A DNA stretch of 62,244 bases, filler included, from Ionaspis alba (taxonomy: Eukaryota): NCBI GenBank assembly GCA_964255285.1. It is 2 parts of 2 records of this genome, joined end to end, with 100 filler letters (N's around TTAATTAATTAA, not from the genome) between each part and the next. Parts side by side here need not be neighbours in the genome. Positions count along the whole stretch, not along the records: positions 31,178 to 62,244 come from CAXUUL010000111.1; 1 more part is not named here. One strand, written 5' to 3'. Both the position numbers and the translations under genes were made by a program. The notes under the pieces were generated by a model. The model was not told where the DNA came from. It ran no database searches and saw only the letters and a list, made by a program, of their open reading frames with translations. How positions within the stretch are numbered: position 1 is the stretch's first letter; every line of letters starts with the position of its first letter. Positions 1 through 62,244 of this stretch are shown here, piece after piece.

Positions 1-239
1 GGAAAAGTGCAGATCTGACTTTAGGTACCATCAAAGATAGAATTGGATTATAATAACATCAAATATCCATAAATTGAGCTTGTTTGCCGTTTGATAAACA
101 TTCAGAGAGTATTGCCATTAACAGAGTATGTAGCCGAGGTACGATGGCTAGTCCACATCTTTTGCAGACGTGGTTTAGTGCAATACCCGCCTTGTAAGTT
201 TCGTTCTTGTGGACATCGACCGTGGGCTTCACATGTGAC

Positions 240-1410
240 ATGCAACGCCTCTTCAATTCCTTGGGTTGCAAGAAACCCGACTTACTTCCAAGGATATCCC
301 CACTGTCCAATAGCATCCTGCAGGTACGGCACCTCAGCCTGGCCTTCAAGAGCTACGAGCCTCCAAACAGCGCCCCGAACAAGAACAATGCTCCCATTAT
401 TATCCTTCATGGCCTTTTCGGGTCGAAGCAAAACAACCGGAGCGTTAGTAAGTAAGCCGTATAAGACTTGCGTGCAATTGGCAGGGACTGACCAATGGTC
501 TCAGAGTGCTAGCACGAGACCTTCAACGGGTTGTTTATGCTGTGGTCCGTGAAGCATTGTTGATCTGCCTATTCTGGGACACTCACCGTAGCCTAGGATC
601 TTCGCAATCATGGAGAATCTCCTCATCATCCGGTTCATGATTACACGGCCATGGCCAACGACGTCGAAGAATTCATTCAGAGGCATGAGTTGAAGATGCC
701 AATCATAATTGGCCATTCTATGTTAGTGGTTCATGGCTATCCACGACATGGTTTCGATTCCTAAGACAGCCAGGGGTGCCAAAGTCGCAATGACTGCCGC
801 TTTACGCTCTCCGAAGTCGTACTCGGGTATAATACCAGTGGACAATGCACCGGTCGACGCGGCTCTCCAGAGCGATTTCTCCAAGTACATGCATGGAATG
901 AGAAAGATCATGGAGGCGCAAGTGAGCCGGTCGGCGGAAGCAGACGACATCTTGAAGGCATTTGAGCCAGTCAGTGGATAGAAGCACTTCATCGGAGATC
1001 TACTTTGGCTGAATTCTACACAGTCATTACCCATAAGACAGTTTCTTCTGACCAACCTGGTTCGATCCCAGGATTCGAGAGGACTACGATTCAGAATTCC
1101 GATCCATTTCTTAGCAGCAGCTCTCGATCATATGGGAGACTTTCCCTTCAAGGATCCGGAGGCTACACGATTTGACGGTCCAGCACTTTTCATTCGTGGA
1201 ACGCGGAGCCATTATGTACCAGACGATGTACTTCCAATCATCGGAACATTCTTTCCTAGATTTGAGCTGCGAGACATCGAAAGCGGGCATTGGGTCATAT
1301 CGGAACAGCCTGAAGCTTTCACGCAAGGTACGTCTGCTGGGTGTTCTGCTCTTCGGAAACTGATGCTAGACCTTTCAGCTGTTGTAGAGTTCGTGAAGCT
1401 TCACACCTAG
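240..1410 (+). CDS. Mitochondrial alpha/beta hydrolase (ABHD11/IMO32-like), 6 exons
   Basis: Spliced reading gives LHGLFGSKQN, DLRNHGES, the GHSMG nucleophile elbow (split by an intron) and SGHWVISEQP; N-terminus resembles a mitochondrial presequence. Confidence 0.85.
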
Positions 1411-1917
1411 ACAAGTACTCCTTGATCCTTCAAGCAAGGTACTATCATTCCTACCACTAACGGTTACGGGTCTTGGATGCAGTAAAAGGACGGTTTGCTA
1501 CTTGATAAATGTTTGCCATATGGACTACAATTTCTGACCTAAGGCTTTGAATGCACGATTTGTATAACTTGCTCTCTGCCTTTCCAGGCACAAGGTCGCC
1601 TCTACTGTGTTTCGGCCTGGAAGGTAAATCAAGTCTTCCAAGACATCACATCGCCGACAGGTTCACTTCAGGACCCAGATGTAGCCGTTTTCGGAGGCCA
1701 CATGATGTGCCTGGGATGTTTTTCGAGTTCTTAACTAGATGGAGGACCACTGAAAGAATCTTGACCTAATGGCCATTATTGCGCGGCATACAATAATGTT
1801 CTGGCGCTCGGNNNNNNNNNNNNNNNNNNNNNNNNNNNNNNNNNNNNNNNNNNNNNNNNNNNNNNNNNNNNNNNNNNNNNNNNNNNNNNNNNNNNNNNNN
1901 NNNNNNNNNNNCATCCC

Positions 1918-2908
1918 TCAAACACTCTCCAACACTGTTTCCTTGAACTCGCGCTCGACCTTTTGACCCTGCTCGTCCGTATTCGACTCACCGTGTAGGT
2001 TGAGAAGAGTGCCAAGATCGAATTTAGGAGCTTTCAGAAGTTTGACCTTTCGAATGTGGACCTTGATGATATTAGAGTTGACGATACTTTGTTTTACGAA
2101 TAGGAGCTTACGTTTTGGAGAGGATAGATGCCTTGGGTAGCTTTCTCAATTTCACGACCAATGACTTCGGGAATGAGCTTGGTCGTCAGTTGCGAAAGGG
2201 TGCAGCTAGATGCTTCTCGTTGAATGATCTCGACCATTTTCTTTCGAATGGCACGAATTTGCGAAGAGGCAGCATATGTAGTCTTCTTGATCTGATTGGG
2301 TCGTCGTTTAGTGAAGGCAATGGCGAATAGGCGGAGAAGGTAGTCGTCCGTAGTCTTGACAGTGATGTTGGCCTCGATGAGGGTCTGCCATTTGCGGACG
2401 AGAGACCGTAACTTGTCGGAAGTGAAGTCCAAGCCGTGGAAATTGGTTAGACAATTCTTGCCTTGAACCTCGTCCACCCTGAGTTTGACCTTTCTGAAGG
2501 CGTGGTCCTCATCCTTCTGTAGATCTGCCAACGAGACCTCGAAAATCCTTCCTTTCAATGCGTCATTGGCATTCTTCAGACCAGTCGATCGGTTCACCAG
2601 TGTTTTGCCAACGCTGCTTGAATCAGCCAATGCTGTGGTAGAGCGGGGGGTCTGAGCCTACTCTCTAATTTGGAAGGTTGATGGAGCCTGCAGAATATCA
2701 GTATGACTTCAACCCGAAAGAGTGATGGAGAAGATGCGTGCCTTGACGTTGAACCAGTCCTTACGCGCAAAAGGATCTTGCGTTCTCTTCTTTAGACCCT
2801 TCTTGCCCTTCGAAAGCCGCTTATTCCTGGTCGTACATCAGCATGACAAGAACGACTTCTAGAAGTCATATTCCAGGAGACTGGGCTATCTCACTTTCCG
2901 ACCGCCAT
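1918..2908 (-). CDS. RPS1: 40S ribosomal protein S1 (eS1/S3a), 5 exons
   Basis: [15 protein letters not shown]...[17 protein letters not shown]..|[11 protein letters not shown]...[17 protein letters not shown]...[15 protein letters not shown]; stop at 1918-1920. Confidence 0.97.
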
Positions 2909-3560
2909 GCTTGATTCTTCGTTGTGGACGGGGACGCGAAGACGTTGAAGTTAACCTCGATATTACAAGTCTTGACATTGGTGTTGTGCGCTTGAAATGT
3001 TTTAGCGTGGCGCTAGGCGATCCCACTTTTGCCAAGCAAGCGTACGCGAAGGTAGATGCAAGGAAGCCCTCGTGGTCCTTTATGCAGAAACGATGTCAAG
3101 TATTCTCACGTCACTGTAATATCGTGCTATCGCACGATCATATCGAGATCAGGATCACGCGCAGGAGACCTGAACAGCTTTAAATATTTAAGTACACTAA
3201 CTGCGCCGAGACCGAGTCCCTAGTAGAGTCTGTGCTAGAACCGGTCGATACTCCCATATCAGACTACTTCCATGTCTCATACTCGTGGGTCTCGTTCGTG
3301 GGTATTTCAACATTTCGAGCAGCTATGCAAACGCCTTTACCAAACTCCTTCAATGTATGTACCATGAAACCTTGTGCCATCTTGCTATGCCATTGAAGTT
3401 GCTCGACCCGGAACCACTGCATCTTTCAGACTCTCGTTGCCTTCAATCTTTCACGTATATTACTCTGAAGAACGCTCAATCCTTTCCGCCTGTTGCTTGA
3501 AGCTGGCCTCTTTGCCTTGGTCCCATCTCGCATTCATTGTGCTGTTCGAAGTCCGGGAAA

Positions 3561-4015
3561 CTAACATACGCGGAGGCTATGGAATCTCAGTACAACCAGT
3601 CTGTTCGAGTACTTCAGATCCGACGTACCTCGACATGACGTCCCCCGAAAGCTCTGCGACGATCTCTCCAGGCACGTTTGACCACCTGCAGATGATCTGT
3701 TTGAGAAATAATCCGATTGCTCCGTGTGATGAGTCTTCGGTGTTCTGACTGGCGGACTTTGAGACGATATTTTCGATAAGATTGAAGCCGCTTGACGGGG
3801 CTGTCCAACGTCTTGTGGTTTGGTGCCTAAAGTGCTATTCGCAGTGAGGACAGGTGAGAGCGTGGTTGGGCTCGCTGGGGGTCTTGGGGTCGACATTGCA
3901 GCAGGCGTTGGAGGTGCTGAATACCACATCTCGACCTGGTTAGACAAGGCGAGAGTAACAAATCCGACAAACGTTATGAGTGAGAAAGATTGCAATCGAC
4001 TCTGTTGAAGGAGTC
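3561..4015 (-). CDS. Possible small secreted or membrane-anchored Pro/Thr/Ser-rich protein; 5' end may lie in the N gap
   Basis: Open frame with a hydrophobic stretch (FSLITFVGFVTLALS) followed by a P/T/S-rich tract; no ATG before the hydrophobic stretch and no recognised homology. Confidence 0.25.
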
Positions 4016-4354
4016 NNNNNNNNNNNNNNNNNNNNNNNNNNNNNNNNNNNNNNNNNNNNNNNNNNNNNNNNNNNNNNNNNNNNNNNNNNNNNNNNNNNNN
4101 NNNNNNNNNNNNNNNATGAATCGGTCAAAGGAAGTCATGGTTTCCCAACCGGCTGTAAATTGATGTAATTGTACCTGTATGTTTGTGGGGTAATTCGGGT
4201 GGAGCGGGTGGCTGATTCATTGAGCATTTACGAGGACCCGGCCTAGCCGGCTTGCTTAGCCTCTGCAAAAAGAGGCAGGCAATAGAGTTCTTCCACAATG
4301 TAAAACCGCTCTACAGCCATTTTCAGCAGCCAATCGATCACCCATCGCTCCATT

Positions 4355-6468
4355 TCAATGCTGATTCGAAGACGTCAGCTCAATTCCTCACCGAAAACTC
4401 AAATGGTTGTTGCAAAGGGACTTACGTCCACATCATCCCACGGTCGACCTTGTACCTCGGAAAGCTCTATCATGTTCATGACCTTGCCTGTCGTGACTGG
4501 CTTTGTTTAGCTGACATCCAGTGTCCAAACGGAATGTAATTAAGTCCTACAGTATCCAGCATGGATCTTTGCGTCGATCTCTACTCGACTATCTTCTGGT
4601 ATCAATTCATCGGGAATTGGTACTCGTTCTAAAATCGGAATGCCTTGTTCCACGATAGCATCATGTTTCATACTACTCAAAATATCAGCACGTAGACTCC
4701 CTTCGAGCAACTCCCTGAGGTCGAATTCCCTGAACTTACTTGGACATGCTCAGCATTCGATCAATTTTAGTGATCCCAAGCCAGTGTAAAACCTGTCACA
4801 GCCATTAGAGCTAGACGTGAGAGGTCTCGAAATGCTAAGCAAGTATTGAACCGCGTTTGTAGACTCACATCGGGCATTAGAGTCTGAAATCTCATGTCCT
4901 GATTTTACAGTCAGCATATGAGGTAAATTGGATATCATTGGCATCACCTTGACGCCAGCGATGTTTTCCGTCCTCTTGAAATACTCGCTTGCACCTAATT
5001 CTCTCTTAAGTAAAAGCCTTGAATGAGCCGCAAAGTTGGGTCCATACGATCAGTACCGCGTTTCCCTAGGTCAAGTCATGAGCACACGCTTTGATAATAT
5101 AATACGAGAGGCCCTTACGCGCATTATAGACGAGATACTTCGTCACCTCTCCCAAAGCCCGACCTTCTTTGCGGAAATATATGACAACACCACTCCCGCC
5201 TCGTTGGGCCTCTTTCACTGCCTCTTCGACCCCGAAGATCAAATATGGGCGGCATGTGCATATGTCGGAACCGAAGACGTCGCTACCGTTGCATTCGTCA
5301 TGAACACGAAGCGCCAATCGAACGTTCGGATCAGACATCTTTGCAGGATCACCAAAACAATACACCGTGAGACCTCCAATTGGAGGAAGAAACAGCTTGA
5401 TATCACCTCTAGTGATGAGCTCTGGGAAGGAGCCGCCTGTATTTTCGAAAAGAGATCGTCGCAAGGTGCCTTCGTCTAGCAAATCATCAGCCACCAGCGA
5501 TTCGATCCCTTCGCACAGGAGTTACCTATTCCGAATCTCTCAGCTACCCCAGGAAGGTACCAGACCGGTTCCACTGCAAATTTCGTAACCGCCAATTCAC
5601 CTGTTTCATTGATGCAGATTTTCCCGTCTGGCACAAGCCGGCCGGCGCGTACGCTCTGCTCCAATTCCGGTAATTTCATGTGCGCTTTGGTAATGGCAAT
5701 CGTTGGTCTGAGATCGACGTCTTCTTTATTGATCACGTCTTGGAATAGCCATGGTGCAAGATGACCCAGGGGATCCATCGAAACAATCTTTCGTGCATCC
5801 GCCCATTGGGGGAAAGGACCGATATAAGCGGCGGGCTCAGTGTTCGTGAAGTCTGGTCGGTGATCGACGTCCAGGTTCTTGCTCGCCACCGCAAGAGCAT
5901 GATAAATGGAATATGAGCCGCCATGGGCACCAATGGCTATGGAACATTATGTCAGTCTACAATGTTCTAGAGTGTGTAGGAAAGGCTCACCGTTGCGCCT
6001 TCGGAGGGTACTTTGACTGCGCGAGACGACTACAGGCCCTCTCTGGATTGGGTCTTTGTGGCCCCAGTTCATCTTCAGTGGGTCAATGCCTGACTGCCCA
6101 GGGTAAGTTGTAAGGATGATTCGTGACGAGTGATTTGGTTTAGAGGAGACAGCTGGGCTGGAGATTGGCAAAGGTTCACCATCGCTTCTTGCAGAATTGG
6201 AGATGGCTGAGTCCGTTGCATTGGATACCTCCCCAACTGCTGCTCCAGTCTCGACATGCTGGGCTTTTGAGGTGGATGGGCTTGGACGTGGCTCACGATC
6301 CGCATTATCTAGGACTTCTTTTACACCGGAAAGAACGTTAATTCGACCATTGATGGTTTCGACAGCAGCAGACAGCGCTACATAGTTTTGCTGCATGGAC
6401 TGAAGGGTAGCTTGGATTTGGGAGAGTAGGTTGATGGTAGGATTGTCCTCTTTGGCTTGGAAAGACAT
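4355..6468 (-). CDS. URC1: URC1/urg1-type GTP cyclohydrolase II-like protein (uracil catabolism), 10 exons
   Basis: RIILTTYPGQSGIDP, AIGAHGGSYSIY, RVHDECNGSDVFGSDICTC (Zn ligands), RKEGRALGEVTKYLVYNARKR, DMRFQTLMPDVLHWLGI, EIDAKIHAGYF; nine GT-AG introns traced to stop at 4355-4357. Confidence 0.9.
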
Positions 6469-6867
6469 AGTGAAGTTTCAATAAAATCGGTCTGACAATG
6501 CGTTCAAAGTGATTAAGTTGTGTATATCCCAGGAAGAAGAGTATTTTTTAAATAGCTATGAGGCTGCAGAAGAATGATCACGCATTACATGTAAATCCTT
6601 TCAAAAATCAGAGTATTGTTTGTTGTAGATTACATGCATATGGAATGTAGAAGTCGGCGTACGTCTCCGGCCACGCTAAATATTTAGTTCCCGATGATCC
6701 TAGGCATGGTTCCAGGTAAAGATGCGGCTAAACCTGTGCTACCACGGGAGCATTGGGAGGATAAGGCTGTGGCTGAGTTTCACTCCTACGCCTACAAGCT
6801 TCTCGAAAAGTACTCCGTCTTCCACTCCATATACATTCTTTAACACTTCAAGAGAGGTCAAACTGAG

Positions 6868-7425
6868 ATGGTAACTCTTCTAATAACACCATCTTGGACT
6901 TGACTAATCACAATATCATAGGGCAAGCGTAAGAAGTCGTCACGAAAGCCTCAGGGCCCCAAGAAGGTTGGAGTCACTGTCCTTGGTGATTCTGCACTTC
7001 GCTGATCCTGCTCAGAAAGAACCACTACCTACTACCTTTCCCTGTCTCTTCTGCAACCATGAGGCATCAGTTTCGGTAAAAATGGACAAGAAAGCCGGTA
7101 CTGGGGAGTTGTCATGCAAAGTTTGTGGCCAAAAGTTCCAGACAGGCATAAACTGTAAGGCATATCGTTCTCGTCACATTGCTACTTAGTGCTAAGTCTG
7201 GTACGAAAAGATCTGTCGGCTGGAGTTGATGTCTACTCAGACTGGATCGACGCTTGCGACGCTGTTGCCAAGGAGGCTGCTGGCCGAGACGACGGTCCAC
7301 AATCTTACGCCGACCTGGTCACCGGGGCGGGAGGTCGCAGAAATTCCGACATGCAGATCGATAAGCATCTGGTGGCGGCAGTTGAAGAGGATGATGAGGG
7401 GCTAGGAGTTTCTGACGATGATTGA
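6868..7425 (+). CDS. ELF1: Transcription elongation factor Elf1
   Basis: ATG-only first coding exon, then [10 protein letters not shown], Zn ribbon FPCLFCNH...[16 protein letters not shown] and an acidic tail. Confidence 0.95.
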
Positions 7426-7859
7426 AATCTACTGAGTTCTTGCGATTTTATGCCACGCAGACGGCTCAGCACTTGTTCCTTTTACACGGGCCCTTATGAA
7501 GGATAAATTCTCGTCCCAGATACGAAGGTCTGTCCGGGTTCACTTGGATCTTGGCCATATATATCGATGGCTACGGTGGTTTGCTAAAGGGATCAGATAT
7601 GGCTCTCAATTTTAACAAATCACATCTCGGAAATGTGCATCACTCATGTCATATGCTGGAGCAATGTCGCCCTCGATCGAGACCAGCCATCGCGGTTTGC
7701 TGAAGCAATATCGTTTTATCTGATCGCAGATCACTTAGATCGGGCAACATACTTGTGTGTGGGCAACCAAAAAAGGTTGGAAACGTTTGGCTGTACTTTG
7801 CTTAATCCCTTGCCAATTATTTTGTCAAATGCATGGCTGGGTACTATAATCGGAACTCT

Positions 7860-8770
<911 letters not shown>

Positions 8771-9405
8771 TGTCGATTCCTGGTCACTGCCTTGTCGGTC
8801 AAGCTGAATTGTATGGTCACCGCATCAACACCAATTCCCTAACATTGATCGTAGCAGTCATCTACTTTCCAGGTGCTGGCAGAGGAGACCGATATCTCCA
8901 AGAAACTAGCCGTGTTGTCAATGATGGGTATTGAAAGAATGGAGCACGTGCCCAGAAGTCCGAAGTGGAAGTCTCTCAAACGCCGCGACTGACTCGGCAC
9001 CGCGGTTGCAGTGGGGAAGATCGCGGAGGCTTGCAGGGGTAGCTCACCGCTAATGCAACCATGCTCAATGCACAAGCCACTTGGAACCCAATCGCAAAAT
9101 TCCGGTTTCACCATTCTTTTGTTTTGATCCTCCACGACACAGTTGAACATGTTGAAAGGGACACGCGCCTCTATATATAATAGCGCTGGCTTCAAACTAC
9201 AGCCGTGAAATCTTCGGGAGGGATCTTCTGAGGACATGGAATGATCTGCAGTCACTATAATTATGCATTACCATTCAGCGAGCTTCACTCACGAACCAAC
9301 AATAGCTACACTCTGGGAGCGGATGACTTCACCTCCACCTCTGGACCTTCCCGTCCGCGCTGACTGGTCTTGCTTACAGCCATCCTCAACTGCCAACTTA
9401 TCGAC

Positions 9406-12400
9406 ATGATATCGAACGCACCTGCTAGAGGGCGGCGGCGGCCGGTGACCTATGGGAAGGCTGCTCGACGCTATCTTCCTGATGCTGTGGAAGTAAAACT
9501 TGGTCGGTCAGAAGAAGATATCTTGGATGCGACATGCGGAAGTGAAAGAACAATTTCTGGCAGAATCAAAAAGAGCAACACCCAGGTGTTACGCAAGACT
9601 AGGACTTTAGAAAATAAAAGCCCAAAGCGCTCTCAAAGTCACGGAGATAATGGATCAATTTCTACCGAAGCCACTACTTTGTCTTCTGTGGCGTCCTCCC
9701 CCATCACCTCGGCGCCATCTCCTACAATCTTGGACGCTGGCAACAATGAGAGTATCTTGGATAGTGAGAAAATCTACGACGTACCACTTTCGGACAACGA
9801 GTCGGGCTTCTGTTTGAAGCCGCAAGGTCGAACACCTAACAAAAGGCGGAGATTAAAGTACAAACCTACACAAAGCCTAGGACATGGCGCCTGGGACGAC
9901 GCTAGCCTGCAACAAGACATCGCTATTCAGACCTGTTCAAGCTTGCCTTCTTCGAGGCATGGTTCAAACCTGCAGAAACCTATTAATGGCTCCAAAGGGA
10001 TCTCGCTCCAAGGTGTTCATGCTGAGACGGCAGGGGATCATTTGGATACCATCACGGACCGGGAATGTCAGCGACAGAAGAGAAAAGCTGAGAGACCGAC
10101 CACGTCAAAAAACACTGTTGTCATTAACAAGGAAGACGTCCAAGAACAACATAGTCAACGCGAAATGGTCGTGGGAATGAAACGCAGAGCCGTAGTGGGC
10201 TCTCCTCGACGGCCGCGAAACGATCAACGTGCATCAATAGCACATCATACGAAGGACGCCAAGATCCCGCCTACTTGTGATAGCAGAGGGGAGTCAAGGC
10301 ATATCAACATGAACGATCGCCTTTCCTACATTACATCTCCCAAGGCAGTGGAGTCAGTCTCACCCCCCTGCAGCCCCTCACGAGGTGCCCACTATGCTCT
10401 AAGCTCGCGAATGTCTCCACGCAGAGGTGTGAAGGAGCTCCAAATGCGAAACCGTGCCGAGAGCATTTCTCCAGACCAATTGTCCATAGCCAGTGTCCAA
10501 ACGACTGGCCTAGCAAAACGTCCACCACAGCCAGGATCTAGACCAGTCTGTGCTTCCCAATCAACAAGTACAGCCCTTGAATCTTTTCGACCCTCGCGTG
10601 CTAAATTAAAGAATCGTTTGCAAGTCCAGAAGTCTAATAGTAGGTTCCATGGAGACCGTGACGAAGACGGGAATAGTTTGAGCTCGGACAGCCAGTCCGA
10701 TGTTTCTGTCGAGCAAGAGAACCCCGAAACAAACTCTTCAGCTGATAGACCTCAAAAGGGACATACCCAAGCAAGCACGGTTCTTCATGGCGGAAATCCG
10801 AAGGTCACGTACGCAAAGCAAAGGTCCTATCTTACGGAGGATTCTGTTGGTGATGCTGTCTTGTTGAGTCAGCCAATTCCGATCCACCCCAAGAGTGCAA
10901 TTTCGTCCGCACGAGTCGGAGGAAGGACAGACATCGAAGATGTTCAAGTCTCACAAAGATTGGTGAACAACATGGAAGAGACAGATGATCAAAAGGGTGG
11001 TGCTATACGAAGCATTCATGAGCTTCGCGAAGCAGGGGGAAATGCTCGTCTTATGAGTGAGACTGAAGCAATTCTGGACGACATCGGTCATCGCGATGCA
11101 TCGCCGATCTCGCTTCAGCGCCGGGCGATGCTACAACTAGTTACGAAACTACAGCACCGATCCTTTTGCATTCGCTTTGCCGAGAGTGACTTGGGAAGTC
11201 GTCTGCTGGAGGGTATCGTTCCTGTCCTTGACCCCGTTGTGGGTATACTTCTGATGTCGGCCTTACTTCATATCATGGCTTCTCGACGTTCGCCGCACAC
11301 TCTATCAAGGATTAGCGAATTTCACGTTATCGACTTCCTCGAGCAGCAGCTCGACAACACAGATGACGTACTTCTGGTAATTCGAAGCAGGGAGAGCAAT
11401 CTGTCCAAAGCATTGCGAATGGAAATAGAATACTATTTCGGGAAACTGAGGACGTCCAGTATCTGGAGACTGGAGCAGCCACCTCAAATTACTGCTCGTA
11501 CTCTTTCACTACAATGCCTTGAGCATATCGTGAAGTACGCACGAGACGCTGCGCTGAAGACCGATATCCTCACTTGGCACTCGGTTGAGCGGCTCGTCGA
11601 TGTCCTTGTTCCATCCAATGATTATTCAAAGATGCGGCTGTACCCTAATTTCGCGATGGACATGCAGCTTTCCATATCTACACTTGAATCCCACACTATG
11701 GCCCATATGGTTGCGAACGCTGAAGGGGAAACCTTGTGGACGGGCCTTGCTGTGGAGAAGATCGTAGATCTTTTTCCGATGACCGAGAAGTGGTCGGGAA
11801 CTTGGGTTGAGAGATTTCTGACATTTGCGCTTCGGCTCTTTGTCAACCTCACAAATGGAAGTCAAAGAATGTGTGCCGCCTTTGCGCAATTTGAGATCAT
11901 CAAGGCGGGTGTTTCAGTCGTTACGCATAATTTCCACCAACTTTCTCTGGAGCATACTGACGAAGTTCGGGACGTTCTCCTTGATAATCTCGTACTCTCC
12001 CTAGGTTTGTTGACCAATCTTGCAGAGGGAAGTGAGATGGCACGAGATCTCTTTCTAGGATCGACTTCTGGGCTCGCTCAACCTTTGGATACGCTTCTGC
12101 GGCTTTTCCAAGCCAAGTCGCAGCAAGCATCTGAGGTAGGCAGACTTTCTTGTCCTTCTTTGACACTGCTAACTTTTCAGGCTGTTTCCGAGCAGGAGAT
12201 CACCTCGAACGTAGCGTTTGGATATCTTTCGGTCCTTCTCAGCTATCTCAGCATTAGTCCTACGATCAGAAGCTTCCTCTGCTCCCAGCTTCCAGGCGGC
12301 ACACTCGAATCTCTATTCGCGGCCGTCGAAGAGTTCTTGCATTTTAACAAGCAGATTGCCGACGAGTTTCACGCGACAGAAGAGGATTCGGAGATGAAGG

Positions 12401-12462
12401 CTGGTTTCATTGTTAAGCTCCAAGAACTGCTCAATCGGCTAAAGGACGATAGACTGAGGTGA
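9406..12462 (+). CDS. WPL1: Wings apart-like cohesin release factor (WAPL/Rad61)
   Basis: Long disordered N-terminus with VTYGK, KVTYAKQRSYL and IRSIHELREAGGN, then a helical C-terminal domain (LRLFVNLTN, LSLGLLTNLAE); probable 45-nt in-frame intron 12136-12180. Confidence 0.8.
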   Translation: MISNAPARGRRRPVTYGKAARRYLPDAVEVKLGRSEEDILDATCGSERTISGRIKKSNTQVLRKTRTLENKSPKRSQSHGDNGSISTEATTLSSVASSPITSAPSPTILDAGNNESILDSEKIYDVPLSDNESGFCLKPQGRTPNKRRRLKYKPTQSLGHGAWDDASLQQDIAIQTCSSLPSSRHGSNLQKPINGSKGISLQGVHAETAGDHLDTITDRECQRQKRKAERPTTSKNTVVINKEDVQEQHSQREMVVGMKRRAVVGSPRRPRNDQRASIAHHTKDAKIPPTCDSRGESRHINMNDRLSYITSPKAVESVSPPCSPSRGAHYALSSRMSPRRGVKELQMRNRAESISPDQLSIASVQTTGLAKRPPQPGSRPVCASQSTSTALESFRPSRAKLKNRLQVQKSNSRFHGDRDEDGNSLSSDSQSDVSVEQENPETNSSADRPQKGHTQASTVLHGGNPKVTYAKQRSYLTEDSVGDAVLLSQPIPIHPKSAISSARVGGRTDIEDVQVSQRLVNNMEETDDQKGGAIRSIHELREAGGNARLMSETEAILDDIGHRDASPISLQRRAMLQLVTKLQHRSFCIRFAESDLGSRLLEGIVPVLDPVVGILLMSALLHIMASRRSPHTLSRISEFHVIDFLEQQLDNTDDVLLVIRSRESNLSKALRMEIEYYFGKLRTSSIWRLEQPPQITARTLSLQCLEHIVKYARDAALKTDILTWHSVERLVDVLVPSNDYSKMRLYPNFAMDMQLSISTLESHTMAHMVANAEGETLWTGLAVEKIVDLFPMTEKWSGTWVERFLTFALRLFVNLTNGSQRMCAAFAQFEIIKAGVSVVTHNFHQLSLEHTDEVRDVLLDNLVLSLGLLTNLAEGSEMARDLFLGSTSGLAQPLDTLLRLFQAKSQQASEVGRLSCPSLTLLTFQAVSEQEITSNVAFGYLSVLLSYLSISPTIRSFLCSQLPGGTLESLFAAVEEFLHFNKQIADEFHATEEDSEMKAGFIVKLQELLNRLKDDRLR

Positions 12463-13406
12463 TGGAATTTTACAAGGTCGCTCGTCTGCATGACGACGTC
12501 GATTGCATCCAACTTTGTGTTTGTGACGAAGCGGAAGATGAGATATCCACTCTAGAAAAGCTACCTACAGAGACATGAGTCTGTGCGTGGTTGACAGCCG
12601 GTGCGAAAAACGTGATACATGACGAGTTCAGCTATGAGATGAGAAAAGGGACAACCAAATTTACCTTCGATGCCACGCGGCAACGGTAGCCGTGCATTTG
12701 GGTGTATTTAAAGCGGCATATCTTGTACTTGCTCCCTGCAGGAGTCCAATAGTGGCTCATTGCCGCCGCCTCTCGAGCTCACCGCTCCTTTTCGCGAGAC
12801 ATGTAGAGTGACGAATGCATGATCGATGCACAATCCTAGATGGACAGTCCAATATGCGACCTAGAATGTGAAGCAAATCTCGTGCCACGAGAGGATTGCC
12901 TCGAGGCGACGCACCCTATGGCAAGCTCTCGATTCCGTCGCCGACTGCTCGGCGGGAGTGCTCAGTCTTCCTTGCCTTGATCTACCGCCTGCATCGATTT
13001 AATCATTCAAGGTCGACATATTGTCAGACCATGATTGGCAGATCTGGCGCAACCCCTTGATTCTGCTTGGTAGGCTCCCCTTCCCAGCTCCATTCCCACT
13101 TGGCTGTACCTGGTTGCGCCTGCTCTGATTCCTGTGCGATCGGGACACAAAAAGAATCTTCGACGGCAGTATTTCCTGATTTCCTCCAGAGACCGTCATT
13201 AAAGGACACCGTGAGGACTCTAAGACTGGATTAAATTGCCTTACATCTATATACAACGTTACGTAATTGTGGAAGCCAAAGACACTTTTCGGACGGGAGC
13301 TATAGAGCAACCTGGTTATCGTTCTTTCTTCGCCAGCTCTTGAATTCTGCTTCTGTCTCTCCTCTAGTCCCACCTTCGGACTGCTGCCTCAAAATCTAAA
13401 GTTACA

Positions 13407-14187
13407 ATGCCGGTCTCGAAGCAGCGCAAGATGGCTGTGGTTGGCAGTCGGGCTGTCGGTAAGCTGCATGCTCCCATCTTGAGATGATCGACGTCCAAGG
13501 ACTAATCATATCCACTATGGCGCAGGCAAATCATCGCTTACCGTCCAATTCGTCGAAGGGCACTTCGTTGAAAGCTACTATCCCACAATCGAGAATACTT
13601 TCAGCCAAGTCATCGAGCACAAAGGTCAAGATTTCGCAACCGAGATTGTGGATACAGCGGGTCAGGTAAGCGCTCAGGATTGCTTTGCCTTTGCCGACCG
13701 GTTCGCCAGCGGGTCGGCCCTGGAAGGAAGTTGTTTCTGATATCGCTCGTTCCTACCGGGCAGGATGAATACAGCATCCTCAACTCGAAGCATTTCATTG
13801 GAATTCATGGCTACATGTTGGTGTACTCGGTCGCCTCGAAGCAATCGTTTGAGATGATTAAGATCATTCGCGAGAAGATCCTCAATCACCTTGTATGTTG
13901 ATTCCTGTCGAGGACATCGTTTCCACTCATCTCATGCATGAGTCCAGGGTGCCGAGTGGGTCCCTCTGGTCATCGTGGGTAACAAAAGCGATCTCAAACC
14001 TGAGCAGCGACAAGTTCCAACAGAGGACGGGCGCAAGCTGGCTGAGGAGTTCAAGTGTGCTTTTACCGAAGCCAGCGCGCGACTCAATTCCAACGTTTCG
14101 AGAGCTTTCCAGCTTATGATTGCCGAAGTGGAGAAGTCACAGAACCCAAGTGAGCCTACAGGAGGAGGGAAGTGCTGCCTGATGTGA
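13407..14187 (+). CDS. RHB1: Rheb small GTPase, 4 exons
   Basis: G1 GSRAVGKS with the Rheb-type Arg, effector YYPTIENTF, DTAGQDEY, NKSD, EASA and CaaX CCLM. Confidence 0.96.
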
Positions 14188-14230
14188 AGGACTTTTGGCA
14201 GCAACGATGCAACGGATAGAGGGGTGCTTC

Positions 14231-14440
14231 GCTCTCAACGACTGGTTTTGGCTTATTCGGTTCTCAGGATAGAAGCTTTATAGACNNNNNNNNNNNNNNN
14301 NNNNNNNNNNNNNNNNNNNNNNNNNNNNNNNNNNNNNNNNNNNNNNNNNNNNNNNNNNNNNNNNNNNNNNNNNNNNNNNNNNNNNGCTCTCAACGACTGG
14401 TTTTGGCTTATTCGGTTCTCAGGATAGAAGCTTTATAGAC
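14231..14440. repeat. 55-bp direct duplication flanking a 100-N gap (assembly artefact)
   Basis: 14231-14285 is identical to 14386-14440; the same pattern occurs at 17469-17678 and 23956-24165. Confidence 0.9.
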
Positions 14441-15078
14441 GCGGAGTTTTGATGGAGCAATTGCCATGGCCCACGCAGCGTTATTGTATAGTACGGAGTA
14501 TCTTTAGATAGGGCCCTAGGTTCGGTATACCACGTCTATCTTTCCCAAATACTGCCTTTTGACACTTCCGTCGCCTGGCATACCTCGACAACACTCTCCC
14601 GAATGACCCCCTTCCCAACCAATTTACCATTTGGATATGCGTCACCTAATTGAGTTGCAGGCACTGACTTACCGATACGGTACTAATACCTATTCTGTGA
14701 ACCCTCCTTTATTACAATACAAGTTGTCTTTGACTCAATCACCTTACATTGAAATCTTGCCTTTGACCTCATCTATACACTTGTACAAGGGCCAAGGATC
14801 GCATGCACGATCCCTTCCCGCTGCCGAGCATTCCACAAAGCTTATATTATAGCCGAGGAGGCTCATCGCCAAAAAATACTGTAACTTTCATGGTTTCTAG
14901 TGGCTGCTAGCGGTACTAAAGTAGGGCTAAGGCTTGGCAACGGTGACTGATGAAATGAGTCAAGGTGAGTTGAAGAAGCTCTATAAGATCAGGCGTGCCC
15001 GAGTGTCTTGAGTGATTCAACAATCTCTCAAAAACTCGTCGGCAGAGCTGAGTTCTTAACTAGGTTCATTCGTTCACC

Positions 15079-16841
<1,763 letters not shown>

Positions 16842-17758
16842 AGAGATGGCCGCGATGTCAAAATTAGGCACTTTGTTGGTCTATCTACTACGTAAAGATG
16901 GGTCTGGCACTAGAAAACTTAGACGGTATCATGATCAATGACCAAGCATGCGTGCATGGAGGGGTTAGCTTGCCGAAGCACAACATGTGACCGATTATTA
17001 TTGTGGCGCCTGATACTCGACTTGGTAGAGTGCACCGCTTTCGTAATAATCACGTTTTCTTTTTGGTGAGGCAGTGGAATATGTTGGAGAGGAGGAGCGG
17101 TGCAGTACTAGCCCTTGGAGTTGGGGGTAGAGTGCGATTTGCACACTTGGTGGTCACGGCTGCTTTTGTTGTACTTCTGGGGGTAATTGCTTGTTGGAAT
17201 AATTGATCCATTGATGCCTCGGCCGCAGCAGGTAGCGAAGACACGCGACAAGCTAGATGCTGAATGCGTAGCGTAATCATAGTGATCACCAGTACCTCTA
17301 CTGTTCCTTCCATGACGATCTTCGACCCTACTTCCGCCTCCCCAGTCTTAAAAGATGGTCTTCGCATACTTGAATTACTCTATTAATGAACCGCTAATTC
17401 ATGTCGTACCTGTGACTTCGTGCTTCGGATAGATCTAAATGGCATTCACAACGTGAGTGGACAACAACATGCATGCCAACCTCCCAAGCACTTGGCAGCC
17501 ATCATAACCTCCACGTCAGCCTCNNNNNNNNNNNNNNNNNNNNNNNNNNNNNNNNNNNNNNNNNNNNNNNNNNNNNNNNNNNNNNNNNNNNNNNNNNNNN
17601 NNNNNNNNNNNNNNNNNNNNNNNATGCATGCCAACCTCCCAAGCACTTGGCAGCCATCATAACCTCCACGTCAGCCTCATTGCTTGCCTGCTCTGAGCCT
17701 GCTTCATTCCCTAAAGCACACTTTCCGAACTCCTGCTGCTTTCTCAGTCAGGAGAAAC

Positions 17759-19516
17759 ATGGAAGTCAAGGCCGACCGACCCTCTTGTCCCTTTTGTGCT
17801 TTTACCGCCGCCTCAGACAGCCAGAATGATATGTATTTTCTAATGCAACACCTCGAGCTCTCTCACCCCGAGAATGGAGTCTCTCCATTTATTGCCGTCG
17901 AGGACAACCCGCAATCTCAAGTGGCCACACGATCTAGACCAAATAGTGCAACTTCGAGTAGTACGGCATCCGAATATGAGGAAGAGGACGTCTATGTCCA
18001 ATGCCCCGCCCAGTGCGGCGAGTCTGTGACTCTGGCAGAGCTATCTAGTCACATGGAGCTACACGGTGCCGAAGACATGGCTTCGTTCGATGTGAGAAGC
18101 AGTTCAGGAAGCCGTGACTCCTCTCCCCAACCTTTTCGAAGAAGGTCTTCAAGTGCGGAGCCGAAGGTTCCCCCAAGCCATTCTCTATCCGGGAACGGCT
18201 TGCTCGCTGTCTCATACCCCGCAAGATCTCATAGTCCCAGCACTCGGAAACGGCCCAAAGACTCTTATGGCCTTAAGAATTTGAAAGAATTATTTCTAGG
18301 CCCTGCGCCGAAAAAGCCAAGGATCATTGCTCCCAAACCGACCAACGGGGGAGAAAAACGACTCGGTGTATGTCTTTTCCTCAGGATTCCTTCTAGTACT
18401 GGTTGCTGACCATTATATACAGAAATCGGAGCTTGGCCCTCATGCTTTTGAGGAGCATATGCCAACCTGGCTCTTACAGCAGCTCCAACGTGGTCCTCGG
18501 ATCACCACAGTGAACCAGCTAGACCGAAGTGGACACGTTGTCCGCATCGAAAGTGTAGCGAATGAGACCTCGAACATTCTTCCGGTCTTAGCGCAACTGT
18601 GTGAACAGGACTCTGCACTTTCCAAGGTCTTTCTCTGCCACCCAGGCGTCAAGCATGTGTTCAAGATGGCCCGAGAAGGCGGCTTCTGCGGATATCGAAA
18701 TATCCAGATGATGGTATCTTTCATCCAGGCGACCAAGTTCCCGGGACACGAGCAGTTTCCTGGTCGAACGCCTTCGATCTTGCACCTTCAGGATCTGATC
18801 GAGCAGGCGTGGGATATGGGGATTAATAGTAGTGGGCGAGTGGAGACGGGAGGCATTAAAGGGACGAGGAAATATATTGGCACTCCGGAAGTAAGGGCAT
18901 ATGCGACTATCCTGGTGAATGCCTGCTTATTTTTTCTTAGGCTCAGGCACTGTTCTGCAGTTTGAGGATCGGGTATTTGCGGCGTGAAGATCCTGGGATG
19001 ATCTCTAAGTGACTAACAGATGACCCAGGTGCGAAGCCAGTGCCTTCAACAAGAGCGAAGACACAGCCTTCGTCCACGACTCCGTGCTCCAAGCAATCCT
19101 GCAGTACTTCTCCGCAGGAGTGACAGATCCCTCCCAAAAGGTCTATCAGACCGCTCTCCCACCGATCTATTTCCAGCATCCAGGTACATCGAGCCAGGCC
19201 CCGGTGTTCCGCGCGCTTCGTGCGACTGACTTTTTTGCAGGGCACTCACTCACCATTGTCGGCCTCGAGGTCCGCAAGAGCGGCGCTATGAATCTTCTGG
19301 TACTCGATCCCATGTTCAAGACCTCGCCGGGCATTGCCCGTCTTGTCGGATCCAGGTTTCGGGCTCCTGCACCGGAGAAACTTTTGCGGGCTTATCGGAG
19401 AGGGGATTCTTATCTGCGGAAGTATTCTAGTTTCGAGATTCTCAGGTGCGTTGTCAAGTTCCACGCGGTGGGATGTTTATTCTAAGCCGAAGCATCGCAG
19501 GTTACTTCCTCCGTAG
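17759..19516 (+). CDS. Zn-finger peptidase family C78 (ZUP1/Mug105-like, DUF1671) putative deubiquitinase
   Basis: N-terminal CPFC..H..H and CPAQC..H..H fingers; catalytic GGFCGYRNIQMM; GTRKYIGTPE; PIYFQHPGHS; LVLDP. Confidence 0.8.
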
Positions 19517-20044
19517 GGGACCATGAGGGCCCTGGTAATTGTAATTACGTGGAGTGGTCTTATGGTACAGCCATGAGAGTACGGCTTTGGTTTTCCTGGT
19601 TCGGTTAATGGTCAGCAAAGGCATGCATAGCGAGGCGATGGGCTAATATGGATGACATGAATATTTCTTGAAGCATAGCTAAGGCTTTTACGATACCCCG
19701 ATATGTGTGTACTCGCTCGAGTAAGCTCGTTACACGACCCATCTATAGCTTTGCATGAACAAATGAATGAATTGCCACATGGAAGGTGTCTGCCACCTCT
19801 TTTGAAACAGCTCGCGTTCCTGGATATTCGTGGATATATTGATATGAAATTGTCCAGTAGTCATCTATCGGCTGAATCATCTACCTATAATGAAAAACAA
19901 GCGTCTATGGTCCGTGACTGCAAAGCGTCGGACGGACGATCAAAAGCCACCTGGGGTATCAGAGAGCACCAAACAAGAGACCTCCATCGCGATTCAACGT
20001 ATCCACCATAGTGACTGAAGCCTCCATCGCATTGCAGATCCATC

Positions 20045-22140
20045 TCAAACATCCCCTTCCACTTCAACCACGTCATCCTTACCTCTCCCTTCTTCCTTGA
20101 CTCTCGAAGTCATATAAGCAGCCACGAGCGCCGCCAAACCCCCAAACCTCAGCACCCAGCCCACGCTATCATCACCAGCCACACCCCTCGGTCGTTGCGC
20201 CAGCTTGAAAATCACACTGCTGACCAAAGTAGCGATGATCTGCGGCGCTGCAATCGCCACATTGTGCAGACCCAAGATGACCCCAGCCTGATCTTCACCG
20301 TCTCCCTCCGCCAAATCATCGATCTCTCCTGCGCTGCCTCGTCCTGCGTTACGTGCTCGGCGTGCGGCATCTCGCTTGCTGATCTCGGCGCTGATGAGAG
20401 CAAACGGTGCCCAAAGGGAGAGCGCCCATGCGAGACCGACGAGGCCGACCAGTACGGTTGCGGCCGTTGTGGTGGTGATGAAGAAGGTCGCGAACATGCA
20501 TCCGGCGAAAAGAATGTGAGAAAGGAGCCAAGCGCGGCGTAGAGTGAGCCAGGGTATTTGGCAGGCGGACAGGAGGTGGCTGAGGCGAGAGTGCTTTTCT
20601 GGAGATGGTGGGAAGAAGGAAGTCATTGATGCTGACATCGTGGCCGGTGTTCCTGGCGTCGATGGTCGGTTGTGGTGGGAGATGACGGGCTCGGGGGCGC
20701 GGTAGGTCGGGACGATAATGAAGGGGAGGAGCATGTTCGAAGTGAAGGAGGTGATGGCGAAGATCAGGAGTGCGAATGTACCGACACGAGTGGCACGTTC
20801 CCAGGCGTCATCGATTTCTTGAGGTGTCAGATTCGGGTTTTGCTCAAAGTAGGGATTGACGTAGAGTTGACCAATGTAGGTGGTGATGTAGAAAAGGAAA
20901 GGGAACCAGCCGATCCAATTGAAGAATTGCACTTCGCAGACTTTGCGAATCTGAGGAGGCAGGCGTTTCATGGATTCGAAGACCTGCCGGAAGAACGCCA
21001 GAACTCCTCCAGTTTCAAGCGTAGGGGGACCTTCGAGCCGGGGATCGCGTTCGCGGATGTAAAGGCAGGATATAAGCACAGTTCCGCCGAGGGCGAGGCA
21101 AGCTATAACGCACAGGACTTTGAATTGCGTGTTTCCAAAGAATGGCATGATCTTTGGCAGATTGACGTATCCCGAGAGATAACCAAGAACGTTACCGGCC
21201 CCCGTGATGCGTCCTGCCCAAGCATTTGCATCTTCTTGCTGGTGCATTGGTGCGTTGTCGACCATAAAAGCTCGGATGCCAGCCTGAACTAAGGCTCTTG
21301 TAAGCCTCATGATCCCCAAGTCCAGATTGCCTACATACCGGTATTAATCGCAAAGTCTAATATGTATACGAACAAAATGGCAAAACTGATCGCAGCCACC
21401 TTCACTCCGTGCGATTCGGGGTCAGCGCCAAAGACACCAAGGACACCTCTAACAATCTCTCTTGTCCAAGCTAAAGCTAGTAAGGATACGATTGTTGCAG
21501 CAGCACCCGCGAGCATGAAAGGTTTGCGTTTTCCCCACGAAATTCGACAATTGTCGCTTCTAATGCCGACGTATGGCTGGACCAGAGTACCAGACAATGG
21601 GCCCGCAATCCAGACGAAGGCGAGCAGAGACTTGCTCATGCCCAAAGAAAGTAGATATGGCTTGGAAACGTATGTCAGTCGGCGCTAGTACCACATTATT
21701 CGGGGTTGTCATACTGATCCATTAGACAGCTCTACTGCCCATGCGATTTGTAGTCTTGACAACAACGAAGTCAGCATTATGTGGTCTCGGAGAAGGCGAG
21801 ATAACGCCAGAGGGGATCGGGTAGAGTACTCTCACCCTCCTATGCTCAACGTCAGCAAGAAGAGGTACCACACGCTCTTGGATTCTTCTGCCTCCTCATC
21901 GTTCCAGTCGAGAATATCTGCCGGCGTGCCAGGTCTTTGCAGGAAGGCATCTCCATCTTCTGGGTACTGAGGCGATAGGAGAGGCGAGTTCTCGTTCAGT
22001 GGTTCGAAAGACCGTCGGAGCCTACCAGGTGGTGGCGATTGGTATACCAGACCCTGATCGGCCACTGTGGTTTCATAGCCTGGAGGAGGGCTCCTCGTTG
22101 ACTTGAAGTTCGCAGACGATGCGGTTTGGCCATGTGCCAT
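20045..22140 (-). CDS. GPH-family sucrose/alpha-glucoside:H+ symporter (Sut1-like MFS)
   Basis: WIAGPLSGTLVQPYVGIRSD..GKRKPF, VQAGIRAFMVD, QFFNWIGWFPFLFY, GVILGLHNVAIAAPQ; multiple TM segments. Confidence 0.9.
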
Positions 22141-22946
22141 TGAACAACAGTGCCTACACTGCCGATATGATCTTGTATTCTATATGTAACCACTTTATCT
22201 CGGATCTCCGAATTTGGCCAAATCGTGAATCAGAGTTTTGGAGGGAAGTCTCAGAGTCGTATCGGCGAGGTCGAGGGCCTTATGGTCACGGAAAGATGAG
22301 GCGCTTCATGGTCTAGGTCAAGTGTTTGTGGTCGGCTAAACTGGAGTGTGATAGGATCAGCTGAATGAGCTGGCGTAATGTATCAGACCGCCAGAGAGAG
22401 AAGTGAGAGTCGGTAGTGACGAGTATTAGACTCTATGCTGTGAGTAGAAGGAGATGTGTAGCTCTGATCGATTTGGCAGGTAGGAATAAGAAGGAATGTG
22501 GGGGGAAAGTAGGAGGTCTAAGGGTTACGTCTGTTCGGCTGCGGTTGGGTATAACATGAAGGATGGAGTATGACGAAGTTGGGTATTGTAACCCTTGCCG
22601 GCAGCCTAAGAGTCAGAAGGTGAATTCACCCGCATCTAGGATATGCGCAAAATGACGAAAGATGCGCCAAGTGTGATCCCACAGGCGAGGCCCTGGGGCA
22701 GAACCGGGGGTGAAGGAGGGGCACTAAGGGTTTTTGGGGTGTCTTCCACCTACAACAGCAGGTCCAGCCCTATCCCCGGGCGAGCCCGGCGGTCCGGCAA
22801 GGATCATGTGGGGGTGTCCGGGGGCTCACCTAGATTTCCTTACCAATGACCATTTCTACTTTCTTCGAATCAGCGCCGCTTGTCACGTGGTGAGAAGGAA
22901 CGACCTTGGCCAAGTCCCGCCCTTGAGCTCAATATCACTACACAAC

Positions 22947-23730
22947 ATGCCCGCGCTGGTGCTCAACTTCATTACCGGCAATGCAAATAAGCTGGCCGAA
23001 GTGGAGGCTATACTGGGGAATACAATCCAGTTGACCAGTACGGCTTTGGACTTGCCAGAGATACAAGGTACAATCGAGGAAATATCAGCTGACAAATGCC
23101 GACGTGCTGCTGCCGCTGTACGTCGATGGTGCCTGTGTGGTCAGTCACAGTATATAATGAATGACCTCTGTACATAGATCAACGGTCCGGTCTTGGTTGA
23201 AGATACCTGTTTATGCTTCAATGCTCTGAAGGAGTTGCCAGGTCCATACATGTATGCTACAGTTACATACAATCTTGACAAAACTATTTCAAGTACTGTA
23301 GATAACACGTTGATTACAGCAAATGGTTCCTCGAAGCCCTTGGTCATGAAGGCCTCAACAATCTCCTCGTAGCTTACGAAGACAAGTCCGCTCAAGCAGT
23401 CTGCACCTTTGCCTATGCTGAAGGTCCTGGCCACGAGCCTCTCATCTTTCAAGGGAGAACCAATGTCAGTCCTGCATCTTCTCAGTCCAAGGCCCCTTGA
23501 GTAACCAAGTCACAGGGCAAAATAGTACCTGCTAGGGGCCCCACTAACTTTGGTGCGGTACTGAACGTCTCTTGAATACGCATTTCGAGCTGATAATCCT
23601 AGGCTGGGATCCAATATTCGAATACGAGGGCAAGACATATGCCGAGATGGACAAGGTAGAGAAGAACAAGATCTCCCATCGCTTCAAAGCCCTCGAGATG
23701 CTAGAGCGGTGGCTTGAGACACAGGCGTAG
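22947..23730 (+). CDS. HAM1: Inosine triphosphate pyrophosphatase (Ham1/ITPA), 5 exons
   Basis: [53 protein letters not shown]. Confidence 0.96.
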
Positions 23731-23767
23731 GAATGATAGCTGGAGTAGGGTAGCCTAAGACGTCGTT

Positions 23768-24515
23768 TCACGGCGTGTCCTGAGCATTGTCCTGTTTCCA
23801 GTTCTTGATCCAGGCTTCAATCCTCTCGACATTGGCCTCGATGTCGTCAGCATCGTTACTCTGTAGCTCCACCACAATCTCCTCGTCGTAAGATTCCCGC
23901 GCTTCCAAAAGAAGCACTTCCATGATTTCCGTATCGATGTTTTCTTGCAGCTTGGCCTCCGGATATCCTCTTGCCGTCAATCTGTCAAAGAGCTGCGCCG
24001 AATCTGTCCGNNNNNNNNNNNNNNNNNNNNNNNNNNNNNNNNNNNNNNNNNNNNNNNNNNNNNNNNNNNNNNNNNNNNNNNNNNNNNNNNNNNNNNNNNN
24101 NNNNNNNNNNCCTCCGGATATCCTCTTGCCGTCAATCTGTCAAAGAGCTGCGCCGAATCTGTCCGGAGCACCACGACAAGATCGATCCAGCTCTTGGGGA
24201 ATAGGTCACAGGCATGCCAGTCAATAATGTATCCGCCCTCTTGCACTTCATCTTCGATGGCGTCTAGCAGCTATATCGCCAAGGTTTCAGCCATGGAACT
24301 GAGAGGTGACAACCTCCGGGAACACTGACTTTATCTTCGTCCACGATCCAACTCTTGTAGGTGTCGTCCCAGCCATCGTGACACTCGCGTTCCTTGACAG
24401 TCTGGTTGATAGAAAGGTGTTTGAGCCCAGTATTTTGAGCCAGAAGCTCGCAATGACTCGTCTTTCCCACTCCAGGCGTGCCAGTGATGATAATGTTCGG
24501 TTCTTTTCGCGGCAT
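23768..24515 (-). CDS. FAP7: Adenylate kinase 6 (Fap7/hCINAP), interrupted by an assembly gap with duplicated flank
   Basis: NIIITGTPGVGKT P-loop, IIDWHACDLFP..WIDLVVVLR, RGY..KLQENID.EI; the frame is continuous once the 55-bp duplication around 24011-24110 is collapsed. Confidence 0.93.
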
Positions 24516-24966
24516 CGCTAAAAGTCAAGGATTCGATGAAAAGCAGCGAGATATTATTTTAGCACCAGCCAAACCCTAATGAGCGCCAAGGCGGACAGTC
24601 CCTCGTGCAAGTGCTGCAATAATTTATGTTATTCTTCCAACCTTCCATCATCTACTTAGCAGGGTTACAAAATTTTGAGTTCTTCATAGGCATATTACAC
24701 GACTTATCATTCACTTGGGCAATCATTGTTAAGTTGAAAGGTTGTCCGAAAAGTCACGGAATATATAGAACTAGTCGTCTCCCTTAATCTATCGATTTAC
24801 ACTACGAGGCCATTCTCTAATCATTAACGAACCTAGTACACACCCATGCGGCGCGAACAAAAGTCTGGACATCTCTATTAGCGAATCCCACAGCAGATTG
24901 TCCCAACCATTTCTCGAAAAGCGTGACACCATAGTCTGGATGTATCTTTCAGCCAGCCTCAACATC

Positions 24967-27712
24967 TCAGTTGAGCTTCGCAGTCTGCATAGCCTTTGCA
25001 AACATTTCCTTGCAACGAACCCTACTTCCTAGCCTTGCACACAGCAAAAACGCCCCGCTAAGCTTTCGGTGCAGACTGTAAGTCTCCTCTGGCGGAGGAG
25101 CCAGCCTCTCCCTCACCATGACAGGAATAAGTCCTCGTACACGATCAGTGATAGTCTGGTCTCGAAAATCATACACATCAGGCGAGCTGTCCATGAACGG
25201 CTCTGCGAGCGTCAGGATCGAGTCAACGTGTGCGTTCAACATCGTGCGCGATTCGTGCCCCGTCAAATATCCCAATTGGATCGACAAGTCCCGGCAACTG
25301 TCCCTGTCGTTCTGCGATGCTGCGAGTAGAACCCGAATGTAGGGCTGGATGAATTTATCAGGAAAATCTCTAGAAGCGCCAAAGTCCAGAAGTTCAAGTT
25401 TCTGAGAGTCGGAATTGTAAAGGAAATTGGTCCAGTTGGGATCCGTTTGCATGTATTTGAACTCCGTAATCTCTCGAAGGCATAACCGCAGAATGTGCGT
25501 GCCAATCCAATCTTTCTGCTCTTGGGAAAAATGTATTACCTTTGTGACACCGATACCTTCCATGCGCTCCATTGTGAGGACTTGTGGCCCTGAGGCCTCA
25601 GAGATAATGGCTGGTACGACGAAAACTTCCTGGTCGTCTTCGAGAAGAGCCTTGAAACGCTTAGCCGCGTCTGCTTCTCGGAGGTAATCGCACTCCCAAG
25701 CCAACTCCGTCCGAGCATTGGCAATAGTTTTGTCGAGATAAAGACCCTTGGGAAGAAGCCGGGAGGCTGTGAGGAGAATGGAAAGGTTGTTTAGATCAGA
25801 GTCAATGGAGTCGGATACTCCGGGGTATTGGACTTTGACCGCTAAACGCTGGCCGGTGCTTTTGAGGACTGCTCCGTGGACTTGACCAATCGAAGCTGCA
25901 GCCATAGGGACCTCATCAAAAGAAGAAAAGAGGTCTCTCCAGTCCGGACCAAGATTACTGGCAAGCACCTTATTGCGCTGCGAAGCGGGCATGTAGTCGG
26001 CGCTGTCTTGTACACGCTGCAAGACATTGTGGATTGGTGCAGGAAGCATCTTCGAGTCTGATCTTCCCGTTGGCTTTGATTCCTCGCCAGTAGAGTGGAG
26101 TGTCACATACCTTGAAAGCTCATCATCTGACCGAGCTTGAGCGCGGCTCCTCTCATGCGAGACAGCTTGGCCACAAGTCTCTCCATATTACTTTCACTCA
26201 GCATCAGAGAGCCTCTATCCTCGCCCCCCGAACCGGTTGCTCGACGCAAGCTCTCGCCTACGGCGCCGAAGGCCATTGATGTTGCGAGGCCGCCATACTG
26301 CCATAGCCTTCCAAACCTCGACGACGGAACCTTTGATTCATGCATCTGATATGCGGGCTTCGACGTCATTTCATTCACGTCCCGTTGGATCTACGGTACA
26401 TCTGTCAGTTGATCAGTATCTAGGTTGTCTGCACGAAGACGTAGAAGTTTACCTTTGGAGCAGCAGATGTTGAAGAATCAGCATTTTCTGCGATGTCAGC
26501 CGCTAGCTGGTGAATTTCACCTTCATCCTTCTTGACTGACTGGGAGCTTATATCCGAATCCTTGTTTGGTGCTCGCTCAGAGTGAGCTTCCTCATCCGTG
26601 TCTTTAGCAGCTTTACTTTGTTTGAGCGATGCCAGCTCTGGGCCCTGAGGATGTAGATCTTCAGTTTCCCCATTTCTTCTTGTCCCTTTACTCAGGATCC
26701 TGGCTACCCGCGGGCTGTGAAAAATTTCCCCATACATGTCTTCTGGGAGCGAGTCTTGCTGGGGTACAGCCTGGGTTTCCGGCAATTTATGACTCCTTGA
26801 AGTAGACGAGGCAGCGTAATAAACATCCTGGTTGATTCCTTGATCAGGAACGTGCTCATCACCTTCCTGAGCATTTTCCGTTTTCTTTGGAACTTTCACT
26901 CGTGGCAAGGAAGAAAGAACTGGACTCGTCTGCGAGGGTGGTGTATAGTAGACATCCTTCTCCTGATCTACTCGAAGCTCCTCGCCCTCGGCAGAAGCGA
27001 CATCCACGTCCGGCGAGTCTTTAGATGGAGGTTCCGCAGGTCGAGAAGGTATCTGTCGCTCTGACTGGCGTTGCAGATCTCGGGCATGATCAGCTGATAG
27101 TGGCGTGGCCGTCCGGCTAGGTGTAGGTATGCTGCTCCTCCCGGAAACTTGAGGGTTCAGTCCAGGTTTCTCAGAATCCGAGACAGGCTCCTTGACTGGC
27201 ACATGCTGCTGAACTCCCGAAAACACTTCCCCACCACCATTTGAGCCAGGTAATGATGCTCCGGCTGGTGGCACAGTACCGTCGGGTAAAGGATTTGCCT
27301 GAGCGGCTTCTTGCTTCAACTTCAGGTCCTTGTCCGGAGCTGGTTGTATTGAAGCGTTGTCGACGGAACGTTCGTAGAAGTGGTCTTGATCCAATCCATC
27401 CTTTTTCGTTGTGCTACCCTGTAGTCCATACCCATCCTCTCTATTTGGGACCGGCCCATTCGCACTAGATTTTTCTGAAACCCCAGTGTCGGTAGAGAAT
27501 TGCACGCTGGAGCGTTCGTAATGCCGGGCTGTAGGCGATGCAGCTTCCAAGGTGCTCGTCACCTGGTGAGCTCGGTCTCTAAGTAATTTTGCCAGTGACG
27601 AGGTCTTGCTGTAAGTGTCAAGCTCTTGGCTCCGTAGTCTGATATGATTCGAAGCCACCGCACGAGAGGCTTTGAACAATGCCACAGCATCAAGGAGTCG
27701 TTTGCCTGACAT
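24967..27712 (-). CDS. COQ8: ABC1/COQ8 atypical kinase, mitochondrial, 3 exons
   Basis: [24 protein letters not shown] (KxGQ), [48 protein letters not shown]. Confidence 0.95.
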
Positions 27713-28325
27713 GGCAGGATTTATTGACCTGGGTACTATAGACGATCATGCTCTGGATGAGCTAACGCTTCAATGGTGAGTGCATTTGAATTGCCTTGGC
27801 TCTTGCTCCTCGATGAGAAATGTATGAAGTCAGGACCCTCGCCTACCTCTAACGGAGGGCGCTCATACTGGGCATGACTTGCCGACTGTGCAGGATTAAC
27901 GGAGTCCCCTACCAAGCTGCATTTTTAGTGGACTCGCCAACCGTTTCTTTCCCCGTAGTTCTCCACTGATTCCTCAAGCCAAGTAGTCCCGTCCCCGATC
28001 TTGGTGTCCAGCGGGTCAACAGTTTTGCTGACCACTATTACCATCGCCTCTAATGAAACCCTTCCCCGTTGTGCCACTCGATCTATCTATGCTTACTTCG
28101 GCAGTTCCTCCGCGACAACATCGTGTGCTCATAATGCGTTTCTTACTTTTCGAGTGCATAGAACTTGGTGATGCCGGATTTGGTTGTTGAGGACGAGGAG
28201 CGGTTGTGAACATGATAGTCAGTGGCCGTCTGATATCAGCTCCCAGTGGGCATATTCCTATTTTTCCCATCTGCTCTGATTGATAGAGCACCGGCGGAGC
28301 TGGCCTCTTCTTGCAAATACCTGCG

Positions 28326-30314
28326 ATGTACTTCCCTACGATTACGTCTCCACAATCCCGCTTTGTCGCCTCTTTCCTGGCGATTCTGACTTTGTTACTC
28401 TTCTACCTCGCCTTCTCGAACACTCACCTCGCATATGCCTCCGAGGCCGAGTCGATAATACCCAGCGATCATAACCACCCGCTCGTTCAAGACCTACATC
28501 ATGAGGACCAGATACGAACACAATTGGAGTCAAGTGCTGGGGATGAACAATCGGAATACAGGCCAGATTTTCCGGGCCTGGGTGGACGCATCATTGGAAG
28601 ACAAGACAATTCCGCCCTCGCCAACAACGAACCTGGCAAGTCAAAAATAGCCTTTGGCGATACGCAGTACTGGGTTTTCCCGGAGAAAGAGCTTGGAGGC
28701 CAGGGCATTACGCCCGTGCAAAGACTTCCTCCAAGTCACGATAAAAGCAACGTTGAGATAGATTTGGGCAATCAAGCCCAAGGAGCAGAACTCAAGAAAC
28801 GACAGGCAGGCGATCGCATGTTGCATATCACTTTGAGTATCTGCAGTCAACCGGCTGCCATAGACAGCAGTCATAGTGATCCAGCACCTCCCTTGGAGCT
28901 TTACATTTCGTACGGCCCAGACAACAAGTTTCCTGGACCCAATTCCAGGGTTTCGGAGGGTCAGGTACCTACAAAAAAGGGACTGGCAACATATGCGAAC
29001 AATGTGTCTGGAGATTCCTTCTTCGGCGTGCATGCACCGTCTGCTCCGGGCTTCAATGGTGATTATAGTTATGAAATCACAGCCTCCATTGATGCGCTCT
29101 ATACAGGCTACGAGAATAGTCCAGGCCTCTTTTACTTGGACAGTGATACTCGTGCTGGTTTCTTTGTAACAAACAATCTGACCGCTTCCAATACCAGTGA
29201 TTCTGATAAAACTGCGTGGCTGTCAAGTGGATCGCCTTTCAGCATATTTGTCTACGATCAGAACGATCCGAAGATAGCCGGTCTCGAAAACTCTTACTGC
29301 TGCATGAAGAGCCAAGCTCCGATCAAAGGCAATGTCAAAGGGATCGAAAGTTCAAATGTCGAAGTGGGCATGACCAGCACGGGTGACGGTGGTCTTCCAA
29401 AGCAACAGTTCTACGTCAAGGATCTGAAAGGGAATTCGGCCTACTCTGCCGTGATGGCCTGGGATACCAACTACACCCAGACCGGGTCTAGCAAAGTCGG
29501 AGCAGGTGGTGTGGTCTGGCCGGCCATCGATTTCACTACCAAATCAGGTTGGTCTATGAATACAAGAATCTCACAGAGTCTAATGCTGACCGCTATTACA
29601 GACGAGACTTGCCAACTCATTTACAACCTAAGCTTCTGCGACACAGTAAACTACGCTGTGCCATCGAACAAGACATCGTTTCCTGACATCACCAGCCTGG
29701 CGAATGCCTATGACCAAAACGCCCTTGCTTACTTCCAGAATTTCTCCAACTCTCTCGACCAGGTCCCGTGCGATACCATATCCTCCGCCCAATACTCACT
29801 GGCAGCTAATTGCAACAACTGTACCGCCGCCTACAAACGCTGGCTGTGCGCCGTCACCATACCCCGCTGCGTAGATTTCTCCTCCACCCAAGGATACCTT
29901 CAGGGCCGCAGGCTCAACGCAACTTTCGCCAACGGAACCAGCGTGTTGTCCGGAAGTAGCGATATCGGATTCGGAGCCCCCATAAACTACTCTATAGCCA
30001 TGAATACATCACGCAATCCGTTCATCGACGCCGTCGTGCAACCGGGTCCATATAAGGAGCTTTTGCCTTGCAAGGACCTTTGCTACGGGCTTGTGCAGAT
30101 GTGTCCGGCTTCTCTGCAGTTTGCCTGTCCTCTGGAAGGAAAGGCGATGAATAGGAGCTATGGCAGTGGGAAGAACGCGGATGGGATTATGATGTGCAAT
30201 AAGCCTGGTGCTATATGGGGTACTAGTGGAACATACCTGCTGAGCCCGAGTGTGCTACTCGGGTTGATGGCGCTGTCGTTATATTCTGTCTTGGGGATCG
30301 TTGAAATCTTATGA
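28326..30314 (+). CDS. MID1: Stretch-activated Ca2+ channel subunit Mid1
   Basis: N-terminal hydrophobic segment; Cys-rich C-terminus CQLIYNLSFC..YAVP, YKRWLCAVTIPRC, PGPYKELLPC..LC...CP...FACP; hydrophobic tail; 54-nt in-frame intron 29548-29601. Confidence 0.92.
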   Translation: MYFPTITSPQSRFVASFLAILTLLLFYLAFSNTHLAYASEAESIIPSDHNHPLVQDLHHEDQIRTQLESSAGDEQSEYRPDFPGLGGRIIGRQDNSALANNEPGKSKIAFGDTQYWVFPEKELGGQGITPVQRLPPSHDKSNVEIDLGNQAQGAELKKRQAGDRMLHITLSICSQPAAIDSSHSDPAPPLELYISYGPDNKFPGPNSRVSEGQVPTKKGLATYANNVSGDSFFGVHAPSAPGFNGDYSYEITASIDALYTGYENSPGLFYLDSDTRAGFFVTNNLTASNTSDSDKTAWLSSGSPFSIFVYDQNDPKIAGLENSYCCMKSQAPIKGNVKGIESSNVEVGMTSTGDGGLPKQQFYVKDLKGNSAYSAVMAWDTNYTQTGSSKVGAGGVVWPAIDFTTKSGWSMNTRISQSLMLTAITDETCQLIYNLSFCDTVNYAVPSNKTSFPDITSLANAYDQNALAYFQNFSNSLDQVPCDTISSAQYSLAANCNNCTAAYKRWLCAVTIPRCVDFSSTQGYLQGRRLNATFANGTSVLSGSSDIGFGAPINYSIAMNTSRNPFIDAVVQPGPYKELLPCKDLCYGLVQMCPASLQFACPLEGKAMNRSYGSGKNADGIMMCNKPGAIWGTSGTYLLSPSVLLGLMALSLYSVLGIVEIL

Positions 30315-31077
30315 TGGAAGCATATTAGAAGGGGAGACAGCAATTGCATGGGCTGGAGTAAACTATACTGACGGGGACTACCAAATAGCTGCTGAGCATG
30401 GAGCTGGGGAGTCTGGAAATTTGTCAAGGCTGTATGTTGTTTTGGGACGATAATATGAATAAGCCCAATGCTTGTACTTGAAGAAGTTGCTACGTTTTTT
30501 CATTCCACGGTAGCTGAGCAAGAGCGGCATAAGCAAGTATGAACGCTTCCATTATGCGGTCAAAGTGACTCCCAATAAACGGGTCATAGGCAGGATTCTT
30601 CTGCCGCACAAGTCTAGCCCTTTGACTGGTGGAATGGAGGATATCGGTTTTTGCCGGAGGAATTGGAATCTCGGTGCTAAGCATGTACTCTATGCTTGCG
30701 TCTTGATGTTGACATGCATGCTCCTTTCCAACCATCAAGATTACTTGCATTGCCATCGAGATCGGCGCTCGGCGGGCTTCTACGCAACGTACATAGTCTA
30801 CGGATTAAGAAAGACAGCCACAGAAAAGTATGTCTAGCCCATGGCCTTAGGTCTCGGTCGTAGTTTATCATCCGAGTCAGGACGATTTCCCCAAGCCACC
30901 GCAGCTGCTACAGTAGTGTCGGCAGGCCAAACATCGGCAAGCGGCAGAAACAAAGGGCAACCTGAAGGAGGAACTGAAGGCAAAAACGACGAGACGAGGC
31001 CGAAAACTCGTTTCACAGCTCCAGAATCGAGAACGTTCGTCCGAAACCCATGCAGGTACCATCCGGCGCTTGTTTCT

Positions 31078-31177
31078 NNNNNNNNNNNNNNNNNNNNNNN
31101 NNNNNNNNNNNNNNNNNNNNNTTAATTAATTAANNNNNNNNNNNNNNNNNNNNNNNNNNNNNNNNNNNNNNNNNNNN
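31078..31177. other. Artificial contig-joining spacer (N-run containing TTAATTAATTAA)
   Basis: The 12-mer at 31122-31133 is embedded in Ns, is palindromic and has stops in all six frames. Confidence 0.9.
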
Positions 31178-31724
31178 TAGTCGATCGAAAGTACAGCTCT
31201 TGTTGCTATCGATGCGTCCAAACCTCCAGAAAATAAAAAAAGTAGCTGATGTCCCCAGCCAATAGACATCAAATCCTCTTTGGCTCTTCCCTCTCTCCTT
31301 GTCTCTCACCGCACAAACGCCACCGCCCAAAATAACCCGCTCTCTTCAAGACCAATGCCAGCACGAGTATGTATGTACATCAGATAAGCACAAACCGTCG
31401 AATAGCCCAGAGCCACCTGTGGGGAGAGAGGAAGAGATAAGATGAGAAAATAGGTGTCAACAGCCAGCAGTCATGATCGTACAATATCGTCTGTTGTACA
31501 ATCTCAGAGCACACAAAAGTGCTCAAGCTGATGGTTGTGGCTGCATATTCCAATCAATCTCAGATCCTCTGCTCCGGCCGTCTAATCAGGTTGAAAGTAT
31601 CTGCAAGTCGTAAAAGTCGTCGCGCATCGTCATACTTGCAGATCCTCAGCTTTTGGTAGACCTCGTCGGCCCTCAGGTTTCGTCCCCACGCGCTGCACTT
31701 TGTGAATTTGCTGTGAAAGATAAT

Positions 31725-33754
31725 CTATGAGTATCGACGCGAGCCAGCCATGACCTGCTGCCCGTTCTGCATCGCCATGTTGTAAGGGTTAGCGTGGTTG
31801 TTGTAATCGCCTTGCTGGTTGTGCATGTAGTTAGGGACACCCTGAGCTTGTTGGGAGATGGGACAGTCCTTGTGGGCGATGAGGATGGTTTTGAGGTTGA
31901 GAATTTCTTCGCGCATTTGGGTAACTTGGGCGGAGAGGGCGTCGTTTTCGCTGCTGAAGATTTCGACTTTGGCTTGTAGGTTGGCAAGCCACTGCTTTTT
32001 GCGTTGTCGGCATTTGAGCGCTGCGACTCTGTTTGAAGTATTAGTGATAGTAGATTAGAGCACACAGCTACGCAACCATACCTGTTCCTTTCGAGGAAAT
32101 TCTTTCGCTTCTCCTCATCTGTCATCTTCTTGCCATTCTCGTGGTACTGCTCCTCTTTGATGTTTTGATCCTCATCCGAATCCATGCCTTCCATACTCAT
32201 ATCCATATCTGCTGCCATCTGCCGTGCACTTGTGTTTCCGTTGTTGGCCTTTGCCTTCTTGGCGGCTGGCTGCTTCGATGGTGTCTCTTCCGCCTTTCGT
32301 CTGGCATTTGCACCTTTCCCCGCCGAGTTCTTCTTGGCCTTCCCTCTCGTGTTAGGTCGTGACTGATCTGCATTGTCCGACATCTCCGCGCTCATTTCAC
32401 TTTGATCTTGAATTGAGCCTCCTACACTGCCACCTATCGATCCTGCCGCATTTCGAGTAGCACGTTTTGCGAGATTTGGAGATGTGTCTTGCGAGGCTCC
32501 GGTGCCAGCCATAGTATGTGCCGGTTGAGTCGGCATGGCAAATTGATTGTTCGACTGTGTTTCGTTGCCAGCCTGGGCAAGTAAGAACAAACCGTTGGCA
32601 GCATCATTATCATGCTGTCCGAAATGTTGATGTGATGGTTGCTGTTGCTCCATGTTTGCGACCTGTGCACGTTGCTCCTGCGGTTGAGTAGTGGCTTGGT
32701 TTCCAAAGGCTTGATTCTCGTTCTTCCTAGCAGCTGCAACATTCATTGCTGTTCGATGAAAGTCCAAAGTGCTGGGGGTAGCACCACCATTGGCGAGCTG
32801 CGAGAAGAGTGCTTGAGAGTTTGGGCTTGGAGCCGGGAACATAGACCCGCCTCCACCGGGTGTAAGTCCAGTTCGCAGAGACGACTCGTTTGGGGTGGGA
32901 AAACCTCCTCTTAGATGACTATCGAAGTAGTCCCCGGTCCCGGTCGGTCCGCTAAGCATAGCAGGACTCAACGGTCCTGACCTCAGAGAATTCGACCAAC
33001 TGTATCCTCCTCCTCCAAGGCTCGCGTTGCCAGTCAAGGGAGCGGGAGAAGTCAACGCGGCTACTGGTGGCAGCAGGGACTTTCCAGGTGTTTCCGTCGA
33101 TGGATTGCCGAAAGACTGTTCGAAAAGATTCGGCTCGAGCGAGTATTGGCTGTTATGTACGGCTGAGAAGTAATCTCCCCCTTCGGATGCGGTCGACTGT
33201 TGCTGTTGGAGTGAAGCAGGTCTAGGTGGTGGAGCGAGCGGTTGGGCAATATCTGCATTGGAAGTCGCCTTGACGTCCTTACTATCAGTATCGCTAGCAG
33301 CTTGCTTCGATATCGAGGGAGGATCTGATAAGATATTAGTTGTCGAAGTCGACGGATGGTGGATGATGTTGCGCGACGGCGACAATGAAGCATACCTGGT
33401 CGTGGTGGCGACTTCTTCTCGAATTCCCGACTCAACTGCGACGAAGTGTCTTTCTTTGATTTGTCTACACGATCCATGGATCAGCAATGAGATGATACTC
33501 GAGATGCGACGATGATGTCACTTTAGAGTTGATAGGATTCGATATGGATATGTGGATTTCTTCGGGTCGATGTCATGGTAATATGGGGATGCGTAGTGAT
33601 GCGGGTAGTAGGTGATGGGGACAGCGACACCCATCGCGACAGTGGACTTACCTTCTGATTTCACGACATTTCTCTTATTATCCATGGGTGAATGAGTCCT
33701 AGAGGCCGGTCGGGGCATGTGGGGAGGGTTTCTCTGCGCAACGGCCGCTGACAT
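31725..33754 (-). CDS. atfA: bZIP ATF/CREB stress transcription factor AtfA/Atf1, 3 exons
   Basis: SLEPNLFEQSF, LLPPVAALTSP, SLRSGPLSPAML, RTGLTPGGGGSMFP, AANGLFLLAQ and bZIP EEKRKNFLERNR|VAALKCRQRKKQWL...AHKDC. Confidence 0.95.
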
Positions 33755-35354
33755 ATCCCTCGATGACGAAATCGGGGGGGGTACGAAGCAGAGAGGAGGG
33801 CGAAGTCTTGGAATGCGCGACGAGGTAACGAGTATGTACCAAGAGGAGGGGGATTAGCGGATGGACACAAAGCCAGTGGAGGACAGTGAACAAGGGTTGA
33901 GTGCTGATTGCGACCGAAAGTAGCTTTGCAGGTACAGAATAGCAGGCTCAGGCGCAGAAACGGGTTGCAGGTTTGTGGATTGTGGGATGAAAAATAGGTG
34001 GTGGCTACGCAGCGATGATGTCGTAGGAGGAACAAGCGTCTTTGGGTGGAACGGCCTTCGTTTTGCTTTCTTTTGCTTCGTTTCAGGAGAAACAAGAGCA
34101 ATAAAGTTGTGCAGGTTGCTCTGATTTCTCACTCGATAGACCTGGCTGATGATAGATGATGGATGATGGAAGGGAACAACTAATGGTCGAGTTGGCCAGC
34201 TGAAGAGGGAGAGGAAAAAATCACGGGGAGCGCTTGGCACTAAGTTTATCGCAGGGGAAGAGTGCGAGACTGTGAGGAGATCTTCCACTATCCTCAAAGT
34301 GGCCACTATCTAGACACTCACTTCCGCTATTCCACAAGCATGAGATGAGCCAGCAAGATGTCTATGGTTACCGTAATAATGTCCGATTTACGAGCTGTCT
34401 TGTATACTCGTTACATTGTAAATTCTACCTGAGGCTTTTCCAGTCGAGTACAAAAGTCCTACTCGACGACTTCGTACGTTTTGCTGCCACGAGTACAAAA
34501 AAAGATGAATGACGTAAGAGTATTCGATCGCGGTATTGGAAGCGCTAAAAGTGGAGAAAAATAGGAGATCTGCACTGTTGGACCCGATGCCGACAGAGCC
34601 ACATCCAATATTGCAACAAGAGGACACCTTTGCTGGAAGGTTGTGGATGTTTATTGTTATTAGTGTTGTTGTTGTTGAAATAAAGATGGTGATGATGATT
34701 GACTTTAGATCTGTGTTTATGTTGGATGAAGTCACTGTTGAGGTCATCGCCATGCTTATCCTGCGTAAGTGCGTAGGCGGCTCATCGACATCGTCAGTTG
34801 ATCACGTGCATGGTCCTATTTATGCGACAGAGTCTAAAAATATACCTCATTAGTGATACTGCATGATTGAAACATCACCCTTTCAGTATTTATTGATTGC
34901 ACCCCACTTTTCATAATTGTATTTGTTTGTAGAACGTACAATGATGTCTAGTTCTCCGGCTATGCTTATAGTCCATATCACTCACTCGGCATACAAAATA
35001 GAGATGAGGCACGTTAAACCCGAGGCATATGTGTGAGGTTTGCGGCACACAGGCACAACCTCATAGTCTGTGTCTATCATGAACAATTTGTATTGAACTG
35101 ACTTGAATAAGTAAAAGCTCACCTAATCCCTAACTCAAAGATATTCGTGGGGCAATCTCCTCCTTTGTATAATCTTGTCAATATGGTATACATTCGATGC
35201 CTGTTTGCCACGAACTTTACACAGCATGCCGATAGAAGAGACAGAGCAGAGTTGCGTAGAGCGAAGTGGAACATCCAGAATGTCAGGGATTCTCAATGTC
35301 CAGCTTACACTGGTCACTGATCCCAGCCGTAGTGTGGCTCGACAGAACTTCAGT

Positions 35355-36119
35355 CTATCTTTTCAGAGATCCAGGTGTCCATGCTTGAGGTTGCCAACCC
35401 TCTCCTGGATTCCCTTTCTTCGTCTTCCAAGGATCTTCCTTCTCTTCCCGTGATTCCGGTCTTTCCTGCTTGAGATTCGATGTTTCTCCAGCATCACCGA
35501 CTAAGTTCCTCACACCTTCCTTTTCATCAGGTTCCGTCTTTCCAACGTAACCTCCTTTGTCCCTCGGTAAGGTCGCTGGTCCAGGTTGTGACCTTTCTTT
35601 GGGTGCATCAAGGAAAGAAGGCTTGGCTGCCCACCGTTCATCGGCGAGTTGTGCTAAATACTTGAGCTGCTGTTGCCGTTGAACGTCATGCTGCTGTTCT
35701 GCAATACTTGGTGGGTCATGACGTGTATGACGAAGCCATTGATGCCATTGTGCTGTGTTTCCCAGTGTCAGCTACGTCTAAATTACGGTATATGTAGAAA
35801 TGTGTGTGAAATGGCATACGGGATATTTTGATATCTGAGTAATGTGTCTGTGGACCATACTGAGCAATGCGGCGAAAGCGGTTTGCGGTTATGCTATCTT
35901 TGAACTCCCAGAACGTATTGCCGGCCAGATCCATACCTGCTCATGAGTCCTTGTTAGTGGCGCCCAGGCTGATATGTAGAACGATTAAGACAGGTGCCTT
36001 AGGAGGTGCTAATCAACGGGAATGGCAGTACCAGCAAGTCTTCTCCTCCGCCATGGAAGATTGAGACTCTTCCATTTGAGCCAAACTCGTCTTAATGGAC
36101 CGACAGATGCAGAAGACAT
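35355..36119 (-). CDS. NDUFA12-family complex I assembly factor (NDUFAF2/N7BML-like), 3 exons
   Basis: WKSLNLPWRRRRLAG|MDLAGNTFWEF, PQWHQWLRHTRHDPPS, C-terminal PGEGWQPQAWTP. Confidence 0.85.
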
Positions 36120-36239
36120 GGTCTGCAAATGTATATTCANNNNNNNNNNNNNNNNNNNNNNNNNNNNNNNNNNNNNNNNNNNNNNNNNNNNNNNNNNNNN
36201 NNNNNNNNNNNNNNNNNNNNNNNNNNNNNNNNNNNNNNN

Positions 36240-38339
36240 GATAAAGACCTTCGCAACATGCGACTAGAGAAATATACCCCAAGATTGGCAAATGAGGCTA
36301 GAGAATGGATAGAAGAGGTACTAGCCACAAGATTGCAACCTGGAGATTTACTAGAGGCTCTGAAAGATGGCACAGCCCTTTGCAAGTACGTCTACTGCCT
36401 AGATACGCATCTCCGCCTGGATAAGCATGGAATCTAACTTCTGAGTAACAGATTGGTAAACCTAGCAATTGCACCACCTGGGGTCCGCTACAAAGAGTCT
36501 CCTATGCCTTTCGTACAAATGGAAAACATATCTCATTTCCTGAGAGTGTGTCAAAGTCCGCCACTCAACCTACAGCCACACGACGTGTTCCAAACCGTTG
36601 ATCTGTACGAGGCGAAGGATCCGGCGCAAGTCCTACAGTGCATCGGAGCGTTCAGTCGACGGGCGAATGCCGTCAATCCAGCCAGGTTTCCGAGGGCAAT
36701 GGGGAAGAGCAAGCAAGGTATTGTGAGTCCACAGCTGACAGGTGGAAGCAATAGCGGCTATATTAGTGGTCAAAGAGGAAGAGGCACAAGTAATGCCAGT
36801 GAAAGCAGCACATCGACGTACACTTCTCCTTCGTGGGGCATTAGTGGAAGAGCTAGTCCTACGAAGAACGGAACCACTTCGCCCACTGCTGGGGCTAGCA
36901 CTTGGAGCAAAAAATCAGACACCGCGGCTACTGGTCCAGCTTGGAATAATGGCTACAATCTGTTGACGAGTGGTTACATGGGTGGCGCGAGCCAAGGTAA
37001 TCAGGGGATCATGTTTGGCGGTCGCCGACAGATCACTACGCCAGCCCCCAAAGTGCCGAGTCTGGCAGAAAAGGAGAGAAAACGACGGGAGCAGGAAGCA
37101 GAGGATGAACGCTTAAGGCTTGCTGCAGAAGAAGCTGAGCGCAAGCGGCGTGAGGAACGTGAAGCAGAGGAAGAGCGAGAAAGGATAGCAGAGGAGAGGA
37201 GATGGGAAGAGGAGACAAAGAGGCAGAGGGAAAAGGAAAGGAGGGAAGCAGAAGAGGAGAAGCGGAAATGGGAAGCGGAGGAAAGGAGATGGAAGGAAGA
37301 GGAAGAAATTCGACTTCGAGAAGAAAAGGAAACCGAAGCCAGACTCGAAAAGGAGAGACAGCGCAAAAGGGCTGTGAGTGATGCTCGTCTGCAAGGGCAA
37401 TTCTTGAGTCAATATCAAGCTCAACAGCGGCAATTGCCGAAGAGCCCTAGTAGCGAGGACCCCGAACGGATAGCTGAGCGAGAACGGATGAAAGATCTCG
37501 AACGACAGTTAGAAGAAGCAAAGGAGCGTGAAAGGCAGTATGAACGGGAGCGGCAAGAGCGACTGCAAGCTGAGTCTCGGAATATTGCTCCGACTGACAA
37601 AGAGACCGCGCCACCGCCCAAGCCGCCTCCAAAAGACCAATCACCTCCATCCAATGGCCCTTCCGACGATTCATGGCAAGCAGATGAGCGAGACTATCTC
37701 CGCCAGCAATGGTCAGACCATCAAAGCAAACACCCCATCGCCGTCTCAGCACCCAAATTAAACAATCCCCCTCAGCCACCTCGACCTCTACCGACTCCTC
37801 AAACCAAGCATTCCTCGTCGCACCGCCCACTTCCACCGGTGTCGCCACCCTCACCTACTCCCTCCCCTCCACCATCACTACCATCCCGGCCCCTTCCAAA
37901 TCCCCAAACCTACACACCCACTCCCTCACGCACAGAAGCATACCTATCCAGTCATCCCCCGCCGACCCCTCACACTCCGCAAACGCACACCCCTGCCACA
38001 GCCGCGCACACCTCCACGAGCGAAGCCGACGCCGAGACCGCACGTCGCCTCGCCTCGCAGCAGAAGACGAAAGCCGGAGGCTGGGCCTCAAAATCTCTGC
38101 TCGAGCGTGAAATGGAACGTGAACGCCAGCGGCAACAGGAGTGGGAGGAGAGCCAGAAACAGACGAAGGAGGCTGTGGAAAAGGGTGTCAAGGAAGGCGG
38201 CAGTGGGCCGGGGGAGAGTTGGGATGTCAATCAGTATGGATACACGGGTGGAGATAATCAGAACAGAGGTGCTGGCATCAACTTCGGAGGCAGGAGGCAG
38301 ATTTTGGGACCTAGGCCACTAGGGCCCAGACCGTCGTAG
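36240..38339 (+). CDS. Calponin-homology protein with calponin repeats, E/R-rich helix and Pro-rich region; start in N gap
   Basis: DKDLRNMRL..Y, WIEEVL, LKDGTALCK, MPFVQMENISHFL, FQTVDLYEAKDPAQV; two GY.GG...FGGRRQI repeats. Confidence 0.85.
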
Positions 38340-38580
38340 AGGATGTCATGAGACGGTATGAATGAGAATGATAAGGGTCCGGAGCGGTTTTGGGGAAAGG
38401 GCTTTTGATGAAGCGTAAGGGTGGTAGCTGATGCGACTATGAGCTTGGAATTCGTAGCATTTGACTGTTCTTATCAACATCCAATGCATAGTGTGACACC
38501 ACCCTTGATCAAGCGATCTGCTGCAAAGATTCTGTCCATTTTCTCACCGCAAACGCCACAGTTCGCTTTCCCCCCTTTCA

Positions 38581-39467
38581 TCACCGCCTATCATCCCCTC
38601 CTCCAAAGCCTGGTGGTGGTCCGAACCCTTGCTGTCCACCTGGACTAGGCCCTATCCCTTGTGGCGGTCCGAACTGTGGAGGCGGAAACCTAAAGTCAGG
38701 AGGCATGCCGCCAGGTGGTGGGAAAGGCATCCCGCCTGGCATCGGAGGCATCGGAGGCATCCCGCCCTGAGCGTTTGGTGGAAAAGCAGGGAAGGGCATT
38801 CCATGGCCGGGTGTTGGTGCTATAGCGGATAGAGTCAGAAATCATGACTGCTTGGGGCGCGTTGGAAGTGGAAATTATAGCGGTGGAGGGGGAGATGGGG
38901 AACTTACGAGGAAATCCACCCGGTGGTCCGCCGGGCATACCGAATGGAGGTGGCATCATACCGCCTGGAGAGGCAGGAAGTCAGTGTTATGCTGAGATGT
39001 GAGTTAGAGGTTTTGATAGGTCGAGACGTACCAGGGAATCCGAAAGGTGGAGGTGGAAAGGGTTGCCCCGGACCTGGCTGCTGCCCCAGCATGGGGTTCG
39101 AGCCTGCCTGCCCTTCGGCGGCATAGGAGGATGTGATGGAGTCGATGACGGATTGTGCCTTCTCATGACCGATTTCTGTCCAGCATTATCAGCAACTTAC
39201 TCATGGAGACTGTCGTATTCGCAGCGATGAGCTTGTGTCAGGAGTATATACGTTGGTAGTAGTCCACCACGTTTCGCAGATGGTTCTTCCCGCTATTGTG
39301 TGCTTTCCGCACGCTCATGGAGTCGTGGGTGAGGTAGACATCGCAATAATCGCCTTGAAGGAGTCAGCTTGATGCAGTCATAGGCTTGGATGGATTTGTG
39401 GAGAGCCTACAGAAGAGTGCGCCGAGTTAGTGAAGATCTGAGGAGGCAAGAAAGGGGACTTATATTT
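38581..39467 (-). CDS. YHC1: U1 small nuclear ribonucleoprotein C; ATG lies in the adjacent N gap
   Basis: Matrin-type finger (KFF)[51 protein letters not shown] and a Pro/Gly/Met-rich tail. Confidence 0.95.
39417..39463 (-). other. Non-canonical AT-AC intron (U2-like signals) in U1-C
   Basis: 47 nt: ATAAGT...CTAAC(39430-39426)...AC; removing it and the next GT-AG intron restores AAA TTC TTC TGC GAT TAT TGC. Confidence 0.75.
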
Positions 39468-39774
39468 NNNNNNNNNNNNNNNNNNNNNNNNNNNNNNNNN
39501 NNNNNNNNNNNNNNNNNNNNNNNNNNNNNNNNNNNNNNNNNNNNNNNNNNNNNNNNNNNNNNNNNNNAAAGGGTGCTGTATATCAACATACATTCGTGGC
39601 TCACGATACTCCGGTTCAGGATTCTGAAAAGGAGTAATTATAAAATTAAATCCAGTATCAGTATTCAAAAGCAACCACAGAGAACTCCTATCCCAGAGGT
39701 ATCTCCGTGAGTTCCAAAGAATGCAGCGTATGCAATCATCTTAAACATGCTCCATTCCCCTGCGCTGCCATGCA

Positions 39775-41316
39775 TCAATTAAACAATCCGTCCTTTTTCA
39801 AAAGCTCTACATTCCCACCTGCTTCTCTGACAGCCTTCGCCGCAGCTTCACTCAGCTTTCTCCTCTTATCATTTGCTTCCCTTTCCCTCCTCGCCTTCGT
39901 CTTTGAACTTCCACTCGGTGCCACTCCTGTCAGAATTTTCTTGCTATCTTCCGGTGTAAAGTTGACAAAGCCCATGCTGGTTCCATTTGGTGTCTTCGGA
40001 GTCTTGGGAGTGTTTCCGGAGGAATGCTTACGACGTGCTAATTTCGAGCGGCGTCGAGATCTAGAAGTTGGACTTGGAGAGGAAGGAGGGGAGGGAGAGG
40101 CCGATCTCTGTGACCGAGGTGTTTGGGAGTAGCGAGGCGGGATTGAAGTCCCAGGGGAGACGTCAGAAGTGTACTCGTCGTCGTCGGCAATACCCGAGTC
40201 GTTTTGAAAGGGATTCTGAATGGTATTGAAGAAGTTCGTGGAAGGCGCGGCTCGGGTGAGTTCGTCGTAGGGGCCACAATCTATCATGAGGCCTTGAGAA
40301 AAGTCCTGAGGCATGTGCGAAAATTCTTGTGGCTCACTCTGTGGTTCGAGATCTGGGTAGATGGGAGCAGAGTTTTGTAGATTGGTTGTCCAGCTAGGGT
40401 GAATTTGAGTCGGAGAGATAGTGAAATCGGCGTCCGGATTCTGTGTCCACATAGCCGACTGTCGCCGTTGCTCATGTATCGTTGGCTGAAAGATGTGGGA
40501 AGCTCCCGCGCGCGAATGCCTTCTTACTTTCGATGCACGACGGGCGAATGATGTGGGAGAGGTAGGAGAGAGTGGCTCACATTCTGCGGCAGGAACCATG
40601 AAACTTGTAGGCTGCTCTTGCTGCTGCAGCTTTGCCGATGGTGGTGGCGATAGCGAGAGATCATTTTGGGCAACTTGAAGGTTGAACTGTTGAAATCGCT
40701 CTGTCCAGTCGGAGAAAGGAGAGTCCTGCCTCGCATAATAGGAAGATTGCATCATTTTCGGCGAGACAATCCCGCCACGGGTGGATGTTTTCGAAGACTT
40801 TCGGATTCGGTGTGTGGGGGAGAAGGAAGTCGTGGATCGAGAATTCTCTTTTTGGCGCGATCGAGGGTTTATTGGAGTCAGGGGAGGAGATAATACGGTT
40901 GGCGCACCGTGTATGTACGATCGATCTTTCCCCTCGAGATTAAGGAGTTGGTTGCCAGTGATGGCGACGCCCTCAGGACGCAGACGGTGCACGAGCTTTT
41001 GGCTTTGTGGAACAGGAGTGATCTTGTGTTCGCGCCATAAATTCGCTCGCCAAGAATGAAGGGGTTGGTACTGGGAGGCGGAGAGGTTAGAAGGTACCTG
41101 GTTGGTGAAAGGATCGTCCCTTGAGAGCACCTCCATGTCGAGTTCATCAAAGAGATTGGAAGACCCATTGGATTGGTCGCTTGAGTCCAAAGAGTCTTGA
41201 TCGTGGTGGAAGTATTGATCAAAGAAGTTGTCAAGCGGGAGGTCGTGCGGTTGACTGAGAAGATCGATATCTTTGTCCTCGCGAGGGAAGAACTCGGTTG
41301 GAGTGACCCTAGACAT
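39775..41316 (-). CDS. wetA: Developmental regulator WetA (spore maturation)
   Basis: C-terminal ESC1/WetA domain GFVNFTPEDSKKILTGVAPSGSSKTKARREREA..RRKLSEAA..AVREAGG; intronless; first ATG at 41316. Confidence 0.93.
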   Translation of the reverse strand: MSRVTPTEFFPREDKDIDLLSQPHDLPLDNFFDQYFHHDQDSLDSSDQSNGSSNLFDELDMEVLSRDDPFTNQVPSNLSASQYQPLHSWRANLWREHKITPVPQSQKLVHRLRPEGVAITGNQLLNLEGKDRSYIHGAPTVLSPPLTPINPRSRQKENSRSTTSFSPTHRIRKSSKTSTRGGIVSPKMMQSSYYARQDSPFSDWTERFQQFNLQVAQNDLSLSPPPSAKLQQQEQPTSFMVPAAECEPLSPTSPTSFARRASKVRRHSRAGASHIFQPTIHEQRRQSAMWTQNPDADFTISPTQIHPSWTTNLQNSAPIYPDLEPQSEPQEFSHMPQDFSQGLMIDCGPYDELTRAAPSTNFFNTIQNPFQNDSGIADDDEYTSDVSPGTSIPPRYSQTPRSQRSASPSPPSSPSPTSRSRRRSKLARRKHSSGNTPKTPKTPNGTSMGFVNFTPEDSKKILTGVAPSGSSKTKARREREANDKRRKLSEAAAKAVREAGGNVELLKKDGLFN

Positions 41317-41546
41317 GGCGCGTAGACCGGATCTGTTGAGACAGAGGGCTAGGCTAGGCCGTAGAAAGATGGAGGTAGGGCAATTATCAGCTGGTTCCTT
41401 GCAGCAGTATGCAAAACTTGCAGGAGTACGAAATGTAATATTATGCTGAAGAAGCAAACATAACAAAATAAACGAACGAAAGGGACGGCTTTATGAATCT
41501 GAATAATTCTCCATACCAGCCTCTCAACTTTTTGACCCATATCCCA

Positions 41547-41913
41547 GGAATGTGGTTTTCGAGACCCTGCATCACAGCTCCGGACGCTAGATTTGCGCGG
41601 TTTGACTGCTAGGCAAACGAAGGAAACTGTTTTCAAGGTGGCTGAATCCTCACCAGATGTGGCCGTTTGCGGAATGGGAGGCTGGAAATGTTGCCCAGGG
41701 ACCGTCAGGAATGCTAGTGACAAAGAAAAAATGCCCACTGGTAAATCACGGGGAGACTTGGTCTTCATGACGCTCAATCTGGACCGGGACATATATCAAG
41801 ATATGTAGAGCTTGACAGGGATTTCGACACAACAATGATCATCATTGCCATGCAAAGAATCAACAAAGAAATTGAGAATTGTGGTTGAGTTGGCAGTAAG
41901 ATGTATAGGAATG
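41547..41913 (-). promoter_or_regulatory. Four AbaA/TEA-type response elements (CATTCC) upstream of wetA
   Basis: GGAATG on + strand at 41547, 41671, 41708 and 41908, all in the same orientation. Confidence 0.65.
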
Positions 41914-41958
41914 CATATGGTGGTATGCCCAGCCACAGGAACATAATTTGAGCTATTC

Positions 41959-42979
41959 TTAGACGTCAAAATTCTGCACCTCTGGCATCCTTCCCAACCC
42001 TCCACCACCAGTACCCTGGACACTCTGACTGAGACCCTTACCGTCAACTTGTGCCATAGGTTCTTCATGCACGCCCCCAGCACTCCTGTCGATAACGTGC
42101 CTCCTTAGCATGGCAAGTATCTCGCTATTCTTCCATCTGGCCGGTACTGGTCTGTATGCTGGTTTAAAGGTGCCGACAGTCTGCGCCCACTCACCACTTC
42201 TAGGAGCACCCTTCCTCCACGCATCTGTTTCGGATCTATCCATCGGCTTTCCTTGCGCTGCAGGTGTCGAGATATCCGGACCACCGCCCTCGGCAGTTTC
42301 ATGTGAAGTTGGTGTAGGTTCTTGGGTCGCCCAATAATAGATATCCCAGTCGTTCTCATCAAGGAAAAGATCGTATTGCTTAAGTTGTTCGGTGTTCATC
42401 CTTGGCAAATTCACATCGGCGAAAGTGGATAGCAAGAGATCACTTTCGAGGGTTCCCCTTTTCCGACTCTGATCTATCAAGGGGACTCAAATGTCAGCCT
42501 CATATCCCATCTACCAGTTGAGGTCTTCAACGAAATAACGGACATAACAACCTAGCCCGCATGGTATTGCCATCTTCGCCTGTCCGCCGCAATGGTTCGA
42601 CTTTGAATTGTGCACCTTCCATTTGACCAACCTCCAATTCTGCATTGGGACAATCTTCTGGGCTACCTTTCTGGGTCCCACCAGTCATACGCTCAGTGTT
42701 CTCGGGCACCGAATCCTTGGGAACAAAGTCGGGGTCGACAGAAGTGATTAGCTCTGGAGGTGCTTTGTCGGCACCTACACTGGGCATCTCGTTGGCGATT
42801 GTCGAGGTTGTGTTGGTCATGTGAGGGCCCAATGGCTTCGATTTCTGTTCTTCGCGATGTGCTGGTGTAGTCTCATGCTCCCGGGGGCTTGCGAAGAATC
42901 GCGGGGTTGAGGATGAGAGTAATCGAGTCGTTCTAGAAGAGGCTCGACCAGAGCGAATAGCAAGGCGTTGAAGCGACAT
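41959..42979 (-). CDS. SDH5: Succinate dehydrogenase assembly factor 2 (flavinylation), 2 exons
   Basis: Mitochondrial presequence; [42 protein letters not shown]. Confidence 0.95.
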
Positions 42980-43521
42980 TCTATGATCTCTATCTAGACC
43001 GTGGTTAAATGGTTGAAAGATCTGTGAGAGGTGTTACGTCCAGCTTGATCTTAGGGTACAGTGCTAAGCCATTGAGGAAGTCGACGATGAGCGATATGGT
43101 TGCATCATCGGCCAAGACTACCCTGCATAAAGCATAAAAACCATTTATGACAAGCCCCTATTCATTCCCAACTAGAGGTGAAATTGGTGCGGTATATATG
43201 CTCCTTGTGAGACCTTGGGCAAGCAGATGAGCATCTTCACTGTGGTAGATTACGGTCGTGCAGTTGTACATGTGTATCCGCGTTGTTGGATGGAGTGCTG
43301 CATCGCCCACTTTCGCTATGGGTATCGGTCGAAAGGATTGGACAATTGGCAATAAGACTTTGGTGGTTTGAATCTTGTGGCAAAGACATATTCAAGGACG
43401 GGTCAAAGTCGAGTTAGATGAATCGTTTGCTTGTGTATTGTTTCATGCTATTGAAAATCCGCTCCTTGAGTCTAAGTCACAAATTGTCTTAGAACGAACA
43501 GAGCGCTTTTAAGTCAACTTT

Positions 43522-44351
43522 TTAGATTAGATGCTTGGACCTACATTGAAAATGTTAATGAGAGCATAAAATTTTCGATTGCGGGCGACATACCTGAAAT
43601 ATGCTCTCAAATAGACAACCTGCCACGCTCCCAGCCCGACCAGCATACCCATAGTTCCAAAAGCAAACCATTTTACTCGTTCATTCGTACTTTCATTGGT
43701 GTCTCTTAGCTTCTGCTCCCTATTTTTCAGATACTCCATCTCGTCCACAATTTCTCCGAGCATTTCTTCAATGCGTTTGAGTTCGGTCTCCACCGGCTTC
43801 AGCTTCTCTGCAGCCTGAATCGCAGACCAATCCTTGGCGTCTGCGCCAATGTCAATGTCGAGCTCAATGTGTCGTGAGGGATTCGAGGCAGCGTCTACTA
43901 CTTGTTAACATTGCCCTGTATAATTGGGCTGCTTTGCTTTACGTCTGGAAGTCAGGATGTTCTCAAAGCAGACGTCAAAGGCGGAATCGGTGTGGGAAGT
44001 AAATGCCATCCGGGTCTCTCCAACAATATCTTTTGGCTTGCCATACTCATTGTCCTGAGTGTCCTTGATCTAGATCATTGAGAAATATTAGCAGGCGCCT
44101 TAGCCTTTTCATGATGATAGAAAAAGACTAACATGCATGTTCACCATCTGTCCATCGCCTTTCGTTCCGCTGACCGTGGCAGTGACAACGACCAAAGTGT
44201 CCCTTGTGACAAAATTTCGTATACATCGATGGTACTTGGAACTGCTTCCAGCGTGGGCGGCGAGATCGAACTTCAATGCCCAGGAGAATGGTAGTAGTGT
44301 AATCCAGAGCAACAGCGCAGCATAGCACGGCCTTCGTATTGAGCACTTCAT
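43522..44351 (-). CDS. ERV25: p24 delta cargo receptor (Erv25/TMED10), 4 exons
   Basis: Signal peptide, [62 protein letters not shown]. Confidence 0.95.
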
Positions 44352-44642
44352 AGTGGCTGCCAGGGGGAAATTGGCGGACTCGGTGATCCAGAAATTCTCG
44401 TGTGCTGAGAGAAAGCACCGAATTAGCAATTCAGGAGCCGCCTCGGTACAACCTTCCCAATCAAGCGCGTCGCGTCTGTGATTAGAGTGTCTCCAGAACA
44501 GCAAGAACTCAACTCACACTATCATAATCTCCTGAGAGGCCAAATCCTACTTCCTACCTACTCCTACGCCTAGTATGTTCTATGTCAACGTTGTGGGTCT
44601 GAATTGGTACATTTTCAGTTCCCCTTAAATTCGTTGGCTAGA

Positions 44643-45133
44643 ATGGACACAATGAGGTCTACCTCGTCCGACACAAATCCCATGAACATCTGGAAGCAGG
44701 TCTGTATAGCCCTCTTTATTGAAATTTTCAGGATTACACTGAACCGCCATAGATGTCCTACATTCCCCCTCGTGGTTCGTGTGCCTACAAAACCTCTCTC
44801 ATGTCACCTGCCTGCGCCTGTCTTCGCTTCATGATTCACCCCATGAAAGCAGCAACAAGCTTTGAATGCGACGGCTGTGCTCACCACGCAAGCTTTCATA
44901 AAATGGAAAATGAGGGGGAAGAAGAGCTCCTTGCTCGCTGGAAAGTAGCCGATGGAACCTTTGACCGAGAAGCATATCAGCAGGACGAAGAGGTACAGGA
45001 GGTCTTGATGAAACGCCGACGCTTGGGCATCACGGGGAGCATGAGCACTGAAGGCGTCCTTATGCCTGCAAAGGCTCGTAGTACATTGGTAGGACCGACG
45101 CGTAAGCGGAGCAGGGCGGAAAAGTCAGCGTGA
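44643..45133 (+). CDS. Small Cys/His-rich fungal hypothetical protein, 2 exons
   Basis: ATG 44643, GT-AG intron about 44700-44752, motif C..KTSLMSPACACLRF..HP....FECDGCAHHASFH. Confidence 0.65.
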
Positions 45134-46079
45134 TAGCAATATAAGAGAAGCTGGTGTCAGCCAGGTGTAGTCTAAGGAAACAAGCTTCTGGCGCATTATC
45201 ACCATACGGACACGTTGCTATCGAATGAGTCTCTTGGAGCCTCAATACAAAGACGTCGGACCTGCTATACTAGGCAGTATGTCATCTCTCTAGATGAGGG
45301 AGTTGAAACACGCAGGCTGACGAATTGTTCACCTAGGGTCAATATCAGTATGACACCAAGGCAATCCTTCGCACAAAATTTGGCCGAGGTGTGACCACCC
45401 CATTTTGTTCAAGACTGATACCAATCGGGCCTGAGCGTTTGGCGTAGCAGCATTGTTTGTTCTAAGGCACTTCAGATAACAGGTCCAGGACTAATGCTCA
45501 ACATTGTGTTCATTAGCCATTACGGTTTGATTGTGCGAGGAGTATTGTGCGTAGATTCGGATCCAAAACCTTTCATTAAGTAGAAACTGGTTGCTCGTTG
45601 CCGTGGCAGCTAACCGGTTCAGTCTACTATTTTAGTTAAACATGCGAAAACGTCTCAAACCAGCTAGAATTCTAATGTGCTGTCCAGAGTATGAGACTTT
45701 CAAGCTCGTAATATCATTCGATCATGGACCTGTCATGCATTTAGACGCCATCTGTGACCTGCATTATTTGCCTCCGGAAAGAGCAAAGGGGCAACGGCCG
45801 CAGGTTTCTCGAGCCGCCGACCCCATGACGTCGTTGGTTGGTTGTTTTTCCCTCGTCATTGCAGGAGCTAAGGTACCCGTCGACGTTCCGAAAATCTAGC
45901 TGATCGAACGATATATTCTCTTCTCCTCCTTCGTAACCATTACTACTGCACTCTCTCCTCAAATAACTGATCATACGCACGTGCTAAACTCCGCAAGAAC
46001 TTAAACACTTTCACAACGCTGCAAAATTCTACGCACCTTTCGAACCTGAGCACCTTTCTTGCGACAAAGCGATAGCGCG

Positions 46080-46696
46080 ATGGCGAATACTGTCAATCTC
46101 GCCCTTCGAGGGCTCCAGGTACTTGAACATAGTTCAGACAGAGCGAACTGACCAATTTCTGACGATTACAGTTCTTTTGGACGCTGCTCATTCTTGCACT
46201 AACGGGAAACATGATTCACGACGCGATCGGAGGCAATCCACCCACCGTGAATTTCGTTATGTTCGTTGCGGTCTTTGCGATGTTGTCGCTCATATATCTC
46301 ATTGCCGCATCCATCAACGAAGGCTTCGCGATGGTTGCCTGGGGTCCTCTGATTGTTGATGGCATTAATGTCTTCCTTTTCTTGATCGCTGGAATTGTGA
46401 TGGCTGCTCAGCTTGGAGTCCACAGCTGTGGCAATGGGGTAATGTATTTCAGTTGTATTATATACTGTGTAAGTACTGACAAATTGCAGGATTATGTCGA
46501 TAACAACATTATCACCAGCGGATCTTTCGACAATACGAAACGCTGCCACGAAGGCCAAGCAGTCACAGCTTTCCTGTGGTTCGGCTTCGCCACTTTCCTC
46601 GCCTCTCTATTCTTCTCTTTCTTGGGCGCACGCAGCGGAGGAGCGAATCTTCGCGGTGGTATCCGAAGAGGTGGGCCAATAATGTCTCAAGTCTAG
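46080..46696 (+). CDS. NCE102: MARVEL-domain eisosome/MCC protein Nce102, 3 exons
   Basis: NLALRGLQ|FFWTLLILAL.GN, NP..VNFVMF, VHSC.N..Y...N.I, RC.E.QA.TAFLWF, terminal MSQV. Confidence 0.9.
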
Positions 46697-48762
46697 GTGA
46701 GCAGCACGTTTATCAATACTGCTGCCACCACAAAACGTCCGTGCTTAAGCTGATCCGTTCTATCATGTGGGTAGTGTGATTCCCGGAAACCGTCGATATT
46801 TGTCGCTAGGCTGCGACGTTTCCTTGAGCAAAAGTACATGAGGTTTTAGGTAGGGCGTTCATTGGAAAGGACTTTGTGCATCAATGGCGACGGGCTGTTT
46901 ACTAGGCTTCCTTCTTAGCCAGCGATACGTTGACATGCACATTGTTGTACGAATAGTAATGGATGGAGGAAGGCCTTAATATAATCATAATGCAGCACCC
47001 GAAGCTTGTCATCGTATGAGGATGATCCACTAGGACCCAGCATTTCGCTAATCAGCCTCGCGGTTGTATCTAAGGCGACGCCCAATGGATAGCGTGAATT
47101 GCACTCGCAAGCATCTCCAGACCAGGGTAACACTCGAAGCGGTGTGGAGTTATGGACTTTAGGAGCACATTTTCAATACCGGCGGACAATTGTAGACTTC
47201 ATTCCCATGACTATGCTGCTTACAGCTTAATCGCTTTGTGGCCAAGCATGTGGCTGAGTTGGAGGTGGCTGAGGCTGCGTGATACGCCAACTACCTATTT
47301 CCCACAGAATTCTTCGCAGCAAAAAGCAAATACAATTATGGCTAGAGTGCCTTGCCCATTTTCATAATTAGGTCGCAAGTACATTTGGAGTCTAGAGGTT
47401 GCCCGGAATTTTTGGCTGACATCTATTGATGTGCGATAGCTACGACGATGCTTTTTGACCCGTCGCGGAGTAACACACATTCCGAAAACGATCACGAGTT
47501 ACCACGATTCCATCATGTTAACGGCACTGCATACGATGCTAAGTATACCGAACACCATTTGGAGGTATGCTCTGTACGAGGTGTAGAGGAATTCTGGGCC
47601 ACGTCACGCCTCTGTTGACTACGTCCGTAAACACAGCCTCGGAAAGCTGCCTTAGCTGCCTTCCTCTCGCTCAGCAGCAACCACCGCGACCCATCTCGTC
47701 CAAGCCTCATCCAGTGAACAGTGTCAACAGTGTCCCACACCACACTATCGTATGGCTGTACAACCACACATCTGAGTCGGTGGCTTGGGTTGGGCAGGTA
47801 TGCATATATATAATGTTACTTCTGCCCACCATTCCTGATCCTCGCTTGCTGCACCGCGACTGTTTTCGGATCACCGATATATAAACCCAACCACTTCATT
47901 TCACTTCTATCTATGAAAGGTGCTTGCCTGGCTTGCCTTAATTGCCTCACAGCTCCAAGCTGTTTCCCAAGATCGGCTACTAATCTACAGACGTTACCCA
48001 TTCCCCCCGTCTTTTCTTTGCACTCGCGCACCTCTGATTTCCGTCGCAGCTGAAGCCCGATCTTCGGTATCTTTTTCTCTGGGTTTGCCCTGCAATTTCC
48101 AGGGACAGACATTTCGCATTCAGAGCTTATCCCATATCTTGGATACGCTAAGGGCAATTTGGACCATACTAAGCCCTGGTTATCGAGAACCATCAACTGT
48201 TCTGCTTGTGGACTTCCTCGGATGGACTGCAAACTTCACGTTCGGAGTATTACTTCTTTCCGGCCTCCCAAGTATGCGATCCCACTAAGTTTGGGATGTC
48301 CGTTTGGGGTCCTAGGACACCCGTAGGCTTACAATAAGATAGGAAACCCGGACAAGGTCTTTGACCAGTCCAGTGTAGTCGCGAGACATTCAATCTTTGA
48401 AACCAGTTGCCTTAAACTTCCTGAATCCAAAGGCCTGATTTCAAGACCCAGCAGGTCCATCATCAGTTCCCATCCCGCCACTATACGGAAGTATTGTTAG
48501 CAGCCGGTTTGGAGATCACCAGGAGAATTTAAGGATATCCAGAACAAACGACACCGGAACTTCCAAGAGATTGGCCTCTGGACTGTGCAAGAATCCATCG
48601 GCCATCCACTATTGGAATCTTGAACAAATATAGAATACCATCTGATATTCCGAGCCTTGGTCGTGTGTCCAAGAGATTGGACTTTCAATACTCCTTTGAC
48701 GGCCGCAGCAACAAAAGTGTGCCCTCTTCGTTGTAATGTACCATCATCGTTCTACCAAAGGG

Positions 48763-50934
48763 ATGGCCGTCGAGAGCGACCTGAATATGACTGTGGAAAG
48801 TATGCCTTTCTACCCTGGTCTAGAAGATTCCGGCGATGAGATTCCGGAATACGAAATCCATGAAGGTTTTGAGCCGGATTTGGTACAGCTGGAGTACCCC
48901 AGGCAGAACATCTCGAGCAAGGACCTTCCTACCTCTCTTTCTCCTGCTGCGTACTCTGCTCCTTCATGGGAAGTCCTACATGAAACCAGAAACCAGCCGC
49001 GTTATTCGGGGCCTCCATTCCATATCCACCAAGCTTATGAGTATCACGCTGGGTCCTCTGGAAAAATGACAACCAGCTTCCCTGGATATATCCAAAACCC
49101 AGGCGTGCCGTGGAACTATGTCACAGGCCTCCCCAAAGGCTTAGAGCAATCTCCTCGGACCCAAGTGAACCAGTCTGATTATGCCAACAACGGTCTATCG
49201 GGAGAGTCTGATGATAAGATCCTGGCTCGAGGTCCGGCCATTGTGTCCAATGCCCGAACTCGTAATCCGTGGGAAGGAATTGAAACCCCATTTAGCTATT
49301 CAGCAGGAAGTCCAGAGGTACCAAGCTCCTACCCAATGCTGCGAGACACGAGGCTCCGATCACTCGATTCCTCATTAGGTCGTCAAGTGAGGGACTTTGC
49401 TGGTATATGCGATTATCCTGATGACATTAGGACTCAGAACGTCGTTAATTCTGGATTGAGCCCGGTATCAGAGGACTTGCCTCAAGGAGGAAATTCACCA
49501 CCAGGTGACCATCCTTGCCAAAAAGTAAATATTTGGTTTCGGGGAACTGCCCGTTCCTCACGACCCTTTGTTGACCTACAAGCTGAATCGAGCTTCACGT
49601 TTAGCTAGGGCCAGCACCTCAGGATATTTGCTTTAATAATCCTGCCTCTGTTTCGCCGCCATCGCACGTGGGAGCTGGTATGTCGTATATTAGCGAGCTG
49701 CTATTGTGGTGACTAATTTCGCAAACGTGACAGTTGGGGAAGAGGGACATAAGCTCGACCATACGATGGAAGGCCTCTTAACCCCCAATAGTTCCGCACC
49801 CTCGACTCCTCCACAACCGGAAAAGCGGAAACCTTCTACACGCCGCGAACGGTCTCAGAAAACTCTTCAGCCAAAGAGCCGGAACCTCCGAGCAAAGGAT
49901 ACCCCCAAGAAGACCTTGGAATCCAAGAAACCTGGCTTTCTAACGTTGGACTCCCACGACAAGATGAACGTAGTTACCCGCCCTACACGGTACGTTTCAG
50001 AGGAGTCAAAGAAAAACGCGGATAAGATGAAGAGGTTGGGAGGCAGCTGTCTGAATTGCCAAATATCGAAGCAATCTGTATGACTGAAACCCCTGGTTAA
50101 AAAATCAAATAGAGACTGACTAGCAACCGCAAGTGTTCTGCATCTCATACAGGACCACGTGGCCGTGAGGCAGCGGCTATCCTACGTTCCCGGAGAGAAC
50201 ATGGTATTCCAGAGAATGTGTCGACACCAAGGACCATGACGACTCCAGGATCTGCTATTGAATTATGACTTCATCGTACGGTGTCTTTACACTATTCTCC
50301 GCCAGCGAGATCCCATTAATGTCCCAGTATTATGGAGGAGTATCCACGGTTTTCAGTATAGACTACCAGTTGGATTTGTTAGAGGAGATCCAAGTTCCGG
50401 ACTTTCACGATACAGGCTCCTATCCTCAAAGCTTGGCGTCGAGAACTGGGATAACTCGGCCAAGCTTTTCGATAGGGTTCAAGCGTCTGATACACAGTCC
50501 AAACCACTTCTTAGAATTTGTCCGTTCGACGTTAATTGTTTGGTTGCATCCAGCAGCACCGCCAAACAGTCGAAGCATAACTGCTAAACATTGAAGCTTT
50601 CTGTATTTCTTGGCCCTTTCCGTGTCTTGGAGGTACTTCCATCGGTCGGCGCCCTCAAAACTACCTAGGCGGATGACCCTACTAAGGGAGGAGTTGAATT
50701 TAGGGCAGCCAATTGGAAATTGCCATTTTGGAGTTTGGCGATGCACTTCTTTACTTGTCGTTATTATTTTCGATGCAACCCGGGTCTGTCTGGGTTCAAC
50801 GCTTACATAAAGGGAAGATGAGGTCATGGATTTCTTATCCATACGGAACCACTGGAGGGAGCCATTGCAAGAGGCTGAAGTCCCTCTGTCGGAAGTATCT
50901 TCATTTCTTCGTCTGTGTCTTTTATCCTTGGTGA
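48763..50934 (+). pseudogene. Degenerate Zn-cluster-like transcription factor gene, possibly a pseudogene
   Basis: Spliceable exons reach MKRLGGSCLNCQISKQS|CSASHTGPRGRE; the second Cys pair is missing and downstream coding-like segments are in shifting frames with stops. Confidence 0.35.
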
Positions 50935-51003
50935 GGTAATCGCTGGTACGCCAACGCTATGCCCTTATGTACATTCAATAGCTCCACCTCTATAAGCGAC
51001 TCA

Positions 51004-51572
51004 TCATAACGAAGCTGCTGCCTCGATTGCCCCTGCCAGCTTGAATGACTTCTTGCTCGTGACCACGACCTCAACTGGGTATTTCCACTCCATGAACCTT
51101 GCCCAACCTATGGAAAAGGGAAAGGTTAGCGAAAACTTCATATTGTGCGACCACCATCCGCGGCCTTCCCTGCCGTCCCACAACTCCGTCCTCTGCCTCG
51201 TGGATCTCTTCATACCCCCTCCCTCTGCAATCTTGTAGCATTCTCCCTCCCCGGACCACTACCTATCCACTCTGTCGTGGGAGACTCACCCCAATAAGCG
51301 CACTTCCTCCCAAAGTACTTCCCCACATATGGTACCACCACCATCGTCAGTAAGAGCTCTAGTTGCTGTAAGCTCTCTTTCCACTCCCGCTCTGCATCGG
51401 ACTCTTCCTGCTCAGTCTCGGAGTCGATGTCGTCGCTCTCAGCGCTGTCGGGAAGAGAATCTATGGATGAGCCCGTGGAGGGCGAGTTCGGGGGTTCTGT
51501 AGAGCTCGTAGTGCGGTCGTTGGAGGATGATGGGGCTCGGACGATATACGGATCGGAGTCCGAGAGGGACAT
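51004..51572 (-). CDS. MIM2: Mitochondrial import protein Mim2, 2 exons
   Basis: Acidic N-terminus, SDAEREWKESLQQLELLLTMVVVPYVGKYFGRKCAYW|GWARFMEW. Confidence 0.8.
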
Positions 51573-51925
51573 TTTGGGCGGCGTGCTGGAGTGGAGTATT
51601 GGGCCTTAGAGGTTAACGACTTGGGGGTTGCTGAGACATTGAGGATTTGGCGCCTCTTGAAGATAGAACCCGGCGTACGCGTTATCAGAGGTGGTGATAC
51701 GTCGGCGTTGAGGATTATTTATACTTTGCCGTTGGTGAGAGCATTGAAGCCTTTGATGATCGCAAAATCGTCTCTTTTGGGTTAGCGCCTGCGAGTGAGC
51801 TTGAAGCCGAGTGACCAGCAACAACCACCAAGACAGCGAGCTTCAACAAGTCTCCAGCAATCCAATCACTGAAACTACGTCCAGAAGGTCCCTGACGGAC
51901 CGATAACTCAAAGTACACACTCAGC

Positions 51926-52482
51926 ATGCCTGTCAAGCCAATTCAAGGAGTAAGTACAAACGAAGCCCTCTGCCACATCCTCACGGAATCAAGTCGACAT
52001 AGCACAGCTGTCCGCAATTGTCGAGGCTTTAGCATGAATGCAGTCTGTCTTGTATGACATGTACTAACAGTTGACTCTATAGATGCTTCGACGGGGCCTC
52101 GTCCTTGATCTCTCCATCGCGTTCGGTATGCCCCTCGTACTCCTTCGGAGCATTAGCACGACAACCACGCGGCCAACGAATGCCCAGAACCGCCCCCAGA
52201 CAATGACCATATGATCTGAAATGGGTCGTGTTGCGGGACTGATACTAACCCTATGCATTCCGTAGGGCTCGGAACCTCTTTCGGCTACCTCTACTGGTAC
52301 GGTACGTACAATCTCTGTTCGACCTTTTCCACAGCCATACATACGTCTTTTGCTCGTATTGTAATCTCTCCAGAACCTACAACTTATCGATCACAGGATA
52401 TCATGTTCCTGCGACACGGAGGCGCGATATGTTCTACGCAAAGCTGGAGGATCAGAGAGCCGAGGCTGCCGGCGTGGTGTAG
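51926..52482 (+). CDS. COX9: Cytochrome c oxidase subunit 9 (VIIa), 4 exons
   Basis: Spliced product MPVKPIQGMLRRGLVLDLSIAFGLGTSFGYLYWYGYHVPATRRRDMFYAKLEDQRAEAAGVV. Confidence 0.93.
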
Positions 52483-53455
52483 GCTGTGATGGGAAGGCGG
52501 ATATGACGAGAGGTCCTAGGAAGGAGGCAGCGGTGTAGCCAGAGCTACACCAACAGTTGGGCTGGTGAAGATGATGGGCATCGATTTTGTACATAGGGGA
52601 GGTCCTGCTCTTGTATGGCTGTGGAATGTCCAACCTTGGTGTTCATCATGTTCTCACTCTTGTTACGGCTTTATGACAATGCTATGACATTTGCTAAACT
52701 ATGCTATGCTTTTTTGTTACACTGGAGAGTACCGTCCTTTTAGCGGCATAGGGGCTGGTCGATCGTTGCAACAACCGCGATAGTAGAAGAGTATCTGTTG
52801 AGGTCAAACACTGCGGAACCTTGTGATGGACATTTCTCTTTCCGAGGTTCCAATCTCGGCTCCCTTTCATTGAAGAAGTAGGCACACCTTGAAGATCATG
52901 TTTGCTCAAGATAGAGGAACTAATTATCTCAGCTTGATATTGGCATGACTTGAACGTCGATTAACCTTGTCACCCAAAGAAACAGATTATTCGAGACTTA
53001 CAGATTGATTCCCAGGGAACTACGAATGAAATGTGATGTACTCTCTGTCCCAGATACTATTAGCAGCATTAGCTGGTATCCAGGAGGTTTGAATCCACAC
53101 CAGAATCCCGCCTGCATTGCAAAGTTCAGCAGCTTTTCAAAACGATTCGCGCTCGTAATAGCATGACGCCTACGACATCTAAATATAGGGAGCTTGATAT
53201 AGTAGTATAGTTTCAATAATCATTCTCGTATCCATGAAGGGGACATCGCGAACTTTTCGCCTATTCGCTTAGCTTTCCCACAAAACCGACCTAGGGTTTC
53301 TTTGCATGTAGTCCACCAAAACCGACGTCGCTCTTTCAGCTTCAATGACATCCCACTGAAAGCACCTTTACCTGTAAGGAATAATCCTTCGGCTGTCGAG
53401 GATCATAAGCTCACTATTTGTTCCCTATAGAGATTCATCAGCTTCTCTGCCCAGC

Positions 53456-54708
53456 ATGGCGGAGCAATTGGTGATGCGCGGTACCCTTGTGGGCCACTCT
53501 GGATGGGTTACCAGCTTAGCAACATCGTTGGAGAAGTACGTTGAGGCTGCTTCGGAGTGAACAGAAGGCGAAGTTCTGACGATCAATCAGCCCCAATATG
53601 CTCCTATCTGGAAGTCGCGACAAGTCCCTCATTATCTGGAACTTAACCCGCGACGAACAAAACTACGGATATCCGAGGCGAAGTCTCCACGGTCACTCTC
53701 ACATCGTTTCCGACTGCGTACGTACAGAATAGGGGCAAGTTGGAGGTGTCACTAATCAACCCTGTCTTAGGTCATCTCCTCGGACGGCGCTTACGCCCTT
53801 TCTGCCTCATGGGACAAAACCCTTCGTCTCTGGGAACTCTCCACCGGTGCGACTACTCGTCGATTCGTCGGCCACACCAACGATGTCCTATCAGTCTCGT
53901 TTTCCGCCGACAACCGTCAAATTGTTTCAGGGTCGCGTGATCGAACTATCAAGCTGTGGAATACCCTAGGAGATTGCAAATTCACTATTCAACAACAGGG
54001 CCACACGGAGTGGGTATCGTGCGTTCGTTTCAGCCCGAACCCATCGAACCCTGTTATTGTCAGCGCTGGATGGGATAAGCTCGTCAAGGTACGTACAGAT
54101 ATCCTGGGGAGATGAGTTAAGCTCCCGGTCACAGGATGCACTGCAATCTACAAAGTATTTGCTACTTCAGAGCCTCCGGGCTATGAGACAATCATTCACC
54201 AATGCACTGATGACTTCTTATACCACACGTTCAGGATATTCTTAGTAGGATACCGCTTAGGCTAAAATTTTCGAATCTACAGGTATGGGACCTTGCCTCC
54301 TGCCGCATCCAAACTGATCACATCGGCCATACCGGCTACATCAATACTGTCACTATTTCCCCTGATGGATCCCTCTGCGCTTCCGGTGGCAAAGACGGCA
54401 CAACCATGCTCTGGGACTTGAACGAATCCAAGCACCTTTATTCACTTTCCGCTGGCGACGAGATCCACGCACTTGTCTTTTCTCCCAACCGCTACTGGCT
54501 GTGCGCTGCCACCTCCAGCAGCATCATTATCTTCGATCTCGAGAAGAAGAGCAAGGTCGATGAGTTGAAGCCTGACTATACTGCCGTTGGCAAGAAGAGC
54601 AGGGAGCCGGAGTGTGTGAGTTTGGCATGGAGCGCGGATGGGCAGACGCTGTTTGCTGGATACACTGACAACCTCATTCGTGCTTGGGGGGTTATGTCAA
54701 GAGCTTAA
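53456..54708 (+). CDS. ASC1: RACK1/Asc1/CpcB WD40 ribosomal scaffold, 4 coding exons
   Basis: [72 protein letters not shown]. Confidence 0.98.
54128..54214 (+). ncRNA. snR24: Box C/D snoRNA U24 (snR24) in the RACK1 intron 54089-54282
   Basis: Guide TATTTGCTACT plus D' CAGA, C'-like ATGAGAC, CACCAA, D box CTGA and terminal GTCA/TGAC stem; U24 is known to be hosted in ASC1/cpcB introns. Confidence 0.88.
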
Positions 54709-54921
54709 GAGAACAAGTATGGGGGATTAGCTACTCAGATATGATNNNNNNNNNNNNNNNNNNNNNNNNNNNNNNNNNNNNNNNNNNNNNNNNNNNNNNN
54801 NNNNNNNNNNNNNNNNNNNNNNNNNNNNNNNNNNNNNNNNNNNNNACGGAGCTGCAGCCAGGCATGATAAGGGCCTGCATCCGACCATCGCCCATTCTTT
54901 TCAGTGCCAGTCTCTATAAGC

Positions 54922-56266
54922 TCATCCACCAACGCTGCCAATCCTCCGCAGCCCTTCATCTGCCCTCTCGACCCCCTCCCCAAATCCAATCGCCCGACTC
55001 AACCCTTTCGCCTCCTCATACCGCCTCTGCGCCTCTATCAAGTCCCCATCCATCTCAGCAAACTCAGCCAGATTGTGCGTCGCTACCGCACACCCGATAT
55101 CGCACTCCTCTGTCCGATCCGGCGGCTTGAGCGCCGCGGCTACCTCTAATGACTTTCGTGCCCAGGCACGAGCGTTATCGACGAGCGCGGCTCGAGAGGG
55201 AGGAGGGGAAGAGGGAGATGGCGGAGGGACTTGTTGTGCTATTGAGGCGGCGAGGTTGTTCATTATGACGATGGCGTGACAGGTTGATTCGGGATGGAGG
55301 GAAAGGATGCGAAGGTAAAGAGGGGCGGAGAGGTAATGTTTTGATTGTTGTTCGTAGTGACTTGCGAGTGCTGCGACGGGATGTTAGTTGTTTACTTGGT
55401 ACCTGCAACGAGGATATGTAATGATGCATGCATACATTCGAGGGCTCCTCCTATTTCCTCATGACTCATCCACGGACCCTCGCCTTCCTTCACGCCCTCG
55501 CTTTCTCGACGCTGAAGCTCTCGGAGGGAGGTCTCGACGCCTTCGACGAGACTCTTCTCGGCCGCTTCTGGGTCTCCGACGTACTCATTCGCGTAGAGCT
55601 CGCCGAGTTTGACACTGATACCCACGGTCTTACCTAGCACCCTTGTCCTGTCTCCTGCTCGCCCATCCAGCTTCGAGATTGTGTCCACGTACTTCAGGCA
55701 ATCAGCTCGCACTATTTCTAGCACGTCGATTGCTTTCTGGTAATGATGCACCTTCTCCATAAGCGCGGCAAGCTGGATCTTTATGCCGATGATCTCATCG
55801 CTGAATTGGTCCATCCCAACTTCTGCAGCGACTCGGAGCGCTTGTCGGTAGTATTCGACGGCTTTCTTTGGGTTGAGCTCAATATTGGTGTAGAAGAGTG
55901 CTCGACGCAACTTGATAGCAACTGGCTCCGGATATTTACGAAAGTCTCCTATTATGTACGTCTGGTAGATATAGCCAGTGTATAGAAGAGAGGCGGCACC
56001 AGTGAGGATGCTAGAGCTTATTAGTGGGCGGTATTGTAGTGAGACCAGCGAGTTTACAAGAAAGATGCTAGGGAAACGGAGAAAGGGTGTTGTCTGAACA
56101 GCTTTTTGGCAGATTCGCGAGTGGTAAGATGCCTTGCTTGAGGCCATTGCCGTTGAGAGGCTCGAAGGAAGAGCGGCGGGGGCAGAGGGTTCTGGCATTG
56201 AGAGATTCGGGTTGAAGGAGACCGATAGGCTGACCGAAGGACTTGTGGGAAAGCTCTGGAAAACAT
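54922..56266 (-). CDS. Mitochondrial inner-membrane TPR protein (Mgr3-like), 3 exons
   Basis: Presequence, one TM segment, YPEPVAIKLRRALFY, TPR-like helices, MNNLA and EECDIGCAVATHNL. Confidence 0.75.
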
Positions 56267-56498
56267 GGCCAAAATATGGGAAATGGATATCTTCAAAATT
56301 GCTTTCTCCAGAGTCCTAGAAATCGAATGGCTGTAATCGAAACCCTCCCACTCATCCTCAGGTCGCAACCTCGGATGACGTAGTATTGAAGTTCCCGACT
56401 TTCAGCGTGTATCTCTCTGTCAGATTCGAACGGCATGTTCGGAAACTCAGTATATCAAGACTGTTGCCATGAATTAACTTAATGACAAGTCATTGACA

Positions 56499-57893
56499 AT
56501 GTGTGGCAGATATGCGCTTGGAATTGTAAGCTACTGCCCTCAAGTGTCATACTGTACGAAGTCATTAACAACCTATACAGCGGGCCGCTTTCGTTCGGTA
56601 TCAGCTCCAAAATGATGGTATGCCTGTGGATGACGCGCCGGAGGACGATGAATTACGCCAGACCTACAACTTTGCACCTGGCTACCATGGGCTAGTTTAC
56701 AGAGCTGATGTGCCAGACTACGGTGCTGGTCCGCATTCACAAGACCGCGGAGACGCCGGCGAAGACAGTTCTCAAAACCATCAATCCGCGGAGAGCGTGA
56801 AAGAAATCAAATACAAATTGCAAGCTATGAAATGGGGTGGGTTATATCTCTCGTATGCCAAAGGGGAAGGACTCGCAACTAAATCTATCTCTTTGCTAGG
56901 TCTGGTCCCATTCTGGACGAAGCGAAATCCGGACTACGGAAGTGTCATGAAAACCATCAATGCCCGTGATGATTCTCTGGTTGAGAATCGTGGAATGTGG
57001 AATACCATGAAACAGAGGAAGCGCTGCATTGTGGTTGCCCAGGGATTCTATGAGTGGCTCAAGAAAAATGGCGGAAAGGAAAAAATACCTCACTATACAA
57101 AACGGAAGGACGGTAAGCTGATGTGCTTCGCTGGTCTGTGGGATTGCGTCAAATACGAAGGTAGGTTATGGTGTCTACCTATGGATCTTTAATGTGGTAT
57201 ACTGATACATCGCTAGGCTCCGAGGAGAAGCACTACACGTATACCATCATTACAACCGATTCGAACAAGCAGCTTAAATTTCTGCACGACCGGATGCCAG
57301 TGATTCTGGAGAACGGCTCCGACCAGATCCGGACTTGGCTCGATCCCAGCCGCTCGGAATGGTCGAAGGAGCTCCAGTCATTGCTCAGACCATATCCAGG
57401 AGAGCTAGAATGCTATGCCGTTAGCAAAGAGGTGGGTAAGGTCGGAAACAATTCTCCCGCATTCATAGTGCCCGTCGCCAGTTCAGAGAACAAGAGCAAT
57501 ATTGCGAACTTCTTCTCAAACCCTAAAAGTCCTGTCAAAAAGAAAAAGGAGGAAGAGTTAGTGAAGGAGGAGGATGTCGCACCGAAGAAGGACGAGCAAG
57601 AGGATCGCGATACGGTTGATGAGCCAAGAATTGAAGACAATGCACCAATGCCAAAAGCAGAAGCAAGGTCACCCACTCAATCACCAAACCTGAAGAGAGA
57701 GCGAGAAGAGGATGAAGAGGGAGCAGGTAGTCCAGCGAAAAAGATGTCAAAGCCCTCCAGCCAACCGAAACTTTCCGAGAAAACAACACATAGGAAGACG
57801 AGAAGCGCAACTAGTAATGGGACAACAGCGAAAGGTAGTCCAACCAAGGCTAGCGATGGAAGTCAACGCATCACCAACTTCTTCAACAAATGA
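56499..57893 (+). CDS. HMCES: SRAP-domain abasic-site protein (HMCES/YedK/DUF159)
   Basis: N-terminal MCGRY (catalytic Cys2), YNFAPG, MKWGLVPFW, INAR, GFYEW, HDRMPVIL; C-terminal PIP-box-like QRITNFF. Confidence 0.93.
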
Positions 57894-59468
57894 GCCTTTG
57901 AAAGCTTGCCAGGAAAGGATATATTACTCGTACGTCAGTGCTCAAACGATACGTCGAAATCCCATGACCAACGCTGGCTGCGGAACATTTTCGACATGGA
58001 TATCTAGAGATGCAGGGGAAGCAAAAGCTGTATCACCCCAACTAGCAGAAGAGCGATCCTCTATGATTCGCGAGCGCGCGCATCATGTCGGTATGCTTCC
58101 AAAAACGGGTCGTCTTCCGCGCGGGAAACAGTGGCCTTAAGCAAGACATGTACCTCAGCACAGGCAGGAAACTGCATGCTTTGGGCATCCATCAACTCGC
58201 AAGGAGAGGGAAACTCTGTCAGCCACCTCGCATGTAGTTAGGGTTGGTGCCACGCACATTCGGAATCCTTCTGCGGAAGCCAAATCGCGGCCAGCTACTG
58301 AGCCCGGCCCGAACTGCGGCAGTATCTTCAGTGGATCACAGCGACTGGCCGTTCGTGCTTGGTCTCTGCAGCTGGAGCTTCCTTGCATTTCTCGAAGCTC
58401 ACCTGCAGGCTCGACCTTTTCTCCTCCAACAAACAACCCATACCTTCGATCTGTAAGCGCTTAGGAATCCGGCACATCCCGCATCTTTAAAGCACAATTT
58501 CTGTATTCTAGTCTTTCTACTCGTCGGACGCTCAGCTTGTAAGGTCCGTCTCAACAGCAGTCCCACCCTGCGCACACTCTTCATTCTATCCATTTGCACA
58601 AATGGGAAAGCATGGAAGACGATGTGATATCCGCCAGTTATGCATGTGGCCGTCCTCTCCACACTGTGGGCTCTATCAACGGTATCCCTCATCCCTGATG
58701 GTTGACGGTCGAAGTGCGTTCCATGTTCCATGGTTCTGTAGATCCTCCGCTTCAAGCCCTCTAAATTCTCCAAAACTCTCCAAATCCTCCACCTTCCCGC
58801 CCCGCGCCCTTCTTTACCAAGACCTTGAGCCACTTTCTCTCCATCCACACACTACTGTGACAGAGCCTGATACGTAGATTTCTTCTACTTTCCCAAAGCT
58901 CTGAAACACTTCCGGAAGTCTCGGCTCCGTACGATATACACCCACGATAGAGTAATACGCACGGCGCTGCGCCTCACGACGGGACGAGAAGTTTGATCTT
59001 CCTGCATTTCTATTCCTGTCGCTACTGGTCTGCTTGAGCCGTGATCGTATCCAGGCTTTGAGAAGGTAGATACGAAAACAGCGCATTGAAGGGTGCGGCA
59101 TAGCTTGGGAGGGTGTGTGCACGCTCCGAACCCCTCCAAGTTTCGGAACCTCATCTAATGTCCATGCCCAGGCTATCTATCAGGTCGAGAGCGACGCAAC
59201 TAAACCAACAAGACCATGATCGCGCTCGCGCTTCCACTTGCGCTTTTTCGACAGAGTCGCTTCCCAAAGGATTAACATTCCATTCCTCATTTGTTTGATC
59301 AGGCATTATGTTCCAGTACTAGATTTTGAATCATCCAATAATTCCTGGAGCTCTCACAAGTCACTGGCAGAGAATTTACCTTGATTCATTTTGTTCATGG
59401 GAAAGGGGACCTAAGGCGCACCGAAGATACCCCATTACATTTGTTCTTGAGCTATCTATTTTTTCAAG

Positions 59469-62244
59469 ATGTTCACTTCTTCTTCTCTAGGAAATAACTT
59501 CCCTCAATTTGAGACTCGAAAAGCTCTGGTCGTCCTCAATTTACAGAACGACTCATTCGATAAGATGGACAATCTGATCGTTTGTCAACCTACAGACTTC
59601 GTCGAGAGGATCAAGGCCATGATTCCTTTCTTTCGGAGAACGGGAGATATCGTCTGGGTCCGGACGGAATTTGAACTGAAATCTCCCACGCCCCCTGGCC
59701 AAGACCAAGCCCGACCGGATGAGGTGAATACGCAACAGACTGCCAGTCTCACTTTAGAAGATTCAGTGGAGGATAAGCGGCCTCCCGAGGACAGGAATCC
59801 TGACTCGGTCTACTGGAGGACAAGTCGAACCAAAGCCGTGATGAGACGAGCTTCCGCCAAGACCCGCGCAGACCAACGAGCGGAGCAGATCGATGATTTC
59901 TACAAGACGGATGATGATGTTGACGTAGAGGCATATCTTCGAAAACCGAGAAAAGGCCAACTCCCTTCGCTCTACTGTCCAGGCACCCGTGGCGCTGCAC
60001 TTACAGATGACGTACTTCCTTACGTGGACCATGCAAAGGATATGATGGTTGTCAAACATCATTACTCAGCACTGGACTCGACCCCGCTGCTGTTGTCTCT
60101 ACGAATGAAGCTCGTGACGCATCTCTATCTCTGCGGCTGTCTAAGCAATGTTTCAATCTACGCAACAGCGGCCGACGCTGTTCGACATGGATTCGAAGTC
60201 ACCGTGGTTGAAGATTGCATGGGCTATCGAAGCGAGGAGAAGCATCTTGACGCCATGCGGCAAATGGCCGACATGCTCGGCGTTTCGGGTATCGACAGCG
60301 AAGAAATCATCGACGAAGCGGGTGGGCGGGCCCCACCTGATGCCGACGTGAATATGTTCTCAGGACCTGGAATCGAGGGCATTAACCCTCAGCCGTCAAC
60401 TATTTCAAGCAAGCAAGACTCATTGCTGCCCGATGGGCAATCGAAAACTGTCAACGAGTCCATGCAGAACAACGACACAATGACTTCTAGATCTGCTATC
60501 ATCAGTGTTGACAGTGCTGAAGTTGAAAGCGCGAACGATGCCTCGGTAGAAGATCTCTCATCGAGCGTGAGAGGATCTTCACCTGGTCATTCCAATAACA
60601 TCGCGTCTGCTCTGCGAGAGATTAAAGCTAAGCGTTCCCCGCAGCCAATGTTGGGACCGAAGGACCACATCGGCGAGGGTGACTCTAAGATCATTACAGA
60701 AGCCTTGTCGCCTTCACTAAGTTCAGACGTGTTCAACAAGATCAAAGAAGAAGTGACCTGGCAGACCATGCACCACAGAGGCGGAGATGTCCCACGAAAG
60801 GTTGCTGTACAAGGCCATATTGGTGATGATGGCAGTAAGCCGATATATCGGCATCCGGCAGACGAGTCACCACCACTGATTGCGTTCACTGTGACGGTCG
60901 AGAAGATCCGACAAGAAGTGGAGGCTTTGATGCAACAAAAGTTCAATCATGCACTCATTCAGCTTTACCGAGATGGCCAGGACAACATCTCGGAGCATTC
61001 TGACAAGGTGAGTCATTGACGTTTCTGGATTGACGATGCTGGGACTAATAAGCTTCTGCTTATCTAGACGCTCGATGTGGTGCGTGGCACGAACATAATC
61101 AATGTGAGCCTTGGAGCGCAAAGAGTGATGACATTGCGAACCAAGAAAGTCAGAAACAGCGAAGCAGAGGACGAAGAGCCTGTCCCCAGAGAAATACAGC
61201 GGATTCCTCTGCCGCACAACTCGGTGTTCGTTCTCGGGCCGAAGAGTAATGCACGGTGGCTCCACGGCATTCGCGCCGACAAGCGAAGGTTGGCCGAGAA
61301 GTCACAGGAAGAGAGGGCATTCGGTGGCGAGCGGATATCCATGACGTTTCGACAGATAGGGACCTTCATTGACGAGAGCAACGGCAAGATCTGGGGCCAA
61401 GGTGCCGTGTCGAAATCCCACTTCAAAGCAGGTTCCATCTCAACAAGCAACAGCACGGAGATGGACTCGATGATCACAGCCTTCGGACGTGAGAACCAAC
61501 AAATAGACTTCGACTGGGACGCCGAATACGGCCGAGGCTTCAACGTCGTCAACCTCGTTTCCAAAGTCGCCAAGCTCTACCTCAGCAGCGATCCAATCTC
61601 CAACCTCCGCGTCCTGCTTTCCCTCTACGAGCGCTCCGTCCCCATCGACCTGCACCACAGCCCGCCGCCATCACCTTCCCTCCACGTCCCTCGAAGACCT
61701 TCGGACCCATCATCTCTGCTCAGCCTAGCCGGCACCGAAGACCCGATCTTCATCGACATCGACGAAAGCAATTCGCAAACCGTGGGCGACCTACCCATCC
61801 TCTTCTACCTCGCCAAATTCTACCCTCTCGACACTCCCTTCTTATCCTCCGAAGCTTTCAGCCGGCAAACCCACCACCTCGCGTCCCAAGTCTTCAGCCG
61901 CGTCACCCAAGCCAACGAGCTGCTCTTCCTCTGGCAGGAACTGCGCGGCTCCTGCATGACCGGCTCAACACGCAGCACACATTCCTTACGGCGATCTCCC
62001 AATGCAACGGCTGCGGCAGTCGCGGGGCCGGACTCGGGATATCCGGTGGAGGAGTTCAAGCGGGAGATGCTGGTTTGGGAGCAGTATGCGTCTGAGGCGG
62101 AGTTTATGGGTGGGGAGGTCTTCACCATTGTGGATTGTGCGGTTTGGCCTGTGCTGGATCGCATTGTGAGGGAGTGGGAGGGGTGGAATGAGAGGGGATG
62201 GAGTGCTTTGGCGGGGTATTGGAGGAGGGTGGACGGGAGGGAAG
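59469..62244 (+). CDS. Isochorismatase-like + AlkB-type 2OG-Fe(II) oxygenase + GST-like fusion protein, 3'-truncated by the window edge
   Basis: ALVVLNLQND..K..YSAL..YATAADA; FNHALIQLYRDGQDNISEHSDK|TLD, WLHGI, RISMTFR; GST-like NLRVLLSL...GDLPILFYL and EFMGGEVFTIVDCAVWP; intron 61008-61067. Confidence 0.85.

Follow-up and report, generated by a model that had tools for sequence, protein, structure and literature searches.

A conserved U2-type AT-AC intron followed by a 6-nt micro-exon at the start of the fungal U1-C gene

At its 5' end the U1-C gene of Ionaspis alba is very probably split by a U2-type AT-AC intron, an exon of only 6 nt and a GT-AG intron, which together form a constitutive and inherited structure. 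The arrangement of a U2-type AT-AC intron with a micro-exon is real and conserved. In the proposed order, a short exon 1 (...ATGCCN AAAT) would be followed by the 47-nt AT-AC intron, the exon TCTTCT, the 57-nt GT-AG intron and the zinc-finger exon, and M-P-K-F-F-C, including the first zinc ligand Cys6, would be encoded only once both introns have been removed. For Ionaspis alba itself such splicing is predicted from the sequence together with contigs of a relative. All coordinates are those of the window, i.e., the whole stretch of DNA analysed (62,244 nt, filler included, assembly GCA_964255285.1), in which the 5' end of the gene lies on the minus strand. Read directly on that strand, beginning with the 4 nt past an assembly gap, the sequence is AAAT/ATAAGT..CTAAC..GCAC/TCTTCT/GTAGGC..CTGAC..CAAG/GCGAT (slashes mark exon borders), exactly as in the original prediction, and the following parts can be delineated:

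39468-39567, no strand: assembly gap of 100 N (the window has 10 gaps)
39464-39467, minus strand: last 4 nt of exon 1, AAAT (Lys3 and first base of codon 4), from the sequence
39417-39463, minus strand: intron 1, AT-AC, 47 nt, donor ATAAGT, acceptor GCAC
39430-39426, minus strand: branch site CTAAC of intron 1, branch A at 39427, 10 nt from the intron end
39411-39416, minus strand: micro-exon TCTTCT, 6 nt (rest of Phe4, Phe5, first base of Cys6)
39354-39410, minus strand: intron 2, GT-AG, 57 nt, donor GTAGGC, acceptor CAAG
39367-39363, minus strand: branch site CTGAC of intron 2, from the sequence, branch A predicted at 39364
39252-39353, minus strand: exon 3 (last two bases of Cys6, 33 codons, first base of Gln), Pfam zf-U1
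38581-39251, minus strand: rest of the U1-C gene, its spliced product compared with model P0024
39251-39176, 39031-38965 and 38907-38820, minus strand: three further introns of the spliced model, all GT-AG
39175-39032, 38964-38908 and 38819-38581, minus strand: further exons of the spliced model, the last including the stop

Exon 3, which begins with GCGATTATTGC from 39353 and has a reading frame of 33 aa from 39351, matches the Pfam family zf-U1 (PF06220) with an E-value of 2.5e-17 at profile positions 7-38 of 38, so that it lacks precisely the first six residues. The spliced product comprises 183 aa from Lys3 onwards; over 181 aa it shares 84.5% identity with model P0024 of Lambiella insularis. 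By both the Pfam match and the full-length similarity the gene is U1-C, coding for a zf-U1 protein. Pfam gave no family for the ORF neighbouring U1-C on the upstream side, and there were 0 Rfam matches at the gathering threshold in the whole window. The gap at 39468-39567 should contain the 5' UTR and the ATGCCN of exon 1; the ATG and the proline codon are placed there because the relatives have ATGCCNAAAT immediately 5' of the donor.

According to an enumeration of one- and two-intron routes in the window, none of the 26 GT/GC-AG routes gives K[FY][FY]CDYC, and when AT-AC is permitted a single route of 128 does so. This is the route originally predicted, and the accompanying claim that no GT-AG-only route leads to K-F-F-C-D-Y-C is thus borne out.

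The survey set consisted of 79 metagenome loci of fungal U1-C, in which an AT-AC intron (ATARGT...AC) was found at the same codon position in 10 distinct sequences. The same intron position is occupied by a GT-AG intron in 19 loci and by a GC-AG intron in one, and many of the surveyed fungi have GT-AG introns or no intron there. Including the window, the AT-AC set has 11 members (window, L029, L051, L055, L057, L059, L061, L058, L075, L077 and L002), which are not phylogenetically independent, as L055, L057, L059 and L061 are one close group and L075 and L077 another. In nine of the 10 AT-AC loci there follow the 6-nt exon and a second donor of the GTAG type; in the tenth, L002, intron 2 is spliced out. 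Signals were scored for the 10 AT-AC sequences with both introns: the donor is ATAAGT in eight and ATAGGT in two, a CTRAY branch site lies 10-12 nt from the 3' end in all of them, and the AC used is the sole AC past the branch A in 9/10. L002, for which neither U12 motifs nor the first AC were scored, has the donor ATAAGT and the branch site CTGAC 11 nt from the 3' end. In the alignment of nine AT-AC loci invariance is confined to the splice signals and the micro-exon, with AAAT at the end of exon 1 and TCTTYT as the micro-exon in 9/9. TCTTYT is also present in seven GT-AG two-intron loci, and the micro-exon is carried by 16 distinct two-intron loci and by the window.

Mixed ends, AT-AG or GT-AC, are found in none of the 31 distinct intron-1 sequences, which agrees with the proposal that both ends changed together. 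Intron 1 has the position and phase of the GT-AG intron of other Pezizomycotina, and would therefore have arisen when its first and last nucleotides changed as a pair. It is a U2-type ("type II") AT-AC intron, with a donor that is ordinary but for an A instead of G1, a CTRAY branch and a YAC end; a strong ATAAGT consensus is described for metazoan U2-type AT-AC introns (PMC5029451 and PMC1557818, both in excerpt, as are all sources cited here by PMC number). The change of G1 to A prevents the second splicing step, and the first and last nucleotides of the intron interact (PMC4299874). By known splicing chemistry an A at position 1 permits the first step and prevents ligation to AG, and C in last place restores ligation. 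Intron 1 is presumably removed by the major spliceosome, as suggested by its signals and the literature, because Ascomycota are without the minor one: according to the excerpts of two surveys, minor splicing is absent from Ascomycota, which lack minor introns and minor snRNAs (PMC2846911; PMC10639083).

Among the carriers of the arrangement are lichen fungi (Lecanoromycetes) and an Aureobasidium-like Dothideomycete. In a protein search using the 47-aa exon after exon 3 as the query, the closest named relatives of the window were Lecanoromycetes. The flanking gene of L051 is 88% identical to Aureobasidium pullulans, and that of L061 gives a weak assignment only (Mytilinidion, 58%, paralogue-rich family). 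L058, L075 and L077 are labelled Lecanoromycetidae-type solely by the signature NHERNVLDYYQ, which they have in common with Cladonia, Lepraria, Lobaria and Lecanora models; these three and L029 have no flank-based assignment. Class assignment by summed tblastn scores of named U1-C proteins, in which the window was nearest to a Sordariomycete, was discarded as useless, since the Pro/Gly-rich tail dominates the scores.

Both predicted junctions can be seen in two cDNA-like contigs, L001 and L002, the source of which is a Dothideomycete-like relative and not a lichen fungus. L001 reads ATGCCGAAAT^TCTTCT and then retains intron 2, the homologous intron 1 having been removed exactly at its AT and AC ends; L002 retains intron 1 and continues as TCTTCT^GCGAT. 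Each contig thus lacks exactly one of the introns, which gives the junctions AAAT^TCTTCT and TCTTCT^GC, and the 6-nt sequence behaves as a micro-exon, each of its flanking introns being removed on its own. A stwintron (nested intron) reading was dropped, as the introns are removed independently and in either order. The contigs are 97.2% identical to each other over 941 nt, each has a premature stop, and both are without a 57-nt downstream intron that is present in the genomic relatives L051 and L043. Going by the missing introns and the transcript-like length they are probably cDNA; no poly(A) tail was seen in either. Other cDNA in the collection serves as a control: L006 is 100% identical to L004 on either side of the 100-nt GT-AG intron of L004, and L021 equals L018 minus two introns. 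Reciprocal intron loss in two strains is an unlikely source of L001 and L002 and keeps a residual chance because the two are 97%, not 100%, identical and have no identical genomic contig. The intron-retaining contigs may also be mere splicing intermediates.

The combination of an AT-AC and a GT-AG intron may have a purpose in blocking the skipping of the 6-nt exon, a reading which would add to the constitutive structure rather than replace it and which we regard as possible, if somewhat unlikely. An A1 donor completes splicing only with a C-ending acceptor and GT only with AG, so that splicing from the donor of intron 1 to the intron 2 acceptor would be impossible and skipping prevented. At 6 nt, the exon is far below the size for exon definition. 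The matched-end chemistry is known (PMC4299874; PMC5029451). Skipping would be in frame and would give K-C-D-Y-C without Phe4 and Phe5, and gene callers do predict this form (MPKC/DYC) in P0095, P0118 and P0172, two of which are from Hymenoscyphus fraxineus and Golovinomyces cichoracearum. Among the genomic-type loci retrieved, AT-AC introns occur only with the micro-exon, in nine of 16 distinct two-intron loci vs. none of 13 one-intron loci (the cDNA contig L002 aside), although this association is confounded by shared ancestry. Incompatible ends are, however, not required, since in seven distinct two-intron loci the micro-exon persists between two GT-AG introns, and the read-through models P0147 (...AHFC/DYC) and P0224 (...ALFC/DYC) fit a single AT-(N)C intron without a micro-exon.

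In a wider form, the intron pair could be a functional device that predates the split of Lecanoromycetes and Dothideomycetes, combining an unskippable exon with a natural sensor of splicing fidelity or dosage. The tiny exon would be unskippable because the ends of the two introns are chemically incompatible, and the sub-optimal nature of both donors, with A at +1 in intron 1 and G at +4 in intron 2, invariant in all AT-AC lineages, would tie the output of U1-C, a stabiliser of mismatched donors, to the condition of the splicing machinery. We consider this decidedly unlikely.

Still more doubtful is the autoregulatory sensor put forward in the original prediction, by which U1-C activity governs how much the weak AT donor is used and the output feeds back on it. 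U1-C acts at 5' splice sites and fine-tunes the binding of U1 to mismatched ones (PMC4383343), and both donors deviate from the GTAAGT consensus in 10/10 two-intron AT-AC loci (ATARGT; GTAGGY or GTAGAT). In the window, retention of intron 1 shifts the frame and retention of intron 2 gives an in-frame TGA, and both partly spliced forms assembled in the relative carry their premature stops. However, the known limiting point of U2-type AT-AC introns is the second step and not U1 binding (PMC4299874), and the loop as worded is a positive feedback, in which more U1-C gives more productive splicing, and cannot steady a level. In many fungi the intron at this place is GT-AG or missing altogether, and U1-C expression therefore does not need the arrangement. 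Beyond the splice signals, the introns are not conserved in the nine-locus alignment. The 128-nt region folds without unusual stability (z +0.53), and the consensus fold of the nine loci, at -0.69 kcal/mol, has essentially no structure; apart from the core splice signals, neither alignment nor folding brought to light any regulatory element or structure that is conserved. In the relative, both partly spliced forms were abundant enough for assembly, the sole hint for feedback. What stands of the earlier interpretation is the genuine U2-type AT-AC intron, the micro-exon, the paired ends and the junctions in the relative; the donor sensing U1-C activity in a feedback loop is unsupported, given the unconserved introns, the lack of conserved structure and the positive sign of the loop. 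In human cells U1C reportedly cross-regulates the splicing of U1-70K, a precedent for U1 snRNP proteins being able to control how U1 snRNP genes are spliced. Gene, organism and mechanism are different there, and the case lends no evidence for self-regulation here.

It is extremely improbable that the structure is an artefact, arising either from an error by the gap or from a complete ATGCCNAARTTYTTYT exon (ATG...TTCTTCT, with a GT donor) hidden in the gap, in which case the 114 nt would be one intron. The donor is 4 nt from the gap, as had been cautioned, and the window and an independent contig break at almost the same spot. This contig (532 nt, a second assembly from run X1; contigs of runs X1, X2 and X3 of one study were compared with the locus) spans 38943-39467 and ends 7 letters past 39467. 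It differs from the window at five positions, 39256 in exon 3 and 39358, 39370, 39401 and 39404 in intron 2; the two sequences agree throughout 39411-39467 and at both the GT and the AG of intron 2, and the claimed bases are thus identical. None of the X1 contigs bridges the gap, and the contig end on its far side has no start codon. In relatives from runs X2 and X3 an intron end is likewise found at the position of the intron 2 acceptor. Nine gap-free loci have ATGCCNAAAT right before ATARGT and the same AC/TCTTYT/GTAG, which, with the X1 bases, supports the view that a single sequencing error is unlikely. Chance would not be expected to produce the composite pattern AAATATAAGT-N30-60-ACTCTTCTGT, of which the window has a single copy and 100 dinucleotide-preserving shuffles have none. 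The junctions are visible in L001 and L002.

A U12-type intron can practically be dismissed: AT-AC ends are mostly U12-type in animals and plants (PMC7072748; PMC3584512), but neither the U12 donor ([AG]TATCC, in full [AG]TATCCTT) nor the branch site (TCCTTRAY; TCCTTAAC near the 3' end) is matched in any of the 10 scored AT-AC introns, all of which have ATARGT and CTRAY as the claimed U2-like signals, and the surveys cited above report Ascomycota to be without minor introns or minor snRNAs.

The U2-type AT-AC intron of U1-C can be compared with several known systems. U12-type AT-AC introns share with it the terminal dinucleotides only, their donor and branch motifs being absent here. Animal U2-type AT-AC introns, e.g., those of SCN4A and SCN5A, make up 24 of 610,067 introns in SpliceRack (PMC1557818). 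They resemble the U1-C intron in their AT and AC ends, ordinary branch site and conservation of the ends between distant species, and the U1-C donor departs from the U2 consensus at position 1 only (ATAAGT, PMC5029451). Unlike them, the U1-C intron belongs to Pezizomycotina, which have no minor spliceosome, so that use of the major one is likely; its host gene encodes a U1 snRNP protein, its length is no more than 47-57 nt, and a 6-nt exon comes directly after it. An engineered yeast intron with A1 and C as the last nucleotide is spliced (Parker and Siliciano 1993, as cited in PMC5029451 and PMC4299874), which is paralleled by the all-or-none pairing of ends in the 31 natural intron-1 sequences; the U1-C intron is, in contrast, natural, conserved and located in an essential gene. 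The telomerase RNA of Aspergillus has an AUA(A/C)GU donor recognised by the major spliceosome (PMC4299874), i.e., the same variant donor in filamentous ascomycetes. According to that source, TER1 splicing stops after step 1 and makes the 3' end of the RNA because the acceptor that goes with the A1 donor is a normal one, whereas U1-C combines this donor with AC, and the cDNA-like L001 has its exons joined. The Xlr2 micro-exon of Trichoderma, an alternative switch (PMC11121469, excerpt), is likewise a very short internal exon of a filamentous ascomycete; unlike it, the U1-C exon of 6 nt codes for conserved residues, is seemingly needed for a functional protein and is not known to be skipped in a regulated way. 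The literature search, whose coverage leaves out most subscription journals, found no description of this U1-C structure.

Gene callers are unable to build this 5' end of U1-C. The models of 30 relatives begin at Met16 (MSVRK...) in 17 cases and at the true start in two, and all 27 models that bear the Lecanoromycetidae-type signature lack the true start. Many public U1-C models begin at Met16 because of the AT-AC intron and micro-exon, and two zinc ligands are consequently missing from them. The Lambiella insularis model P0024 reads through the introns (MPKYKS...HSSVG...G/DYC), its peptide corresponding to AAA TAT AAG T...CAC TCT TCT GTA GG, and the Xylographa soralifera model P0008 likewise starts with MPKYK. 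MPKYK, which reflects the AT donor, precedes a recognisable zinc-finger start in 13 of the 266 database proteins screened. The rule AAAT/ATARGT...YAC/TCTTYT/GTAG would correct U1-C models in many fungal genomes.

AT-AC introns are rare in fungal annotations (PMC7072748), and U1-C offers a conserved, apparently obligatory U2-type example in a clade without the minor spliceosome. As the intron exists in homologous GT-AG, GC-AG and AT-AC versions without mixed forms, the way its first and last nucleotides are paired can be compared across a natural series. The host gene codes for a factor of 5' splice-site recognition, and the exon that the intron adjoins could hardly be shorter. Exon skipping and feedback are open to testing in the Aureobasidium-like carriers, which are culturable.

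The 5' end of the U1-C gene lies on the minus strand of the window, where the original prediction read an AT-AC intron followed by a 6-nt micro-exon.

Elements of the U1-C 5' end
39468-39567: scaffold gap of 100 N, one of ten gaps in the window, adjoining AAAT
Minus strand, directly after the gap: AAAT, end of exon 1
Minus strand: intron 1 of the window sequence, 47 nt, ATAAGT...CTAAC...GCAC
Minus strand, between introns 1 and 2: micro-exon TCTTCT, 6 nt
Minus strand, donor start at 39407-39410: intron 2, 57 nt, GTAGGC...CTGAC...CAAG
Minus strand, directly after intron 2: zinc-finger exon, GCGATTATTGC..., 33-residue translation

The zinc-finger exon matches Pfam zf-U1 over profile positions 7-38 of 38 (E 2.5e-17), so precisely six residues are missing from the start of the domain. 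When all one- or two-intron paths from AAAT to this exon were enumerated, none of the 26 GT/GC-AG routes in the window gave K-[FY]-[FY]-C-D-Y-C, in agreement with the claim that no GT-AG-only route leads to K-F-F-C-D-Y-C. With AT-AC ends permitted, a single route of 128 did so, the one originally proposed. The composite splice pattern has a single occurrence in the window and is absent from all 100 shuffles. The product, counted from Lys3 and ending with the stop at 38581, needs three further GT-AG introns; it has 183 aa and is 84.5% identical to the Lambiella insularis model over 181 aa. In computed translations of the window gene, retention of intron 1 shifts the frame, retention of intron 2 introduces an in-frame TGA, and skipping of the micro-exon keeps the frame and gives K-C-D-Y-C.

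A 532-nt contig from the public sequencing run X1, spanning 38943-39467, shows five differences from the window (one in exon 3, four inside intron 2) but is identical throughout AAAT, the whole of intron 1 and the micro-exon. It also preserves the intron 2 termini, GT and AG, and therefore represents a separate genotype or assembly carrying the same unusual ends. The window bases, this contig, the route enumeration and the shuffles together confirm the AT-AC plus micro-exon sequence. The X1 contig ends 7 letters past the window's contig, leaving the gap at 39468-39567 unbridged. Over the U1-C gene X1 has one contig of depth 87, but at 39583-39841 it is broken into several short contigs that overlap one another, disagree in their letters and have depths of 26-56. 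The intergenic stretch beside the gap is probably polymorphic or multi-genotype and hard to assemble, which would probably explain the assembly break. An uninterrupted M-P-K-Y-F-C-type start joined straight to the zinc-finger exon was seen behind 39353 in a fragment of depth 2.8 from X3, a run of the same study, and in the metagenome loci L031 and L038. It belongs to another organism and represents either a fragment resembling cDNA or a gene without introns in some co-occurring fungus.

An alignment of 19 U1-C proteins, used to scan metagenome contigs, gave 232 relatives, the best 80 of which correspond to 79 loci: 38 with a contiguous start (cDNA or intronless), 23 with the two-intron layout (L001 included), 14 with a single intron at the first position (L002 included), three cut off upstream and one in which the exon was not found. 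Adding the window and dropping duplicate upstream sequences left 31 distinct intron 1 sequences. The intron is AT-AC in 11 of them (the window, L029, L051, L055, L057, L059, L061, L058, L075 and L077, all with both introns, and L002), GT-AG in 19 (seven with the micro-exon, 12 without) and GC-AG in one (L072); mixed ends, AT-AG or GT-AC, occur in none of the 31. On three long genomic contigs, L034 (133 kb), L050 (200 kb) and L053 (79 kb), the U1-C 5' end is fully intronless, so both introns have been repeatedly lost.

Splice signals were scored in the ten AT-AC sequences carrying both introns. Intron 1 is 47-57 nt long, with the donor ATAAGT (8/10) or ATAGGT (2/10), a CTRAY branch site 10-12 nt from the 3' end and a YAC acceptor, the used AC being the sole AC past the branch A in nine of ten. 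In the single-intron contig L002 the donor is ATAAGT and the branch site, CTGAC, lies 11 nt before the 3' end. U12-type identity was rejected, as a U12 donor or branch motif was present in 0/10 scored introns. When nine AT-AC loci were aligned, AAAT-ATARGT, the branch site, AC-TCTTYT-GTAG and AG-GCGA were the sole invariant parts and the rest of the intron sequence was no longer recognisably similar, which argues for old, independent lineages with constraint on the signals alone. Intron 2 starts with GTAG (GTAGGY or GTAGAT) in all ten AT-AC sequences with both introns, and its donor is GTAAGY or GTGAGT in all seven GT-AG two-intron loci; the tie of GTAG to AT-AC may reflect shared ancestry or a functional link. 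In the latter case TCTTYTGTAG-G, which resembles a pyrimidine tract plus YAG placed as usual relative to the intron 1 branch site, might, speculatively, help early recognition of the AC-ending intron.

The predicted junctions AAAT^TCTTCT and TCTTCT^GCGAT were both found in cDNA-like contigs of a relative, a Dothideomycete-like fungus of a different species from that of the window. L001 and L002 are contigs of approximately 1 kb, 97.2% identical over 941 nt. In L001 the junction ATGCCGAAAT^TCTTCT precedes an unspliced GTAGGT...CAG intron, and in L002 an unspliced ATAAGT...CTAC intron stands before TCTTCT^GCGAT, showing that each intron is removed singly, at exactly the predicted ends and in either order. 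The 57-nt intron that follows ...DYYQ in the genomic relatives L051 (229-kb contig) and L043 is missing from both contigs. No poly(A) tail was seen in either, and none of the relatives' contigs is a 100% identical genomic partner. That cDNA contigs occur in the collection is seen from L006, which matches L004 at 100% identity on either side of a 100-nt GT-AG intron that L004 has at the corresponding position, and from L021, which equals L018 minus two introns.

For the 47-aa next exon of the window the best named match is Schaereria dolodes (98%), followed by Xylographa pallens, X. soralifera and Icmadophila ericetorum (96%); by these matches the best named relatives are lichen-forming Lecanoromycetes. 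In L051 the gene adjoining U1-C, AP-3 mu, is 88% identical to that of Aureobasidium pullulans, with the following matches (64% and 62%) also in Dothideomycetes, and a flanking gene of L061 points weakly to the same class (Mytilinidion, 58%). Judged from such matches, Lecanoromycetes have the AT-AC state, and so does at least one dothideomycete order; it may have arisen by one ancient switch or by several. Other loci show two introns with GT-AG ends.

The feature is a U2-type AT-AC intron, a known but very rare class, combined with a micro-exon. Intron 1 would be removed by the major spliceosome, since its signals are U2-type and Ascomycota are described as having no minor introns or minor snRNAs (PMC2846911, PMC10639083). 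It is also reported that an AT-AC intron engineered in yeast splices and that the ATAAGT donor is common to animal U2-type AT-AC introns (PMC5029451, PMC1557818), that a G1-to-A change lets the first splicing step proceed and blocks the second, and that the two terminal nucleotides of an intron interact (PMC4299874). The all-or-none end pairing in the 31 natural versions of intron 1 fits this chemistry. In Aspergillus telomerase RNA an AUAAGU donor meets a normal acceptor and processing stops after step 1 (PMC4299874).

We favour an additional reading, a compatibility lock, in which ligation of an A1 donor to intron 2's AG would be impossible and the 6-nt exon would therefore be unskippable. 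Consistent with it, among genomic-type loci AT-AC occurs only with the micro-exon (9/16 two-intron vs. 0/13 one-intron loci). However, ancestry confounds this association, the micro-exon persists in seven lineages with GT-AG ends, and the read-through models P0147 (MPKYKS...AHFC-DYC) and P0224 (MPKYEY...ALFC-DYC) would fit one AT-(N)C intron without it, the third base of the Ala codon being unreadable from protein. The original prediction tied U1-C output to its own splicing through the AT donor. Its structural part is supported; its regulatory part has no direct support and is unproven. That U1-C fine-tunes binding to mismatched donors (PMC4383343) and that both partly spliced forms are abundant enough for assembly in a relative are hints only. 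Neither the nine-locus alignment nor RNA folding found an element or structure kept beyond the core signals, and the loop as stated would be positive feedback.

Other frames surround the gene. Upstream, a 571-aa open frame at 39775-41490 (minus strand) has no Pfam match and a basic C-terminal motif, ...FVNFTPEDSKKILTGVAPSGSSKTKARRE..., which we take to be reminiscent of WetA-family regulators of conidiation. The frame at 41959-42486 (minus strand) matches Pfam Sdh5, succinate dehydrogenase flavinator (E 4.9e-22), and that at 36438-38339 (plus strand) has a weak calponin-homology match (E 1.3e-4, below the curated cut-off), then a long Glu/Arg/Lys-rich stretch.

Public U1-C gene models of Pezizomycotina bear traces of the same structure. 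Among 30 relatives' models read (among P0004-P0082), 17 take the internal Met16 (MSVRKAHN...) as their start and therefore miss the first two zinc ligands, two have the MPKFFCDYC start and two read through the introns: Lambiella P0024, whose MPKYKS...NNLHSSVG...QG-DYC is the peptide form of AAA TAT AAG T...CAC TCT TCT GTA GG, and Xylographa soralifera P0008, which begins MPKYK. The true start is absent from all 27 models that carry the signature NHERNVLDYYQ, which models of Cladonia, Lepraria, Lobaria and Lecanora have in common. A screen of 268 records (266 database proteins and the window's own two exon translations) gave 13 with MPKYK (AT donor) before a recognisable zinc-finger start, five with MPKCK or MPKCT (GT donor), four with MPKFFCK or MPKFFCT and three with MPKC-DYC, the predicted micro-exon skip, two of these from Hymenoscyphus and Golovinomyces, both Leotiomycetes. 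A fourth layout, with intron 2 only and corresponding to TTCTTCT-GTAAG or similar, is seen in P0040, P0072, P0083 and P0116 (Fusarium, Paramyrothecium, Lachnellula).

No U1-C structure of this kind was found described in the literature covered, most subscription journals lying outside it, and functional micro-exons were previously undescribed in filamentous fungi according to a 2024 abstract (PMC11121469). The AT-AC/micro-exon structure has an immediate payoff for gene annotation, and it represents a natural, conserved AT-AC intron in a clade without the minor spliceosome, within the gene of a 5' splice-site factor.
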